Part shown: piece by piece, positions 1 to 64,000 of the stretch
Layout of the letters: each line of letters begins with the position of its first letter
Numbering within the stretch: position 1 is the stretch's first letter
Source: Microbotryum violaceum
Taxonomy: Eukaryota
DNA length: 64,000 nt
NCBI GenBank assembly: GCA_001244265.2
Contig: CDLV01000009.1
Coordinates: 1,364,001 to 1,428,000, forward strand
Direction of reading: 5' to 3'
Translations under genes and position numbers: made by a program
Notes under the pieces: generated by a model
What the model was told of the DNA's origin: nothing
What the model saw: only the letters and a program-made list of their open reading frames with translations
Database searches by the model: none

Positions 1-1093
1 GTAGGCAATTCCCTGATTGGAGGCAGGCTGGGGGGCAGGAGGAGTGGCAGTTTTGCAAGGGAAATTGAAGGAGAACTCGGGGCGGGCATTCTTCGACAGA
101 GAATCAGGCTGAGCTCTGTTGGACAGATCTTCAGTCTGGGCAGCCAGATCCTGTTCCACTCGACGTTTTTTGGTCGTGCGGTCGTGGGCGGAGGCCGGGG
201 AGATCGACTTGGACACGGCGGCGGGGGCGGCGGTGGTAGCGGTGGAGGCTTGCGGGGCACGTGACGTGGGGGGTCCCTGGGGCTCGACGCATGACGGGCC
301 GGGCAGTGCTGGGTGGCGTGCGAGGTGCTCGCGCAGGACTTGCACGCCGGGGCGACGGGGCAATCCTTACGGACGTGAGCCGCGGAACGGCAGAAGACGC
401 AGTGGCGCATGCCACCGGTGATCCTCAGTGGGATTCGCTCAGTGACACCGTCACGAGCAATAGAAAGTGAGGCAGGGGGCAGAACATCTACATCCTTAAG
501 GGCAAGGATAAAGTCGTACACCCCAGAGATGTGTTTCGTCTTTCCAATGTATTGGATGCGACGACGGAGGACCGTGCCATAGGCAGCGATCTGCTCATCG
601 AATAGGCAGAGGCCCTCGGGTCGGAGAAAAAGCCCGTAAGGGTGCATTGTACAACACCTCCTCTAGTAGAGCTGTACAGCTTCTCGACTTTGCACAGAGT
701 CTTGCCAACAGTGAGGCCGTTGGCCACCAGGGTGTCGAGATCGGCGGCCTTGGGAAAGCGGAGGCCGCGCTGACCCTTGATGACGCATGGCATTGCGCCG
801 GTAAGGCCAGGGTAGTATTTGTCAAGCGCGGGGAGGACTTGCTCGACCGAGGTTGAGGGTGGGGTGTTGATGATGACACAATTCTCGATGTTGTGCATCA
901 GTGGATGGGCGGCGACGGCAGTCGAGGCGTTGGCGGTGGCGTTTCCGTGCTTGGCAGCGGAGCGGGCGCCGACCGCGGCGGAGTATGATTTGGTGGTGGT
1001 GGCGGGGGCTTGGCCGGGAGGATCGGGAGGGTCAGGGCGAAGAGGTGGTATAGCAGCATGCCTGGCGTTGTTGGTGTTGTTGTTGTTGTCCAT
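1..1093 (-). mobile_element. Degenerate retrotransposon gag-like ORF (probably non-LTR/LINE ORF1) with two CCHC zinc knuckles; runs off the window start
   Basis: Intronless ORF 1093->488 shifts frame near 620 into DEQIAAYGTVLRRRIQYIGKTKHISGVYDFILAL...CVFCRSAAHVRKDC..CKSCASTSHATQHC (two CX2CX4HX4C knuckles). A second probable frameshift lies near 280. A poly-G tract (minus strand) and short degenerate repeats lie upstream at 1135-1260. Confidence 0.75.
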
Positions 1094-1516
1094 CCAATAG
1101 GAGTTTTTTTTTCACTTCGGCCAAATCACGGTGCCCCCTCCCCCCCCCCCCTCCCCATTTTCGTTGAACAAACCTTCAGCTTTAGAGAGAGCTTCAGGGA
1201 TTCAGCTTTATTAGGGAGCTTCAGAGATTAGAACCAGAGCAGCTTCCGATTCTGAGCGTGCTTCGCACTGCCAGGCATTCGCTCCGCTAAGCGTCCACCA
1301 TCCGCAATAGTCGTTCTCACAGACATAGTCTTAGGACCACGACCACTTTATCTGCACACCGTACAAGGACCGACCCTCACATTCGCACCGGCTTCCGTTG
1401 TCCGCTTCACGCCAGCCGTGCGCGCCTCGCCCCACGTCGCACGAACAACCGCGTATCACTTCCGACTGGGCCTCATCACCCACCACCACCACCACTTCCA
1501 CCCTCCGCCCTCCACC

Positions 1517-2826
1517 ATGGCCCGTAATGAAGAGAAGTCGCAGTCGATGCTGTACCGATTCCGGGAGGCACAAGCCGCCGAACTGGGATTAGCGACCAAG
1601 ACCGATCGACGACCTCGTTTGGCCGCGTCGTGCAAGGATCTCAAGCAGTGCGAACGATGGAGGGGGGAAATCCTCAGGGAGATTAGTAGGAAGGTTTCCA
1701 AGATTCAGGATTGTGAGTTGTGAAGGCACGGCGGGAGCGAGCACGAAGGGGAGTCGAGGTCGTCGTGAGCTTCGTGAGCTGACACGCTATCGATCCCATC
1801 CCTCGTCCAGCGGGCTTGACGGACTACGAGGTTCGAGATCTCAACGACGAGATCAACAAGCTCTTGCGGGAGAAGCACCATTGGGAGAACCAGATCATCG
1901 CGTTGGGAGGCGCCAATTACAAGCGCGTCGGACTCGCGGGCCGCATGAAGGATGCCGATGGCAAGGATGTGCCGGGGACAAGAGGATACAAGTACGTTCA
2001 GTAGAGTGCATGGCGTGTGCTTGGTCTGTAGTCGCTGATTGGAGCCGCTACGTGGGACTGCTAGGTACTTTGGTCGGGCCAAGGACCTGCCCGGTGTCAA
2101 AGAGATGTTTGCGTCGCGGTGTACGTTACTGACAGAGCAGACGAGCCACAAAGCTATTGATCACTGATCTAACCATCTCGCATCCTCGCAGCAACGGAAG
2201 AAGCTGACTTGGACAGCCACAAGAAGCAGCGGATAAACCTCTTTGCGAATCCCGCCCCGGGCTACTGCGGCGACGAGGACGAGGTTGATGCATCATTGCT
2301 TGAGTCCGAGAGGGCCGCCGAAGCACAAGGTGCGTCTCCAACAGAGCTATAATGTCTTTTAGTGGCGCTTGCTGATAATTCTCTGCCTGCGTCAACAGCT
2401 TGGGAGGACGCTCTAGAGAACTTACGAGATCTCGGCCTCGTGATCCCAGAAGGCGACGATGCACCCCCGCTCCCGACCGCCAAATACATCTCCCTCAACC
2501 CTCCCACAACAACCACGACAACAGAAGCCGCAGAAGTAGCACCACCTTCAAAAGCTGAAGCGGCGACCGGCTCGAAACGAAAAGCCGCGACAACGACCAA
2601 AGAAAAAGGGAAGAGCAAGAAGGCCAAATTGGACGAAAAAGCTGCGGAAGAGGAAGCAGCCGGCAAAGATGGGGAGGAGCTTGGACCGACCAATGGTTTC
2701 TTGAGCATACTCAAGGCCGAGGATCTGAGACCGCCGCAGTTGTTGTCGGCGCAGGAGATTGAGAAGCTCATTGTTGAGCAGCAGAAGAAGAAATTATTGG
2801 CCGAGTATTTGGACGAGGACAAGTGA
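1517..2826 (+). CDS. ISY1: Pre-mRNA splicing factor Isy1 (multi-exon)
   Basis: MARNEEKSQSMLYRFREAQAAELG...CERWRGEILREISRKVSKIQD; LTDYEVRDLNDEINKLLREKHHWENQIIALGGANY; GTRGYKYFGRAKDLPGVKEMF; C-terminal KKKLLAEYL. GT-AG introns lie between these blocks. Confidence 0.95.
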
Positions 2827-2912
2827 GCTTTGTTTTTTTTGAGGTAGGAAAGTGTGAATGCACGTGCTCGTACTATTACAACATTGTATCCCTCTACACC
2901 GGTTCTCACATC

Positions 2913-4704
2913 CTAATGCCTGCGGTACTTTCTCCTCCGCGAACTCTGGATCCCAGCCCCTCTCGGCCCGACACTAGCCTTGGGTTGAACGATTTGCAAC
3001 GCCTCCCTTTTGACCAACCGCAATTTGGCCTGATCGGCCTTAAGTTGTTTCTTCTCTTGATGTCCCGAGACGTCCATCGCTTTGATACTGGCGAGGTGTT
3101 GGGCAATCACGCGGTCGATCATCGCTTGGATCGGTTCTTCCGCTTTGGGGATGTCCCCCTCCTCACCCTTCACCGCCGGTGTGAATCCCGAACCTCCAGT
3201 AGCTTCCACAGCTGCCGCGATTTCCGCTTCTTTGACCAAATCGACCGCTTCCCCACCCCTGCCCAACCCATCCAGAGTCCATCTGCCCAACTTGCCCTCC
3301 CTGAACGCCAACAAGAGCCACCTGCCCGCGAGTTCAAGATCGGGCTCCCCACCTTTTCGAACGGCTTTAAGTCGATCGGCTAGGGCGAGAAGGAAGTCGG
3401 TGCTGGAATCGAGGGTGGTGGTAAGGGGGAGATGCAGGGCTTTCATGAGGTCGTCTATCCGAAAACAATGGAAGGCGAGAGTGAGAAGAGCGTCAGAGGA
3501 CGAAAACCCTCCCGCCTGAGAACGCCCTCGATCCCCATCGTAACGAACCTTTGGTATAACCTCCAACTTCCTCCTCACACCTAGCTTTCAACCTCCAAAC
3601 CAAATAATCCCCGATCGTCTCACTCTCAAACAAACTCTCTTTAATACCCCCCGTCAAAGCCAACTTGAGCGCCATCTCGTCCCCTTTCGTTCCTTTCCCG
3701 AAGAAAGGGACCATGATCCCGGGTGTGTCGTGGATATATACGGGTGGATGGAGGGATATTTTGATGAAGGTTGAGAGACGACGGGTGTGTCCTGGGGCGG
3801 AGGATACGGAGGCGGCTTTGCCTGAGGAATTTGAGAGAGGGACGATTCGAGTCAGTGAGGAGGGAGCGACGGCACTAATCTTCAAAAGCGCAACCTCACC
3901 TTTGCCTACCCCTACGCGTCGAAGTGCATTGAGAATGGATGATTTGCCCGTATTGGGCATCCCAGCGATAAGCATCGAGATGCGATCTTCGGGCCCCTCC
4001 AAGGGGCGATCGGCGAGTCCTGAGAAAGGACCGAAAGTCTGAAAGTCAGTCTCTGCAGCGTCGCCGAGGGAGCTACAATGCACGTGAACGTACTGATCGC
4101 TGCTCGCATGAGATGTTTGATCGAAGCGTCCGATCTGGAGTCGGTGAAGAGTACAGTGTGGCCTGTTTGCTCTGATAGGGCTTTGATGATGGGCTAGAAG
4201 GAAAAATTTAGAGTGCAGTTCGCGAACTCGACCAGTGTCAGCCTACAACACCACTCAGCCCAAACTGGGGACCCAGTCTCACCTCGTGAAACTCGGGCTG
4301 TGCCAAATCGGCTTTGTTATAAACAATCAATCGTTTCGCGAACGCGCTCGCTCCTGGGATATTGAGCAAGTGTTCGAAAGCGGGGTTGATCGAGGTCAGG
4401 GGCATCCGGGCGTCGCGGGCTTCGATGACGAGGTCGACTTTTTGTTTTTGGATCATGAGCTGCATCTCTTTGAGCGCTCGGGACATGTGCCCTGTGGGGA
4501 GCAGAGGGGGGTGGGGTGAAGGAAGGCAGGGGAAGGCAAGGGAAGGCAGGGGAAGGCAGGGGAAGGGAGACTTTGGATTGTGAGTTACCGCTGATGTGGG
4601 GGACAGAGCGGAGCGAAGAGAAAAGAACGGGGGACTCAACCGATATACCATGTGCTCGGCAGAGTGGGGAACACGAAAGGTGCCCTTCGTGGTCGGGGCG
4701 GCAT
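2913..4704 (-). CDS. MTG1: Mitochondrial ribosome-assembly GTPase (RbgA/Mtg1 circularly permuted GTPase), multi-exon
   Basis: Exon 1 MPPRPRRAPFVFPTLPSTWYI, then GHMSRALKEMQ..VDLVIEARDARMPLTSINPAF, NKAD (G4), GMPNTGKSSILNALR (G1), PGHTR, DTPGIMVP (G3), and FREGKLGRWTLD. Confidence 0.9.
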
Positions 4705-4767
4705 ACTTTGAGGACAGCGAGTGGTTTGGTGGACCCGGAAGAGCGAGGAATTAGTGAGACTGTAGTG

Positions 4768-4886
4768 CAGATCGGCAGGTCCGTTAACCCAGCCAAATGA
4801 GCTCCCTCGCGCGGGCGAGTTAAGGCAGCTTTTCTGTTTTTTTGGCCCGGTTGGAGGTTGGTACAGTTCGGGTGCACCAATGCCCT
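4768..4886 (+). repeat. Left terminal inverted repeat of the KDZ element
   Basis: The reverse complement aligns collinearly with 14110-14229: AGGGCATTGGTGCACC vs AGGGCAATGGTGCACC; ACCAAC; GGGCCAAA; AAAAGCTGCCTTAACTCGCC vs AAAAGCTCCCTAAACTCGCC; GACCTGC vs GACCCGC. Confidence 0.8.
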
Positions 4887-5495
4887 CCCCACCGCAGTGC
4901 ACCTCAAATGGTCATAAGTAATAAGGGGCCACTAGTTCGTGTAAGACTCACCATCATCACGAATAACACTTCCGAAGACTCCGTCGTAAGTTCGAATTAT
5001 GTCATAAATGTCATACAGCTTGTCGTACTCAGTCTATTCAATTCGTGTAGTTCCGTATACCATCAACTGATATGTGCACGACAGATCCTGTGTAGACCTT
5101 TTCTCATTTTCGACGGAGGGAGTACACACCGTGTCTATTGGGCCCGAGGGAGGGATCGGTCGTGGTCCCTGAAATCCTGGATCGGTCCTCGGGCAGACAA
5201 ACGCGTATTCTGAACGGTGTGCACTGATCATAGAAAATGAATATCTAGTGAAACCCCTTCGGACAGTCGACTTGGGTCCAGCGCCAATCAGTCCTGCATC
5301 AATTCCTAGAGAGTAATTGAAGAGGCAAAATTGAGGCGGGGCTGTGCGGCCGCACGCGGAGCTCAGATTGGCGAGCGCTCTGCGTTAACACTTTGACCTC
5401 TGCACACTCACGTCAACGCGACAACGCGCATTCTTGACCCACGCCACGCCCCGCATCTCAATACATTGAAACCTCCCCGCGCCTGTTGAACGAAC

Positions 5496-7614
5496 ATGGA
5501 TGCTATTACCGTATGGAGGTATGTGGACGCGTTTCCCCGCCTCACATCTCCCTCCTCATGGGCCTAATTGTGTTGCTCCACCATGACGCGACCGTCAGAC
5601 ATACGCGTGGGATCTAGGGAAGGTTCTCCAGCAGAGTCTATTTCCTTTGGCGCTCATCCGAGTGAGTGCTCTTGTCTGGTGTGCCAACTGAGATCCCTTG
5701 TAGCAGGGCTGAGAGCAGAGTGCCAGTCATCAACCTCATCCTTCTAGCTACTCAATCCTGACGGACAGCTGAAGAATTCTCTGTTCTCTCACACCTCTTG
5801 CAGGTCGGAGGGACGATCAAAGCCGTCGAACCTCCTCACAAGCCAGTACAATTCTGGATGAACCGTCTCGACGCCCGACTCGGAAGAGAAAGCGGCGCAT
5901 GCCCATGCCCCAAACTCCTTCGTCCGACTCCGACTCTGACGAGCCCAATTTGGGCGATTCCAGTCAATCCTCGGCTGACGACAGTGACAGTGAAAGTGAC
6001 AGTCACAGTCACAGTGAGAGCGAGTTTGAAGATATCGCGATCGACCATCGAAGAGCTATCAGGCTCTGGACGGCCATACATGGCTCGCATCGGAACGCGA
6101 CCGGTCGTATGAGTCAAGGAAAGTGGACCTCGCTGAAGCGCTGGGCCGCTCGAAGATATTACTCGGAGCTCAAGATGGCCGTGAAACTCGGCATATCCCA
6201 TGCAAGGCTCGTTCAGGCCGTCAAAAAATTCAACAGGCTCGCTTCGAAGGGCAATGCGTGGTCTAGATCTCTCTCGGACCGTGTAATCAAGGTTTTACAC
6301 CAGCGAGCAAGCAAGGGTGAGTCGGTCCTCCGGGCGCTTCCGGTCATGCCCACTCTACTCTCCTACGCTCTCGCTTATGCTTACCGCTGCGTCCGCAATG
6401 TCTGTTCTTACATACCCTGGGTGTGTCAAACGTGCTCAGAATCGGATCAGTCGAAATCGCAATCCATCACCAAACTTGCCGCTCACCTCTGGAACTTCCT
6501 GAGAGACCAGGGGGACCTCGCATCTGCCCAACTTGGCGAGGACGACGAAGAGCTTGTTCGCGCGGCTTTTGCAGCGGCAGAGGCCGGAGGTAATACGACT
6601 TTCACTTCGATAGTACCACCCACCATCATCACACGTTCGCCATCCGACATTCCTTCCCCAACTCGGATGGAGCAATGCAAAAAGTACATTGCAGAGTTGC
6701 GAGACCTGGCGCAACGCATGTCCAAGCTGTACGGAGTGGAAACCCTGGCCTTTGTTGTCCCTCGTTATCAAGACGACGTGTCGCCAGCGACGAAGGCGAC
6801 CGTGCATTCGATAGGTGGGCTCAGATTTGCAGCTCACTGCAACGACTTCAAGGATCCATCCGGCAATTCCTTGTTGTCTAATTTTGCTTCCAAGATGAGC
6901 TGGGATGAGACACTCAAGGCCAATGAAGCGGCAGATCTGAAAGAGGGTGAGCCTTTCATCGCAAGTTATACGCGCATGAGACCAAGTTACCGTTACCAAT
7001 TATGTGACATATGTTTTCGTCTCATCTATCAGCAAAAACTCGCTCGATGGACAGTGCTACTCGTGGCGTTCTTTGCAAATGACACGGCACTCTGTTCCGC
7101 GCCCAACTCAGTAAGTAGTCTGCATCTGATCGGGCTCGACTCCGTGCTAATCATTTCCATCTTTACAGACTCTGCCCTCGAGACTATACATCGCCGTTCC
7201 GACACGGGATCATCGACAGGCGCTTTCACACCTCAGAAGAAGATGATATGGTCTACCCAGGGCTTGAAGGCACTGGGTGTCAATTTGCGGATCAAGCCCG
7301 GAACGAAGAGTAGATACGAAATGGCTCTGCATCATAGTGCAGAGACATCGCCCAAGCAAACCGTTGCTCAGCTCAAGGCTATCATTGACGACCTCCGTCA
7401 CGGCCGCCTCGCTATCGTACCCTCGGCGGACCCAAACGACAACACGGAGGCAGAGGCAAGCGACAATGACTTGACTGGCGGAGAAGGACCCCTGAGCCCA
7501 AGATTTGGTGGAGCCGAGGACGAAGGCGGAGAGGTACGTGGCGGAGAAGAAAGCGGAGAAGAAGATAGAGAAAAAAATAGCGGGGGGTGGCGGAGGAGAC
7601 CGGAGGATGAATGA
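5496..7614 (+). CDS. KDZ-associated companion protein of unknown function (acidic/Ser-rich N-terminus, possible HMG-like helical region); likely nonsense-disrupted
   Basis: A 571-aa ORF (5899-7614) plus upstream GT-AG exons from ATG 5496. Apparent introns at 6317-6439, 6947-7032 and 7111-7168. The fully spliced frame contains TGA at 7080-7082. The gene lies inside the TIRs, convergent with the transposase. Confidence 0.6.
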
Positions 7615-7899
7615 AGCAAAACATCGTCGATGTGAGACCGTTCTTATGTCTTTCTTTGGGCATACTATGCTCTGAGTCGGTCTGCAAGATGACCGATATT
7701 TGTTATGTCTCTGTGGTTTGTGACGCGTCTTTCAGTGTAGATCGTTGAGTTTAGTTTCAGATGATTGTCATGCACGCATACAGCGTCTCAGCTGCCATCT
7801 TGATTGCGGCAATTAATCTTAACAGGATTGTAAATCAATACGATCAAAACGCTCATTCTGTCAGGCTCCGCCAAGATCACTGGGCATACCCGAAACCCC

Positions 7900-8800
7900 C
7901 CCCCCCCCTCCCAGCGGACCGTTTCCTACGTCAAGGCCCGGGGGCCCCTGTGTGCTCCGGGCGCCGGCATCCCGTTCATCTACGGCCCCCTTCCAGAGAT
8001 TACGCTGAGGTCTTTCTTCACAACCAATCGTTCCGCACCTTTGTCCTACAAGGACTCGGGGCGCACCGCATGGGCCGCAGCACAACGGTGTGGCGCTCGC
8101 ATCCAGGCAAGGCGACATCTCTGCGCATCTATTTACCTTTGGGTCAACGAAATTAGAATAGCTCTCGGCCGACGCATCTCCTCTTTCTTCTTCTTCTTAT
8201 TCTGAAGTTGTGATGTACAACCAAATGGCCATACACCTTTTCCAACTTCGACCTCATCGCCGTTTCTTGCGCCTCCCGTTTCAAACACACATGCGAACCG
8301 ATCCCTCCTAATCATTATCATGTCCATGTATCCATGCTTCGTCCGAAGGTACCGTACCATTGACCGGGTCTCGTTGCACAAGTCTGTTTGACCTTTTGGC
8401 CTACCGTTGTCTTCTTCCCTTAGATACAATCTGACTTCACCTTCAGGTCGAACCGGTTGCCACTGCATAACCCTTAACTGCCTGCGCGCCGCAAAACCGG
8501 ACGGTGGACAACTGTGAGGGCATTCGGTGGGACTGCAATACAGGGTTCAGACGAGATCTCGACCTCTCCTTTCATGTACCATCCTGAATTCACCCACCGT
8601 CGCAACTATAACACCCAACTGAAGACCAAGAAGATGACCATCACAATGATGACAAGACGGTATGTCCCGTCGAAAAGAACTTTGAAAACACCCTCCCGGT
8701 TTGGGTACTTTCAGTCTGACTCCAACACGACGTGTTGTCCACCTTGGGTTTGAACCCTGATTGGTGTCACAAAAGACTATATGACCTGCCATCGCCGAAA
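7900..8800 (-). mobile_element. Possible decayed LINE ORF2 fragment nested in the KDZ element
   Basis: Broken minus-strand frames (..RRGRDLV*TLYCS.., RLYLREEDNGRPK..YLRTKHGYMDMIMI) loosely resemble the post-RT region of L1/Tad ORF2. A poly-C tract lies at ~7896-7912. Weak evidence. Confidence 0.25.
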
Positions 8801-9792
8801 ACCACGGCAGGGCAGTCGGTCGATCGATATTAGAAGGAGGCCTAGGCCACAACAGCGTGCAGAACTCTCAAGCCGCCTAATGCGATGAGAAAACGTAGAG
8901 CAACGACAGAGCAAAGGGTGTATCAAGGTGAGTCTGTGGCTTTTTTCAGTCAAATACAGCACAATACTTTGGGTATGGGTGACTATGACTTGCTGCAGTT
9001 CGACTGTTGAAACGCAAGCGCCCGTGATGACGTACTTCGCGTGAGCGTGTGAACTACGCAGGAAGAAATTGCGACAAAGCAGTACGCTGGCTATAAGCAA
9101 CTTAGCAAAGAGCTCATTAAAGTGCCACCAATGTATAACTCATTACATCATACAGAAAAAGACTGTTAGGGGTGATCAACTTCTGGTCCTTGCGTTTGAA
9201 AAGTCATCAACTAAGTGCCGAGGCAAACACTCTACGGAGCTGGGCGAGTGTGAGCCTCGGAGTGGCCGTAGCAACACCACAGAAGACCTTTGTACGACGT
9301 TGGGACTGTGAGCTGGATCAGGACTTCGTTCAAGTATACATCAAAATGTAGTCGGCAGTGTTGGAACATAATAAGTACTTTTGCAATCCCTGCTGACTGT
9401 TTGGGAAGTGTCACCCAAGGCACGACACGGACTGCGCATGTGACTGACTGGCAGGGAGCGCGGTCTACATGTAGGAGATCTCAGTGCAGTCAGTGCAACA
9501 AAGATGCAATGGACGCTTGTGTTCACTCCCTCAGTGTAGCGCGCTCTTCCTCTAAATCTTACCGGTCGTGTTGGGCTCCGGCTGCCAGCTTTACTCGAGC
9601 GACATTAGGCGAGCCACCGCAAGATCGAGCGATTTAGCGATGCCGGGTCTTGGATGTCTGATCGCTCTTGTTGCACTTCCTGGCGAAGCGTCGTATGACG
9701 GGTAGAATTACTAGCGAAATGTACGCATCATTGATCTCTTTACTAGTGCAAGTAGCAACTGGGCAAAAGACTGCAACTATATATGATCAATA

Positions 9793-12700
9793 TCAAATCC
9801 CCCAAAAAACATCGCCATCGTCTTCATCAAAGTTCTCGTTGACCCCGTCACTGAAGGCGCCGTAATCGGTAGTGTCGACGGAATGATGACTCAGATCATC
9901 GCTCGAATGATCACTGATGTCAAGAAGGGTGTCATGATCCGTGGTGATGTCGTCTGACTCTCCGACCATCCCATCATTGATGCAGTCTGGCCATGTGTGA
10001 TCCGGCAAGCCACCCGCTGTGGTTCGTTGAAAAACATCAACGTCGTCGGTGCACCACATTCGAAGCTCGACCCACTCCTCCACTTGCGGTTCGCCGGTTT
10101 GCCGGGTGCATTCCCACAGGTGATCTAGGCCGCCCTTCGAAAACCATCGGCGCGCAATATTTCTAAGACGCTCTTCTTCTTGCTCGAGCATCATCATCGC
10201 AGAGTCATCCTGCTCATCTCGTTGGAGTGATTGCTGGCGAACTTGCTGAAACCTCTTGCGACGGCTTATCAGCCACCGTCCAATGCGACGCACTTCCCAT
10301 CCAAGTCGCTTGATTTCTTGCTGGCATCTTGCGCGAGACAATACTGCTGGAATGCCGACACGAACATCATCTTCGTAGGCCCACGGCTCAGTGGGATGAC
10401 TATATAATCCGTTGTTCCAGAGCGGCGCCAAGATGTCGAGTTTGAGCAGTTCGTTGAGATCCTCTGGGGCTGACGGCGGTACCCTTCGGGTTCTCAAGAT
10501 CGAATGGGAATCCTCAGAATTGGCGAGGATGGCAGCATACTTTTTCACCTCGTCGTTATACATCGCCACTGCCTTCATGAGTCTTGGACGCAAAGAATTA
10601 AGATTTTTGACCAGGAGACCATCCGTTTTCGTACCTATGAGCTGGCATTGCTACACATCAGCGTTCCTTCTGCCGGCGCAGAAAACTCATGGATTTCCTA
10701 CCGAGGGCTTTACCGCCTAGGCGCGGGAGCCGCAGCTTCTCAGCTCCCTGTCGATATTGTACGACCAAGTCCCACAGCGAGCGAGATGCGATAGTCAATG
10801 TGCAGGCAAATTCATAGTCCGTGCCAATCAAAGGTATTGAAATATTTAAGCGAGGACAACGGGGATCACACCAGAGGGTCAGAATGGAAGAAGGGAGTGA
10901 CGTACCAGGGTCCAGGACACTGATGTTTATGTCCGAAGTGCGTAAGGAGTTCAGTCGATCATCAAGAACCTGCCGTTGTTTGGCCAGCTGTTGAAGTTTA
11001 GTCGACTGTTCTATAAGCTTGTTCGTATCTATGGTGTTCACGCAGGCTAGGTCTTCCCTGTAGCAATCGAAAAATGAATACCGAAGTTAGGTTGCCGATT
11101 CGTATCTCACTCCCAAACGACGACGATAGCTCAGACCCACCGGCATGCTGCGATGTGTCTGTTAATCAGCTCAAGCTTGAACATGACGTTGCGCATCTCG
11201 GCTACCTCTTTGCGCTGCTCTTTCAGAGGGATCTGCTTGGACGCTGCACGTTGCGCGTGTCATTGTTCAAGGAGGGTAGCGACCGTCCATTCGGCGGAGC
11301 GATTAACGACCTCAGCAATGACTCTGTCGGCTTCGGCCTTGAGCTTGATTGTGTTTTTGAGTCGAGAGTTAAGTTTGGTCACTGGGCATGATCGATACGC
11401 CAAAGATCAGCGACATGGTAAGGTAGTGCATGAAAGACTGGACGCTTAGGCGAACCAAGTTCGGCCAGATGCTGCTTGTTATAAGCAGACGCTCGACGAT
11501 TGATGTTCTCCAGCCGATGGGAGGCACTGGATGATCGGTTCATGGGTATCATGCCTCGAAGCTGCGACCACAAGCGCTCGGCTCCCTCGGCATCAGTCAA
11601 ACCAAAACTGGGTAGAAAGCGCGGATCAAAGTCAACCTGGCAGGACCACTTGTGCGCATAGGCATGCATCGACGAGAGAGCAAATTCTAGACGCGGTAAG
11701 TGGTCTGCCAGAAGATTGCGCTGCGCATACCGGGGAGAGATGAGCTGTTCAGCTACGGACTAAGCCAATGCTCAGGCTGAGTGTCACGAACAAACTCACA
11801 CGGCGTAAGTGCGACGATAAGTTGCAGGCGATATCATAAGCGACTCCAACGCGACTTCGATCCTGCCTCGAACTTTGGTGGGAGCCCGATCCCGAGCTGG
11901 ATCCGACGTTTGTAGCGTCACTGGTACGCGCAGGTCCCGTAGTACAATCCGTTTCTCCGACTTCAACTTCTTCGAGAATCCATTTCAACAGCGACACGGG
12001 ATATACTAACCTGCGGTAGACCAAACTCGCTTATTAGTGTCCTTGCCTGGAGTCACAGATGGCCGGTCCACACATACTTTTCACCTGATTGATGAAGGTT
12101 GCAAAGTCGCAGACAATGATCATGACGGCACACTGCAGCAACGAGGCCTGTGTCGGCTACTACATTTGACGAAGCGGAGGTCATACCACCATCTGCGGCC
12201 TTCCAGTTCGCTGTGCATTCGTCCTATATGATAGAATAGCCCGTTTAGCAATCACAGACAGTCGGGTCAACGCATTATTGGGTTCGGGTGACCCGACGCC
12301 AGCAGCACCAAGGTACCTGCTCGCCCGCTTCAGTCGATCCGTCGATCAAAGCTTGCTCGTTTCGAATCTTGTCTGGTGACAGGAATACCGCTGGACGTGA
12401 CTTGAGAGGATCAGCAGTTGCCCGCGCGAATCGTCGATGCTGAAAATTGCCGTCGACAGCAATGATGACATCGAGGTCATTCTCGCTCTTGCCGGCTTCA
12501 TCGATCCGAGGCCCAAAACATGCCGGACAAACGTCGGCCAGACGCTCGCGCGGGGAGAGGCCGATAAATTCGGCGGTCAAAGTTGCCTGCAGCTGTTGCA
12601 TAAATCGATATTCATCCATTGCGGCTTGAAGATGCTGACGCACGGTTGGACCCTGGGAAGCTTCCAATATTTTCTGTAAGAAACAGTGAATGTTTCCGGC

Positions 12701-13961
12701 CTGGTCCCTGTCCCAGAGCCCACCTTGTTAAAAGGATCCTCCGAGGATAATTCAGAGGACCAAAAGCGAATGAGCGCTTCGGACATGTCATAGATACCAA
12801 AAAGATCTACCCCCAGTAGGTGTCGAGATATTCGATCGTGCGAAAGGTGAATGCGGTGATGCCTTCTCTTTTTCGGATTGAAGATGACGACGTCGGGAGA
12901 AGACCGTGAGCTGCCAGGGTTTGGATCTCGGGATAGCATGGGCAGTATCGTAGTTCTCGCATGCCTGCTCATGGTTGGGGGGTATCAAATCAGTCCAAGA
13001 CGATAGCGTAGGGGTGATTGACAAAATATGTGCAGCAGAAGCACCTACCCGCAAAGAACAGGTCCACAACCCGGACCTTTCTGGTGACTCGGCGTTCATG
13101 ACATGCGTCGCACCACCCCTCGTCGTCCGGGGAAGGGACAAACCCGCTCTGTCGAAGCACTTCTTTGGCCTTTTTCTTCATCAATAGGTACGCCTGGAGA
13201 AGTTCAGCTCGTTTTGACGCCCTAGTCTTAACTTCGGCCCTCGCATTCCGGCGACGATTGCGCTGCTTCTTGGCGTTTCTCTCGATCTGCGATCGCTTAA
13301 GTGAAGAGGGCGCTTGGTCTTGAGAAGCACCGTCTGGGTGGAATGGCGAATGCTCCGGTCCAGATGAGTATCCACCGCCGAAGTCGCGACCGAAGTCGTA
13401 GTCGGGCTCAAAGTCAGGCGCGCTGTTAGGCTTGAAGTTTTGCTCGAAGCCGCCGGTCTCGGTGTCTAGAGGCCACGCCGTTGCGCCATCGGCAATGTCA
13501 GTCCAAGGCTCGGACGATGATTTGTGGAGGCCGGCAATGAATTTCTCCGAATGCTCCTTCCGACGACGCGTTGACCTCTGGACTGATGGTGATGTGGGAG
13601 GGCTCGGCTGACGTTTCGGACGCCTCTTCGTTGGAGAGCGGAAAATGCCGAAGTTGAAGCCGAACGTCTTGTCGAACAGCTCGCTATCCGGGGACAACGA
13701 TGGCCCCCTTTTCCGTACTCGCTTGGTCCATAATTTCCTCTTCTTCATCTTCTTCGTCTTCGCCTCCTCCTCCGTTCCGACCGACGTCGTGGCCCCATTC
13801 TCGAACGTGTCCTTGTTGCTGCTGGTCACCTTCTTCCTCCTCCTCCTCACGGTCGTGATCTTCTTGCGCTTGGTCTTGTCAGTGCGTTTTCCCTTCTCTG
13901 TTCCGACTGGCGATGCTGAGCGAGGTTGTAGAGGTGGTGGTGTGTGTGGTAGGATGTCCAT
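9793..13961 (-). pseudogene. KDZ transposase with N-terminal CxC (CxC1-like) cysteine cluster; frameshift and premature stop
   Basis: Spliced motifs: WCDAC..RVVDLF/RYCPCYPE..TAFTF; ERLADVCPACFG; IIAVDGNFQHRR; ECTANWKAA; DTGLVAAVCRHDHCLRLCNLHQSGEK; VAYDIACNL; MHAYAHKWSCQ..FGLTDAEGAERLWSQL. There is a frameshift near 12810 (TYWG* to GIYDMSEAL) and an in-frame TGA at 11260-11262 (LLEQ*HAQR, where W is expected). Confidence 0.9.
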
Positions 13962-14109
13962 GCTTGAAGCAATGGGTGCGAGCCTGCAAGGCCTTGGTTG
14001 GAGGGAAGTGGGGGGAACTCGTGGTGCTGAGGCAGATGGACCATGAGCGGGGATAAGTAGCAAGTGCCCGGATTAGTGACCACTTTTGCCTCCGGGGGCT
14101 GGGGTTGGC

Positions 14110-14229
14110 AGGGCAATGGTGCACCTAGCCCGCACCAACGTTTTCCTGGGCCAAATCTTCAAAAAGCTCCCTAAACTCGCCGCGCGCGGGGTAGTATATT
14201 TCTTAGGCTTATTTTGACCCGCACAGGTG
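14110..14229 (-). repeat. Right terminal inverted repeat of the KDZ element
   Basis: Pairs with 4768-4886 and is followed immediately by the TSD copy ACTGTAGTG. Confidence 0.8.
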
Positions 14230-14368
14230 ACTGTAGTGAGGAAGCGGGAGGAGAAGGGAGGAGGAGCGCTTCGACGATCGGGTCTCGCTCTCTCATCTCC
14301 TGCTTCGGCCTGTTCCTGTTGTGCAGCCGCTCTTTCCGGGGTTGTCCTCGTCAGTCACTGGCCTAGAG

Positions 14369-16214
14369 ATGGGGTTCACCGGTGCTCCCGTCAGTCAGGG
14401 TCAGTATCCAGACCACCTTGTAACCCCTGTGCCTCGCTTGAGCTGACGTAGATTCGCGAGCCGGTCCGAGCTCACCGACTTCTTTCTCGTCAACAGGGCT
14501 CATCTCGGTCATTTGCGTCGCCTCGATACTAGCAGCGACCACATCAACGCAGCACTACTTTGACCTTCCCCTCAGCCCTCACCTGACGCGTGATCATCAG
14601 TGGTGGAGGTTGCTGACACATCAGATCGCGTTCGCCAACTCGTCCGAACTCTTCATCGCGGCTTTGCTGCTTTATTTCACAAGCGTACCTGTGGAGAGGT
14701 CATTGGGGAGTCATAAATATGCCGTGAGTCCAAGGTCGCTGTAGGCTGCGTGTGAAAGTCCCCGGGGGCTCACGAATGGCCCACGTCATCTCCCGATAGT
14801 CGTTCCTCTTTGCGAGCTTCTTCTGGTCGACCCTGCTCTCGCTGCTGCCTCTCATCCTCTTCTCTCGCTTCGGCCTCAACCGGATACCAGCAGGACCATT
14901 CATCGTCGTTTTCTCCATACTGTGCGTGTGTACTCACTACCTGCGCTCCCCCAAAGTGCTTCTCGCTCACCGATCTCCGATCTCCGTCCTTGTCTTCCCT
15001 CCTCACTCCTCCTGGGGCCCCACTTGCCGAAAAATCGTGTCGGCGACTATCGGCCTCTCTAGTGCCCAATCGATCCGCCTCATGCCCACCGTCTTCTACT
15101 GGCGACTTTTCGGTATCGAAGTCACGTCCCGCATAGCGCTCTACGTCCTCTCCGCCCAAGTACGTCACAACCCACTTCGATACCCCGCAGCGAAAAAACA
15201 AACGATTCCTCACTGACCCCCCTCCTTCCCCTCACCAACAGCTCATCTTCTCCCAACCCCCCATCTCCCTCTCCCTCTTCCTTCTCGGACTCCTCACCTC
15301 CTCCCTCTACCTCTCCAATTTCCTCTCCCTCCGAAAATTTCGCCTCTCCCCTCGCGTAGTCACCCTTTCCCAACGATTCCTCACGCCTTTCGTTCCCAAC
15401 GCCGTAATAGGAACGGGGATCTTACCGAGTCGATCAACGGCGACCACGTTGAACGAAGTGATGAGCTTACAAAGGAGGGCGAACGAACAAGCCGCTGGGA
15501 ATGCAGGGGGTGGGATGGCAGGTTTCGTGAGAGGGGGAACTTTTTTACCTTCGGGAACGACCGCGACGACGAGTACCGTTCCGCCTAGTCGACCGGGGGT
15601 GACGACGGCGAGAGGGACGACGTTGACGACGGTCGAGGCGATGAATACGGGTGTCGGAGGGGATGTACCTACTCCTCCTCTACCAACGACGACGCTAACT
15701 GCCGGATCGGATACGTTGGGTACCACCACTCCTATCGTTCCTCCGGCATCCACATCTTCAGCTATGGCGGCTCAGACAGGTCCACGAGCTTTCGTTCGAC
15801 AATGGACCCAGGGGTTGACGGGGGGTACGAGTGCGGCACAACCTACTCAAGAGTGAGTCGGTCCTCTTCAAAATAGTTCGATCATCCCGGATTATTTCAC
15901 TCATGACTATCTCGTATTCGGTTGACAGACAAATCGCTCATTTGACCGCCATTTTCCCCGTGCGTCCAAGCGATTTTTTTCTCTTCTTTTTTCTTCGAAC
16001 CAACCTTCGGACCTGACTAGAGCCTCACTACTATATCCCATAGCATCATCGACGCGACCTCATCGTCTCGGCTTTACAAACTAACGGACTGGACGTCGAA
16101 AGAGGTAAGATCAGACCGTTCGTAGACCGCTCCGCGAGCTGTGCGCTGATCGTTCCTTTATTTTTTCAATTTTTTTATTGGCTTACAGCCGCGACGACCC
16201 TGCTCGCTTCCTGA
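14369..16214 (+). CDS. DSC2: Rhomboid-like membrane protein with C-terminal UBA-like domain (Dsc2/UBAC2-like)
   Basis: MGFTGAPV; HLTRDHQWWRLLTHQIAFANSSELFIAALLLY..VERSLGSHKYA; IPAGPF; LIFSQPP; C-terminal PTQEQIAHLTAIFP..RDLIVSALQTNGLDVERAATTLLAS*. Confidence 0.75.
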
Positions 16215-16506
16215 GTTGCAAAGTATGGTGACCAAATGACCGTTGAAATCGCGATTCGCTTTCCACATTTTGTTGTTCAACTTTGACAATACAACAAACA
16301 CACTGAAAAAGAGAGGATGATGTTCGAGAGGGGGAAACATGACTATGATACGGTGGAGAAGAGGACGAGGCATTCAGGTATAATGACGAAAGGAGGAGTT
16401 TAGTCAGAGAGAGTAAGGGAGAGAGAGAGATAGTGGTGAGGTATGGGAGGGTTGACGAGAAGAAAAAGCAGAGCAACACCGATCCAACAGTAGTTCGTGA
16501 TCCCAC

Positions 16507-19500
16507 TCAAGGCGCCGAATTCGGCCCGAACCAATTCCATCCGTCCAAAGCGCCCGGTAGCAAAGTGTGCCAATAGTCCGTGTCCGTGAATTGCGGTTGC
16601 CCATCCAAGGAGATGCCCGTCGTGGAAGCAAAATCATCGAAAAGCTCGTCGCCCTATAGGTCACATCAACAACAGAGGGTCAGGGCTCATAGGTCTACGA
16701 CGTCGTGGTTGGGGTTCAAGAGAAGTGACTTACAATTGTCCCCAATCCAGCGAAAGGGTTCTGTTCCTGCTGCGCTTGACCATTCGACGAATCGCCATGC
16801 GGTCCTCCGGCGGGAGTGGCGTTGCCAAAGCCGTTCATGGCTCCCGAATTTGACATTTGTAAAGCGACCCTTCCTTCGGCGTTAGAAGACCCACTCTGAT
16901 GACCTGTGTGACGGTGGTGGATGTTGGAAGGCAGGTTCGAGGATTGTGGATGAGGCGAGTTAGGCCGCGTCGCAGGGATGGAGGACGAGGCGGATATTTG
17001 ACGTAAGACTTGTCGATAGAAGCGAGCGATGTAGGCTGAGACCGCTGTGTCGCGCTCGTTGGCAACTTGTTTGCACGTCGTGTACACTGTGGAAACATCA
17101 CGGACTTCCAAATAAGCATCTAATTCCAGGAATCGTGCTTGGGTAAGGCGAATGACTCGCCTTGGGTCAGCCAGCGTACGATTGTCGTCTGGTTCGTGAT
17201 GTTGACCATGGGGAACAACTGCCAACGATCAACCCGCGCAAAGATCAGCATACACATGACCCCGCCTCTCCGAACTATAAGAAAGCGAGCGATACTTACA
17301 CGGAACAAGAACTCCGCCGCAGTGAACAAAGCGACGGCGACCGAATCCTGGACGATATCAATCACGCCAGACCTAGCGAGGTTGAGGCTTTCTTCGAAGA
17401 ACTCTCCCGCGCGACCAAAGTATTCGGCTAGAACGGCGTCATCGTTAAATTCGGTGGCGATGAGCAGGGATTGGATGAGTACGGTGTTGGTGTTGCTGTT
17501 CTGTAAGGGAGAGCAAATCGAGTCGGGATCAGCTGAGGTGCTCGGTGCCTGTGATGGCGCTCGAAAATACTGACCATCATCCTCATCTTCAACGCCCCCT
17601 CGGGTCTCGAACAGCGATAATGAGGACTCGACGCATCCGTCCACTTGGTACAAGTTCCCCTCAACCACGCCGACAGATGAGCCGCCAACGCATGGGCCCC
17701 ACCCAACGACTTGCACGACTCGATGTTCCTTCTCAACTCGGTGATCCTACCCATCTCGACGGAGAGAGCGAGGAGACTGTCGTCTTCGACTTCGTAAGGG
17801 TAGCCGTCTTGGAGCCAGCGATCGAGATCGCGTTTCTCATCGGGGATCATGAGGCCTACTCGACGGCCTTCAGATTCGTCGTAGAGGTGGTACGATTTAT
17901 CGAAGCAAACCAGGTTCAACCACGTCCTCTCCCCATCGAGGATCAATCGAGCCTCCATCGTGTCCGCAGGGAGGGGTTGGGTTCGAGGTTTGTGCAAACG
18001 CAATTGGTAACCCATTCGAATCGCAATCCCGACTTTCATCCAAGCGCTCGAATCGGTCGGTTCCTTCCAATACACCAGTATCCCTAACGCCTGGACGATC
18101 CCAATGTGCGAGATGTTGTCCGCCAACGCGCGTCCGACGAGTTGTTGCGCATGCGCGAGCAGTTGAGGGTAGAGGTCGACGCGGGTGAATTTTCCGGCGA
18201 CGCAGAGCACGGCCGAGAAGAGGATCGGAGAGTGCTTGCGCGTGAACTCCATCGTATGCACTGTGAGAATAGAAAAAAAACCGGCCTCTACTTTTAGCGT
18301 GTCTCTGCTTAACTTCCCAACTTGAGCATCTGCAACTGACGATGTGGATCCAAAATCTTGATGAACGGATTGAGCTGGATGTGGTACGCATGGAACAACT
18401 GATCGGCTTCGACGAGGCCCAAAATATCTGCGTACACCAGTTACAAGTGATGTCAGATTTTCACACCGATTCATAACGCCGCCCCGTCCGAAACTGACGC
18501 AAATCGACCGGATCGACGTAACCCGGCAAGGCCAACCCTTTCTTCTTCTGCTTGGCCTCCAAATCGGCCGTCACCGCCGCGTTCTCCGCCATCGTCACTT
18601 CCGCCGCCTGGACCAATGATCTTAAACTATGATCCATCGCGTTCTCCCCTCCGACCAGCTGCCGTCGAGCGCTGTTGGGGCCCGCGCCTTCGCTTAGGCG
18701 GGGAGAACCGGCGGTACCGGTGGAGGAAACGGAGGGGTGGTTCGCGGGGGCACCGTACGGTCCTCCGGGTTGGGATGATGAGGAGGGAGGCATGCTGGGG
18801 TGGACGGGTACTCCTCGAGAGGTCGCTATTGGAGGGAAATGAGAGACGCTGGTGGACGGTCCCAGCATGGGAGGCGTGACTGAACTCGTAGGAGCGTACG
18901 ACGCGGGTTTGTTAGCCCTGTGGAGAATGTGGGGGTGGGGTCAGTTTTGGACACAGACGAGCCGCAGCGAACTCGGCATTGTAACTGACCAGGGATTGGC
19001 TGCTGAAGAGACAGGTGCGGTCGTTGATGGAGGAGGGAAGCTTGGCATGGGGGCCGACATGCTCGGCTTGGTATCGGCAGGCGGTCTCTCTGTCAATCAG
19101 GGAGCGAGGGACCATCACCCCATCAGCTCGTGGACACCGTTGCATCGAGACCAACACAAATACCTTCAAATGATGTCGAGACACCTCCCTGACCCACTTC
19201 GCCCAGTTTCAAAAGACTGCCACATAAAGTAACTCTAACGCGCATCAGCACATGGAAAGACTTCACCCCACACCGAAGCTTCTCGCCAACGCTCACCTAT
19301 GTCGTGGTTTCCTCCCTTTGGTAGCCGGGGCAGGGTATTCGCATGGGAGTTCTGTACGAGGTAAATAGGGTTCAGACATTGCAGGAACGCTAGAGAGAGG
19401 AAATTTTCGGGCGGTGTGAAGCGAAAGTCAAGCCGTCTCGGGAACGAGCACATGAAGAACCTTCGGCGCATTGGCGGCCGGGCATGGGATGCATGGGAGG

Positions 19501-20531
19501 CCGCCCGCCGACGCGCCGACGGGGTGCCAGTGGAGTGGACTCGTGGAGTGGACTCGTGGAGTGGACTCGTGGAGTGACGACTTACTCAGTCGAATACATC
19601 TCGTACACACGACGGCGTTGGGTCCACTCGCGGGAAGGATACATCGCACCTAGATTGAGATCGGGGAAGAGAGTTAGGTGTTAGATGCCCGTGGCAGGGT
19701 GGTGATCGCCTTGAAAGCTGTAGGTGCGGGGTGTGGGGCGCGGGCGACGATGGCCGACAGCCAACGCGCTCGAGCCACGCGGGCGAGAACAAGTCGACAA
19801 GTCGAGTCGGAGGACCCAGGAACGGGAAATTGGTCGTCAAGTCATCGGCGAACTGACCTTGATGGTGCGGCAACCTATGCAACTGGGGATGACACACAGA
19901 CAAAAGTGTCAGCTACAAGCTACTGGTCACGTGTCTCTTCCCACGTAGTGAATAGGTCGCTACGACGTCCCCGAGACACCGGAGCGAGCCGAGGTCTCGA
20001 CCGCGTTAACCGTGGCGCGAGAGGCAGCAGTTGGCAGCTAGCGGCCGGGGTGGTGGTGGTGGTGGTGGTGGTGGTGGTGCTTGTCGGTGGGAACATCATC
20101 CACCCCAGCGCACGCACCCGCCAACCCAGACTTCCACATCGAGTCAGAGCATCCATAACTCACGCAGGTCTCTTGTTGTCTTTATCCCCCGCATGCTTGC
20201 CCCTCCTCCCACTGCCCCCAGCAGCTCCCCAGGGACCGACACCCCCCGTACCACCACTGCCACTCCCCTCTGGACTGATCGGCGAAGCAGAGGTGGTGGA
20301 TCGCTCGTCGAGACTAGTCGACATCGACACGTCCATTTGGGATGGTGAGCTTTTTGGAGAGCTTTCTCCGTTTTGTGGAATCCCTCCGCCCCGAGGATTG
20401 GTCGCGACGATGAGGCTGCAGAGACGGGGAGTAGCAGTCGAACCCGAGAGGCAAATTCCCTCGCCTCGCCCCGAGTTAAGTCGAAGAGCGTGCTGAAGAA
20501 ACGCGAGCCTCGGGTGGCCCGGCGGATGCAC
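16507..20531 (-). CDS. Zn(II)2Cys6 fungal transcription factor (start codon uncertain: 20531 or ~20336)
   Basis: The binuclear cluster is split across exons (SCIGCRTIK / RCILPASGPNAVVCTRCIRL / LPC). Middle homology region HSPILFSAVLCVAGKF..IVQALGILVYWKEPTDSSAWMKVGIAIRMGYQLRLH..ERTWLNLVCFD. Acidic/aromatic C-terminal exon ends WNWFGPNSAP*. Confidence 0.85.
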
Positions 20532-21181
20532 TGCACTAGTAGTGATCGGCGATAAAAATCTCCCGCGAGAACCAAGCGGAGCAAAAATCGTTGTTCAAGA
20601 ACAGCGGAAATTCTCAGCCTTGCGAGAACCTCATTTTTATTCACCGTCTCGTCAGCGTCACGGCTCAGAAAGCCGGCCTCGGTTCAACTCGATCTTCCCC
20701 CGCCCCCGTCGGCCGCCACAATGAAGTTCAAGCGAAAAACGCGGGGGGGCGATCAGGGGGTCGAGGGGGAAATGAAAGGGGTCTCGGAAAAGTGAGACGA
20801 GCGTCTTGGCACACACACACCCAAAAAGGGTGCTCGTTCTGGAATGGAAGAGAAGGATCGTTGAAAGGCTCATTATTGCGGTGTTCATATGCATGCAAGA
20901 AGAAAAAGGTTTGCTAAAAAGGGAAAATTACGTCTTGCTTGCTTGCTTGCTTGCTGACTCGTGTGATCGACGGTTAAATTTCGAGGAGAGATACAGCTCA
21001 ATCTCAAAACGAGAGAATTTTGGATGATCGTCGTCATGAGTTCGTGCACGGGGATCCTCCCGCGGCAGAAGAGGCTGAAGAGGAAGATCTTTGAAAGACG
21101 AACGCGACAAGCCAGGAGGCCTTGCGATGTTCTTCCACGCTCCCTCTCGCGAACCACGGTGAGATCTCCCAGGGAAATCGC

Positions 21182-22646
21182 TTAGAGTTCCTCCTCCTCG
21201 GTCTCAATACCTCTCCCGTCCGCCTCCATACCCGCTCCAACCCCCTCTCTCCACCCGATCACCCACCCCACCTCCTTCCTCAACCTCTCCCTAACCCCTT
21301 CCATAGCCCTCTTAGCGACCCCTTCCCCTCTGCCCCCTACCAAGCCCACACCAGGGCTATCGACGCACAACTCTTCCAATTTAGAGAACCAGGTCCTCAG
21401 TGTAGTTGCGGCTAACATGCGACCTTCGTGATTGACCCCTGTTGAGAGACGCGTCAACCAGACGTGCCATTGATTGACCGTCAAAGGGAGGAGATGGGAA
21501 GCGATCGGGTTCATCGGGTCCGAGGTGGTGGAGAGAACTTGGGAACGCGTGGAAGGTAAAGCGAGTTCGAGCCTTCTCAACGAGGACGTCAAAGCGAACA
21601 AGAAGGCGAACGTCGTCGAAGGGTGCCCGATCTCGTCATCCGAAGAAGTCGATGTCGAAGAAACGCGAGGCGTGGGAGAACAGAACGAGGCGAGGAACGA
21701 TTTGGACTCGGCGACGAACTGCTCCAAGGGAACACGCACGCGACCAAAGACGTATTCGTCGCGCAGATTCTGACCACCGGGCAAGGCGGCGACGACGGCG
21801 CGTTCGAGGTGGTGGATCATTTCAATTGAATGCGAGAGGGTCGGCGGGGGAAGCAACGCTTCGATCGTCGGCACGAGTTGAGGTGAGGTCGAGACGAGCT
21901 GGTTCAAAAGTGACAAGAGCGACTCTTTGGAGAGAGAGGCTGTAAGGGACAAACAGACGGCAGCGTCAATTGCTGGGCGAAGAGAACGATTGATTGGCGC
22001 ACGACTTACCGAGCGCTTTGCCAAGATCAGCCGTAGTAGGCCCAGTTGTGGCCTGAGCAATCGACGTCGATGCAACACGCGCCTTCTTGATCCCTCTGGT
22101 AGAGAATGGTGGGGCAGCTGCAATTGTGCAAGGCGAAGACCTGATGTGCTGGTCCATGGAGGCGTCCTGCGCTTCGTCATCATCCATTGAAAGACTGCGT
22201 CGTCTCCTCCTGCGCGACGAGACAGCCACCGCTGGGCTGGCTGGCGTTGGTGCGGGGTTGTTTGATCGGAGCGCGGCCTGCTGTTGCTGATGTTGTGTCG
22301 TGGGAGCTTGGCCCCACGCTGCGGAGGCGGAGGCGGAGGCGGCATGACCCCATCCTCCCGTCGCTGTAGCTGGGGGCTGCTGCTGCGAATGCGACGACAT
22401 GTGCGAGGCCGCCGACAGTCCGAACCCAAACGAAAGCGCACCGGGTTGGGATCCTGGAATGGCGCCGAAAGGAACGACATGCGAGGATGCGTTCGCTGAC
22501 GACGACGGTGATGACGATAAAGACGGAGCAGCAGCTGACACCACCCAGCTACTGGGCGGGTTCATCGAGTGATGATGGTGGTGGTGGTGTTGGTGTTGGT
22601 GCGGTTGTTGATGCACGGGTGAAGGTGGTTCGACTTGCATCGACAT
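21182..22646 (-). CDS. STS1: Nuclear proteasome tethering factor Cut8/Sts1 family
   Basis: Low-complexity N-terminus with basic NLS-like runs, then DLGKAL/ASLSKESLLSLLNQLVSTSPQLVPTIEALLPPPTL..EYVFGRVRVPLEQFV. One intron at ~21950-22008. Confidence 0.75.
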
Positions 22647-23092
22647 GGTCTTGCGCGAGGGCTAGGAGCTACTGGCTGATGGAGGGTGGATGTGATGTGG
22701 CTGTGACAGAAGCAGAGCAGCGTGGCGAGCGGGTCGAGTTGCGGTGGGACAGCCTAGTATGCCCTCGGCAGTCCCTCGACCGAGCTCAACCAACCTCGAG
22801 TGCAAGCCTGGCGACAGGCGGAGAGTACAGGTAGCGACTGGTTGAGTGTTGCCCCGCGAGCCAGTCGATAGGCGAGACGGTGAAGGACCGATAGGAGTGA
22901 AGGGCGTCGAAGTGGGTCGCCAGCTGACCGGTGACTGAGCTTGACTGACTTCGGGCCTTTCGCACTCGCACGGACCTCTTTTCTCGGCGATCGCGCGCGA
23001 CTTGCGCGTGAGGGTGACGCGCTCCTTTGCAGCTCTTCCTCTACCTCCCGGCGCACACCTCAAAGTCTCTCCTCCCCCGCCCGGATCGCGCC

Positions 23093-23920
23093 ATGACCAG
23101 CCCAGCCACCAAGATCCTCTTCGTCACCGGCAACGCCAACAAGCTCAAAGAGGTACGCTCCATCCTCGCCGCCGGGTCTTCCACGTCTACGATCGATTTG
23201 GATTCCAAAGCTTTGGACTTGCCCGAGATCCAAGGCACGACGAGAGAGGTGGCGAGTGCCAAAGTCAAGGCAGCGGCGGAGATCATTGGGGGACCTTGTA
23301 TCACTGAGGTGAGTTGGAGTCTGCTGGCGGGTTGGCGCTGTAGGCTGAGCTGATCTGAGCTGGGAATTCTGTTTGAGGCATTATGGGATCTAGGACACTG
23401 CTTTGGCTTTCACGGCGTTGAAGGGTCTTCCGGGACCTTATATCAAGCACTTTCTTGACTCGCTAGGCCACGACGGTACGCTCTCACTCCTATCCTATCC
23501 CTCTCCTCCCCCACCTCACCCCAACCCTTCCTCCTTTCTCCCTTCCAACAGGTCTCAACAAGATGCTCGTTGGTTTCTCCGACAAGTCAGCCACCGCAAT
23601 TTGTACATTCGCCTACTCTGCCGGTCCAGGATCAGAACCTTTGTTGTTTGAGGGAAGAACGCAGGGGAAGATTGTCGAGGCAAGGGGTCCGACTGATTTT
23701 GGGTGGGATCCGATTTTTGAGGCGCACGAGTCGGGACTGACGTAAGTGACGAGATTGAGGCTGAACAGGCTCAGGTGATGATGATGAGGTTACTGATCAT
23801 GATCTTTGGGTTCGACTCAGGTACGCCGAGATGGACGGGCAAGCGAAGAACAAGATCTCGCACCGGTATCGAGCCTTGGACAAGTTGAGGACCTACCTCT
23901 TGGTCCAACAACAGTCATAG
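23093..23920 (+). CDS. HAM1: Inosine triphosphate pyrophosphatase (Ham1/ITPA)
   Basis: [63 protein letters not shown]. Confidence 0.97.
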
Positions 23921-24007
23921 TCCCCACAGCAGACGAAAGCGTATTCGTATAATCGCAATATTCACTTCATTGCATACTACTACCCCAAGACAGAGAAGTT
24001 ACCCCGA

Positions 24008-24920
24008 TCAGAGCTTGGCTGCGCCTTTCGGCCACTTGATCATCAGACTCGGTGTATCCTGCTTGACATGCGTGCCGAACGCAATGAGGCGGCCCGTTTC
24101 ACTATTCCAACGCAAGAAAAAAGAGAAGTCAACATCAGCCATGATCCTTATTCCTTGAGACTCTCGTGAAGAGGGGAGTGAAAGGGAAGCGCAGAATCTT
24201 CTTCTCCTCCTCGGTTCCCCCCTCTGTAACCGAGAAACTATAGTCCAAACGTACGCATGCTCCACCCTCGTTTCTAAAAGGCTGGATGTTTTGCTTTGTT
24301 GCAATACCCGCGTTACGACTTTGAGAGGCGTGCCGCTCTGTAAAACCAAAAGAACGGAACAAGTTCAGCCAATCTTCACTTTGGCATAAGAAGATCAATC
24401 TGCGGTCGCAATCTCAGAAGTAGGTAAACTTACGGGTGCAGCAGAAATATAATTGACGGTGAGGTTCGTACTGACACCGCTCGTTGCCCACCTCCCATGT
24501 CCAGCTAAAGCGATCAAGCTCAAACTCGAACAATGGTCGATCAACCATGCCAAGAAACCGCCGTGCTGGTAGAAACACGGTCAAAGTTTGAGCAGTTTCC
24601 TGAATTGTGAGAAGTACGGTGCATAGGATCGCTATTTTACTCACCGCATTCCCACTCAGATTACACATCCCATCATCCACCTCCAACTCGACCGTCGTCA
24701 GCGCCTGAGCCCCCTTCCTAGGCGCCGTGTCCTCCTCATCATCTTCAGCCAAATCGACTCCAGAGACTTGGACGTCACCTAATCGACAGGAAGCCGCTTG
24801 TTGCCATCCGAAACCGGGTTCGCTGGTACCAGCTCGAAGGACGGTTTCGCACCGTTGCCGGATAATGGAGAGGACTTTGGCTTGGGTCGCCGAGGTGGAG
24901 GAGGAAGAGGAGCTGGTCAT
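24008..24920 (-). CDS. Hotdog-fold acyl-CoA thioesterase (PaaI/ACOT13-like)
   Basis: ELEVDDGMCNLSGNA/HGGFLAWLIDHCSSL..SGVSTNLTVNYISAA..GTPLKVVTRVLQ..GRLIAFGTHVK. Confidence 0.85.
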
Positions 24921-25542
24921 TCTGGAGCGACGGCCCCTGGGAGGGAGGTTCGTGCGGGGTTGTGCTTGAGCGGTCGTAAGAGCGAGTACTGTGGTGATGA
25001 TCTCCTTGGTGAGTCTGACTAGAGTAATGAACAGGCCAAGACGATTGAATGCAGAAAGCGAGAGGGCCAAGAAAGCGCGAACTCTTGTCGTTGTCTTAGA
25101 GTCGCGCTGACCGTAGTCCGTAGCTGACCGGCGCTGACCGGCAACTGGATCGAACCGGGCGTGTCGCCGGCCTTCGGGCCTTCACGTCTTGCATAGGCAA
25201 GCGAGGTCCACGATCACGTGCTTATCATGCCCGGGCTGAGCTTGGGGGTAACTTGCTTCACTGGTCATCACCTGCGTCCACGGTCTATCTACATTACTGA
25301 GAACAGCAAGGAAACCACAAAACCCTTGAAAAACGGAGTAGTGATTATTTGATCATGACAGAAATGGAAGCGAGCGACTCAAGAAACGATGAACCCAAAA
25401 AGTGTTCAGAGGAGTGGTGTGCGCGAGTATATACACGGAAGAACGAAAATCGGTCGAAGAAGAAGATGGAGGTGTTTGTAAAAAAAGAGACGAAGACGAG
25501 AACAAAAGACATAGCAGAACACAACTTTCAACTCTTTAGCCC

Positions 25543-28480
25543 CTATCGGCCCGCGGCCGGTCCACCCGCCTTTGAAGCTGCGAAAACGCCGACGATGACG
25601 ATCCCGAGGAACCCAATACTAGCTGGCAACAAGAGATCCTTGGGGAGGAACCCAAACACGAGCTCATCCCCAGCTGAAGAAGCAACCTTTTTCTTCTGCT
25701 TGCGTTTCAAAGCCGCCGCTGAAGCAGCAGCTTCATCCTCGTCCTCCACGACGGTCTCTTCCGCATCGTCCTCGGCGACTTCGTTGAGCGCTCCGAGAGG
25801 GGAAGCTTTCTTGACTTTCTGACTTGTCGTAGCCAGTTGTTGGGCCGCCGCACGTCTCGCCAATTCCTCGTCCCATCCTTTCCCACCTGTGAGATGCACT
25901 ACGACGCGATCTTTGCCTTGTTTACGAGCGGCCGAAACGGCGTCTTGGACATCCCGATCGGCAGTCATCAGAACTAGATCACCGTCATCGTCCGTGTAGG
26001 AAAGCTTGAAATCCCTTGGATCGGCGGAGGGGGTTTGGACGACTCCTTCTTCTGTTGTCGTGGAAGTAGAAGAGGAGAAGAATGGGTCTGAAGCAAGTTT
26101 ACCGGCGATGATGTCGGTGATGAACTCGTGCGAATCGTAGCGGCCTTGGAAACGATGCGTCGTCCCACCGGGAGCTACGAACTTGAACAAATAAGTTCCA
26201 TCATCGGCGATCGCGGAAGCGGCGGCAGCAGCTCCGATGGAAGAGGCTTGGCCGGGACCTCGTCGACCAACGTCCGAGTTGCCATCATCGACGGCCGAGG
26301 CCGAGTCGTTCGGGAAGAGTTCGGATCCAGGGGTGTCCATACTGTTGTGGGAGCGATGACCCGGTCGAACGGGGGTCTGGAATTGCTGCGAAGGGGACTC
26401 GGAAATACCCGCACCCGAAACCATCGACTCGGTATCGTCGTCTTGGATATCGGCGGCGGCACCAAAGAAACGACCCCACAGAGGACCATTGCCTGAATCG
26501 GCGCCGTTCTCGGCTTCCATCGAGTTGAGCTGCTCGATCGTCGCGTACGTCAACTTGAGCACGTCGACGATACCGAGCAAGGACCCTTCGTCGTCGACGA
26601 TGGGGAGATTCAAATAACGACCGTCGAGCATCTTGCGAAGACCATCCTGAATGCTGTAAGTCGGAAGGGCGACGTCTGGGTGGGGCGTCATGACGCGCAC
26701 GACGCTGCACGTCTTGGGGTCCAAACCGGCCGCGATGACACGGAGAACGACGTCCTTACTCGTGAAGATACCGGCGATCTTACGTCCACCTTCTTCCATG
26801 ACGCAGACGGCTGTCGTCCGGAGCTCACGCATCAACCTCGCCGCTTCGCGCACGGTCGTCTTGACCCCCACGGTCGCGGAAAGCGTACGCGGGTCGAGGA
26901 TACTGCCGAGGTCGCTCGACTTGGTTCGGTCGCGGAGCGCCTGGATATACGCGAGGATAGGGTTCGAGGCGCCACCAAACTGCTCCTGAGCGCCTTCGAC
27001 AGCAGCAGCGAGAGCGTCCGAAGTCCCGGCCTGCTTCTCAAGCTTCTCCAACGAGGCGTGGAAAACCTTGGTGATGTCGAGCAGACCGACAACGTCGCCG
27101 TCTTCGTTGCAGACGGGCAAGTGACGGAAGTGACGAGCGTTCATCGTCTCGAGTGCTTCCGTAGCCGAAGTCGAATCGCGAGTGACGATGGGGTTCGGGG
27201 TCATGATGGCGCTGACGGGCGTATTTCTAGGGTCGAGACCTTCGCCAACGACCCTAAAGGCGAGATCCTTGGCCGAGAAGATACCGCAAAGATGTTCCTC
27301 CTCATCGACGACGAGAACACAATCCGTACGCTTGGCGGCGCACAGCTGACTCGCGTCCGAGACGCTGATCGAATGAGGGACAGTCAATGCGGGAAGCGGT
27401 CGAAGGGCCGAGACAGTGCCCGGTTTGGGACGCGACATGGTGCCCCCGCCTGCGCCGTTGCTACCGTGTTGGGAGCGCTGACTACGCTTGGCCCCTGGTC
27501 GCTTGCGGTTTAGTTCAGATTCGATCTTCTTGCGAATGGCCTGTAGAAGAGGGCGGGTAGTCAGCTACTGGTGCTCGGAAACGGCGACGGAAGTGCACGT
27601 TCCACGCCGCGCTCTAGGAGCGTGTGAGTCAATCAGAGTCACGAGCCGGGAGAATAAGAGCAAGAATGTTGCCCTAATCTAGAACAAGCCCGTGGCCCCA
27701 TCGTCGGGTACAACATGTCTCGCACAGCGAGGACAAGCCCACGGTCGCGGCGCGTGCTCTGCTGACGACTGGTTGCGGCATAACTTCCCCCGTTGCCAGT
27801 CCCGACGTATTCCGCCACCCGATAACGTCTCCTTCGATCATACAGTCCTTCACCTCTCAGAAAAACCTGGGTGAACACGTCATTCTTCCGTGGCAGCGCC
27901 CGCCGAGTGAGGTCGGCCCCGTGAGGACAAAGTTCAGATGCGGGCGTGGCAGCCGAGGCAGCGCACCTGTACACGAGGCGATGCACATCGGATGCCGTGG
28001 CTTTTCTCCAACAGCTCTGATCGTACTACTCCATATTGCCCCGTCATCGCTTCCACCTTCCAACATGGCTGCTCAGGCCCCACTCCGTTCGGCGTCCAGC
28101 TACGACTGTTCGCCCGCATGTCACTCAACCAACCCCACCTCGCTCTCGCCCCGACGACCGACCCCACGAAGAAGGAAAAAACGTAACACTAACCTCATCC
28201 TTCTTGCTCACTCGTTTCCTCGTATCCGCCAAACCTGCATCGCTTTTGAACGGCACAACCACCCATAATCAGCTTCACCATCATTGCCCACCAACCCAAC
28301 TCTGCCAGAGACTAACGAAGACGAAGCGCGCGTCCCCGCTCCCGCCCCGACGCGAGACGAAGGACTGTTGAGGTACGACGCTGACGACGATGACATGACG
28401 CTACCGGTGCTCGTGTCCTTGGAGGTTGGGGTCCCGTTGATTTGGATCGAGGGGGATGAGGGGAGAGGGATGCGGGACAT
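25543..28480 (-). CDS. Protein with four CBS domains, a PB1 domain and a C-terminal transmembrane helix (Mug70-like)
   Basis: LADTRKRVSKKDE/AIRKKIESEL; GTVSALRPLPAL; KRTDCVLVVDEEEHLCGIFSAKDLAFRV; GIFTSKDVVLRVIAAGLDP; PB1 LSYTDDDGDLVLMTADRDV; hydrophobic tail LLLPASIGFLGIVIVGVF. Confidence 0.88.
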
Positions 28481-28767
28481 GTAGTACCGCTTGAGAAGAC
28501 TGGCTTTAGTAAAAGGAGAGCGAAAGCCGAGGCACGGACAGAGAGACGGCGCGTCGTCGTCACAGCTCAATTTGACGCTGGTTAATCTATAACTGGTTGA
28601 TCGATCGACAGAGTTGGACCATTTCCACCAGGCGACCCATAGTCGGCGGAAAAGTATATGTGCTCTACACGACAAGTACACGATCTGTGTTAGCGGACAT
28701 ATATGGTATCGCCCTAAGTCCAAGATCCTCCAACTGTATTCCCCATCCGCGGACCCCTATTAGCCAG

Positions 28768-31257
28768 CTATTCGAATTTGTGGACCTCCAACTCTTGCTT
28801 CTCCGCTTCGATGAACGCCGCGCAATCGCGATGGCTTCGTTCGACGTCGAGGAAAGGTAGGACACCGCACGCCAAGATACCGAGGGCGAAGAGGAAGTAG
28901 AACGAGGCAGAAACATTGTCTAGCCATTGTGAAGGGATAGGGAAGACCGTCAGATCGACTGCGATTCTCCAGGGGCAAGAGACTGTACGAAAGTCGACTC
29001 ACTCGTTCGGTTCGAGATCGCACTCGTCACGAAAGGACCGATGAAAGACGACGATTTGCGATGGTGAAGAGACTGAAGAACAGGAACTCGTGGCCGACGG
29101 GAGTGAATTCGCTGATCATTGTTTGCGAGTACGAGTACCACGTGCTGCCGCCGAGGCCGTAGACGACTAAGGCTCGGGAGGGTTGGGACAAGTTAGATAT
29201 TAGCTATTATGGACAAGCGATCTGCCGCAAGGACTCGCCTACCTTGATACAGCCAAAACTCCCACTTGTCGTGGTAGCCAAACTTAGTCGTCCAGTTACC
29301 GATCATGCCCCAAACGACTGGCGAGAAGAGGGGTCAAAGCAAACACGACGTCAGTCGAGAAGACAGAGAAGAGAGCAGCGGGTAGCAATAGACGACCTAA
29401 GCAAAATGACCGAACCGACGACATAGTGGAACATGCGAGGAATTGAAACCTGCCAGAACTTTTGGATCCTCCAGAAGATGTAGACGCCGGCACCTTGGGC
29501 AACAATTCCGCTGTGGGGAGGACGGCAAGGTCAGGTCGCTCGTCCAGCATGGCAGCCCTTTCGTGTAGTACCGACTTACACCAGAAGCAGCCAGTTGAGC
29601 GTGATCGTATCAAAAGCGACCGTTGCATACTGCAAAGTTGAAATGACGGTCACCTGGCAGAAAAGAGGAGGAGATGATAAACATCAAGCAACACAGTGAC
29701 ATTTCCGAGGAGTGGGGGGAGTACCTCAACTCTGACTCACTCCTGTAGCCAAGACGTCATTGAATAAGAAGTAGAAAGTCTGAAAGCAGAAAGAGGATAG
29801 CTCCGCGTCAGACTTTGCTTCCACTCCGACGGAAAGAGCCGTCGGAAGCCCACTCACAAAGTAGAGCATCGCATCTTGAGCTTGTACATCTTTTCCGCGG
29901 CAATGTAAAGATTCTAGAACCCGACAGTAAAGCAATTCGTCCCGGGAGGTAGGGTACGTCCGGGCCGATGTTTTTCAAGGATGAACCATGGAAGGGCACA
30001 GAGGATCCAGACGGCTGCTGAGTATGCGCTGCGGGAAGCAGAGTTAGAGGTGAACGAACCGAGCACTACAGACCTGGAATCTCATGCACTCGACTTACCA
30101 AACAATCGAGAGGGCTCTTATATTCTGGACCACCGAACCGTTCGCCTTGATCCCATACAGGATCCCAGCCAGGATGAACAAAACGACCACCTCGCCTAGC
30201 GAACAAACTGCGAAAGCGATATTGGACAACCTATTCCTCGACATCATATCGAGCGTGTTGAATGCTTCCAACGTCGTTTCGCCCGCAACTAGATCCCTTT
30301 GCGCTTGTTGCATTTCGGGAAGGTTGCGAGACAGACGAGGGAAAGCCGCCGTCCAGTAGGCAAGGGCACCCTGGTAGGCAATAAGGCCGATGATGTAGAG
30401 CGCCGTAGCGGCTTGCCACTTGTCTGGGGTATCGACTCCGAGCCAGGCAAAGGAGACGGCGATGGCCACGGTCGTCCAGAAGATGAGGATCCAGGGCCTC
30501 CAGGTGCCATAATCCGCATACGATCCGATCATCAGGAAGATGACCTATCGAACCGAAATGAAGACGAGGCTCGACTCAGTTCGGGTTTCGAAAAAAATAT
30601 GGATGGCGTAGCAGACTCACCACTTGGATTGCGAACGAGATACCGTTCGAGACAAGAACCGTGGAGCTGACGTTTCGTTCGGCTTGACCGAAAGCAGGGA
30701 GCACCAAGCGACGGAACTATCACAGGGGTCGTTGGTGCCGAGGTTGTGGCCGGCGTAGTAGAGCAGATTTTGGAACTGCGTGGGGCCAAAGTTGAAGGCT
30801 GGCATTGACGAGGTAGTGGAAGCAAAATTGAAGAAGTGTATCTATTGTGATCTTGTATCATGAAGCAGCGTGACTCACGTCCTAGTCCCGAATTGCCGAT
30901 CTATGATAGGGGGCCAGGGTCCAGACAATCGGGGAAATTGCCGCGGTCGCCGGTTCGGTGGCATGTGGAGGGGGAGGTCCAAGCTAAGTCAGTGCCCGTC
31001 GAAGCAGGAACAAAAGCCATTTCAGTGCTCACATAGTAGACGTAATAGCTCCACAGTTTCCACCTCGTCGTGACCTGTTCAGGATCGGTCTCGATCTCCT
31101 CCAAGACGATGCCACCGGCTGCGACGACTGTTGCTTGAGCGACCCCGCCATTCTTCGCTCGAAGCTGATCGAGGTCGTTGTCGCCGGTCGACGAGTTGCC
31201 CAGGTGATGCTCTTCATCCTTCTTGGCTTGCAAACTCTTCGGCTCCCGATCTTGCAT
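28768..31257 (-). CDS. ATG22: Atg22-family vacuolar amino-acid efflux MFS transporter (many exons)
   Basis: VTTRWKLWSYYVYY; FNFGPTQFQNLLY; IGSYADYGTWRPWILIFWT; YWTAAFPRLSRNLPE; DMMSRNRLSNIAF; EKSRPGQQFR-like loop; KSSSFIGPFVTSAIS; final exon ends ..VHKFE*. Confidence 0.88.
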
Positions 31258-31777
31258 GGTGTCAAGGTGCAGATGTTGGAGCTTGTGGACGAACAAGGAC
31301 TGACTTCTACGCTGGGGGAGTTCGCATCCCCCAGTCGCACTGTCAGAGTGCCAAATCATTCGAACCGAACATCGCGATCGGACTCAGATTACTCATTTGA
31401 TTTACGCTTGAGCTTGAGCGCTATTTGCAATCCACCTCACGCGTCAATCAATCAGAGGGCAGCGCGGTGTCGGGATCATCAATCATGATTGCAACGCAAG
31501 AAAAGCCGCCTATGGTAGGAAGAGACGCAGAGTATAGCAAGAAGATGATATCAAACAGTTGTCCAAAGCCAAGCTAAAAGAAATTTTTGGATGAGGTGGG
31601 AATCGTCAAAGTAGGGGCAGGTAGAGATGCAAAGGCGATTGTTGCAGAGAACGAAAATCGTGAGGCATTGTGACAAGACTAGAGCAGAGAAGACAATGAT
31701 AGGGAGAAGGAAGAGAGGGAAAAGACAGAGAAGAAATGCGAAAGGAAACAGAGAGAGGGGAAGGGCGGAGCGTCGGC

Positions 31778-33445
31778 TCAAGCCCATACCGGGGCCGAGA
31801 CGAAAGGTGCCGCCGCGCCAAGGAGGTAAGACAAGCCGGCAGGGGCGACTGCACCGGATTCCGGTGCACCGGCGGAAAAGCTCCCCTTGCGCGATTGTCC
31901 ACCCCCACGCCGACGTTCACGACTGCGACGCTTGCCGTCTCCCAAAGTAGAACCGTCGTTCGAGCGAGAGGTCGACTTGCTGCCGCCGGCGAGGCCGAGG
32001 AGAACGCCACCTCCAAGGACACCGACTTTGCCACCGCTGTGTTCGGTCAGGGTTCCAGCAAGAGCTTGTTCGCGTGTGCGAGAGGTCGAAGCGGTCGAGG
32101 TCGAGGTGACGTTCGAATGCGCAGATTGGTTAGAGCCGACCGAAGTGACAGACGAGATTGAGGACGAGTGGCCATGGCCCGAGCCCGATCCACCGCGCGT
32201 ACCGCGACGACGAGGCTTGGACGGCGAGGAAGGGGCGCTCCGACTTGAGGACTTAGACGGGCTCGAAGGAACGGCGAGCGTGTGGACCGAATTTGATGAG
32301 CGCGAGCGGGCGTAAACTGGAGCGGCTGGGAAGATGAACGGCGAGGTCGAAGAGCTGCGGTGCGGGAGTGTAGGGTACTTGAACTCGCATGTCTCGGTGG
32401 GAGAAGTCGACAGAGCTCCCCAGGACTTGGCCTCTTCGCCGGAGCTCAACAGGCTCGAGCTGACGCTCTCGGTCGAAGAGAAGATGCCGTCCGAGGTAGA
32501 GCCCTCACTGTCCGATGACTCGCCCATCGATCTATAAGACGACACGGAAGAGCTTATCGATGAGCTGCGACGTTGGTAGAGCTTGGCACCAAGACCCGAG
32601 GGAGAGAGGCAGCTGAAGTCCGATTCCGAGGCGAGCGGGGAAGAGGCGCGCGAAGGGGCACGCAGCGCAGGCGTCGGAGAAAAGACGTCCGCTTCGTTCG
32701 AGAGCATAGGTCGGATGGGCGTAGGAGGGATTATGAAGGGAGATGCCAAAAGTGCGAGGGGACCATTCTTGGAGGACACGGCCCGGACCGCAGGTGAGCA
32801 AGGAGCGGCCGACACCGACGAAGAGGGCATCGACTCGAGCGAGACGACCCGTCGACCAGGGGGCGGTACGATCTGGATCGCCTTGGACGACCTTTTAGTA
32901 GGAGAAAAGGGGCTCGAGATCTGCTCCGGAGTAGGAAGCGAGGAGGACGGCGAAGGCAGTTGAACCGCCTCGAGCTCCGGCGTCGTGATGTTGAACGATC
33001 GAGCGCCCGAGTCCAACTTGGCGAGCTGCAACGCCTGAGGCCGCAATCTTTCAGGAAGCTTTCCCCAGATCTCGATCAGTTGAGAATCTCTTGACGATGA
33101 GCCATCGCCGCGCTCGACGCGCACCGAGACGCAGCCCGGGTCGACCCAGAGCGTCCAACGTTGCCCGAGCCAGATCTTGCCCTGTCCGCTCGCCAGCGCT
33201 CGTTCAACATCGGACCAGCACAAGCCTGACTGTTCAGCGGCTTGGATGATGGAGGCATCGATTGAAGTCGGTGTTCGAACAAGAGCGCGATAACCTGATC
33301 CCAGCTCAGAATCATGAACGTGCCAGTGGCCGTCGAAGCGTTGAGCGAGCGTCGCAGCGAGATTGGAAGCGAACGAAGGCCGCTCTTCCTGGGGCGGAAA
33401 GAAGTCGGACAAGAAGTTGGACACCGCCGATAGTTCTTCCTTCAT
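31778..33445 (-). CDS. BTG/Tob (APRO) domain protein with long Ser-rich disordered tail; intronless
   Basis: N-terminal MKEELSAVSNFL..FASNLAATLAQRFDGHWHVHDSELGSGYRAL (box A-like) and WTLWVDPGCVSVR (box B-like). Confidence 0.8.
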   Translation of the reverse strand: MKEELSAVSNFLSDFFPPQEERPSFASNLAATLAQRFDGHWHVHDSELGSGYRALVRTPTSIDASIIQAAEQSGLCWSDVERALASGQGKIWLGQRWTLWVDPGCVSVRVERGDGSSSRDSQLIEIWGKLPERLRPQALQLAKLDSGARSFNITTPELEAVQLPSPSSSLPTPEQISSPFSPTKRSSKAIQIVPPPGRRVVSLESMPSSSVSAAPCSPAVRAVSSKNGPLALLASPFIIPPTPIRPMLSNEADVFSPTPALRAPSRASSPLASESDFSCLSPSGLGAKLYQRRSSSISSSVSSYRSMGESSDSEGSTSDGIFSSTESVSSSLLSSGEEAKSWGALSTSPTETCEFKYPTLPHRSSSTSPFIFPAAPVYARSRSSNSVHTLAVPSSPSKSSSRSAPSSPSKPRRRGTRGGSGSGHGHSSSISSVTSVGSNQSAHSNVTSTSTASTSRTREQALAGTLTEHSGGKVGVLGGGVLLGLAGGSKSTSRSNDGSTLGDGKRRSRERRRGGGQSRKGSFSAGAPESGAVAPAGLSYLLGAAAPFVSAPVWA

Positions 33446-34063
33446 GTTACTGATGGATCAGGAAGACGTGTGGGTGCGGAGAGATGAGGTTGCGCCGATG
33501 AATGGCCGCAAGAAGAGGCTGACGTGGAGGGGGCGTGGGTCAAATGGGGGTTGCGGTTGAGTGATGACGACGAAGCGGCGGCGGAGGCAGCGAGGTTGTA
33601 CGAAATGCAGCGCGAGGCGGGCACAGAAGAGAGATCGAATATCGTCACTTGAGGATGATGAGACGTCTGCTGAATGACAAGAATTGATAGGCGCATGGTC
33701 AGCCTCGAGCGCCGCGCACGAACAAGGGGCTCCAAGGAACTTGAACGAACAAAGGCCCTTTCCACACGACGACGGATTTATGGCTTGCACGAGTGCGAGG
33801 GGTGTAAACCAAAAGAGTCGAGAACGGGAAGAAAGTCGAAGAGAAAACAAGAAGCAAATGCAATGAGAATGGGGTGAAGCTCACGCGTCGAACGACTCGA
33901 TCGTCGTAGGGCGAAGAGTTGGGTCAGAAGCCAAAGGGACTCGAAGTTCGAGCAGGCCACCCGGCATTGGGGTGCGGGAAGCTCACTCAACTTTTTCCCC
34001 GTGCGCGCGAACACGCTCGATCGCTGTGCGCGGCCGCGCTCGCTCGCTCGCTTTGACCTGTCT

Positions 34064-34659
34064 CAGTCCTGAATTTACGCACCGAGTTCGAATTAGAAAT
34101 GCATGTACGCAGCCTTCAGAGCCGGAAACGGGTGCGAAATCGTCGGACCCCTTAAGACGCCCTCAGTCTGTTGGAGAAGAGCTCAGACTGGTGCGGTCTG
34201 ACATCTGACACCGCCTAAACCAGTATATCGTAGGTACAGCATAGACATCAGACGCTCCCGAAAGATTTCATGCATAGATTCGGCAAAATTTGTTTCAAGA
34301 GGCCGGATGCCGCTGAGATTCGACAAAGTGGCCGGATGCCGCTGAGATTCGACAAAGTGGCCTGGATTCCCTCCGAACGGCTTTGATTCGGCCTGCGGTC
34401 TGAGATCAGTCTGAGATTGCTCTGAAACTGGTCCGAGTGGGCCTGAAGTGTCTGCGGACTTGTCAGCCTTTTCTGGCTATGTTGCTGGCAGGCGTCGGCA
34501 AAATTGCAGATGGGCGTTCAAGCTGACTTCAGTGCCAGCTGCCAGGGATGGTTCTCATGCTACTACAAAGTATGCCACGATTACTTTTTCAATGTGGACC
34601 GTGATCCCAACTGCAGATGTCAGCTCGGTACCTAGCGAGCTGAGCGCGGACTAGGACTG
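34064..34659. mobile_element. Possible non-autonomous DNA transposon remnant (MITE-like)
   Basis: CAGTCCT...AGGACTG inverted ends with loose further similarity. Internal CTGAGATT/TCAGA motif repeats and a perfect 29-bp tandem duplication at 34301-34358. No clean TSD. Confidence 0.3.
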
Positions 34660-35209
34660 CACCGTCGGCCCCCGCTCGCGCGCCCATACATGCACGCATG
34701 GGAAGGTCGGCAGCCTTGTTCGGCCGCGCCGATATCGCTTTCAGGATGAATAATGGCCACCTTGAGGAGGTCTCCCAGCTGTGTTTCAAGTTTGCTTTCT
34801 CGTCTCCCCACAGTCTAAGTCATATCGCTGCCACTACCAGCGTGCGTCGGTATCTCTCTGTTTCTTTTTGTCCTTTCGTAGTAGATTTTTGTCGATTGGG
34901 CCCCGAGCATGACTCAACCGGAGTTGATAGTCACCACGATCTATGAGCGAAAGGTAGAAATGCAAGACATAGAAATGTCTAATGCCCAGGAAGTTCCTAA
35001 GAGGCACTTATAACGTAGATTGACGGAGAAAGTGCGCTTGCGCAGTAAACGTCTGTTAATGCTCCGTTCCCGCCTTTCAACACGATATCACTGGAGCTGT
35101 TGGAGATACCAAAGCATGAGGTACCTATAATTAAAATCATGGAGCAAAATCAAACACGGTTCAAGAAGATTGTCGAGCCGAGTCAAGGTCGCTCAGACCT
35201 AGGTAAGGC

Positions 35210-35452
35210 GGCGATGATGGCGATGATGGCGATGATGGCAATGATGGCGATGATGGCGATGATGGCGATGATGGCGATGATGGCGATGATGGCGATGATG
35301 ATGGCAATAATGGCGATAATGGCGATGATGATGGCGATAATGGCGATAATGGCGATAATGGCGATAATGGCGATAATGGCGATAATGGCGATGATGGCGA
35401 TGATGGCGATGATGATGGCGATAATGGCGATAATGGCGATGGTGGCGATGGT
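35210..35452. repeat. 9-bp minisatellite (GGCGATGAT / GGCGATAAT)n, ~26 units
   Basis: Directly visible tandem array with blocks of GAT-type and AAT-type units and occasional extra GAT triplets. Confidence 0.95.
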
Positions 35453-36438
35453 GTCAATCTTCCTCGTGCATTGACTCGAGCTCTTAAAAACCTTGCATCC
35501 CGTCGACTTTGGACTACTGGAGGTCATCTGGACCTCCGCCATGCAACAATTTGTGCAAGTCCGCCAAGACGGCGGGCAGCTGAAGCCCGACGGTCTCTGC
35601 CACGAAATTCGGGGTTGGCACGCAGTGACTGCGAGAACGTTTTGCTGCGCTTCGATACCGAGATACCTAAGTCACGCTTCTCGGCGGCCGCAACGGAACT
35701 TGGCATCGAGGGGTTGGCGAGTACCCAAGGCGCACAGCCTGAGGGCGCTTGGAGTCAAGCCAAAGCATTTGGAAGGAGGGGGGCGGCGAAGCATGTAACG
35801 AGCGTGATAATTTGAAAGGAGGTATTATGTGGATCTGTTCATGTGTGTTCATTGGTTCATGTATCGATCCTGATCTGTCGGGTATCCGACCGCGGTCCCA
35901 TTCAGTAGCTGAGCAGTTGAAGGACTCGTCGGAGCTTCGACTCGAGTTACAGTAACTTTCCTGCACTTGACAACTGAGCTCGCTGAAGCCACGAGTTGCC
36001 TTGTCGATTTCGACGCAAAATCTTCGGCTGCCACTGACTGGGCACGGCGAGGGTGGTCTCGACGCTGCGGTTCAAGGACTTTGGGTGGCTCTCAGTAGTG
36101 CAGTGCGAGCCAGCTTGTTGAAGTCGTCGGCAAACCTGAAAGATGGTCCGAGCGCGATGCGCGGGTTTGACGCGTTTGCCAAGCAGCACTATTACTGCAG
36201 CACTCGCGACTCGGAGCTGAGGAAGGCTACCATACCCGGGTGCTTCCCCGCGCATCTCTTTCCTCCTGTCTGACATCAAGAATACGCGTCACCCCACAAA
36301 GGCACGATTCTCTGGCTATCGCCAACCTCACACTCCCCCCGCTGTATTACGTCACCGCCGCCGCGCCGTCTTCGACCGGTTGCGCGTCATCGGATCGCCG
36401 ACCCCGCAAGACCGAAATCCCACATCCACACGATCACC

Positions 36439-38535
36439 ATGGTATCTGACTCTGCCATTCACGCCATCTCGGGAGCCGCGGGAGGATGCGTGGCCATGTG
36501 AGTTCCTCGGTCGACCCGAGCTTGTCCGTCGAGCAGCACATCGTGTGGTCGGCGTTGTCCCGGCTGAGGCTTGCCCGTGATTCGACTCGCCCGGCGGATC
36601 GGTTCCGGCTATTGCTGGCGGCGGCCTTCCGGAGAAAGCGGACGTCGTCTCCAGAGCAGCGTCCCTGCACAAGCACAAGACGAAGCGGACAGGACGCACC
36701 TTATGCCAACTGTACTTTTCGATATGAGCCACAGACCCCAATGACGCGGGTCCTTGTCGCTTGTGGAGCTCTATGGGCCGTCGCGCAATCGGCCTACGGT
36801 GTTGCGCGGGACTTGGTTGCACTCGGATGACGTGGACGTGAGCGGCCGCTGACCTGCTGGCTCCGGTTATTGGGTTTTCATTTTCCTCCCGGCCATTGTT
36901 GCGCATTTGTGCATCATGCAGGGCCATGACCTGTAAGATTTTTTAGAGTTCTGCTCTAACCACTGAGCGCCCGTATGCTCCGAGCTCATTTGTCCTCGAC
37001 TTCTGTTAGACCCCCTCGTCAACCTGTCGACGCGTAGTCAGGTCGCTGCAAGGGAAGAGGGCCAAGTCAGTGCGAACGGTTACGATGCAAAGAGGTCTTT
37101 GCTGATACCATAAGGTATACTTGGAACCCAGAGCACTAGGGCTGCCGCTCTCAAGGTCATCAAAGAAGACGGCATTGTCGGACTGTACGATGGGCTGTCC
37201 TCGTCGCTGCTCGGAATCGCCATCACGAACGGGTGAGTAATTCCATCGACCGATAGGCGAGGTCCCAGAGTGTCAACTGACCCTGGCCGCTGTTGTATCT
37301 TTGTACCCCAGAATCTACTATCTTTTGTGAGAGATATTGCCTGAAGCTGGCGGCCGCAGTAAAGGTTTTGATTAGCTGAAGTCCTCCCCTGAGACCGGTA
37401 CAGCTTTGAGGAGACCCGCGCTTATGTCATGCGAGCGAGGAAAGACCGCAGGAAAGCTCTCTCTACCATCGAGTGCATCCTCACTTCCGCTATTGCGGGT
37501 AAGTTAACCTAGGCGAGGAGCATTGGATCGTTGGCTCATTTTTTCGACGTCTTTATAGGTGCCGCGACCTCGGTGTTTTCGAACCCCATTTGGGTCGTCA
37601 ACGTACGTTCATGTTAGACCTTATGTATTTGTGATCTCACCTCAAGTTCGAGTCGGTCTGTGTCCCCGCACCCTCGTGCAGACGCGCCAAACCGTGCGCA
37701 CGACCGTTAAGGCCAATGCCTCGCTGCCGACCTTGCAAAGCAAGAAAATCGTTGTCGAGAAAAAGCTCAATGTTCTCCAGACGATCATGCACATCATCAA
37801 CACCGATGGCTTTGGTGCTTTCTTCCACGGTCTCGGTCCGGCGCTGATCCTCGTCAGCAACCCGATACTGCAATTCACTGTAAGTTCCCTCTCGGCATAG
37901 ACCATTTAACAACACGCCGTCAGAGTCGCGGCTGAGCATACGGAACTACGGGATGTTATGCAGCTTTTCGAACAACTCAAGAACATCATCTTGGCCCGTC
38001 GGGCGATCCGGCTCGCCAAAGGAGCCGACGCTTCGCCTTTGACCGATCTTGACTTCTTCTTGCTCGGGGCTGTGTCGAAGCTCTTCGCTACGTCTGTGAC
38101 CTACCCTTGTATGTTATTTTGGTGTGGTACAACATGTTTTCGTCACGGCCTTGTTAACCGGAACATCCCTGCTACGCTCCGTTCCATCCAGACCTAACGG
38201 TAAAGGCCCGGATGCAAGCTGGCCACGCCGAGGGTCGCTCGTACACGTCGTCGTTCGATGGCTTGAGAAAGATCATTAAAAAGGATGGTGTGGCCGGGCT
38301 GTACCAAGGTGTTGCTCCCAAGCTTATCCAATCTGTAACAACCGTACGTCGGATAGCCGGGGCCGAGTCGACGCGCTCTTCTTGCAACGAACATGCTGAT
38401 GAACCTGACCGTTCCTTCTTCTTTCCCTTACTGCCTCCCGCTCTTGTGACGCATTAGGCCGCCATTCTGTTTCTGGCCAAGGAGAAAATTTATCAAGCCA
38501 GTGTCAAGGCGCTGTCAACTGTGTCCAAGGTTTAG
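36439..38535 (+). CDS. Peroxisomal mitochondrial-carrier-family transporter (PMP47/PMP34-like)
   Basis: MVSDSAIHAISGAAGGCVAMAMTYPLVNLSTRSQV; GIVGLYDGLSSSLLGIAITNGIYYLFFEETR; NPIWVVNTRQT; GLGPALILVSNPILQFT; TYP..TVKARMQ; GLYQGVAPKLIQSV. Three carrier repeats. Confidence 0.9.
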
Positions 38536-38599
38536 AGTGAGAGTGATCACCCTCTCACCACAGCACCAGTGCTCACCAACGAATTCTTTAGAGACTTGA

Positions 38600-39200
38600 C
38601 TTTGTTGGCGCGCGAGCCCGAAACGTGTCTTGGCTTCCGCATGTCTCTGTTCGGCGTCCCTCCCCCCCTCGTTGTCCGTGTATCCCTTGTTGCTGTGCCG
38701 CGTTGGCCCTCTCATCAATTGTCTAATGCAAAATACCTTGATGATAAATCTTGCATAGAATGCCTTGATGCCCCAAATGTCCATCTCCAACAAAGAGTAC
38801 CCTTCGGTACCGCCAGCCAGTGTATTCCCCCCCCTCAACTTCCTTCTCTTCGGAATACACGGAGGACCAATGATAGGAGGGCTGAGCCGGAGATAGGGGC
38901 TCAAGACGAGGCGCGCCGAGAGACGAGTCCAGAGATGTTCCAGGGACTTCTCAAGAGAGACGAGGACCAGTGAAGAGAGACGACTCGGAGGACGGGGGAG
39001 GAGAGTAGAATTGAGTTGCAGAAAAGGAAGACGGAACCGAGTTACAGAACTCAGGAGCTAGGTCGAAACACCCTAAGGAGAGGTCTTAGAGCGAAAGTCC
39101 GAGAGGCGAACAGAACTCAGGAGCTAGGTCGCAGAGGCGGAAAATACCCTGAGGAGAGGTCTTAGAGCGAAAGCCCGAGAGGCGAAAGCGAATGTCCGTG
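38600..39200 (-). mobile_element. Possible decayed non-LTR element debris, including a ~66-77-bp tandem duplication at 39043-39187
   Basis: ACAGAACTCAGGAGCTAGGTCG...GGAGAGGTCTTAGAGCGAAAG.CCGAGAGGCGAA occurs twice. The minus-strand peptide GGTEGYSLLEMDIWGIKAFYARFIIK loosely resembles the LINE post-RT GGLGL..D....A motif. Confidence 0.3.
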
Positions 39201-39451
39201 AGTTGAGAGCGAGGGTCTGAGAGCCGAAAGCATAGCATGGAAGAGCAAGAGGGAAAGGGGCAGACCCGGGAATGGCGCGCCCGGAGTCCAGATTCGGCAG
39301 TTACGAAATCCAGCTCTTGACACCGGTGTCGACTCGGAGGATCGTGGCGCCTCCTGTCCTCTCCCTTGAACCATGCATCAAGGCCGCCCATTTTCAGTCG
39401 TTACTATTCTCCTCATCCAAGCTCATCCCCCAAGAACCTATCCCATATCCC

Positions 39452-40222
39452 ATGCTGCTCCTATAGTCGCGTTTGACCGCGCTCGCTCTCGCCGCGACGG
39501 GTGGTTCCGTCTCGGCCTCGCCCCTGAAGGCCCTCGACAACGGCCTGAGCATCGCGCCGGCCTCTCGCACCGAACAAGTCATCAACTTCAACAAGCGAAG
39601 CGAAACATCTCCGTTCCAACCACCTTCGACGACATTCACTGCTCGATTCTGATCAGAGACGTCTCCGATTCCACGGCCGCCCGGGCCCGCCCCCGCCATC
39701 AGTCTTCTTTCGACAGGCAAGACGTACCCCCGGTCGACATGGTCCCTTTCAAGTGGGACCTGCTTGAATCTCTAGAACAAGCCAATCTTTGTGTATCCTA
39801 CTACGGGGCTGTCACTTCGATACCTGGTGAGCCTGTTCCGATGCCTCCCAGAGAAGATCGAAAGGCCGCTGCGACCCCTGAACCAAATGGGGAATCCTCT
39901 GCCTAACTTAACGCTATTCGGACTTGATGCTCACTTTATGCTACAGTGTGTACCAATTTCAACATGTCGCTATCCAATCGACACAACGGCTTCGTCATTC
40001 GGGTCGCCGACGCCATACCCTGGAAGGACGTCACCGGTTACGAAGGAATGAATGCAAGAGTCTCACCGCATGTACCTCCAACCTCCTTCTTAACGAGGCT
40101 TGATCAACTGTCAGCTTTTCCCCCACAGAGTCCTTTACTTCGGCTTCTCACCGAGCCATTACAGAAATGATTCCGGTGTATACGGGGCAGCCTCCCAATC
40201 CTTCATCATCCAGAACAAGTAG
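39452..40222 (+). pseudogene. Small secreted-protein pseudogene, copy A
   Basis: Signal-peptide-like MLLL*SRLTALALAATGGSVSASPL with TAG at codon 5 (TGG in copy B) and later frameshifts. Ends GVYGAASQSFIIQNK*. Confidence 0.6.
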
Positions 40223-40432
40223 AAGTAGAGGAGCGCCTGTACCCGGGCAGACCACAAAAGGCGTCCCTGTACTACCATTTTCTTCGTCGACGAGCAAATC
40301 TTCAAGTATACATTACAACAGGCTGTTCATCATACACACCCATATATACTTTTTTTGGCTGTTCATCTCAAGGTACATCGTTTCTCCCGTCATGGAGGCA
40401 ATGATGATGACGACGACGCGGGTGAACTCCCT

Positions 40433-41953
40433 TCACTTCCTCTGTCGTTTCTTCAACCTTTCCAAAGTCTATTTGCCCGTACCAAAGGACAACCCAAGAT
40501 CAGCAAGGACATATGAGCATAACGCAGAAATGGTTGCCACGCACCTGGTCATCCGTTGCCTTCTCCCTTCGCATGGGTCGATTCGCATTTGCATTTCCGT
40601 TGGCATTGGCGCCCCCCGCCGCGCCTTGCTTCTTCTTGTCCTTGTCCTCTGGTGCGCCGAAGCGGCCGTACATGACCCGCTTGGCCTTTTCCAACGCGTC
40701 CGCTTCAGAGTCTATCGGTTTGTGAGGTCGAAAAACTGTTGCACACATGTCAGAAGAAGAAGAGTAAGTCAGTCAGCTTCGAAAACGGGACCTGTCAGGA
40801 CGAGACTTACATCGTTCGGCGGCGAATGCCTCTTGTTCAACTTTTGGGGCGTGACGACGCTTCTCGAAGAGTGCGCGTTTGGCCTTCTCAGTCTCTTCAA
40901 TGTTTTTGAGCTTGGTGCTGTCGATGGAGAAGCGATGGGCAAGTCAGTTTCGTGGCCCACCCGAGTCAAGGCAGTAGGGAGGTGCAGTTGGAAAGCGGAG
41001 CAACTCAACTCGATACCCAGGTCAACCTCGGGGATCGCGGTCAGCATCGTCGCCGAGAGCTGCAAGTTGCCATCCTCCTTCTCCTCCTTCTTCTCAATCC
41101 GATACCGCTCCGCGATCTGGTACAACTCGTCCCTCGGGTCCAACGCGCGGGTCGACAAGTCGGCACCTGCGAGCGCGTCGGCCGAGTCTGCGCCTCCGGA
41201 CTTGCGCTTGCGCAGTTCTTCCTCGATGTAGGCCATCATGTGCTTGTCGACGTCGATCGTGTTGGTTTGACCAGTGAAGTTGTTGTTGGTCACGAGCCGT
41301 CTTGTCATCTTGCTCGGGTCGTTCGGATCCCTGCAGTCGAAGAAGATGACCACTCGATGGCCACGATCAGTCTACACTCGTTCGAGACCGCAATTCGGGG
41401 AGAGGTTACGACCACTCACAGGTCGTCCGCGCCGTCCCTGACTCGATCCTTGTGCTGTATACCCCCGTGCAACCCCTCAATCATGCCATCCTCGTTGATC
41501 CGTTCGCTGGGATCAGCTCCGGTCGGATCGTCTCTGTTGGCTTTGGGTTTGCGCTTCTTCTGCCCAGCGTTCAATCGATCGAGATCAATGCCTCCCGTTG
41601 CTCTTTTGAGTTTGCGCAAGGCGATGAGATCCTCCAATGTCGCACTGTCGTCGTGGCAGGAGATTGATCACCAGTGAAGGGGGCGGAGCGGAGGGGGGTT
41701 CAAGTAGGTCAGCGAGAGCTTGTTCCTACGGCATACCGCTTCCTTCAGGCAGGATATGATGATTACGGCCTCTAAGATCATGCACTACTGACCCAATCCC
41801 CGTATCATCCTCCGCTGCGGGCCTCGACTGCTCGCCCTGACCGACGTCCCCACTCGTCGACGGCTGCGAGCGATCCAACAAGCTGCCCACGCCTAACGCC
41901 TCGTGCACTCGCTCCTTCGCAACACCTTGGGGTCGTCCCTTCTTCTTGAACAT
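40433..41953 (-). CDS. TLS1: C9orf78/Tls1 family splicing-associated protein (Hep_59 domain)
   Basis: MFKKKGRP; LEDLIALRKLKRATGGIDLDRLNAG; NNFTGQTNTIDVDKHMMAYIEEELRKRK; LSATMLTAIPEVDLGI; RREKATDDQ/TLERLKKRQRK*. Confidence 0.9.
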
Positions 41954-42428
41954 CGTCCTCGATCGGCTGCGGTGGCGATGGGCGTTGGGGTGGGGAGGGA
42001 GTCGCTCGAACCTGGGGTGGGAAGGACTGAAGCGCGTGTCCGGCCTTTTCCGGCGGGCGACTCGACGTGATCTATTAGTCCGCGTGTCAATACGGCCTGA
42101 AGGTTATTTTGCCGATTCTTCGCGTTTCGAAATTGAGTCTCTTGCCAGCTTGTGAAGGTGAATCCTCGCGAGTGATACTTGGCCTTGGAAATTTTCAAGT
42201 GAATGGGCTGATTGCAGGAGACGACTTAGTTGTTGCCACTGTAACCCCGTCATCCGCCGCGGCCGCCGTCGAGCGTGGACGATTCACCGTCCACAGATGG
42301 ATGGCGAGAGAGAGCTTTCACTCTCAGTGTTTAGTCTAAACGGAAGCAAGTGCGCTTGCAGGATTGGGACAATATAGTCCTTGCTATCCCCATCCTAGCC
42401 CACCCGCCAAGAACCCTTCCTTCTTACA

Positions 42429-43165
42429 ATGATGCTGCTCCTATGGTCGCGTTTGTCCGCGCTCGCTTTCATGGCGACGTCTCGCCCTCGCCCTGAAGGC
42501 CGTCGACAACGGCCTGAGCCTCCAGCCCGCCTCTAGCAAAGAACAAGTCACCAATTTCACGAAGCGAAACATCTTCGCTTCACCCACGCTCGACTTCATT
42601 CACCCCTCGATTCTGACCAGAGATGTCTCCGATTCCTACCGTCCCATCCCTCCCGCCATGCGTCTTCTTTCGAGAGGCAAGACGTACCACCCGGGCAATA
42701 CAGTCGCTTTCAAGAAGCACCTGCCTGAATCTCTAGAACAAGCCGATCTTTGTGTAGGTTACTATGGGGCCGTCACTTCGATACCTGGTGAGCCTGTTCC
42801 GATGCCTCCCAGAGAAGGTCAAAAGGCGCCTGCGACCCCTGAACCAAAGGGGGAATCCTCTGTCTAACTTGAAGCTATTCGGACCTTTCAACATGTCGCT
42901 ATCCAGTCGACACAACGGCTTCGTCATTCGGGTCGCCGACGCCATACCCTGGAAGGACGTCACCGGTTACGAAGGAATAAATGCAAGAGTCTCACCGCAT
43001 GTACCTCCAACCTCCTTTTTAACGAGGTTTGGTCAACTGACAGCTTGTCCCCCACAGAGCACAGAGCACAGAGTCCTTTACTTCGGCTTCTCACCGAGCC
43101 ATCACAGAAATGATCCCGGCGTATACGGGGCAGCCTCCCAATCCTTCACCATCCAGAGCAAGTAG
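42429..43165 (+). pseudogene. Small secreted-protein pseudogene, copy B
   Basis: Collinear paralog of 39452-40222. A ~10-nt deletion in the signal-peptide region frameshifts it. The downstream frame reads GKTYHPGNTVAFK..EQADLCVGYYGAVTSIP..FNMSL..GVYGAASQSFTIQSK*. Confidence 0.6.
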
Positions 43166-43366
43166 GAGTAGAGGAGCGCCTGTACCCGAGCAGACCATCA
43201 AGGGCGTCCCTGTACTACCAAGGGTCAGAAAGGGGAGGGTCAGAACCGAGAAACCGAGACCGAGAACGAGAACGAAACACTGACGTCAACTAAGCTATCC
43301 GGCCCTTGATATCAGTGTAAGGTCTACTAACACCTTCAACACTCCCGACGGGATCCCGAGTAACAC

Positions 43367-43637
43367 ATGTACCACTACCAACAGTTCCTCCATCGTTTCC
43401 CGATTCCTTATGTATTATCTTCAATCTTCCTTTCATTCGTCTCTGGGAGGGAGCAACTGTGGGTGAGGGGGACTTCAACAACTCGGATGTATCGGGTTAG
43501 TCTGTTCTGCTAGTTACAACGCATCGAGCGGCGGTTGTGGTCATCATCGTGTATACTGGGCAGCATCTCTTTTGGTTCCGTAGGGGGTTTTCTCGTCTTG
43601 CAAATTAGCGATGAATCTCTTACAAAAAAAAAACAGC
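43367..43637 (+). repeat. ~260-bp repeat copy ending in a poly(A) tract; inverted relative to 44455-44719
   Basis: Near-identical to the reverse complement of 44455-44719. Ends TACAAAAAAAAAAC. Confidence 0.85.
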
Positions 43638-43863
43638 TCCCCGGCCTTCACTATCCAGAAGAATCGGGCCACCAGAAGTGCTCCTCTGTTTACTTCTTTC
43701 CCTGCGTCAAGGAGCACATACTTTTTCTTTTTTGATTGTACATCATAGCATCGCAAACTATTCAGATCACACCCACACATTTTCTTTTGGTTGCTGTTCT
43801 CTTCAAGTTCCCTATTTTCACCCATCATGGATGCACTGAAGACGACGACGCGAGTGGACTCCC

Positions 43864-44190
43864 TTCACTCCCTTTCTCGTTTCTTCCCTCTTTCCAAAGC
43901 CTGTTTACCCGTTCCGAAAGACACTCAAGATCAACAAGGGGAAATGAGCAGAACACAAGACACGGCGGCCCCACTGCACCTGGTCATTCGTTGCCTTCTC
44001 CCTTCGCATCGGTCGATTCGCATTCGCATTTCCGATGGCGCCCCCCGCCGCGCCTTGCTTCTTTTTGTTCCCGTCCTCTGGTGCGCCGAAGCAGCTGTAC
44101 ATGACCCGCTTGACCCTTCCCAACGCGTCCGATTCAGAGTCGATCGGTTTGTAAGGTCGAAAGGCTATTGCACACAATGTCCGCATCAGA
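43864..44190 (-). pseudogene. Truncated duplicate of the last two exons of TLS1
   Basis: FRPYKPIDSESDALGRVKRVMYSCFGAPEDGNKKKQGAAGG..RREKATNDQ, intron, then ALERGKKRERE*. Matches 40433-40750; the 5' exons are absent. Confidence 0.85.
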
Positions 44191-44454
44191 AGACGGAAAT
44201 AGATTCATGTTTAACTCGACCTCGACTCCGGCCTAGCCCGCGAAACTCTGCGTAGGTCTACGCGTCCACTGCAAGGGTTGTTTCCCGGGGTTAGCTCGGT
44301 AACCACCACCCTATCCCCGTTCGGTGCGACGGGTCGGTGCGCCGTCAAGAGATGTTTGGAATTCCTTATGAGGGTGCGAGGGGTCTGTAAGGGGATGCCT
44401 TACAGGAACAGCCCTATAAGTAGCTTCTGAGTAGCTAGAACTGTCGAGTTATCG

Positions 44455-45160
44455 TTTTGTCTTGTATGAAACTCATTGCTGATTTGCAAGACGAGAAAAC
44501 CCCTTACGAAACTAAAGGAGATGCTGCCCAGTATGCACGATGATGACCACAACCGCCGCTCGATGCGTTGTAACTAGCAGAACAGACCAACCCGATACCG
44601 AGTTGTTGAAGTCCCCCTCACCCACAGTTGCTCCCTCCCAGAGACGAATGAAAGGAAGATTGAAGATAATACATAAGGAATCGGGAAACGATGGAGGAAC
44701 TGTTGGTAGTGGTACATGTACAGACGAATCCAATCATAGTTGTACAGTTGTACCTTCTTCGATCTGTTGACTTCAGACCCCCCCCCCCCCGGAGACCGCC
44801 ATACTCCTTGAAGCCCCTTAATTCTTTGACACGCGTCGAACAAAGCCTCCGATGGCACAAACATCCCTCTCAATCCAGATAATTCACGTGGTACAAAGGG
44901 GGAATGTGATCCCCTGTGACCGCAGCAATCACATACCCCTTGTATCCAACTGCGCTGGATCTGCACGGCGGATTCCAAACCCCTTTTCGGCTACCAACTT
45001 TGTCGGCGCCCCCCTCGCGATCGCGACCGCACGACCCCAGTTACGACTTGCTTTCAGACTAGCTGTCAAGAACGACAGATTGTGTTTTGTGCACATCAGA
45101 GGCGCATATCTTACAGGGTCGGCGCTTTCCCTCATAAATACAGTGCAGAGGCACCTGTGA
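44455..45160 (-). mobile_element. Probable decayed LINE 3' end (contains the inverted copy of 43367-43637)
   Basis: The shared 260-bp repeat ends in an A-rich tail on the minus strand. Upstream broken peptides RCLCTVFMRES..MCTK and IIWIERD loosely resemble the C-terminal zinc finger and IW.ERN motif of L1-type ORF2. Confidence 0.4.
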
Positions 45161-45508
45161 TTCGATCACGTTCGCGTTCGCATTGGCGTCGGAAAGCGCG
45201 CTTAATAGCGATGAGGCCGATGAGGCGCTAAAGGGCACGACGGATGACGTGCGGAACGAGGGTGACGTTTCAGATTTTCCGAAGCCGATGAGCTAGCACT
45301 ACCAAAGCGGACAATTGAATTTATGGATTTTATAGGTGATTGTCCAAATCCAACAGACAAAAAGACCTTTACTGGTAAAAACCCTCTCTCAAACCCCACT
45401 AGGAAACATGGACCGAGGCATTACACGCAACAATGGCGGCCTGAGGTAGCGGCCACTGCTTTTACACGTCCCACAATCCGTTCCAGTCGTCTTCGACGGC
45501 GAAGCAGT

Positions 45509-46240
45509 CTAGGCCTTGATGGTGTCGATGACGCGCCTTGCGGTGTTCGTGGGAGCTTGTCCGAGTCGCATGAGAGGGAAGAGGGCCGGGGTCGTACTAG
45601 GAGAGGGGAGGAGGGAGAGGGTGGGTGCCCGGGCAACCATCAGTGAGATCGATCATTGGTGATCGTCATCTTGACGTGATCGTCCCCCCGAGTATTGTTG
45701 AGCCCTCGACGTATTTCTTCGTCGCACTCACCTTCCGAACTTGAACATGCACTCGGGAGCCCGCACGCATTGTTGTGACAGCGAATCACCGCCGTCTCAG
45801 CTCCTGGACCATCGCATAAGTTCAAGATTCCGACAGTCCGCCAACTTGTTCTGATAAGCTGTACAAGTGTTGCTATAAAATGGGATATGGTAAGGATAGG
45901 ATAGTGCGGGTCGGAGGTGTCGGTCAGGGTTTTCACACGGCTATTAGGAACGGCCTACTTGAGACACCCGAGGTTTTGCTTGTCCACGTCTTGGTTGCCC
46001 CACTCTGCCCGGCGATAAGCACACGCCATTGGGCTACCGATTGGAGTGGGATGACTATGAGTAAGATAATGGTGCTCTGGGTTGAATGAGGACGCTTGAG
46101 TGACGATGTGAAATAGGGCATGACGGAGGTGGGGCTCGGAAAGGAGACGCTTCACTGCCCGTGGGACTTACTTGGGCTTGCAATTTCCTTGAGCGCATGC
46201 GCTCAGGTAGGCGAAAGCGAACGAGCTTGAGATGATGCAT
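45509..46240 (-). pseudogene. Possible small cysteine-rich (secreted?) protein gene, disrupted
   Basis: TATAAA at ~46394-46399 (minus strand), a CT-rich leader, ATG 46240, and three GT-AG intron-like gaps. Cys-rich frames (ACAQGNCKP, LGCL, NTCTAY..DCRN, QQCVRAPECM) are interrupted by a frameshift and a TGA. Confidence 0.3.
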
Positions 46241-46855
46241 CGGTTGGATGTGGTGCAGTGCGTGTACGGCACGACAAGAGGAAGGACGGGGAAGGGTAAG
46301 AACGAGAGGGGAAGAAGGCAGTGCGAAATGAGAATTCGAGAAGTGAAAAGTGGAGATACGGTCTTTGTTCGGCGCGATTCCTTAAGAGAAGCCTTTATAA
46401 AGCGGCCCGGGTTGGGCATTGGTTCGGCCGAGAGACCGATGTCCTTGACTTTGTGATAGATGTTCTGGTAGAGGGGATCATCTGGTCGTCATAAACCCGG
46501 ATCGCGGTATCATGAGCACGTGTGCCGATACAGGAGCACTCTCGAGCACATCCTTCCGGAGTGCCCGCCGGCAAGTCGTCCACATCTCATGTTCCCCGCT
46601 TGGACTGCAACGTCTTTCGTACAGACTTCTATCGGGCATCTCCGTTCGAAAACGTGATGGTCCCGTTTCATCCGTTTTCCGCATGCCGATCGAAGATGAT
46701 GACCAGAGGAAGCAAACGAAATTGCAATGCGAACAAGGTGAAGAAACTACAGCAATACAGAAAACGCCCGAAGAAGCTCGCAGGTGAGGTCGCCTCTCGC
46801 AAACTCGCGAACCCTCTCCAAACAGGACACCCGAGTTCCTATCCAACGAAAATAA

Positions 46856-48197
46856 TCAAAACCGAACCTTCCTCTTCCTAGCCGTATACTTTGAATCCCT
46901 CGGTACATCCGCCTTGCCTCGTTTGCGATACAACTCCTTCTTCCGTAAGATCCAATCCAAATTCTTCACCACACCTCCCTTCCTTCCCTTCCCACGGGAC
47001 TTGATCTTGAGGCGTTGACGTTGTTGTTCGAAGCCCACGCAGGAGGGGGTCTCGTCTGTTAGGGGTTCGGGCATCGCCGGTTTCGGTCCGGAGATAGGTT
47101 GGCCCGCGAAGAGGATGAGGTAGAATTTCTTTCTGTAAGGAGGCGCAAGGGTGGACGGGGTCAGTCTCAGGCATCCGTATTGACATAGGTTGTGAGTCTT
47201 GAGGGGCTGTACAACTTTTTGGACGAGTTGGGCTGTATTTGATAAAGAGATGGGGATGTGAACGAGGATCAGCGACGTAGTCTTTTCGTTTATTGTCCTA
47301 CAAAGCACTTTGCTCGCACTCACGTAATCCACACAAAGTCCTCCTCCGAACCCAGCCTTTGTCGCATACCCCATAATAAAGCTCGCCTGCTCGTCCGACT
47401 CGGGGTAGAATTGAAATACGGCTCGAGCACCTTTCTTGAGACACCCGAAAAGGTCGGTGAAGAAGCGAAGGAGACGCTGGGAAGGGGAATGGGATGTCGC
47501 GTCGGCGTTGCAGAGCCATTGCAGGACGGAGACGCTGGGGAAGGGAAGGTGGGAGTTAGGTGGGGTTCGTAGGGGAGGTGTTGGGGTGGGTGGGCAGGAC
47601 ATACGAGATCGCGCCGTCGAAGGAAGCGGGTCGGAAGGGAATTCCTTGACCGATGTCCGCGAGGAAGAGGTCCCCTTCGACTTCACGCTCTAAAGCGACC
47701 TCTGGGAGAGGTGAAAGGATGAAACGGATGAGTCGAATGTTTCTCGAGTCCAATCGCCCTAGGTTGTGTATGGCCTCGCCGACTTCTCCCACAAGTCCAG
47801 TCCACTTCCTCCAAGATCACACCCCGGGTTCGCACTTACCCAACATACCCCCACTGACATCCATCCCAACCCAATGATGTCCCTCCTCCGTCAAGATCTC
47901 GCCCGACAACCCCGATCCAGCTCCAATATCGAGCAAGTAAGCCTGCTTAGGAACGCTAGAAGGTTCGCCTTCTTCGTCAAAGTGTTCTTCGGTTGGACTA
48001 TGAACGTAGGAAGAACGGGTAAGCTCTTTCTTTCTTCGATGTTGGTGGAATGTGCGGTCTTACAGATCCAACAGTTCCAAACAACGATAAGTCATCTCGG
48101 CCTGGATCGATTGCACACGCGAGTTGGACGTGTACTTTTGCGCCTCCAAAGGGTTGTAGAACACCTCTGGGGGGGCGATGTGTTCGGGTCGCGACAT
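46856..48197 (-). CDS. BUD23: 18S rRNA guanine-N7 methyltransferase Bud23
   Basis: [98 protein letters not shown]. Confidence 0.96.
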
Positions 48198-48457
48198 GGT
48201 GAAGGGGGGTTGATGCGGTTCAAGTTAGTGTAGAAAGGGAAGAGAAGCTAGATCTACAAGGAGGTCACATTACGGGCTCTTTGTCTCTGTCTATCTCGCG
48301 CGCGCGCCGCGTGACAGCGCGTGACGATGACCTTAGCCTAGCTTGTCATCATTAGCTTGCGAAGTGCGGAGCTGTTGGCCTTTCGCACGCCGATCACCCC
48401 ATACATCGGCCGCTCAAGAGCCTACCGAAGAGGCTGCACCCACCACCACCCTTCATA

Positions 48458-50155
48458 ATGCCGTCCCACACCCCCTCCTCCCTTCATCTCAAACACCATC
48501 CTACCAGCCCCGCCAAGCCCGAGCAGCAGCCCAATGGGACGGGGACGGCATCTTCGGCTTCGACCTCGTCGGATGAGTTCATACGGTTCGCAGCGACGAT
48601 GCGCCTCCCTTTAGCTCCCGTTTGGAGTGCCGATGGAGCGGCTGGCGGGGAGATGGGGTCGGGCGGTATTGAAGGTGTAAGACAGGTACTGGCGGGGTGG
48701 GTGATGAGGTACGTCAGCATCCGGAAGTGTTCTCTGCGGGGATACCGTAGAGATTAGGGGCTGATTCCGTCTGTGTGGGCTCGCTCCGCTCCCTTGGGTG
48801 GGTGGACTTTAGGTACCTCCCACCATTACAATGCGTACTCCTCACTTTTTCCCCAACACCGACCTTCGTACACCCAACGTCAACCTTCCCATCCCATGCT
48901 TCGCCCTTTCCACCCGTCTCTTCCTCAACTCGATCAGGCTTGACGCTCACATCACGTGAGAATTCGAACAAGGAGGATGATCCTAAACCGACAAAGAATC
49001 CAGATGAACAAGATGAGCAAGAAGAGGAGGATAAAGTCAAGTTCAAGGTGTTGCCAATGATCTCGGGAACCGGGTTCGGTTTACCGATCGTTCATTTCAC
49101 CGGGGTTGGGTGGAGGCCTAGGGTGGGACAAAAGATGGGTATGTAGCTCGCATCGAACTCTTTCTAGAGCAAAGAACCTTTTCACCGACCCACCTTGTGT
49201 TCACTTTGCTCCCCACCAGTCGGTTCCCCCACCCTATCGACCCCCTCGCATGTTTCCCTCCTCCTTCACAACCTATTCAACGCGACTTTGCCGGCATCCC
49301 ACATTCCTTCGGACGAGTGGCGGTTTGACCCCGATTACGTCGTTCCGGCTTTCATTAGGGAACGACAAAAGATGGCGTTCCCTACCACGTCGGCTACGAA
49401 GACGGCGAATGAGGAAGCTGAAGAAGCTGAGCGAACCGAGGAAGGAATCGAGGCTGATGCTGAGGGCGGAGAGGAAAAGGAAGAAGAGCTCGCGCAGGAA
49501 GAAGAAGCTCGGTTGGCGATGGAAGAGGATGAGATGTACGCTGATCGGGGGTGGTGGGTTAATGTACGGACGGGGGAACCGATGGGTGGGGAGAAAGGGA
49601 GCGTTGAGTTTACGATTGTTAGGTCAGGGGTTCGCGCGACCGCGGGTTCGACTGGGTTAAAAGGGGTGGGAGCTGATTTCGTTTCTTTCGTTTGTTGGAC
49701 ACGTGACCAGTTTAACGATCGCAAACTCGATGATCACTGTCACCGGATCGCTCCTATCTTCCCCTTTCTCCTCCAAAGTACCCCCTCAGAATCCCATCAT
49801 CGCGACCTATCGATCGGGCCTCTCCAACGCGGCGGACGTGATGCGTCGTCATACGACGGAGGAACATAATAGGAAGAGGAAGGAGATGGCCAAAGAGTTG
49901 GGCGAGGATGATGATGAGTCCCAGAGTGAGAGTGAGAGTGAGAGTGAGGCGAAGGACGGAAGGAGGGGTGAGAGGGCCGTTAGTATGAGTCCGGTGGATC
50001 AGGTGCCGAGGGTCAAGGAAGAGGGAGTGGTGGGAAGCGTTCAGGAGGAGCGGAAGGAAAAGACGCAGAAGAAGGACAAGAAAGAGAAGAAAAAGAAGAA
50101 GGACAAAGAAGAAGGGTCCAAGAAAGAGAAGAAGAAGAGAAAGAAGGAAGAGTAG
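48458..50155 (+). CDS. RPA43: RNA polymerase I subunit A43
   Basis: MRLPLAPVWS..VRQVLAGWVMRYLPPLQCVLLTF; WRPRVGQKM/GSPTLSTPSHVSLLLHNLFNATLPASHIP; VEFTIV/SLTIANSMITVTGSL; Lys-rich tail. Confidence 0.85.
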
Positions 50156-50348
50156 AGCCACGGTGTTGCTTGGAACGTGGAATGGCATTCCAAGTTGCGC
50201 GTTATCATTGCTTCATTCATCAAGACACAGTCACATATGGGTATAGCCGCAAGATCGTAATGTAATGTACTGATAGAGAGAGTGTGGAGACATATAGCAA
50301 AGTGACTGTAGGAAGGGAACTATGGGAGAATGAGACACTTAGAGGCAC

Positions 50349-53300
50349 CTAATGAAAACCCATCCCTCTCCTTTCCCGATCTGCGAAACCCCCTTGGCCT
50401 TGCCAGGAACCCACCAAACCAACGCCGGTCCCGGTGTCTTTTGAAATCGCCCAAGTCGTTAACGAGCCTAGGAAGGAACTTGGACCGTCTTTGGCGCTCG
50501 CTGGAACAGGAACGGCGATCATTGAGCTTGTCGTTATCGGCGTAGAGGCGGAAGGGGATGACGGCGAGCGGCGGATTTTAATGGGGATACTAGTGGGAGG
50601 GGGAATGATCGCCGGGAGACTTGGAACGGGAGGTATATCCTCTTCTCCTGAAGGATGAGGTGCAGAAACGCTTCTAAATTGACTTGTGGAACGTTGGGAA
50701 CGCAAGTTAGCCATTGAGGGTCGTCGACCGACGGGCGTGGTGGCGAGGAGCGAGTCCGTCAGTTGTTGTTTCAATGAATGGCGCGAACAACTTGCTCCAT
50801 CCGTGTCAGGGATACTGTTGGCGATGACGGGAATGGGTAGGGGCGTCGCGACAACTTGGCCCGAGGTCGAGTCACTCGAAAGAGCTAAAGTCGCGGGTGA
50901 AAGAATTCGATGATGAGGATTCGCATGCGCGACAAAAGTACTGCGGATCGACGAGTCCGAAAGTCCTCGAGGGCGGAGTTGGCGTTCCAACAGCGTCGGC
51001 ATTGGAGCGGCACCTTCTTCTTTCGGGCCGGGAGCATGAGGTATCGAGTCGAGTACAGCGTTGGTAGTACTTGACATGGCGGGACGGTAAGATGCGAGGA
51101 GACGGTTGAAAGGGTTGTATGAACCTGCGACCGAAGTTGATGTCGAGTTCGCTGGGTTGCCTCGAGAAAGGAGTCTCCATGGTTCCGAAGGTTTGGAAGA
51201 AGGTGGAGGCACGTTCGAAGCTCCCGCGAAGATGCTGTTGAGATCACGCTTGACCTGGGAGCCGGTGCGTCGTCCACTCGTCCCTTGAGCATGGGCGCTG
51301 ATCGCACTCGAGGGGGAAGCGTTGGCCTCCACGCCGGTCTCTTCTTCGCCAGGGCGATCAGTTTGAGCAGCGCGTCGCACGGCTCCCCCTTTGCCAAATT
51401 CGACTTCGACGGTCGCAGATGAGACGGCGCTAACGCCTGCTTGTTTTGGTGCGGGTCGGGTTGTAGGGATTGGGGCAGCAGGACTAGCCTTCCTTCCCGG
51501 AGCTGCCAGAGTAGGTGGTGCACCGGTACTCGCTGAGGCTTCACTGCCCGGCATCAGAGCTGAGGGGATGAACCGCGACAGAGGCGAGAGGAAGCTGCTG
51601 CTCGTAGGCGTCGCCAACCTGCCTTGCACGAGATCGATCGCGCTCGGGTCGTCCAATTCCCGCAGGTTCGTAGCGAGATGAGGTTCAACCTCGACCCTGT
51701 TGACCAGCGTCCGCAGTCGAGAGAGCTCGAACAAGAGGTCACGGAACAGCTTGACGAGTGCGACAAAGTCTCGGCGCAGGACCATCGATTCGGTCGAGGC
51801 AACGTCGCCCGGTGCTTTTGAAGCCATTGCATCCCTTCCGGCCCCGGATTGTTCCCGCTCTAGCACCCTTCTGAAATGGGCTCGTAGCTCTTCAATGTCG
51901 TGGACCTGGTGCATTCCATTCCTCGGAGCAAGTCAGCAAAATATTCTGCAGCGCGCTCTACGCAGCTCAACAGCTCACCGACTCACCAAAGTTTTCATGT
52001 TCGCCAACGCGACGTGTCGCACATCTCCCGAAAGGTGTTGTTTCTTGAGTCGATTCTCTTGCGACGCAATATCCGCGGCCTGTATCCGCGTAAACAATCG
52101 TGTCGCATGATCGATCAAGCCGCTCAAAGCTGCGGTTCGCATCTCCATCGACGACGTGGGCGCGAGATGGTCGGTTTCGGGTGAAGGGTCCGTGTCCGAG
52201 AGGTCAGAGACTGTTGTGTTCGAGCGTGGAAGGCCGCTCCCGAGCCGAGGTGAGACGCTGCGAGAGGACGATGTGAAGCTGCCCCGTCGCGGGATTGATG
52301 TCGTTGGGTAATAGAGTATAGGCACTGGTGCCGGCGAAGTCTGTGTTCCCGAGTCAACCAGGGCTGAACGACCGTCGGGCGATAACCCCAGCGTGCGCCT
52401 TCGTTTCGTCGGCGAAATCGGGGCCGAGGGTGTCGAGACCTCAGCAGGCGTCGAGGATCGATTCGTTCGCATGCGCGGCGAGTTGCGCGCCGTGGAGCTA
52501 TATTGGAAGGGAGCCGAGTCGTCCTCTAGTACTTGAGGAAACAGAGGTGGGCCCAGCGCGAGAGAAAGTGGTCGATGATGCCGCCGAGGTCGAACAAAGC
52601 CCGTTGTGTCCTCGAGATCGCTTCCGTTCATCGACAACGACGAGGGCGGTCGGTTCTCTTGCCCATATTCCATATTCGGCGAAGTCGGTGTCCCACCCAC
52701 CGACATACGTCGCGAGTTGATCATATTGCTCATGGAAGTGACGTCGATGCTCATCGCTCGTCGCGCGTGGTGTCGCCTTCCGATCGGAATCCGCGGCGTA
52801 GGCAAACCTTCGGCTGACAAGACCGCGCTCATCTGGTCGGTGCCGCTGAATCTCCGATTCGTGTTGCGCGACGTACTGTTGGCCAAAGGCGTGAAGTAGG
52901 AATGTCGAATGGGTTCATCTGGAGCGTGGACGGACCCGTCGCTGCATGTCCGCGACAGATCAATGGTGCGATGCGAGTGGGATGCGGTCGAACGATGCAA
53001 AGAGGTCGCCCCGGTCGATGACGAGGAGAACGGTAGCGATGATTCGAAATCCGAGAACGAGTGCGAGGCTGATTGGGACAGGGAAGGCGAGCTCAAGACC
53101 TCGGACATCAGGTTTGAGGACAGTTCCGTCGGAATCCTGTGGCCGTCGAACTCGCCCTCCTCATTCGGATCGTCCTCGGCATGGAAAGGCAATCGGGATA
53201 ACTCTTTCCCATCGCGTGCTGTGTCCAGCAGACTTTGGAGCTCTTGGCTTTCGGACCGGAGCATCCCGTTCTCCGAGACGAGGCCTTCGACGAGCTTGAG

Positions 53301-54305
53301 CAACTCGACGGCTTCCGGATTGGCCGCGACCTCGGTGCCGTCCGAGCCCAAGATGGTTTCCGTCGAGGAGGCAAACTTGGCTTTGGCTTTAGCCAACGCT
53401 TCATAGCTCTTGCGACTGCGTAAGACCGTGTTCTGCCTCATTTCTTCGAGGTCTTGGATCGCGCGCTTGAGCCGTTCCTCCATCTCGGCCACTCTATCCC
53501 CTGCCTTTTTGACCCTGCTCTCGGCGTGTGTGGCCCGTTTCCGCTCCGAGATGAGTTCCTGCAACGTGTCCTCGTGGGTACGAGTTAAGGAATTGAGGGA
53601 GGCCGAGGTCGCAATGAGTTTGCCTGCGTCCGACGAGAGTCGGGTGATGGTTTTGCGATCCTCTTCCAGCGAGACGAGCAGGGCCCGGTTGTTGGCTTCG
53701 GCTTGTTCGAGGTTGTTCACAGTCTCTTCGAGTCTCTGCATGGCGGCCAGGAAAACTCATGATCAGCGATTCGGCACCTTGCGCTCTCTCATGGTGCCAC
53801 CGAAGCCCAAGTGGGGGCGGACAGGAGAGGGCCTCCTCTTTTTCACCCCACGTTTGCCCGCCTCGAATTAGTAGTGGCACCGTGGGCTTACCCTTTGCAG
53901 CTGCTGAGCCTCCTTGACGGCCGTGGCCAGTCGATCGAGCATCTTTTGGTTCCCTGTCTCGGCTGTCGCCAACCGCTTCTCCAACCCCGCCTTTTCCTCC
54001 AACAAGGCCTGCCCGACTTGAGCGGCCAATCGCAAGTCGGCTTCGAGCGCGGTCATCATCTGCTGAGGCGACGACGAGCCCGAGCCCGAGCTGTTCTTGA
54101 TGATGTTCCATGAGAAACCCGTAGTGGTCGAAGTGGAGGAGGTGGTGGAGCTTGACCCGGTTGGTGCATCGTCGAAGCGTTCGCTCGAGCGTCGTTGTAT
54201 GCTACGCAATGCCGATCCGAGCTCGAGCGACGGTCCTCCAACCGGGGTCGTTGTGGCTGCCGGCGACAAGCGCGATTGAGGCGACGACGGCGGCACGTGG
54301 GCCAT
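50349..54305 (-). CDS. Large uncharacterised protein with an N-terminal coiled coil (CC1-box-like motif) and long disordered regions
   Basis: Three long exons (within ORFs 53868-54359, 51975-53741 and 50349-51914) joined by GT-AG introns. Contains LEADLRLAAQVGQALLEEK followed by heptad-rich sequence. Confidence 0.8.
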
Positions 54306-55001
54306 ACCCGAGGGGGCTAGGACCATGCAACGCGTCGAGAGCGGAAGGAGATCGGCCAACCACTAGGCGCTAGTACTCGTGATGCGGGGTTGCTTGTTGT
54401 GTGGATCGTCGGTCTAAGTGGGGGCTGAAGTAAGCTTGCGAAGAGGGGGGTCGGACGGCCGCGTCGCGCTTGACCGGCTGTATTTTGTCGATAGTGTCGC
54501 GACGGTGACCGGTGAGCCGGTGAGCGACAGCGCCGCCCGTCCGTTGCGCGGTTTGCGCGCGTCCGTTCCATTCTTCTAACTCCCAAAAAGGCGATTGCGC
54601 GAACACCATCGAGTTCCCATTCCGAGCCGAAGGATTCGGGACCACTGATGAGTCATTCAGAGTCTGCTGATTGCACGCTAGCTAGACTGCAACAAGCTCA
54701 GAGTCACAGCTAGGGGAAAACCGAACGCATCACGTGATCCACGAGGCTACCACGATCGTCCGTCGTCTGACTCGACGTTAAGCGCGTCAAACGTTGAACG
54801 TTGAGGATCAAGATAGGTAATGTCTGTTACAGAAACACGAAGGCGCAAGGGCAGAACCAGCAAAACGAAATAAGAATATACGACAGAGCACTATGTATAT
54901 ATGTACAATAAACACATAGAACAGTTAGGGGGAACAGAAAGGAGGAGATGTGAAGAGATCGAGCAATCGATCACTCGTAGTTCCTCCGCCTCGTCGAAGC
55001 A

Positions 55002-58000
55002 CTACTGTTCCAGCCCGCGGAGGAAGCGCTCGATCGTAGCGTCGGTACCGTCGTCGAATGCGACAGCGATGATGCCTTGTACAGCGAATCGATACCGACG
55101 GTTGTAGGACTCGAGCTGAGATTAGCGCTCCCCATACCTCGTTGGTAAGCCGAGAGCGTCGGCGTCGTCCCGCTCGAAGGAAGTACGTTCGCGAGACGAG
55201 ATTCTTGCATGCTTCTCGGTCGATCGTTGCGTGCGGAGGGGTAGACGAGTTTTTCGCTATGATCCGAGGCGGAGATGATGGTTATTTCGCGTTCCATCTT
55301 TGCTTTTTGCCGCTGCAGCTCGGCGTTTTCCTTCAGGGTCGTCGTCAGGAGCGTTTGCTGTCGTGAGATCTCGTTCCGCAGGCGTGTCTGCAATAACGGG
55401 CGGGTCGAGCGGTCAGCGGCCTGGAAGAAAAGCAACATGAAGTCTCAAAACAACTCACGACGTTCAACTCAGCTAATTCGCGCAACTTCTTCTCACTCTC
55501 GTACTCGTCCTTGAGGCGATCAGCTGACGTGTCGCGCACCGGTTTGTTGGCCCACGCCTGTCGTCGTTCCGTCTCTCGCTCATGTTGCATATCCTCCACA
55601 GTCTGCGTCAACGTGGCCCTCGCGCGTTCCAGCGTACGCACATACGCATCCCGTTTCTCGCGATCGGCTCGCATGCGATCCATATCGAGGTTCTGCAAGC
55701 GTTGCGCCTCTTCGAGCACTCGGATATGTTCGACGACGGTTCGACCGGCCTTGTCCTCGGCGACGACGAGACGAGCATGCGTCGCGGCGAGCTCGCTGCG
55801 CAGGTCACCGTTAATCTTGTCCAAGTCGGCGAGGACGACGTGTTGTTGCTCGATCTGGTCCTCGAGCTTCCGTCGAAGAGAGGTCTGCGTCTCTTGTTCC
55901 TTGCGCATCGCCTCGAGTGCTTGCTGAAGCTGAGCAACCTCCCGACGCGCCGATCCCGTTTCGCGTTGAGCGGTGACGCTGGCTTCTTCGGCTTCGGTGC
56001 ATCGACTCTGGGCCGAAGCGAGGTCGCGCTCCCATTTCTCCCGCTCCTTGAGCATCGACTCGGCAGCCTTGGTGCGCATCAACTCGATCTCGAGGTCATG
56101 AGCCTGTTGCGCGCGTTCGAGATCGGCCGTCCGAGCCTCGAGTTCCGCAACGCGACTTGCACTCGCTCGTGCCGCTCTTTCCAAATCCGTCTTGTGCGAA
56201 CGAAGATCCAACGCCTCTTTGCGTGCTGCATCAGTGTCCTTCCGTAGCCGGGCCAAATCACTAGCGGATTCGCGTTGAAGAGAGCGCAATTCGTTCGTCG
56301 TCTTGGAGACTTGCAAGCGCAAATCTTGTACTTCGGCTTCCTTGATCTGGTTCAGCTCGGCCGTGCGTTGATGATCCGAGGACTTCTCATCGAGCAAATT
56401 TTTGAGCGTCAGGACGTCGGTGGCAGCTCTTGACTCGGCGGAACGGGAACTCTCGAGAGCGCGGGTCTGCTCAGCGAGGTCCTTAGTCAAGCTCGAGACG
56501 CGCAGCTCGAGTTCTCGGACTTGAGTCATCGCCGCTTCGCTCTTCTTGACGATGTAAGCGTGCTCTGCAGAGAAGAACACTGCGTCAGCAAAATGTCATC
56601 TGAATCAATACCACAAGCTGACCACACTCACCCGACGAGATACGAGCCAGCTCGCTCTCCTTTGCCTTGACTCCTGCCTCGACCTCCCGCTTCTGATTCT
56701 GCATCACCACAGCATGCTCTTTCGCCGCTCTCATCTCCCCCTCAAGCGCAACAAATTTTTGCCTCGCCTCCGTCGAAGCCTTGGTCTCCATCGCCAACCT
56801 CGATGTCAATCCCACAATCGAAGCATTCAACCTCTCCTGTTCGCGTTGTCGATCTTGCTTCAGTTCGACGAGTTGGCGTTGCAAATCGCTGGCCTTTGAA
56901 GCCGCCTCTTGTCGATCCTTCTTGACCGCCTCCCATTCAGCGGTCTTGACGGACGTTTGACTCGCCCATTCATGTTCCTTGGCCTTCCAAGCGGCCTGTT
57001 CAGACTGCAATGTCTCGAGCAACTTGTTTTGATTCCCATACGCGGCATTGAGTTCCCCCACGCGTTGCTCGGCTTGAGTCTTGGCCACCATCGCTCGTTC
57101 GAGCTGTCGATCGATCGTATCGATCTCCACGTCCGCTGCGGCCAAAGCTTCTTGCAGCTTGATTTCCCTCTCCTTCGATCGTTGAAGTTGCAACTCTCGA
57201 TCTTCGACGGCCAAGCGTTCATTCTGTAACGCCGCTTCCGTCTTCTTGTGCTCCACCTTGAGACGACGCTGAGCTTCTTCCAACCTTTCCCTCTCTTGCA
57301 AAGCCTTAACCGCCTCCTCCTTAGTCTTGCTCAACTCCTCCTCCTTCCTCCTCATCTCATCATCACTCCTAGCAGCCGCCAACAGAGGCCGTACGCGTTG
57401 AAACAAAGCCCACCAAGGCCAAGCCCTCAACTCGTTATAGATCCTCGCGTTCCTCTGAATCGTCCTCACCGCATTCGCGCGGTTCAAAACTTTGTTCGCT
57501 TGGCGTTGAACGATGAAGCGACGACAGGTCGCTTGGATGCGAGTGACGACGCCGGAAAGATATTCGTCGCGACGTTCTTCGAGTTCGGCGAGGATCCCGG
57601 CTTTGAAGAATACTTTGGTCAAACCGAGACGGTAGGATTCGGGACTGAGCTGTAGATGGTGCAGGATTGTTTGGGACGCTTGTCCGCCATCGAAGAAACC
57701 TTTGGGGATCAAACCTGGGGCCAGGAGTTCGAAGCGACGGCGAAATTCGGAAAAGGGGAGACGATTGGGGTAGCCTAATCGGGCAATACGAATCCCTTCG
57801 AGCACACCGTTGCAACGCAGTTGATCGAGCACGAGGGGGACATCGATTTGTCCGGGGGCTTTGGCGAGGTTGGGGACGATGCAACGGATGAAATGGGGTT
57901 GCGTCTCCTTCAATTGAGCCATCAGGTTCGCCAATTGTTCCTTGTGCCTTTGACCGACGGTCCTGAACGCTCCCTTTCGAGCTCGACTCCTCGGCGCCAG

Positions 58001-60922
58001 ATCACCCGCACCACCTCCCCCGGCAATTTCGGCTTCGGCGTACTCAGCAAACAGTTCGCCAACGTACGCGTCCGACGAGTGGGACAAGAGCGAAGTGATG
58101 TTGTCGTTGAGGGGGTCGCGGTTCTTTTCGAGCCAGCCTTCGGTACGGTATTCGACTTTGCCGGCGTAGTGGGAGACAGTGAATCCTTGTTCAATACGAG
58201 AGGGGGCGAACTTGGTGTATTGCGTCGAGATGGGTTTTTGCGTCGCCAGTTCGGTCATCTTGTCCGTGAACTAACGTGCATCGACGGGGTTCATCAGTGT
58301 CTACCGCAAGAAACATATTCACAATCCGGCTCGACTCACCGACTTGTCACTAGCCTTGGGCATAATGGACGCATCATCCAAGCAACTCAAAATACCCATC
58401 GGGTTGTTGGACTCGATCAAATCGATCGTCGGCTGAAGCTCCAACCCAAAATTGACGAATTCCCACGCGATCTCCTCACGCGAATATTCATCTTGCTCGA
58501 GTACGAACATGTGGTGGTTGAAGAATTGTTGGAGTTTCTGAAGAGGACATCAAAAAAGCATTTAAGGATCAGCCGGCTTGAGTTTCCAGACTTGCATGCT
58601 TTGCATCTGCGCACCTCGTTGGTCAAGTTGATGCAAAGCTGTTCGAAACCGTTCGTCTCGAAGATCTCAAACCCCGCAATATCCAACACCCCAATGAAAG
58701 TCTTCGTCGAAGGTCTGCCCAGTGCAGCGTTAATCTTCTCGACCATCGCCCCAAAGTTCTTCTCGTACAAAGCCTTGCTCAATGCCGCGATTTCATCGAC
58801 GACTTGTTTCGCCGACCGAGCTTGGACGACCCATTCCCTCCCAGCTTTGACTTTAGGTCTCACGAGCGCGTTCATGAAAGGCGTTTCGTCGAGTCCGAGG
58901 AGGAAGCAGACCTTCTCGAGTTGAGTTCGATCAACGAGATGGGCCTGATCCGTACCTCCGATTTGAATGTTGCCCAAATGCAAGATCGCTGCGATGATAC
59001 GGAAGAGACGAAGTTGTTCGTCGTCGGAGAAGCCAACGGTTTCAAGAGCTTTGCGTAAAAGTCTCCATTCTTGCTTATCGTCCATGCCATCGACGTCTTG
59101 ACGTCCTCCTGCGAGGTAAACGTAATCCTTCGATTGACCGGTCAAGAGCAACTGTTGACGCAAGCCCGAGTCGGCGCCTCGCAAGAGTTGAAAGAAAATG
59201 TGGAAGGAGCGTTCCTTATCGCAGCGGGAGGTGACGCGCGATTTCTCTAAGAGGTACCAGTCGATGTTGGCCCCCGCGATCGCGCCAATCGAGTTGAAAA
59301 AGATGCGCACGAACTTGCCCTGGGAGCGACAGAAATACAAGAAACATGGGTCATTCGTTTCGCTGATGCGGTCTGATACAATCTCGGACTCACGAAGCGT
59401 GACGAATTGTTATTTTTGACCGTTTGCGCATTACCAAACGCCTCCAAGATCGGATTCGCCTCCAATATTTGCCTTTCCAATTGGCCCAGTTTCTTACCCG
59501 TGGCTTGGTCGACCGTTCGGGATTCAACTTGGGCTTGTCGAGCCAAGAGGTCGAAGGAGGAGGAAGAGGGTAAAGGGTCCGCAGCGATCGCGGCGAGGTA
59601 TTGGATTACTTTCTTGGTGTTTTCCGTTTTACCGGCACCGGATTCTCCACTGTGGGCAGAGGGAATGGGGGGATGGTCAGCATTTTGGGGTCTGATAGTC
59701 TCTCCATCGGGACTCGATACTTACGTGACGAGGACACTTTGAGATTGATCCCGATGGGCGATCATGTTCTGCCATGCCTTTTCGGCGACGGCAAACACAT
59801 GAGGCGGGTTCTGATCCCTTCGGCGGTTCTTGTAGCCTGCAGCGTACAATCCGATGGGTGAGTATCGTTTCTAGATTCATCCTCTACGATAGGATGATTA
59901 CCTACTCTCGACAATCTTGGGTGTATAGATCGTTAACGGCCGATACGGATTGACCGCGACCAAGAACAAGCCCGAATAAGTCTGTCCATCGCGAGGTTTC
60001 AAGAGAACTCGTCAGCCGAAGCTCTTTGATTCCGCTCAACTCAGTAAGCGTTTGCGTTTCATGACAACCCGGACGGACGTAGATGGAATCGCTCATGTAG
60101 CGCGTGCGGAGGTTGTGTACTACGCTCGCTTCGTTGAGGTAGGTCAAGTCGGCGATATCGTCCGCGCCTTCGAACGTCGGGGGGTTCACGCGCGAGAGAT
60201 CCAGGGAGGGAATTTGGCGCACCTGAGTACAACAAAGGGCGGGGATCTATCAGTAGCTGTTTCGGATCATCTGAATGTGGTGTGGAGTAGACATACTGCT
60301 TCGCCCGAATCGATCGCGACAGCCGAGACCCCGTCCTCATCCTTGATGACCCATCCAGCGACGTATCCGTGCGTCGCGTCCGCCACCCAGACCCTGCACA
60401 CACACACGACGAAAGTCGCAGAAGCCAAGCACGTGTCAGTTAGCACCACTCCATTGTAACCACTATTTTGGTCGTCTTGTCGCATGTGATTGGTGTCCAA
60501 GGGCCGACAAGGACGCGTCTACTTCCGCAGTTGGACCCCCTTGCCTTCCAGCATGAGCAGGAGACTCATTCAACCCTCGAGCGGCCGACGTCCCCCGCCG
60601 GCACGCGTCCGAGTGGACCTTCGACCCGTGCTTCCAAGCATCCATCAGATACATGAACAACACGTTCCTTTCAACCCATCCCACCCGTACACCTCTGTTT
60701 CCCCCCGCAGATCCCAGTCCCATCCAATCCAATTCCCCGCGCAAGGTCCTCGTCCCCATCCGTCCGTCCGTTCCAATTGCGCACCCACAAAGCACACGTG
60801 AACCATCGGACCGGCACGACACAGCTGCTGCTGACATACCATCTCCTCGAATTCCACTGGGCGATCGCCGCCGCATCAGCAGCCACGTCCTGACCTTGAC
60901 CTCTTCTTGAAGTCGTTGGCAT
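55002..60922 (-). CDS. Type II myosin heavy chain (SH3-like N-terminus, motor domain, IQ region, coiled-coil tail)
   Basis: [90 protein letters not shown]; class-II signature [14 protein letters not shown]; long coiled coil. The last exon is inferred (..[10 protein letters not shown]). Confidence 0.93.
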
Positions 60923-61495
60923 CGTTTGGTTCACGCGCGTGCAAACGCGTGAGATGTGTATAGTGTCAGGACCTGAAGGGAAGGGTGGCTCGAGGAGCGA
61001 CTCGGCGTCATCCGGAGGGATGGGCGCACGCTGGCGCACGAGGGAAGCGTGTCATTTTCCTCGAATTTTGACACGTTTTTCTATTGTATTCGCTGGACTG
61101 GCTGACGCAGGGTTGGAAAGTAATGAACTCGTGGCAGTTATGATTACAGTAGAGCGGGGGAACAAAACCGGCCTCAAAAACGGGCAGAAAGGAGGGGGGC
61201 CAGGACTCAACGCCCGACGGAAACCAAACTCGAAAGACCACACGCAGTCAGAGGGAAAGGGGAACGACGTATAAGGTGCACTCGCAAGGACGATGGAATG
61301 GTAGGAGAACGAAATACGGATGCGATGGTTCACACAAGCATGTGACTAGGGTGGAGGGACCCTGAGTGGGAAGGAATGGGAGCTGACTCCGATCGAAGAC
61401 GACCGCCGAAGATGGATGAGGGATCGTCTTGACGTGAATTGAATCCGAACATTCATCCTTCTGAACTTTTCGAGGCGTGTAGACTGTCGCATCCT

Positions 61496-62702
61496 CTACA
61501 TAGCCAATTGGGCCTGCAATTGCCTCAATTCAGCCTCTTCCTCGTCCTCCTCGATCGCTTGTGCCGGCGTCTTGACTGTAGGCACGATACTCGTCGTAGA
61601 GAGCGAGGAGTTAGTGTAACGTCCATTCAATCTTCTTCCGCAACAGACGACCTACTTGGTACAGCCGCGGCAGGTGAATGTAATGGTGCGGCCTCGGCGC
61701 CGGCCAATCGGTTGTTGAGTTCCTCTTGTTCCAGTTCGGCCAGCTCGTCCAACACGTCTTGATCGTCGACCTGCATCAGAGTACCAGATAGTTCAGTGAT
61801 GATTCGACTGTGTCTCGATCCCTTGTCCGATCTATACTCACGTCGATACCCATCCCCGCTGGATTAGAAATGGCTTCCGAGATCTCGTTTGTGAGTTCGA
61901 GCTGATTGCGCACATCGTCCATCGTCGCGTCGACCTTGTCCACATTACTGTGAAATTGTATCACAATCTTAGCCCGCATGTTCTTTTGAGTACCCGAATC
62001 GATCCGGTCCGGACGCACAGCTTGCCATGGATCCCCTTGAGTACGTCAGCACCCTTCTTCATCGCCTCGAGCGTCTCCTTGTTCATATTCGCCGATTCAA
62101 TCGCGTTGACCTGCGGACCAAAAGCCAGGCGTACCATACCCATCAGTGCCCAGAGAGTGCGTTGCGAACAGATGCGCTGTGACCGGTGCGCACCTGGGTT
62201 GTGAGCGTCATCTTTCGCCCGGCGATGCTGTCGAGTTCATTCTCGTACAGCTTCTTTTGCCGCAGTGCTTGCTTGGCGACTGGTGCATAATACGAGAAGG
62301 AACGTGTGAGTAAGGGGTAGGGTTTCTGTTTCATCTCCTCCGCCACCTCGTCCCCCATCGCCCGTTCCCCCTTGCACGCCGCGTCCGTCCCGCGATCGTC
62401 ATCCGTGACTCGACCGATAACACATACCCATACCCATGCCCATACCCACTCCACACCCACTCGACCCATCCGACCCAAACCCACCACCACCAAAAGCTAC
62501 GCTCTCAAAACTCACCTCTCGGATTACTCGTCGCATTCGCCTTGGCCTTCCTCAACTCGGCCTCAATCTTGGTGCCCAAAAACTCCTCCTTCTTATCGAG
62601 CATCATCAAATGTTCCCTCAGATTGACGATCGCCTCGCGGGTCGAATCTCGAGAACCGCGCGAGGATCCCGAGCCGGTGAAGTAGGAGAGCCAGGACGAC
62701 AT
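61496..62702 (-). CDS. SNF7: ESCRT-III subunit Snf7/Vps32
   Basis: TREAIVNLREHLMMLDKKEEFL; AKQALRQKKLYENEL; NAIESANMNKETLEAMKKG; VDKVDATMDDVR; ELAELEQEELN; ends QLQAQLAM*. Confidence 0.95.
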
Positions 62703-63251
62703 GGTTGGTGGGCTGGGTGCGGTGTAGTGGGTGGGTGCGGTCTCGGGCGGTGCGGTGGGTCGGTGAGGCCGGTGAGGCCGGTGAGGAGGTGGTTTGTTCG
62801 ATGACGAGCAGGCAGGGCGGGCACGCGCGAAGGCGGTGTGGAGTGGTTCGAGGTGGCTTGAGCTCAGGTACAAGTGTGGGTGGTGATCAATATTAGACGG
62901 TGCGTGAACGATACAATCCCGTTCGTGGATGTAGGCTGTGTGCAGGTGTGGATTGATGTGCTCAGCAATGACGAGACGGACGGAGTGAGACCCACCCGCT
63001 TCGAATAAGCCGTGAGCCTGTCAAGTCAGGTGACGAAAGCGGGAGAAAGCGGACGTAAGGCGGGACAACTTGGTTGCATCACGCATCGCGGCCAAAGCTA
63101 GCGTCGTTTCCTCAGCATACACCGCGAGTTTCCTCAAATTCAAAAAGGATGTTGAAGCGTTGATCACACGCTGCTCGAAATCAGTATCACTAGAACAAGT
63201 CGAGAAAGAGGGGACACTCGAGGTCGTGAGGAGAGCCCGGACACAAAAAAC

Positions 63252-63347
63252 TGACCAGAGTGGGATTTGAACCCACGCCCTTTCGGACTAGCGAGATCAC
63301 GTAAAACAACCTGAAGCTAGCTTCTTAGACCACTCGAACATCTGGCC
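63252..63347 (-). tRNA. tRNA-Leu(CAG) with a ~16-nt intron
   Basis: GGCCAGA/TCTGGTC acceptor stem with discriminator A; D-loop GAGTGGTCTAAG; CTAGC/GCTAG anticodon stem with loop TT-CAG-G; long variable arm; GTTCAAATCC T-loop; downstream T6 Pol III terminator. Confidence 0.93.
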
Positions 63348-63469
63348 ATTTCTTGGTAATGAAACCCGTTACGAACATAACACGTCACTTAACCTATAGA
63401 TTGACAACGACAAGTCACGTGACTTCAATCACAAAAAATCACACCCACTTTCACTCCCACTTTTCGAAG

Positions 63470-64000
63470 CTACAAGTGATACATCAGCCTACATTAGTTT
63501 CGGCTCTCAACGCCAATCGATCCATTCGAAACATCTTCGACTTTGCTCTCGACGTCACTTTGACCGTCCAAGGCGCCTCGAAGGCCTCTCCCGCGGACAA
63601 GGCCGATCTGCTTGGTTGCGTCACGAGACTGCTCTCCCCGCAATCGCCCCTGTGCTTCGACGCCGAGGTCACCCTTCCCGAGCACCTTGCGGCGTTTGCG
63701 CCCCAGATTAGGGGTATCCAACACTCGTCTTTCGTCAGGGCCGGTGTGGTCAACCACCGTATCTCCGTGGGATTCGTTTCGGCGAAGGCACGTGACTCGG
63801 CGCTTACGGCCCCACTGGCGCTTACTTGGCACTCTGCAAAGGCTCACTTCGCAAAGGCCCACCACTTCTACCACAACATGGTCGAGCTGCGTATCAACGT
63901 CGGTGTCGCAGCGGTCCCTCCAGGGATGCCATTGTTGACTCTTTTAAATCAATTGTCACCAAAATCACAGCCAAGGGATACCGTTGCGAGCTGGTACAAG
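63470..64000 (+). mobile_element. Intronless reading frame running off the window; possible degenerate retroelement ORF1
   Basis: Stop-free frame PTLVSALNANRSIRNIFDFALDVTL...RISVGFVSAKARDSALTAPL...MVELRINVGV with no upstream ATG and a probable frameshift near 63920. The RRM-like pattern is only suggestive. Confidence 0.3.

What the first reader, a model, noticed from the sequence alone, without database searches (positions are those of the whole stretch)
4759..14238. Complete two-gene KDZ transposon with readable TIRs and a 9-bp target-site duplication
Seen: ACTGTAGTG flanks a 9,462-bp unit whose ends (CAGATCGGCAGGTC.. and, reverse-complemented, CACCTGTGCGGGTC..) are collinear imperfect inverted repeats over ~120 bp. 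Inside are a CxC-KDZ transposase with the putative catalytic motifs (DGNF, YDIAC, HAYAH, EGAER) and a convergent second gene. Known: KDZ transposases are a poorly characterised DDE class expanded in basidiomycetes, often linked to TET/JBP and HMG-domain genes. Inference: this locus defines termini, TSD length and cargo layout for a KDZ family that appears to lack TET/JBP.
Basis: partly seen in the sequence, partly recalled or inferred. Interest (0 to 1): 0.8.

Follow-up and report, generated by a model that had tools for sequence, protein, structure and literature searches.

The report
Defective full-length KDZ transposon copy
This is a real 9.5-kb cut-and-paste DNA transposon of the KDZ class, inserted between two housekeeping genes of an anther-smut fungus and absent from that site in a relative, but this copy's two genes carry stop codons, so it is an ordinary though cleanly delimited member of a known kind.

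Summary
ACTGTAGTG occurs only twice in the window, at 4759-4767 and 14230-14238, flanking a 9,462-bp unit. The unit's ends are collinear imperfect inverted repeats of about 130 bp.

A related lineage (run X21) has one single-copy contig that joins 4757 to 14229. It skips exactly 9,471 bp, and 10 letters are shared at the joint. Other copies in two runs break at the same left end (4768/4767).

The unit encodes a nine-exon CxC1-KDZ transposase on the minus strand. A close paralogue's model has an RNase H-like DDE fold. A convergent four-exon gene of an orphan family is known only from this Microbotryum group. No TET/JBP or HMG domain is present.

"Complete" is true of the structure only. The transposase reading has a 1-nt loss in a G-run, followed at once by TAG, and a TGA at 11262-11260. 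Gene 2 has a TGA at 7080-7082.

The direct repeat is really 10 bp. A 9-bp duplication is the best-fitting reading, but 8 or 10 bp is not excluded.

Mobile CxC1-KDZ elements of 9-11 kb with terminal repeats and 8-bp duplications are already described in Cryptococcus. This is therefore a new member of a known kind.

The parts
4768..14229 (.). The inserted unit, 9,462 bp
   Evidence: Run X21 has a contig that skips 9,471 bp (4757 to 14229, 10 letters ambiguous), which equals the unit plus one repeat copy. Summed contig depth on the unit is several-fold to about 30-fold that of the flanks in X1 and X9. The tool warns that this is not a copy number.
4759..4767 (.). Left copy of the direct repeat ACTGTAGTG, the probable target-site duplication. 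G at 4758 extends the repeat to 10 bp.
14230..14238 (.). Right copy of the direct repeat. G at 14229 is either the last base of the element or the first base of a 10-bp duplication.
4768..4897 (+). Left terminal inverted repeat, imperfect, starting 5'-CA
   Evidence: Three contigs in X9 break at 4768 and three in X15 break at 4767, each continuing into unlike sequence.
14099..14229 (-). Right terminal inverted repeat, imperfect, ending TG-3'
   Evidence: The core motif GGTGCACCAWTGCCCT occurs only in the two arms, and 0 of 100 shuffles gave 2 matches.
5899..7614 (+). Gene 2, an orphan family. Exons 5899-6316, 6440-6946, 7033-7110 and 7169-7614; the three introns are all GT..AG.
   Evidence: Homologues are known only from Microbotryum.
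7080..7082 (+). In-frame TGA in exon 3 of gene 2, where intact relatives have W (KWHG)
7615..9792 (.). Spacer of 2.2 kb between the two 3' ends, with no recognised gene
   Evidence: No Pfam hit in its ORFs and no Rfam hit. Some other copies lack 226 bp here (joint 9085 to 9312).
9793..13961 (-). CxC1-KDZ transposase gene. Nine exons: 13961-13049, 12964-12724, 12652-12317, 12223-12078, 12010-11800, 11744-11456, 11381-11141, 11057-10702 and 10634-9793. The eight introns are all GT..AG.
   Evidence: Pfam
12933..13112 (-). Cysteine cluster (CDACH ... YCPCY) of the CxC1 type, split by intron 1
12810..12814 (-). Run of five G where the multicopy contigs of X1, X9 and X15 have one base more. The frame shifts and TAG follows at 12809-12807.
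12443..12454 (-). DGNF, probable first catalytic Asp, at the end of strand beta-1 of the modelled RNase H-like fold
11824..11838 (-). YDIAC, probable second catalytic Asp, just after a beta strand
11574..11588 (-). EGAER, probable catalytic Glu, at the start of a helix
11260..11262 (-). In-frame TGA in exon 7, where P0004 and P0007 have W. The protein models P0001, P0010 and P0011 end exactly here.

Best explanation
**What it is.** The unit 4768-14229 is one copy of a multicopy cut-and-paste DNA transposon family of Microbotryum, belonging to the KDZ superfamily with a CxC1-type N-terminal zinc cluster.

**How it most likely moves.** The steps below are inferred unless marked as shown.
1. The CxC1 cluster and the basic N-terminal region of the transposase recognise the ~130-bp terminal inverted repeats. 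The repeats are shown; their binding is inferred.
2. An RNase H-like DDE core cuts the element out at its 5'-CA...TG-3' ends. The catalytic residues are probably Asp in DGNF, Asp in YDIAC and Glu in EGAER. The fold is shown for a 97%-identical paralogue; catalysis is inferred.
3. The core joins the ends to staggered nicks in the target. Repair of the stagger gives the flanking duplication. The duplication is shown; its length is most likely 9 bp.

**Where it sits.** This insertion lies in the ~250-bp divergent upstream region between an MTG1-like GTPase gene (ATG about 4651, minus strand) and a rhomboid/DSC2-like gene.

**Gene 2.** The convergent second gene encodes a lineage-specific helical protein. 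It changes at about the same rate as the transposase and is probably an accessory factor. This is inferred.

**State of this copy.** It is structurally full-length but not coding-competent. It has a private 1-nt loss in the transposase gene. It also has two stop codons, one in each gene, that several copies in a sister species appear to share. It was therefore most likely moved by transposase supplied from intact copies, or it decayed after insertion.
For: **Insertion and boundaries**
- The empty site is seen in X21. One contig of 6,720 nt at single-copy depth (112.8) joins 4757 to 14229, with 10 shared letters at the joint. Its flanks differ from the window at 126 of 4,009 laid positions.
- The site is filled in X1, X9 and X15. 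In each, a single-copy flank contig starts at 14194, 36 nt inside the right end.
- Other copies share the left end. X9 has 3 contigs breaking at 4768 and X15 has 3 breaking at 4767, with unlike sequence beyond (agreement 0.58 and 0.53).
- The terminal repeats are far above chance: 0 of 1,981 control pairs reach the observed score.
- Terminal registration gives 9 of 16 matches for the 9-bp reading, against 2-5 for the five other readings.

**Multicopy family**
- 11 KDZ cluster representatives at 71% identity or more come from two annotated Microbotryum species, as do 18 gene-2 representatives.
- 4 KDZ representatives have a gene-2 representative within two locus tags on the same contig.

**Transposase identity and fold**
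- Pfam KDZ hits exons of the window. KDZ and CxC1 both pass their cutoffs on the paralogue P0007.
- The AlphaFold model of P0001 (97.2% identical to the window reading) has mean pLDDT 69.9, with most 10-residue blocks of the core (about residue 220 onward) near 90.
- Most of the 50 listed VIA-align rows are DDE transposases, integrases or other RNase H-fold proteins. The top rows are ISCth4 (Z 8.5, 275 aligned) and Tn5 (Z 8.4).
- In 44 aligned relatives, E680 of P0001 is invariant, and D452 and D613 are conserved in 90% or more.

**Lesions**
- (a C is put in behind 12809 in all depth of X1, X9 and X15).
- Shared stops: P0001, P0010 and P0011 end at ...TLLEQ. Four of 18 gene-2 representatives read 'ANDT', which is the same TGA seen in another frame.
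Against: - Only one insertion could be examined for its flanks, and the direct repeat is 10 bp, so an 8- or 10-bp duplication is not excluded. Published KDZ elements give 7 or 8 bp.
- Breaks at the right end in other copies were not among the rows that one search showed (66 loose-end rows were not shown).
- The empty site is in a lineage about 3% diverged, so it shows absence in a relative, not polymorphism within the species.
- The gene models rest on predicted proteins of other genomes and on GT..AG logic. No RNA was available.
- The 1-nt loss sits in a homopolymer and could be an assembly error. The contigs of the possible source run (X1) show only the collapsed multicopy form.
- A transposase truncated at the TGA would still hold the CxC1 and KDZ domains, so the loss of activity is inferred, not shown.
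- Depth ratios are not copy numbers, as the tool itself warns.
- Z scores of 7-8.5 are 'middling' by the tool's own note. Foldseek found nothing at E <= 0.001.
Confidence: 0.85

Rival explanations
1. The copy is autonomous and intact, as 'complete' implies. On this view the G-run loss is an assembly error, the protein truncated at the TGA (about 752 aa, holding CxC1 and KDZ) is an active transposase, and gene 2 is dispensable or its stop is read through.
For: The frameshift lies in a homopolymer. The TGA at 11262-11260 lies after the catalytic domain. Protein models ending at the same place exist for three cluster representatives in a sister species, so that variant has persisted or spread.
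Against: Full-length relatives continue for about 430 residues that are conserved as far as Coprinopsis and Auricularia proteins. Gene 2 has an in-frame TGA in an exon that is conserved even in a 69%-identical paralogue. The copy differs from the multicopy contigs at 53 of 5,367 laid positions in X1, so it is not a fresh copy.
Confidence: 0.1
2. The family makes 8-bp duplications, as published KDZ elements do, or 10-bp ones. The ninth or tenth matching base here would be chance identity between an element end and its flank.
For: The repeat is 10 bp, so the boundaries are ambiguous by up to two bases ('both' = 10). Zisupton, Dileera and Cryptococcus KDZ1 give 8 bp and Kyakuja gives 7 bp. In X15 the breaks of other copies fall at 4767, one base outside the proposed end.
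Against: Only the 9-bp reading puts the two arms in register: 9 of 16 terminal matches against 2-5 for the five alternatives, with CA at both ends and GGTC at positions 11-14. In X9 the breaks fall at 4768.
Confidence: 0.35
3. Gene 2 is passenger cargo with no part in transposition.
For: It has no recognisable domain at significance. Copies carrying a stop in it exist in more than one genome. The Cryptococcus KDZ elements also carry extra ORFs of unknown function.
Against: It was found only next to KDZ genes of this family and nowhere else: 6 hits among 1.84 billion representatives, of which 5 are Microbotryum-type and 1 is an unrelated repeat protein. In the diverged sister family, the gene-2 partner (P0031) is 69% identical and the transposase (P0009) is 75% identical to this copy, so the two have changed at about the same rate. 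A weak helix-turn-helix hint falls at residues 83-112 (E 0.0046, below cutoff).
Confidence: 0.3
4. The segment is ancestral and was lost in the X21 lineage by recombination between the 10-bp repeats; it is not an insertion in the window's lineage.
For: A precise join with a single repeat copy is what such a deletion would leave.
Against: The segment has terminal inverted repeats, a transposase gene and many dispersed copies that break at the same left end. A 10-bp repeat flanking exactly such a unit is what an insertion predicts.
Confidence: 0.03

Closest known systems
Cryptococcus neoformans KDZ1, KDZ2 and KDZ3 (Huang et al., bioRxiv 10.1101/2024.08.15.608186, passages read; Gusa laboratory preprint 10.1101/2025.05.19.654958, passages read)
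   Same: Size of 9-11 kb. Terminal inverted repeats of 139-241 bp, against about 130 bp here. A transposase with CxC1 plus KDZ domains. Extra ORFs without known domains. No TET/JBP reported in the passages read.
   Different: Their duplications are 8 bp (4-8 bp for KDZ2 and KDZ3), against a probable 9 bp here. Their movement was seen experimentally, which is not the case here. The nearest Cryptococcus protein found, from C. floricola, is only 29% identical. The gene-2 family here has no relative outside Microbotryum.
Dileera lineage of rust fungi, e.g. Zisupton-1_PGr (Kojima 2025, PMC12730594, passages read)
   Same: A KDZ transposon of the Pucciniomycotina. In my tree, the rust CxC1-KDZ proteins form the sister group of the Microbotryomycetes group that holds this family (FastTree only, no labelled Dileera reference included).
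   Different: Zisupton-1_PGr gives 8-bp duplications and carries a TET/JBP dioxygenase. Neither applies here.
Kyakuja-1_LB and Kyakuja-2_LB of Laccaria (Kojima 2025, passage read)
   Same: 5'-CA..TG-3' termini.
   Different: Kyakuja gives 7-bp duplications, has no terminal inverted repeats and carries TET/JBP.
Zisupton (Bohne et al. 2012, known to me only as cited by Kojima) and C. deneoformans KDZx1
   Same: KDZ catalytic domain; terminal repeats and duplication in Zisupton.
   Different: Zisupton-type proteins carry CxC4 and SWIM and give 8-bp duplications. Here the cluster is CxC1 and no SWIM hit was found.

Membership tests
KDZ superfamily of DNA transposons | KDZ transposase domain (Pfam PF18758) | tested here: met
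   The window's exons score 68.6 and 45.6 bits against a cutoff of 26.6. The paralogue P0007 scores 164 bits.
KDZ superfamily of DNA transposons | N-terminal CxC-type cysteine cluster | tested here: met
   CxC1 (PF18802) scores 28.8 bits on P0007, above the cutoff of 26.9. The window exon alone reaches 16.8-17.2 bits, below the cutoff because the domain is split by an intron. The CDAC and YCPC motifs are present.
KDZ superfamily of DNA transposons | RNase H-like DDE catalytic core | tested here: inconclusive
   In a model of P0001, most of the 50 listed VIA-align rows are DDE transposases, integrases or other RNase H-fold proteins, with a best Z of 8.5. The tool calls such Z values middling, and Foldseek found nothing significant. 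E680 is invariant, and D452 and D613 are conserved in 90% or more of 44 sequences.
Class II cut-and-paste element | Terminal inverted repeats | tested here: met
   Local score 60 against a control maximum of 31 in 1,981 pairs. The arms are collinear, at 34-130 and 35-131.
Class II cut-and-paste element | Target-site duplication, and an empty site in a relative | tested here: met
   A perfect 9-bp (10-bp) direct repeat. The X21 contig joins 4757 to 14229 with 10 shared letters.
Class II cut-and-paste element | Several dispersed copies with the same termini | tested here: inconclusive
   Left end: 3 contigs in X9 and 3 in X15 break at 4768/4767. Right end: no such row was among those shown. The genome is not held.
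Autonomous element | Uninterrupted transposase reading frame | tested here: not met
   A 1-nt loss at 12810-12814 followed by TAG, and a TGA at 11262-11260.
TET/JBP-bearing KDZ elements | A TET/JBP dioxygenase gene inside the element | tested here: not met
   None of the 106 ORFs of 50 aa or more that overlap the unit hits TET_JBP. Only KDZ (3 ORFs) and CxC1 (1 ORF) are found.
Dileera, Kyakuja or Zisupton clade | Placement with labelled reference transposases in a tree | not tested
   No labelled reference sequences were available, and Iyer et al. 2014 is not held. That CxC1-bearing Cryptococcus elements fall in Dileera is a lead only.

The most novel reading that the evidence does not exclude
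This Microbotryum family makes 9-bp target-site duplications, a length that none of the papers I read reports for a KDZ element (7 or 8 bp there). It also depends on a lineage-specific, possibly helix-turn-helix, accessory protein encoded by gene 2. A subfamily with stop codons in both genes has nevertheless spread by using proteins supplied from intact copies. Together these would make the family a natural autonomous/non-autonomous pair for working out KDZ transposition.
Probability: 0.35. Interest if true: 0.4.

Novelty: new member of a known kind. Interest (0 to 1): 0.3.

Why it matters
KDZ elements are large fungal DNA transposons whose ends and insertion signatures have only recently been defined, and their movement has been seen only in Cryptococcus.

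This locus gives a cleanly delimited example from the anther-smut fungi: both termini, a flanking duplication, an empty site in a relative, and full exon maps of both genes. It shows that a TET/JBP-free, two-gene layout is conserved across at least two diverged families in Microbotryum.

The locus is useful for annotating repeats in Microbotryum genomes, where transposon build-up on mating-type chromosomes is studied. It also bears on whether duplication length varies within the KDZ superfamily. It does not change what is known about how such elements work.

Tried and rejected
- **Own genome.** Not held, so the terminal repeats could not be searched against other copies and no table of flanks was possible.
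- **Earlier notes of this scan.** Nothing by place or by sequence.
- **Other copies in the window.** A blastn search of the unit against the window gave only the self match.
- **Metagenome scan.** A search for the repeat's core motif gave 6 contigs. All are one unrelated sequence that shares only the 23-nt motif, so they are chance hits.
- **RNA.** No RNA holder was listed, so splicing and expression could not be examined.
- **Gene 2.**
  - The AlphaFold model had mean pLDDT 41.2 and was not searched.
  - The protein atlas gave only unnamed Basidiomycota clusters.
  - A profile search of the PDB gave nothing below E 0.15.
  - Pfam gave only a sub-threshold HTH_50 hit.
- **Apparent extra frameshifts.** Differences from P0007 at about 12704 and about 10690 were rejected as lesions. 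Both fall inside introns with good GT..AG sites (71 nt and 67 nt). The more distant proteins P0009, P0012 and P0013 skip the second stretch.
- **Third gene.** None was recognised in the 7615-9792 spacer by Pfam or Rfam. Two of the four locus-tag pairs in annotated relatives have one tag between them, so a third gene is not excluded.
- **Fold search.** Foldseek against the PDB gave no match at E <= 0.001.
- **Tree.** The IQ-TREE 'quick' run did not finish, so a FastTree tree was used instead.
- **Literature.** Iyer et al. 2014 (PMC3918813) is not held. Table S1 and Data S1 of Kojima 2025 and the datasets of the Cryptococcus papers were not seen, and they may list Microbotryum entries or further duplication lengths.
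- **In print?** In the two full-text searches, no listed paper describes KDZ elements of Microbotryum. One search found 32 papers holding at least 2 of the 5 terms and listed 15. Four of those listed hold 'Microbotryum':
  - In Kojima 2025 the one mention concerns TCG hypermutation (passage read).
  - The other three are one paper on Ectocarpus and two versions of a paper on Cryptococcus mating-type loci; I saw only their listings.

Full report
**Observation**

The nine letters ACTGTAGTG occur exactly twice in the 64-kb window, at 4759-4767 and 14230-14238. Only 1 of 100 dinucleotide-preserving shuffles gave two or more matches. The sequence between them, 4768-14229, is 9,462 bp. It starts CAGATCGGCAGGTC and ends, reverse-complemented, CACCTGTGCGGGTC.

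Reading the flanks shows that the direct repeat is really ten letters, because G stands at both 4758 and 14229.

The two ends are collinear imperfect inverted repeats.
- A local alignment of the first 150 nt against the reverse complement of the last 150 nt scores 60.
- It pairs positions 34-130 with 35-131, with 71 of 97 columns identical.
- 1,981 random pairs of 150-nt window segments give mean 15.7 and maximum 31; none reaches 60.
- A 16-nt core, GGTGCACCAWTGCCCT, occurs only in the two arms.

**Is it an insertion?**

The window's genome is not held, so I turned to public sequencing runs.

A 200-nt query across the left junction found 21 runs that hold at least part of it, from 6 studies. 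Three of these may be the source of the window. I laid the contigs of four runs on 2768-16238.

*Empty site.* Run X21 carries a different organism code, and its flanks differ from the window at 126 of 4,009 laid positions. It has one 6,720-nt contig at single-copy depth (112.8) that runs from the left flank straight into the right flank. The contig joins 4757 to 14229 and skips 9,471 bases, with ten letters that fit either side.

*Filled site.* In X1, X9 and X15 the single-copy right-flank contig starts at 14194, 36 nt inside the element. The site is therefore filled in those three runs.

*A repeated family.* Summed contig depth over the element is several-fold to about thirty-fold that of the flanks in X1 and X9. 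The tool warns that this is not a copy number, but it fits a repeated family.

*Shared left end.* In X9 three contigs, and in X15 three more, match the element up to 4768 or 4767 and then continue in unlike sequence (agreement 0.58 and 0.53). Other copies at other loci therefore share this left end.

**The transposase gene**

Pfam KDZ (PF18758) hits two of them above its cutoff, at 68.6 and 45.6 bits.

A search from one exon found proteins 92-99% identical in Microbotryum silenes-dioicae and M. saponariae. These fall into 11 clusters at 71% identity or more over the two searches. The full-length relative P0007 passes both the KDZ cutoff (164 bits) and the CxC1 cutoff (28.8 bits against 26.9).

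Using these proteins and GT..AG sites I derived a nine-exon model, 13961 to 9793, with eight introns of 55-93 nt.

Two places where the window seemed frameshifted relative to P0007 turned out to be introns that the gene predictor had read through.

Two lesions remain.
- **G-run loss.** A run of five G at 12814-12810 is one base short, and TAG follows at once. The stretch beyond is coding, because it is conserved with substitutions in a 75%-identical paralogue and lines up with Coprinopsis proteins. The multicopy contigs of X1, X9 and X15 all carry the extra base ('put in behind 12809').
- **TGA in exon 7.** A TGA at 11262-11260 replaces a W of P0004 and P0007. The protein models P0001, P0010 and P0011 end exactly there.

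Read with X at the break, the product is 97.2% identical to P0001 and 92-93% identical to full-length relatives.

**Fold and mechanism**

I aligned 44 relatives. In P0001 numbering:
- Y612, C616, H651, H655, G672 and E680 are invariant.
- D452 (in DGNF), D613 (in YDIAC), E677 and the CRH of CRHD are conserved in at least 90% of the sequences.

The AlphaFold model of P0001 has mean pLDDT 69.9, and most 10-residue blocks of the core (about residue 220 onward) are near 90.
- D452 sits at the end of a strand (447-454).
- D613 sits just after another strand (608-612).
- E680 sits at the start of a helix (678-694).
These are the usual places for a DDE triad in an RNase H-like fold.

Foldseek found nothing significant. 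An exhaustive VIA-align search listed mostly DDE transposases, retroviral integrases and other RNase H-fold proteins among its 50 rows. ISCth4 led at Z 8.5 with 275 residues aligned, followed by Tn5 at Z 8.4, Mu, TnsB, IstA, Mos1, Hermes, the P element, Transib, RAG1 and piggyBac. By the tool's own note such Z values are middling, so I count the fold as supported but not proven.

From this I infer the usual cut-and-paste chemistry: excision at the CA...TG ends, then staggered strand transfer into the target.

**Gene 2**

The 613-codon open frame at 5773-7614 has no Pfam family. Its relatives are 18 protein clusters, all from the same two Microbotryum species.

A profile search of 1.84 billion representatives found only six proteins. 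Five are of this type, and the sixth is an unrelated repeat protein.

Guided by the relatives, the gene has four exons: 5899-6316, 6440-6946, 7033-7110 and 7169-7614.

The short third exon is kept even in the 69%-identical P0031. In the window it carries TGA at 7080-7082 where ten of the 18 relatives have W. Four of the 18 (P0014-P0017) read 'ANDT' in a neighbouring frame, which is the same TGA.

The structure prediction failed (pLDDT 41.2). The only functional hint is a sub-threshold helix-turn-helix match at residues 83-112.

Two observations argue for an element-encoded function rather than passenger cargo. This is inference.
- Locus tags place gene-2 relatives within two genes of KDZ relatives in four pairs, including a diverged family in M. 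saponariae.
- That diverged pair is 75% (transposase) and 69% (gene 2) identical to the window's reading, so the two genes have changed at similar rates.

**What is not there**

None of the 106 ORFs of 50 aa or more that overlap the unit hits TET/JBP, HMG or anything other than KDZ and CxC1. Rfam finds nothing. The 2.2-kb spacer between the genes holds no recognised gene.

**Duplication length**

Because the repeat is ten letters, six boundary readings are possible. It gives 9 of 16 terminal matches, with CA at both ends and GGTC at positions 11-14, against 2-5 matches for the others. The X9 breaks at 4768 agree with it; the X15 breaks at 4767 are one base off.

I put nine at roughly 0.6. Published KDZ elements give 8 bp (Zisupton, the Dileera element Zisupton-1_PGr, Cryptococcus KDZ1) or 7 bp (Kyakuja) (passages read).

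**State and history of this copy**

The copy differs from the collapsed multicopy contigs of X1 at 53 of 5,367 laid positions, so it is not new. The two TGA codons appear to recur in annotated copies of a sister species. P0001 and P0017, which show them, are neighbours on one contig. These stops therefore probably predate this insertion, and the copy was probably moved in trans. The G-run loss is private to this copy, or is an assembly error.

X21 also shows internally deleted copies, with joints 10088 to 12323, 10297 to 12220 and 6954 to 8965. Such deletions are usual for cut-and-paste families.

**Comparison and novelty**

The closest described things are the Cryptococcus KDZ1-3 elements. 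They are 9-11 kb long, have 139-241-bp terminal repeats, encode CxC1 plus KDZ, carry extra ORFs of unknown function, and have been seen to move.

In a FastTree of 45 proteins the window's reading groups with P0001 (support 98). It lies inside a Microbotryomycetes group that is sister to rust CxC1-KDZ proteins, with agaric Ulp1-fused proteins outside. No labelled Kyakuja, Dileera or Zisupton reference was available, so the clade is untested.

My two literature searches found no description of KDZ elements in Microbotryum. Supplements were closed and Repbase could not be consulted.

**Verdict**

This is a real and well-delimited element. It is a new member of a known kind, structurally complete but coding-defective, and of modest interest.

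Noticed in passing
window 4521-4566: A tandem repeat, GGAAGGCAGG x 4.6, lies just left of the insertion. It falls inside the N-terminal coding part of the MTG1-like gene on the minus strand (peptide ...PFPCLPLPSLAFPCLPSP...). Short-read contigs break there.
   Followed up: partly
window 10088-12323, 10297-12220, 6954-8965 (run X21): Contigs of the relative X21 join these points. Its genome therefore holds internally deleted copies of the family that lack most of the transposase gene or the spacer.
   Followed up: no
window 9085-9312 (runs X1 and X15): Some copies lack 226 bp of the spacer between the two genes.
   Followed up: no
window 4882 and 5110: Other copies carry 15 extra letters behind 4882, inside the left terminal repeat, and 14 extra letters behind 5110. 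The length of the left arm therefore varies among copies.
   Followed up: no
window 13883 and 13885-13992: The multicopy contigs lack one base at 13883. This switches the start of the transposase to the alternative N-terminus seen in P0004 (MALQARTH...) instead of MDILPHTPPP..., so two N-terminal variants of the family exist.
   Followed up: partly
proteins P0009 and P0031 (M. saponariae, neighbouring locus tags): A diverged sister family, 75% and 69% identical to the window's two gene products, keeps the same two-gene layout.
   Followed up: partly
window 5980-6017: A (GACAGT)x6.3 microsatellite encodes the acidic, serine-rich DSDSHSHS stretch near the N-terminus of gene 2. Its length differs among relatives.
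   Followed up: no
window 4651 to about 14442: The insertion splits a divergent upstream region of about 250 bp between the MTG1-like and rhomboid/DSC2-like genes. It lies about 110 bp from the probable MTG1 start. Both genes look intact, so the element's ends may now serve as their upstream sequence.
   Followed up: no
loci L001-L006: Six soil-type metagenome contigs share an exact 23-nt match to the repeat's core motif, inside one conserved and otherwise unrelated sequence. This is a chance hit.
   Followed up: yes

What the first reader, a model, noticed from the sequence alone, without database searches (positions are those of the whole stretch)
53097..54050. Candidate fungal dynein-dynactin activating adaptor: CC1 box plus Spindly-like motif
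Seen: DLRLAAQVGQALLEEK (AAxxG at 54012-54026) starts a long coiled coil, and SNLMSEV (LMSEV at 53097-53111) follows the end of the coil about 250 residues later in the spliced protein. Known: BICD, BICDR, Spindly, HAP1 and TRAK adaptors have an AAxxG CC1 box that binds dynein LIC and an LxxE Spindly motif a few hundred residues downstream, and few fungal adaptors (Hook, Num1) are characterised. Inference: this unannotated protein may be an undescribed basidiomycete dynein cargo adaptor, with the later helical segments binding cargo.
Basis: partly seen in the sequence, partly recalled or inferred. Interest (0 to 1): 0.7.

Follow-up and report, generated by a model that had tools for sequence, protein, structure and literature searches.

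The report
Candidate basidiomycete CC1-box dynein adaptor
This gene encodes an unstudied protein, shared across mushrooms, smut fungi and their relatives, whose front end carries the same docking signature that animal adaptor proteins use to switch on the dynein motor, so it may be a missing link between fungal dynein and its cargo, though no binding has been shown.

Summary
Both motifs are present as stated, in a three-exon, 1246-residue protein. The bare motifs are chance-level, but their conservation is not. The family spans all three basidiomycete subphyla (U. maydis UMAG_12309). Its CC1-box-like segment L-x-L-[SA]-A-x-x-G-x-x-L-L is the most conserved part of the N-terminal coil (Gly in 90 of 90 rows) and aligns in register with BICDR1 (E=0.019, not significant alone). 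The first Ala is more often Ser. The Spindly-like motif is patchy: 7/10 non-Sporidiobolales Pucciniomycotina, 20/28 Ustilaginomycotina, 10/25 Agaricomycotina, 1/23 Sporidiobolales. The genome encodes a LIC with the FF helix, p25, LC8 and Hook. A complex prediction with that helix gave only weak support (0.39 versus control 0.02). No QxxH/Y box is present. Best reading: a CC1-box-type dynein adaptor (0.62), cargo unknown. The scan earlier noted a similar CC1-box protein with a Vac17-like tail in two other fungal genomes. Here the tail resembles Vac17 in layout only; my sequence tests did not detect it. No paper on the family was found.

The parts
53892..54326 (-). Exon 1 (residues 1-145)
51987..53735 (-). 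Exon 2 (residues 146-728)
50349..51905 (-). Exon 3 (residues 729-1246 and stop)
54174..54227 (-). Short N-terminal helix (residues 34-51); possible lid over the CC1 box (inference from TRAK1)
   Evidence: helix 19-36 in the ortholog model; motif in 25 of 30 Microbotryomycetes-level hits
53997..54038 (-). CC1-box-like segment, residues 97-110 (AAQVG at 54012-54026); A101 at heptad d and G105 at heptad a
53376..54065 (-). Long first coiled-coil helix, about residues 88-265 (spans intron 1)
53205..53315 (-). Second short coil after a break, residues 286-322
53097..53111 (-). Spindly-like motif LMSEV, residues 354-358, in a disordered linker
52332..52355 (-). LC8 (DYNLL)-type TQT site, residues 606-613, with Asp at position -4
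   Evidence: motif rules in PMC6607443
51645..52136 (-). Conserved helical bundle, residues 679-815 (spans intron 2); candidate partner-binding domain
51393..51443 (-). Conserved small-residue stretch ending in TVEVEFG, residues 883-899 (first half of a two-part tail motif)
   Evidence: pattern in 78 of 100
51222..51251 (-). Conserved LxxIFAG motif, residues 947-956 (second half of the two-part tail motif)
   Evidence: pattern in 72 of 100
50886..50993 (-). Strongly conserved tail motif around RGLSDSSI, residues 1033-1068; partner unknown
   Evidence: pattern in 87 of 100

Best explanation
The protein is a dimeric, CC1-box-type dynein-dynactin cargo adaptor of basidiomycetes. Shown: the motifs, their order and spacing, their conservation, and the presence of the would-be partners in the same genome. 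Inferred: (1) residues 88-322 form a parallel coiled coil in which small core residues (A/S101, A102, G105) leave a cleft that holds the FF helix of the dynein light intermediate chain; (2) the 230-residue broken coil lies along dynactin; (3) LMSEV touches p25 at the pointed end where the motif is kept and is dispensable elsewhere; (4) LC8 binds the TQT site and pairs the two disordered chains; (5) the helical bundle and the tail motifs bind the cargo receptor, which is unknown; (6) the N-terminal helix may shield the CC1 box until cargo binds.
For: CC1 box: L-x-L-[AS][AG]-x-x-G-x-x-L-L is present in 93 of 110 family members of 800 aa or more. In the 100-row alignment A6, G105 and L108 are invariant (90 of 90 rows with a residue), L109 89/90, L98 88/89, L100 88/90 and A102 87/90; five of these are the most conserved columns of residues 90-324. 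The family profile against 177,635 PDB sequences ranks BICDR1 second and third (E=0.019, 0.021), with the alignment starting in register at its CC1 box; residues 97-110 are 10 of 14 identical to it. HAP1_N is matched by 9 of 44 diverse members (tied most frequent; best E 9.1e-5, below cut-off) and by exon 1 at residues 95-134 (E=0.045). Spacing of 253 lies between Spindly (A23/A24 to F258) and BICD2 (A43/A44 to 336-340) (PMC5379953). Spindly-like JxxE-phi after the coil: 7 of 10 (1.0 expected from shuffles) and 20 of 28 (3.7 expected) in two lineages; Atractiella has LMSEV at +250. LC8-type site in 56 of 58 Pucciniomycotina and Agaricomycotina members (1.5 expected). The genome has a LIC whose FF pair is invariant in 40 of 40 aligned fungal LICs, LC8, p25 and Hook. 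Complex prediction, two copies of residues 84-160 plus the LIC helix: weak support, score 0.39, best of 3 controls 0.02, runs agree in at least 77% of contacts, partner pLDDT at least 60. The mark was reached by 51 of 78 solved complexes and 2 of 108 mismatches, but at 0.60 or under by only 5 of the 78 and by all 4 mismatches that passed of 180. Peptides were not calibrated, alignments were not used, and like complexes have been solved (recalled), so the pass may reflect likeness only.
Against: The first Ala of AAxxG is Ser in 53 of 91 anchored members; whether that is tolerated is untested. The Spindly-like motif is absent from 22 of 23 Sporidiobolales, is only 10 of 25 against 4.0 expected in Agaricomycotina, and reads LHKDL in U. 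maydis. One published table row lists p25 for Sporobolomyces roseus at the top value, so loss of p25 does not appear to explain the Sporidiobolales loss (scale legend not read). There is no QxxH/Y (HBS1/CC2) box: 12 of 86 members have any match and the window protein has none. The coil segments 110-180 and 180-262 are not net acidic (13/12 and 14/17 acidic/basic), whereas animal adaptors are mostly acidic there. The BICDR1 and HAP1_N matches are not significant and carry coiled-coil bias. The LC8 site is absent in 28 of 28 Ustilaginomycotina, and LC8 binds many partners unrelated to dynein. No experiment exists.
Confidence: 0.62

Rival explanations
1. It binds LIC through the CC1 box but is a tether or regulator, not an activator of processive movement (for example it anchors or sequesters dynein at an organelle, the cortex or the spindle pole body).
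For: The LIC-facing motif is near invariant while the dynactin-facing motif is lost or degenerate in whole clades, QxxH/Y is missing and the coil is not acidic.
Against: JIP3 works without its Spindly motif, HBS1 sequences vary widely, and the dynein sites that read HBS1-3 are not conserved in A. nidulans (10.64898/2026.04.25.720804). Coil length and spacing fit activating adaptors.
Confidence: 0.18
2. It is a coiled-coil scaffold unrelated to dynein. The small-residue cleft holds another amphipathic helix, such as its own N-terminal helix or the Cys-rich segment found before it in other lineages, and LC8 acts only as a general dimeriser.
For: No sequence match to an adaptor is significant. 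A conserved helix or a CC[CS]x3-9C segment (22/25 and 27/28 in two lineages) lies just upstream of the box. LC8 partners are diverse.
Against: CC1-like box, coil of the right length and Spindly-like motif occur together in the right order. The Spindly-like motif is the only conserved island of the linker in Ustilaginomycotina. TRAK1's genuine CC1 box is also covered by its own helices in AF2 models.
Confidence: 0.18
3. The two motifs are chance matches in an ordinary coiled-coil protein.
For: The bare patterns are common: 2 AAxxG and 8 LxxE in this protein alone.
Against: Invariant core Gly in 90 of 90 rows across three subphyla, at about 25-30% overall identity. Spindly-like motif 35 of 91 against 6.5 expected.
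Confidence: 0.02

Closest known systems
BICDR1 (BICDL1) and BICD2, CC1-box activating adaptors
   Same: N-terminal CC1 box in register (10 of 14 identical to BICDR1), long coil, and an L-phi-x-E-phi motif 250-300 residues later (BICD2 LLSEL 336-340).
   Different: Broken rather than continuous coil; Ser often replaces the first Ala; no QxxH/Y; a long disordered middle with an LC8 site; the tail is a helical bundle plus linear motifs with no detected match to BICD.
TRAK1/HAP1 (Pfam HAP1_N, PF04849)
   Same: Tied most frequent Pfam match, 9 of 44 members; exon 1 hits profile positions 77-116; broken coil; helix upstream of the box.
   Different: The window's score is 13.4 bits against a cut-off of 33.9, and the best member E is 9.1e-5; the QxxH motif is absent; no Milton/TRAK C-terminal family was matched.
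Spindly (SPDL1)
   Same: CC1 box to Spindly motif spacing of about 235 against 253 here.
   Different: No CC2 box; the window protein ends in GMGFH, not a CAAX box; the motif is lost in whole clades, whereas it defines Spindly.
Fungal dynein adaptors HookA/Hok1 and Num1
   Same: Coiled-coil linkers of fungal dynein (PMC7649786).
   Different: No Hook domain in this protein; the genome has a separate Hook gene on contig C12; no Hook or Num1-associated family appeared in the Pfam lists shown.
Vac17 (S. cerevisiae vacuole adaptor for Myo2, bound to Vac8)
   Same: Layout only: a three-helix bundle (Vac17 1-109) followed by disorder, then an extended stretch and a short hydrophobic helix joined by a flexible linker (Vac17 295-308 and 332-340), against residues 679-815, 883-899 and 947-956 here. 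Vac8 is encoded in this genome.
   Different: No sequence match was detected with Pfam or PDB profiles; the linker is 30-76 residues against about 20; Vac17 (423 aa) has no CC1 box or long coil ahead of the bundle.

Membership tests
CC1-box dynein-dynactin activating adaptors | CC1 box (AAxxG) at the start of the first coiled coil, small residues in core positions | tested here: met
   AAQVG at 101-105 with A101=d and G105=a; G invariant in 90 of 90; family form is [SA]AxxG
CC1-box dynein-dynactin activating adaptors | Coiled coil of roughly 200-260 residues between CC1 box and Spindly motif, breaks allowed | tested here: met
   Helices 55-231 and 252-293 in the ortholog model; spacing 253; average 260 in PMC5379953. 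Dimer state inferred, not measured.
CC1-box dynein-dynactin activating adaptors | Spindly motif JxxE-phi after the coil | tested here: met
   LMSEV in the window protein; kept in 7/10 and 20/28, weak in 10/25, lost in 22/23. Met for this protein, not for the whole family.
CC1-box dynein-dynactin activating adaptors | HBS1/CC2 box QxxH/Y about 30 residues after the CC1 box | tested here: not met
   Absent in the window protein; 12 of 86 members have any match in +20..+70. Only a subset of animal adaptors use it.
CC1-box dynein-dynactin activating adaptors | Acidic HBS1 patch and acidic HBS2/HBS3 regions | tested here: inconclusive
   A conserved LEEDR at 168-172 in Microbotryomycetes, but segments 110-180 and 180-262 are not net acidic
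CC1-box dynein-dynactin activating adaptors | Binds the LIC C-terminal helix | tested here: inconclusive
   Prediction only: weak support, 0.39 against best control 0.02; the partner helix is present
CC1-box dynein-dynactin activating adaptors | Activates processive dynein-dynactin motility | not testable with these tools
   Needs in vitro motility or in vivo relocation assays
HAP1/TRAK (PF04849) and BICD families by descent | Profile score over the family cut-off | tested here: not met
   HAP1_N 13.4 bits against 33.9; best member E 9.1e-5; BICDR1 E=0.019. Shared motif may be homology or convergence.
LC8/DYNLL partners | TQT-type anchor in a disordered region with a polar -4 residue | tested here: met
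   DSGTQTS at 606-612 in a region of pLDDT under 50 in the ortholog model; 56 of 58 in two subphyla, 0 of 28 in the third. Many TQT peptides do not bind.
Vac17 family (PF17321) | Sequence similarity to Vac17 | tested here: inconclusive
   Not listed in Pfam scans of 44 full members (only the first 25 of 129 families shown), 32 tail fragments or 14 segments, nor in PDB profile searches; HMMER filters drop weak matches and no profile-profile test was possible
Vac17 family (PF17321) | Three-helix bundle followed by a two-part Vac8-binding site | tested here: inconclusive
   Bundle modelled with pLDDT about 90, best matches generic helical bundles at Z up to 10.3; two-part motif present; binding not tested

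The most novel reading that the evidence does not exclude
This family is the long ancestral form of a vacuole adaptor: an animal-type CC1-box/Spindly module that activates dynein-dynactin, an LC8-clamped linker, and a Vac17-like tail that binds Vac8 and possibly myosin V. One protein would then hand vacuoles between microtubule and actin motors, and yeast Vac17 would be the tail left after the dynein half was lost. It would also place the CC1-box class of adaptors in fungi.
Probability: 0.27. Interest if true: 0.85.

Novelty: new variant of a known kind. Interest (0 to 1): 0.62.

Why it matters
The fungal dynein adaptors named in the passages I read are Hook and Num1 (PMC7649786), and A. nidulans secretory vesicles need p25 but an as-yet-unidentified adaptor (PMC5385943), so further fungal adaptors are expected. 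CC1-box adaptors have been studied in animals (own knowledge; the literature searches found no fungal case). A family spanning Basidiomycota with a named ortholog in U. maydis (UMAG_12309), a standard model for dynein transport, makes the question testable with a deletion, a tag and two point mutants. The natural loss of the Spindly-like motif in one clade and of the LC8 site in another gives ready-made comparisons for which contacts fungal dynein needs.

Tried and rejected
Sequence searches of the PDB with the close-relative profile A1 found 0 matches at E<=10, and the 59-residue CC1 segment alone found 1 unrelated match. Pfam on the 30 close relatives gave only generic coil families. Fold searches of the full ortholog model and of a tail-only model gave no Foldseek match at E<=0.001 and only generic helical bundles by VIA-align (best Z 9.3 and 10.3, below the level of about 13 that the tool calls ordinary for bundles). 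Vac17: not listed; PF17321 found nothing in the own genome, where the first look gave 0 candidates. A HAP1_N search of the own genome returned 3 generic coil matches under the cut-off and missed this gene, so it says nothing on paralogs. ESM Atlas: no named family at 0.9 or more. No RNA holder was listed on record. Co-loss of the Spindly motif with p25 could not be settled: PMC3583065 does not name Sporidiobolales in text or held supplements, and one row of PMC5309816 gives S. roseus 1 and U. maydis 0.25. Synteny gave no lead: the neighbour is myosin II here, whereas DID2 appears in fused gene models of Ustilaginaceae. The range outside Basidiomycota was not determined: only the best 150 of 473 hits were shown, and 20 of them were looked up by name. 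A paralog search with the family profile was not possible for this genome.
Full report
Observation. The minus strand gives AAQVG at 54012-54026 and LMSEV at 53097-53111. The gene has three exons (54326-53892, 53735-51987, 51905-50349) and encodes 1246 residues, with the motifs at 101 and 354. The product equals public record MVLG_06576. Contigs of runs X2 and X4 (one study, RNA by guess, 90-95% alike) skip 156 and 81 bases at these places with CT..AC ends, while X6 runs through (4 of the 11 listed runs were laid). The bare motifs are common: 11 AAxxG and 81 LxxE in 19,975 residues of long six-frame ORFs, and 2 and 8 in this protein.

Family. A search with exon 2 found 30 relatives in Microbotryomycetes. 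A profile of 9 of them found 473 cluster representatives at E<=0.001, of which 150 were shown. Name look-ups placed members in Pucciniomycotina (Atractiella, Mixia), Ustilaginomycotina (Violaceomyces, Ceraceosorus, Sporisorium, Tilletia) and Agaricomycotina (Calocera, Cantharellus, Phlebopus, Tulasnella, Kwoniella, Naganishia); subphylum placement of these genera is from my own knowledge. The U. maydis member is UMAG_12309. All are annotated as hypothetical, apart from a few gene models fused to neighbours. Unnamed members were grouped by likeness; a tree of 100 rows and 587 columns recovered the groups without mixing (support 1.0 for Ustilaginomycotina, 0.99 for Sporidiobolales nested inside Pucciniomycotina, 0.59 for Agaricomycotina). 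The range outside Basidiomycota was not determined.

CC1 box. The pattern L-x-L-[AS][AG]-x-x-G-x-x-L-L lies in the first 320 residues of 93 of 110 members of 800 residues or more; the 17 misses were not examined one by one. In alignment A6, 90 of 100 rows have a residue at column 105 and all are Gly; L108 is 90/90, L109 89/90, L98 88/89, L100 88/90 and A102 87/90. Position 101 is Ser in 48 rows and Ala in 38. A101 falls on heptad d and G105 on a, so small residues occupy the core. The 47-member profile ranks BICDR1 second and third among 177,635 PDB sequences (E=0.019, 0.021; high coil bias; 33 matches at E<=10, mostly generic coils), starting in register at the CC1 box. Ten of 14 residues are identical, about 7e-9 per position by composition, though the template was chosen after the fact. 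HAP1_N is matched by 9 of 44 diverse members, tied with NYD-SP28_assoc, best E 9.1e-5.

Coil and Spindly-like motif. The model of ortholog P0003 has a helix over 55-231, a break, a helix over 252-293, disorder, a bundle at 661-790 and disorder again. The published consensus is JxxE-phi after a flexible linker (10.64898/2026.04.25.720804). Within 38-130 residues after the coil anchor it occurs in 35 of 91 anchored members against 6.5 in shuffles. With a wider window and 86 grouped members: 7 of 10 non-Sporidiobolales Pucciniomycotina (1.0 expected; the three misses read LLADV, LQSEG and LASEG), 20 of 28 Ustilaginomycotina (3.7), 10 of 25 Agaricomycotina (4.0) and 1 of 23 Sporidiobolales (1.9). 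Counts are sequences, not independent events. U. maydis has LHKDL at +291. QxxH/Y is absent here and matches in 12 of 86 members. The coil is not net acidic before residue 262.

LC8 site. A TQT at 609-611 is invariant in the 30 close relatives. [TV]QT[DESTI] occurs in the linker of 10/10, 23/23 and 23/25 members of three groups (0.3, 0.6 and 0.6 expected) and 0/28 Ustilaginomycotina. The window site has Asp at -4, and the Agaricomycotina form RGVQT(D/E) is close to the phage-display optimum quoted in PMC6607443, which also warns that many TQT peptides do not bind.

Partners in the genome. LIC on contig C18 with a C-terminal FF helix; F625 and F626 are invariant in the 40 of 65 fungal LIC hits that I aligned. 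LC8, p25, Hook, Vac8 and two DIL-domain loci, not identified further, are present. A prediction of two copies of residues 84-160 with a 37-residue LIC segment gave weak support: 0.39 against best control 0.02, contact agreement at least 77%, partner pLDDT at least 60. The mark was reached by 51 of 78 solved and 2 of 108 mismatched pairs, but at 0.60 or under by 5 of 78 solved and by all 4 passing mismatches of 180. Like complexes are solved (recalled), so this shows likeness, not binding.

Tail. Residues 679-815 model as a helical bundle with only generic fold matches. Three short motifs follow, kept in 78, 72 and 87 of 100 members. Two earlier scan notes on other genomes described a CC1-box protein with a Vac17-like tail; these are AI notes that prompted my test. 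Vac17 begins with a three-helix bundle (10.1101/2025.03.24.645041) and binds Vac8 through an extended stretch and a short helix joined by a disordered linker (PMC10161063). That layout fits, and I recall some likeness of the bundle helices, but this is memory, and no Pfam or PDB profile search detected Vac17. Whether the proteins in those notes are homologs of this family was not testable; a sequence look-up with exon 1 found no look-alike.

Mechanism and verdict. The most likely reading is a dimeric CC1-box-type adaptor that grips LIC, runs along dynactin, uses the pointed-end contact where it is kept, is paired by LC8, and binds an unknown cargo receptor by its tail (0.62). A LIC-binding tether without activation (0.18) and a scaffold unrelated to dynein (0.18) remain open. 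It works like BICDR/TRAK/Spindly in layout but is not shown to be a member of those families, and one feature (QxxH/Y) is not met.

Literature. No paper held UMAG_12309, um12309 or MVLG_06576. Searches pairing CC1 box or related terms with fungi, Ustilago, Aspergillus or fungal returned 2, 1, 2 and 2 papers; in the four of which I read passages no fungal CC1-box protein was described, and PMC8047447 and PMC10619981 were seen as listings only. Searches listed none by title or abstract start. The library lacks most subscription papers. Seen: passages of PMC11580933, 10.1101/279398, PMC6336354, PMC7649786, PMC5379953, PMC5385943, PMC6607443, 10.1101/2025.03.24.645041 and PMC10161063; abstract, passages and part 1 of 2 of the Discussion of 10.64898/2026.04.25.720804; passages and supplement searches of PMC5309816 and PMC3583065. 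Figures and bioRxiv supplements, where the adaptor motif alignments lie, were not seen and could include fungal sequences.

Noticed in passing
window 55345-58270 (-) and upstream: The upstream neighbour is a myosin heavy chain with a long coiled-coil tail (Myosin_head E=1.6e-61), myosin II type by recall.
   Followed up: partly
orthologs P0119-P0262, about 20-45 residues before the CC1 box: A CC[CS]x3-9C segment precedes the CC1 box in 22 of 25 Agaricomycotina and 27 of 28 Ustilaginomycotina members and in 0 of 33 Pucciniomycotina members; possibly a metal site across the dimer, replaced here by a short helix.
   Followed up: partly
window 51906-51986: The public model of the M. silenes-dioicae ortholog (P0001, 1254 aa) has extra residues at intron 2; spliced contigs and ortholog alignments favour the 81-base intron used here.
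   Followed up: yes
window, exon 2, residues 466-476 and 527-545: Two basic motifs ending in Ser (RRAMSID and RRHHRPLSL) are conserved in Microbotryomycetes; they look like kinase or 14-3-3 sites by recall.
   Followed up: no
P0283 (UMAG_12309) and PMC5309816 supplement 2, row 764: U. maydis has a degenerate Spindly-like motif, and its p25 entry in that table is 0.25, like the yeasts; S. roseus, whose clade lacks the motif, has 1. The scale legend was not read.
   Followed up: partly
ESM Atlas search with P0001 residues 85-365: A 62-member Mucoromycota cluster of 354-aa hypothetical proteins scored 0.86; under 0.9, so a lead only, for CC1-like proteins in early-branching fungi.
   Followed up: no
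window 47817-48247 (-): Short frames that look like the start of a Bud23-type rRNA methyltransferase gene (name recalled, not tested).
   Followed up: no
P0246, P0281: Some Ustilaginaceae gene models are fused with the ESCRT-III gene DID2/Snf7, probably annotation joins of neighbours.
   Followed up: no
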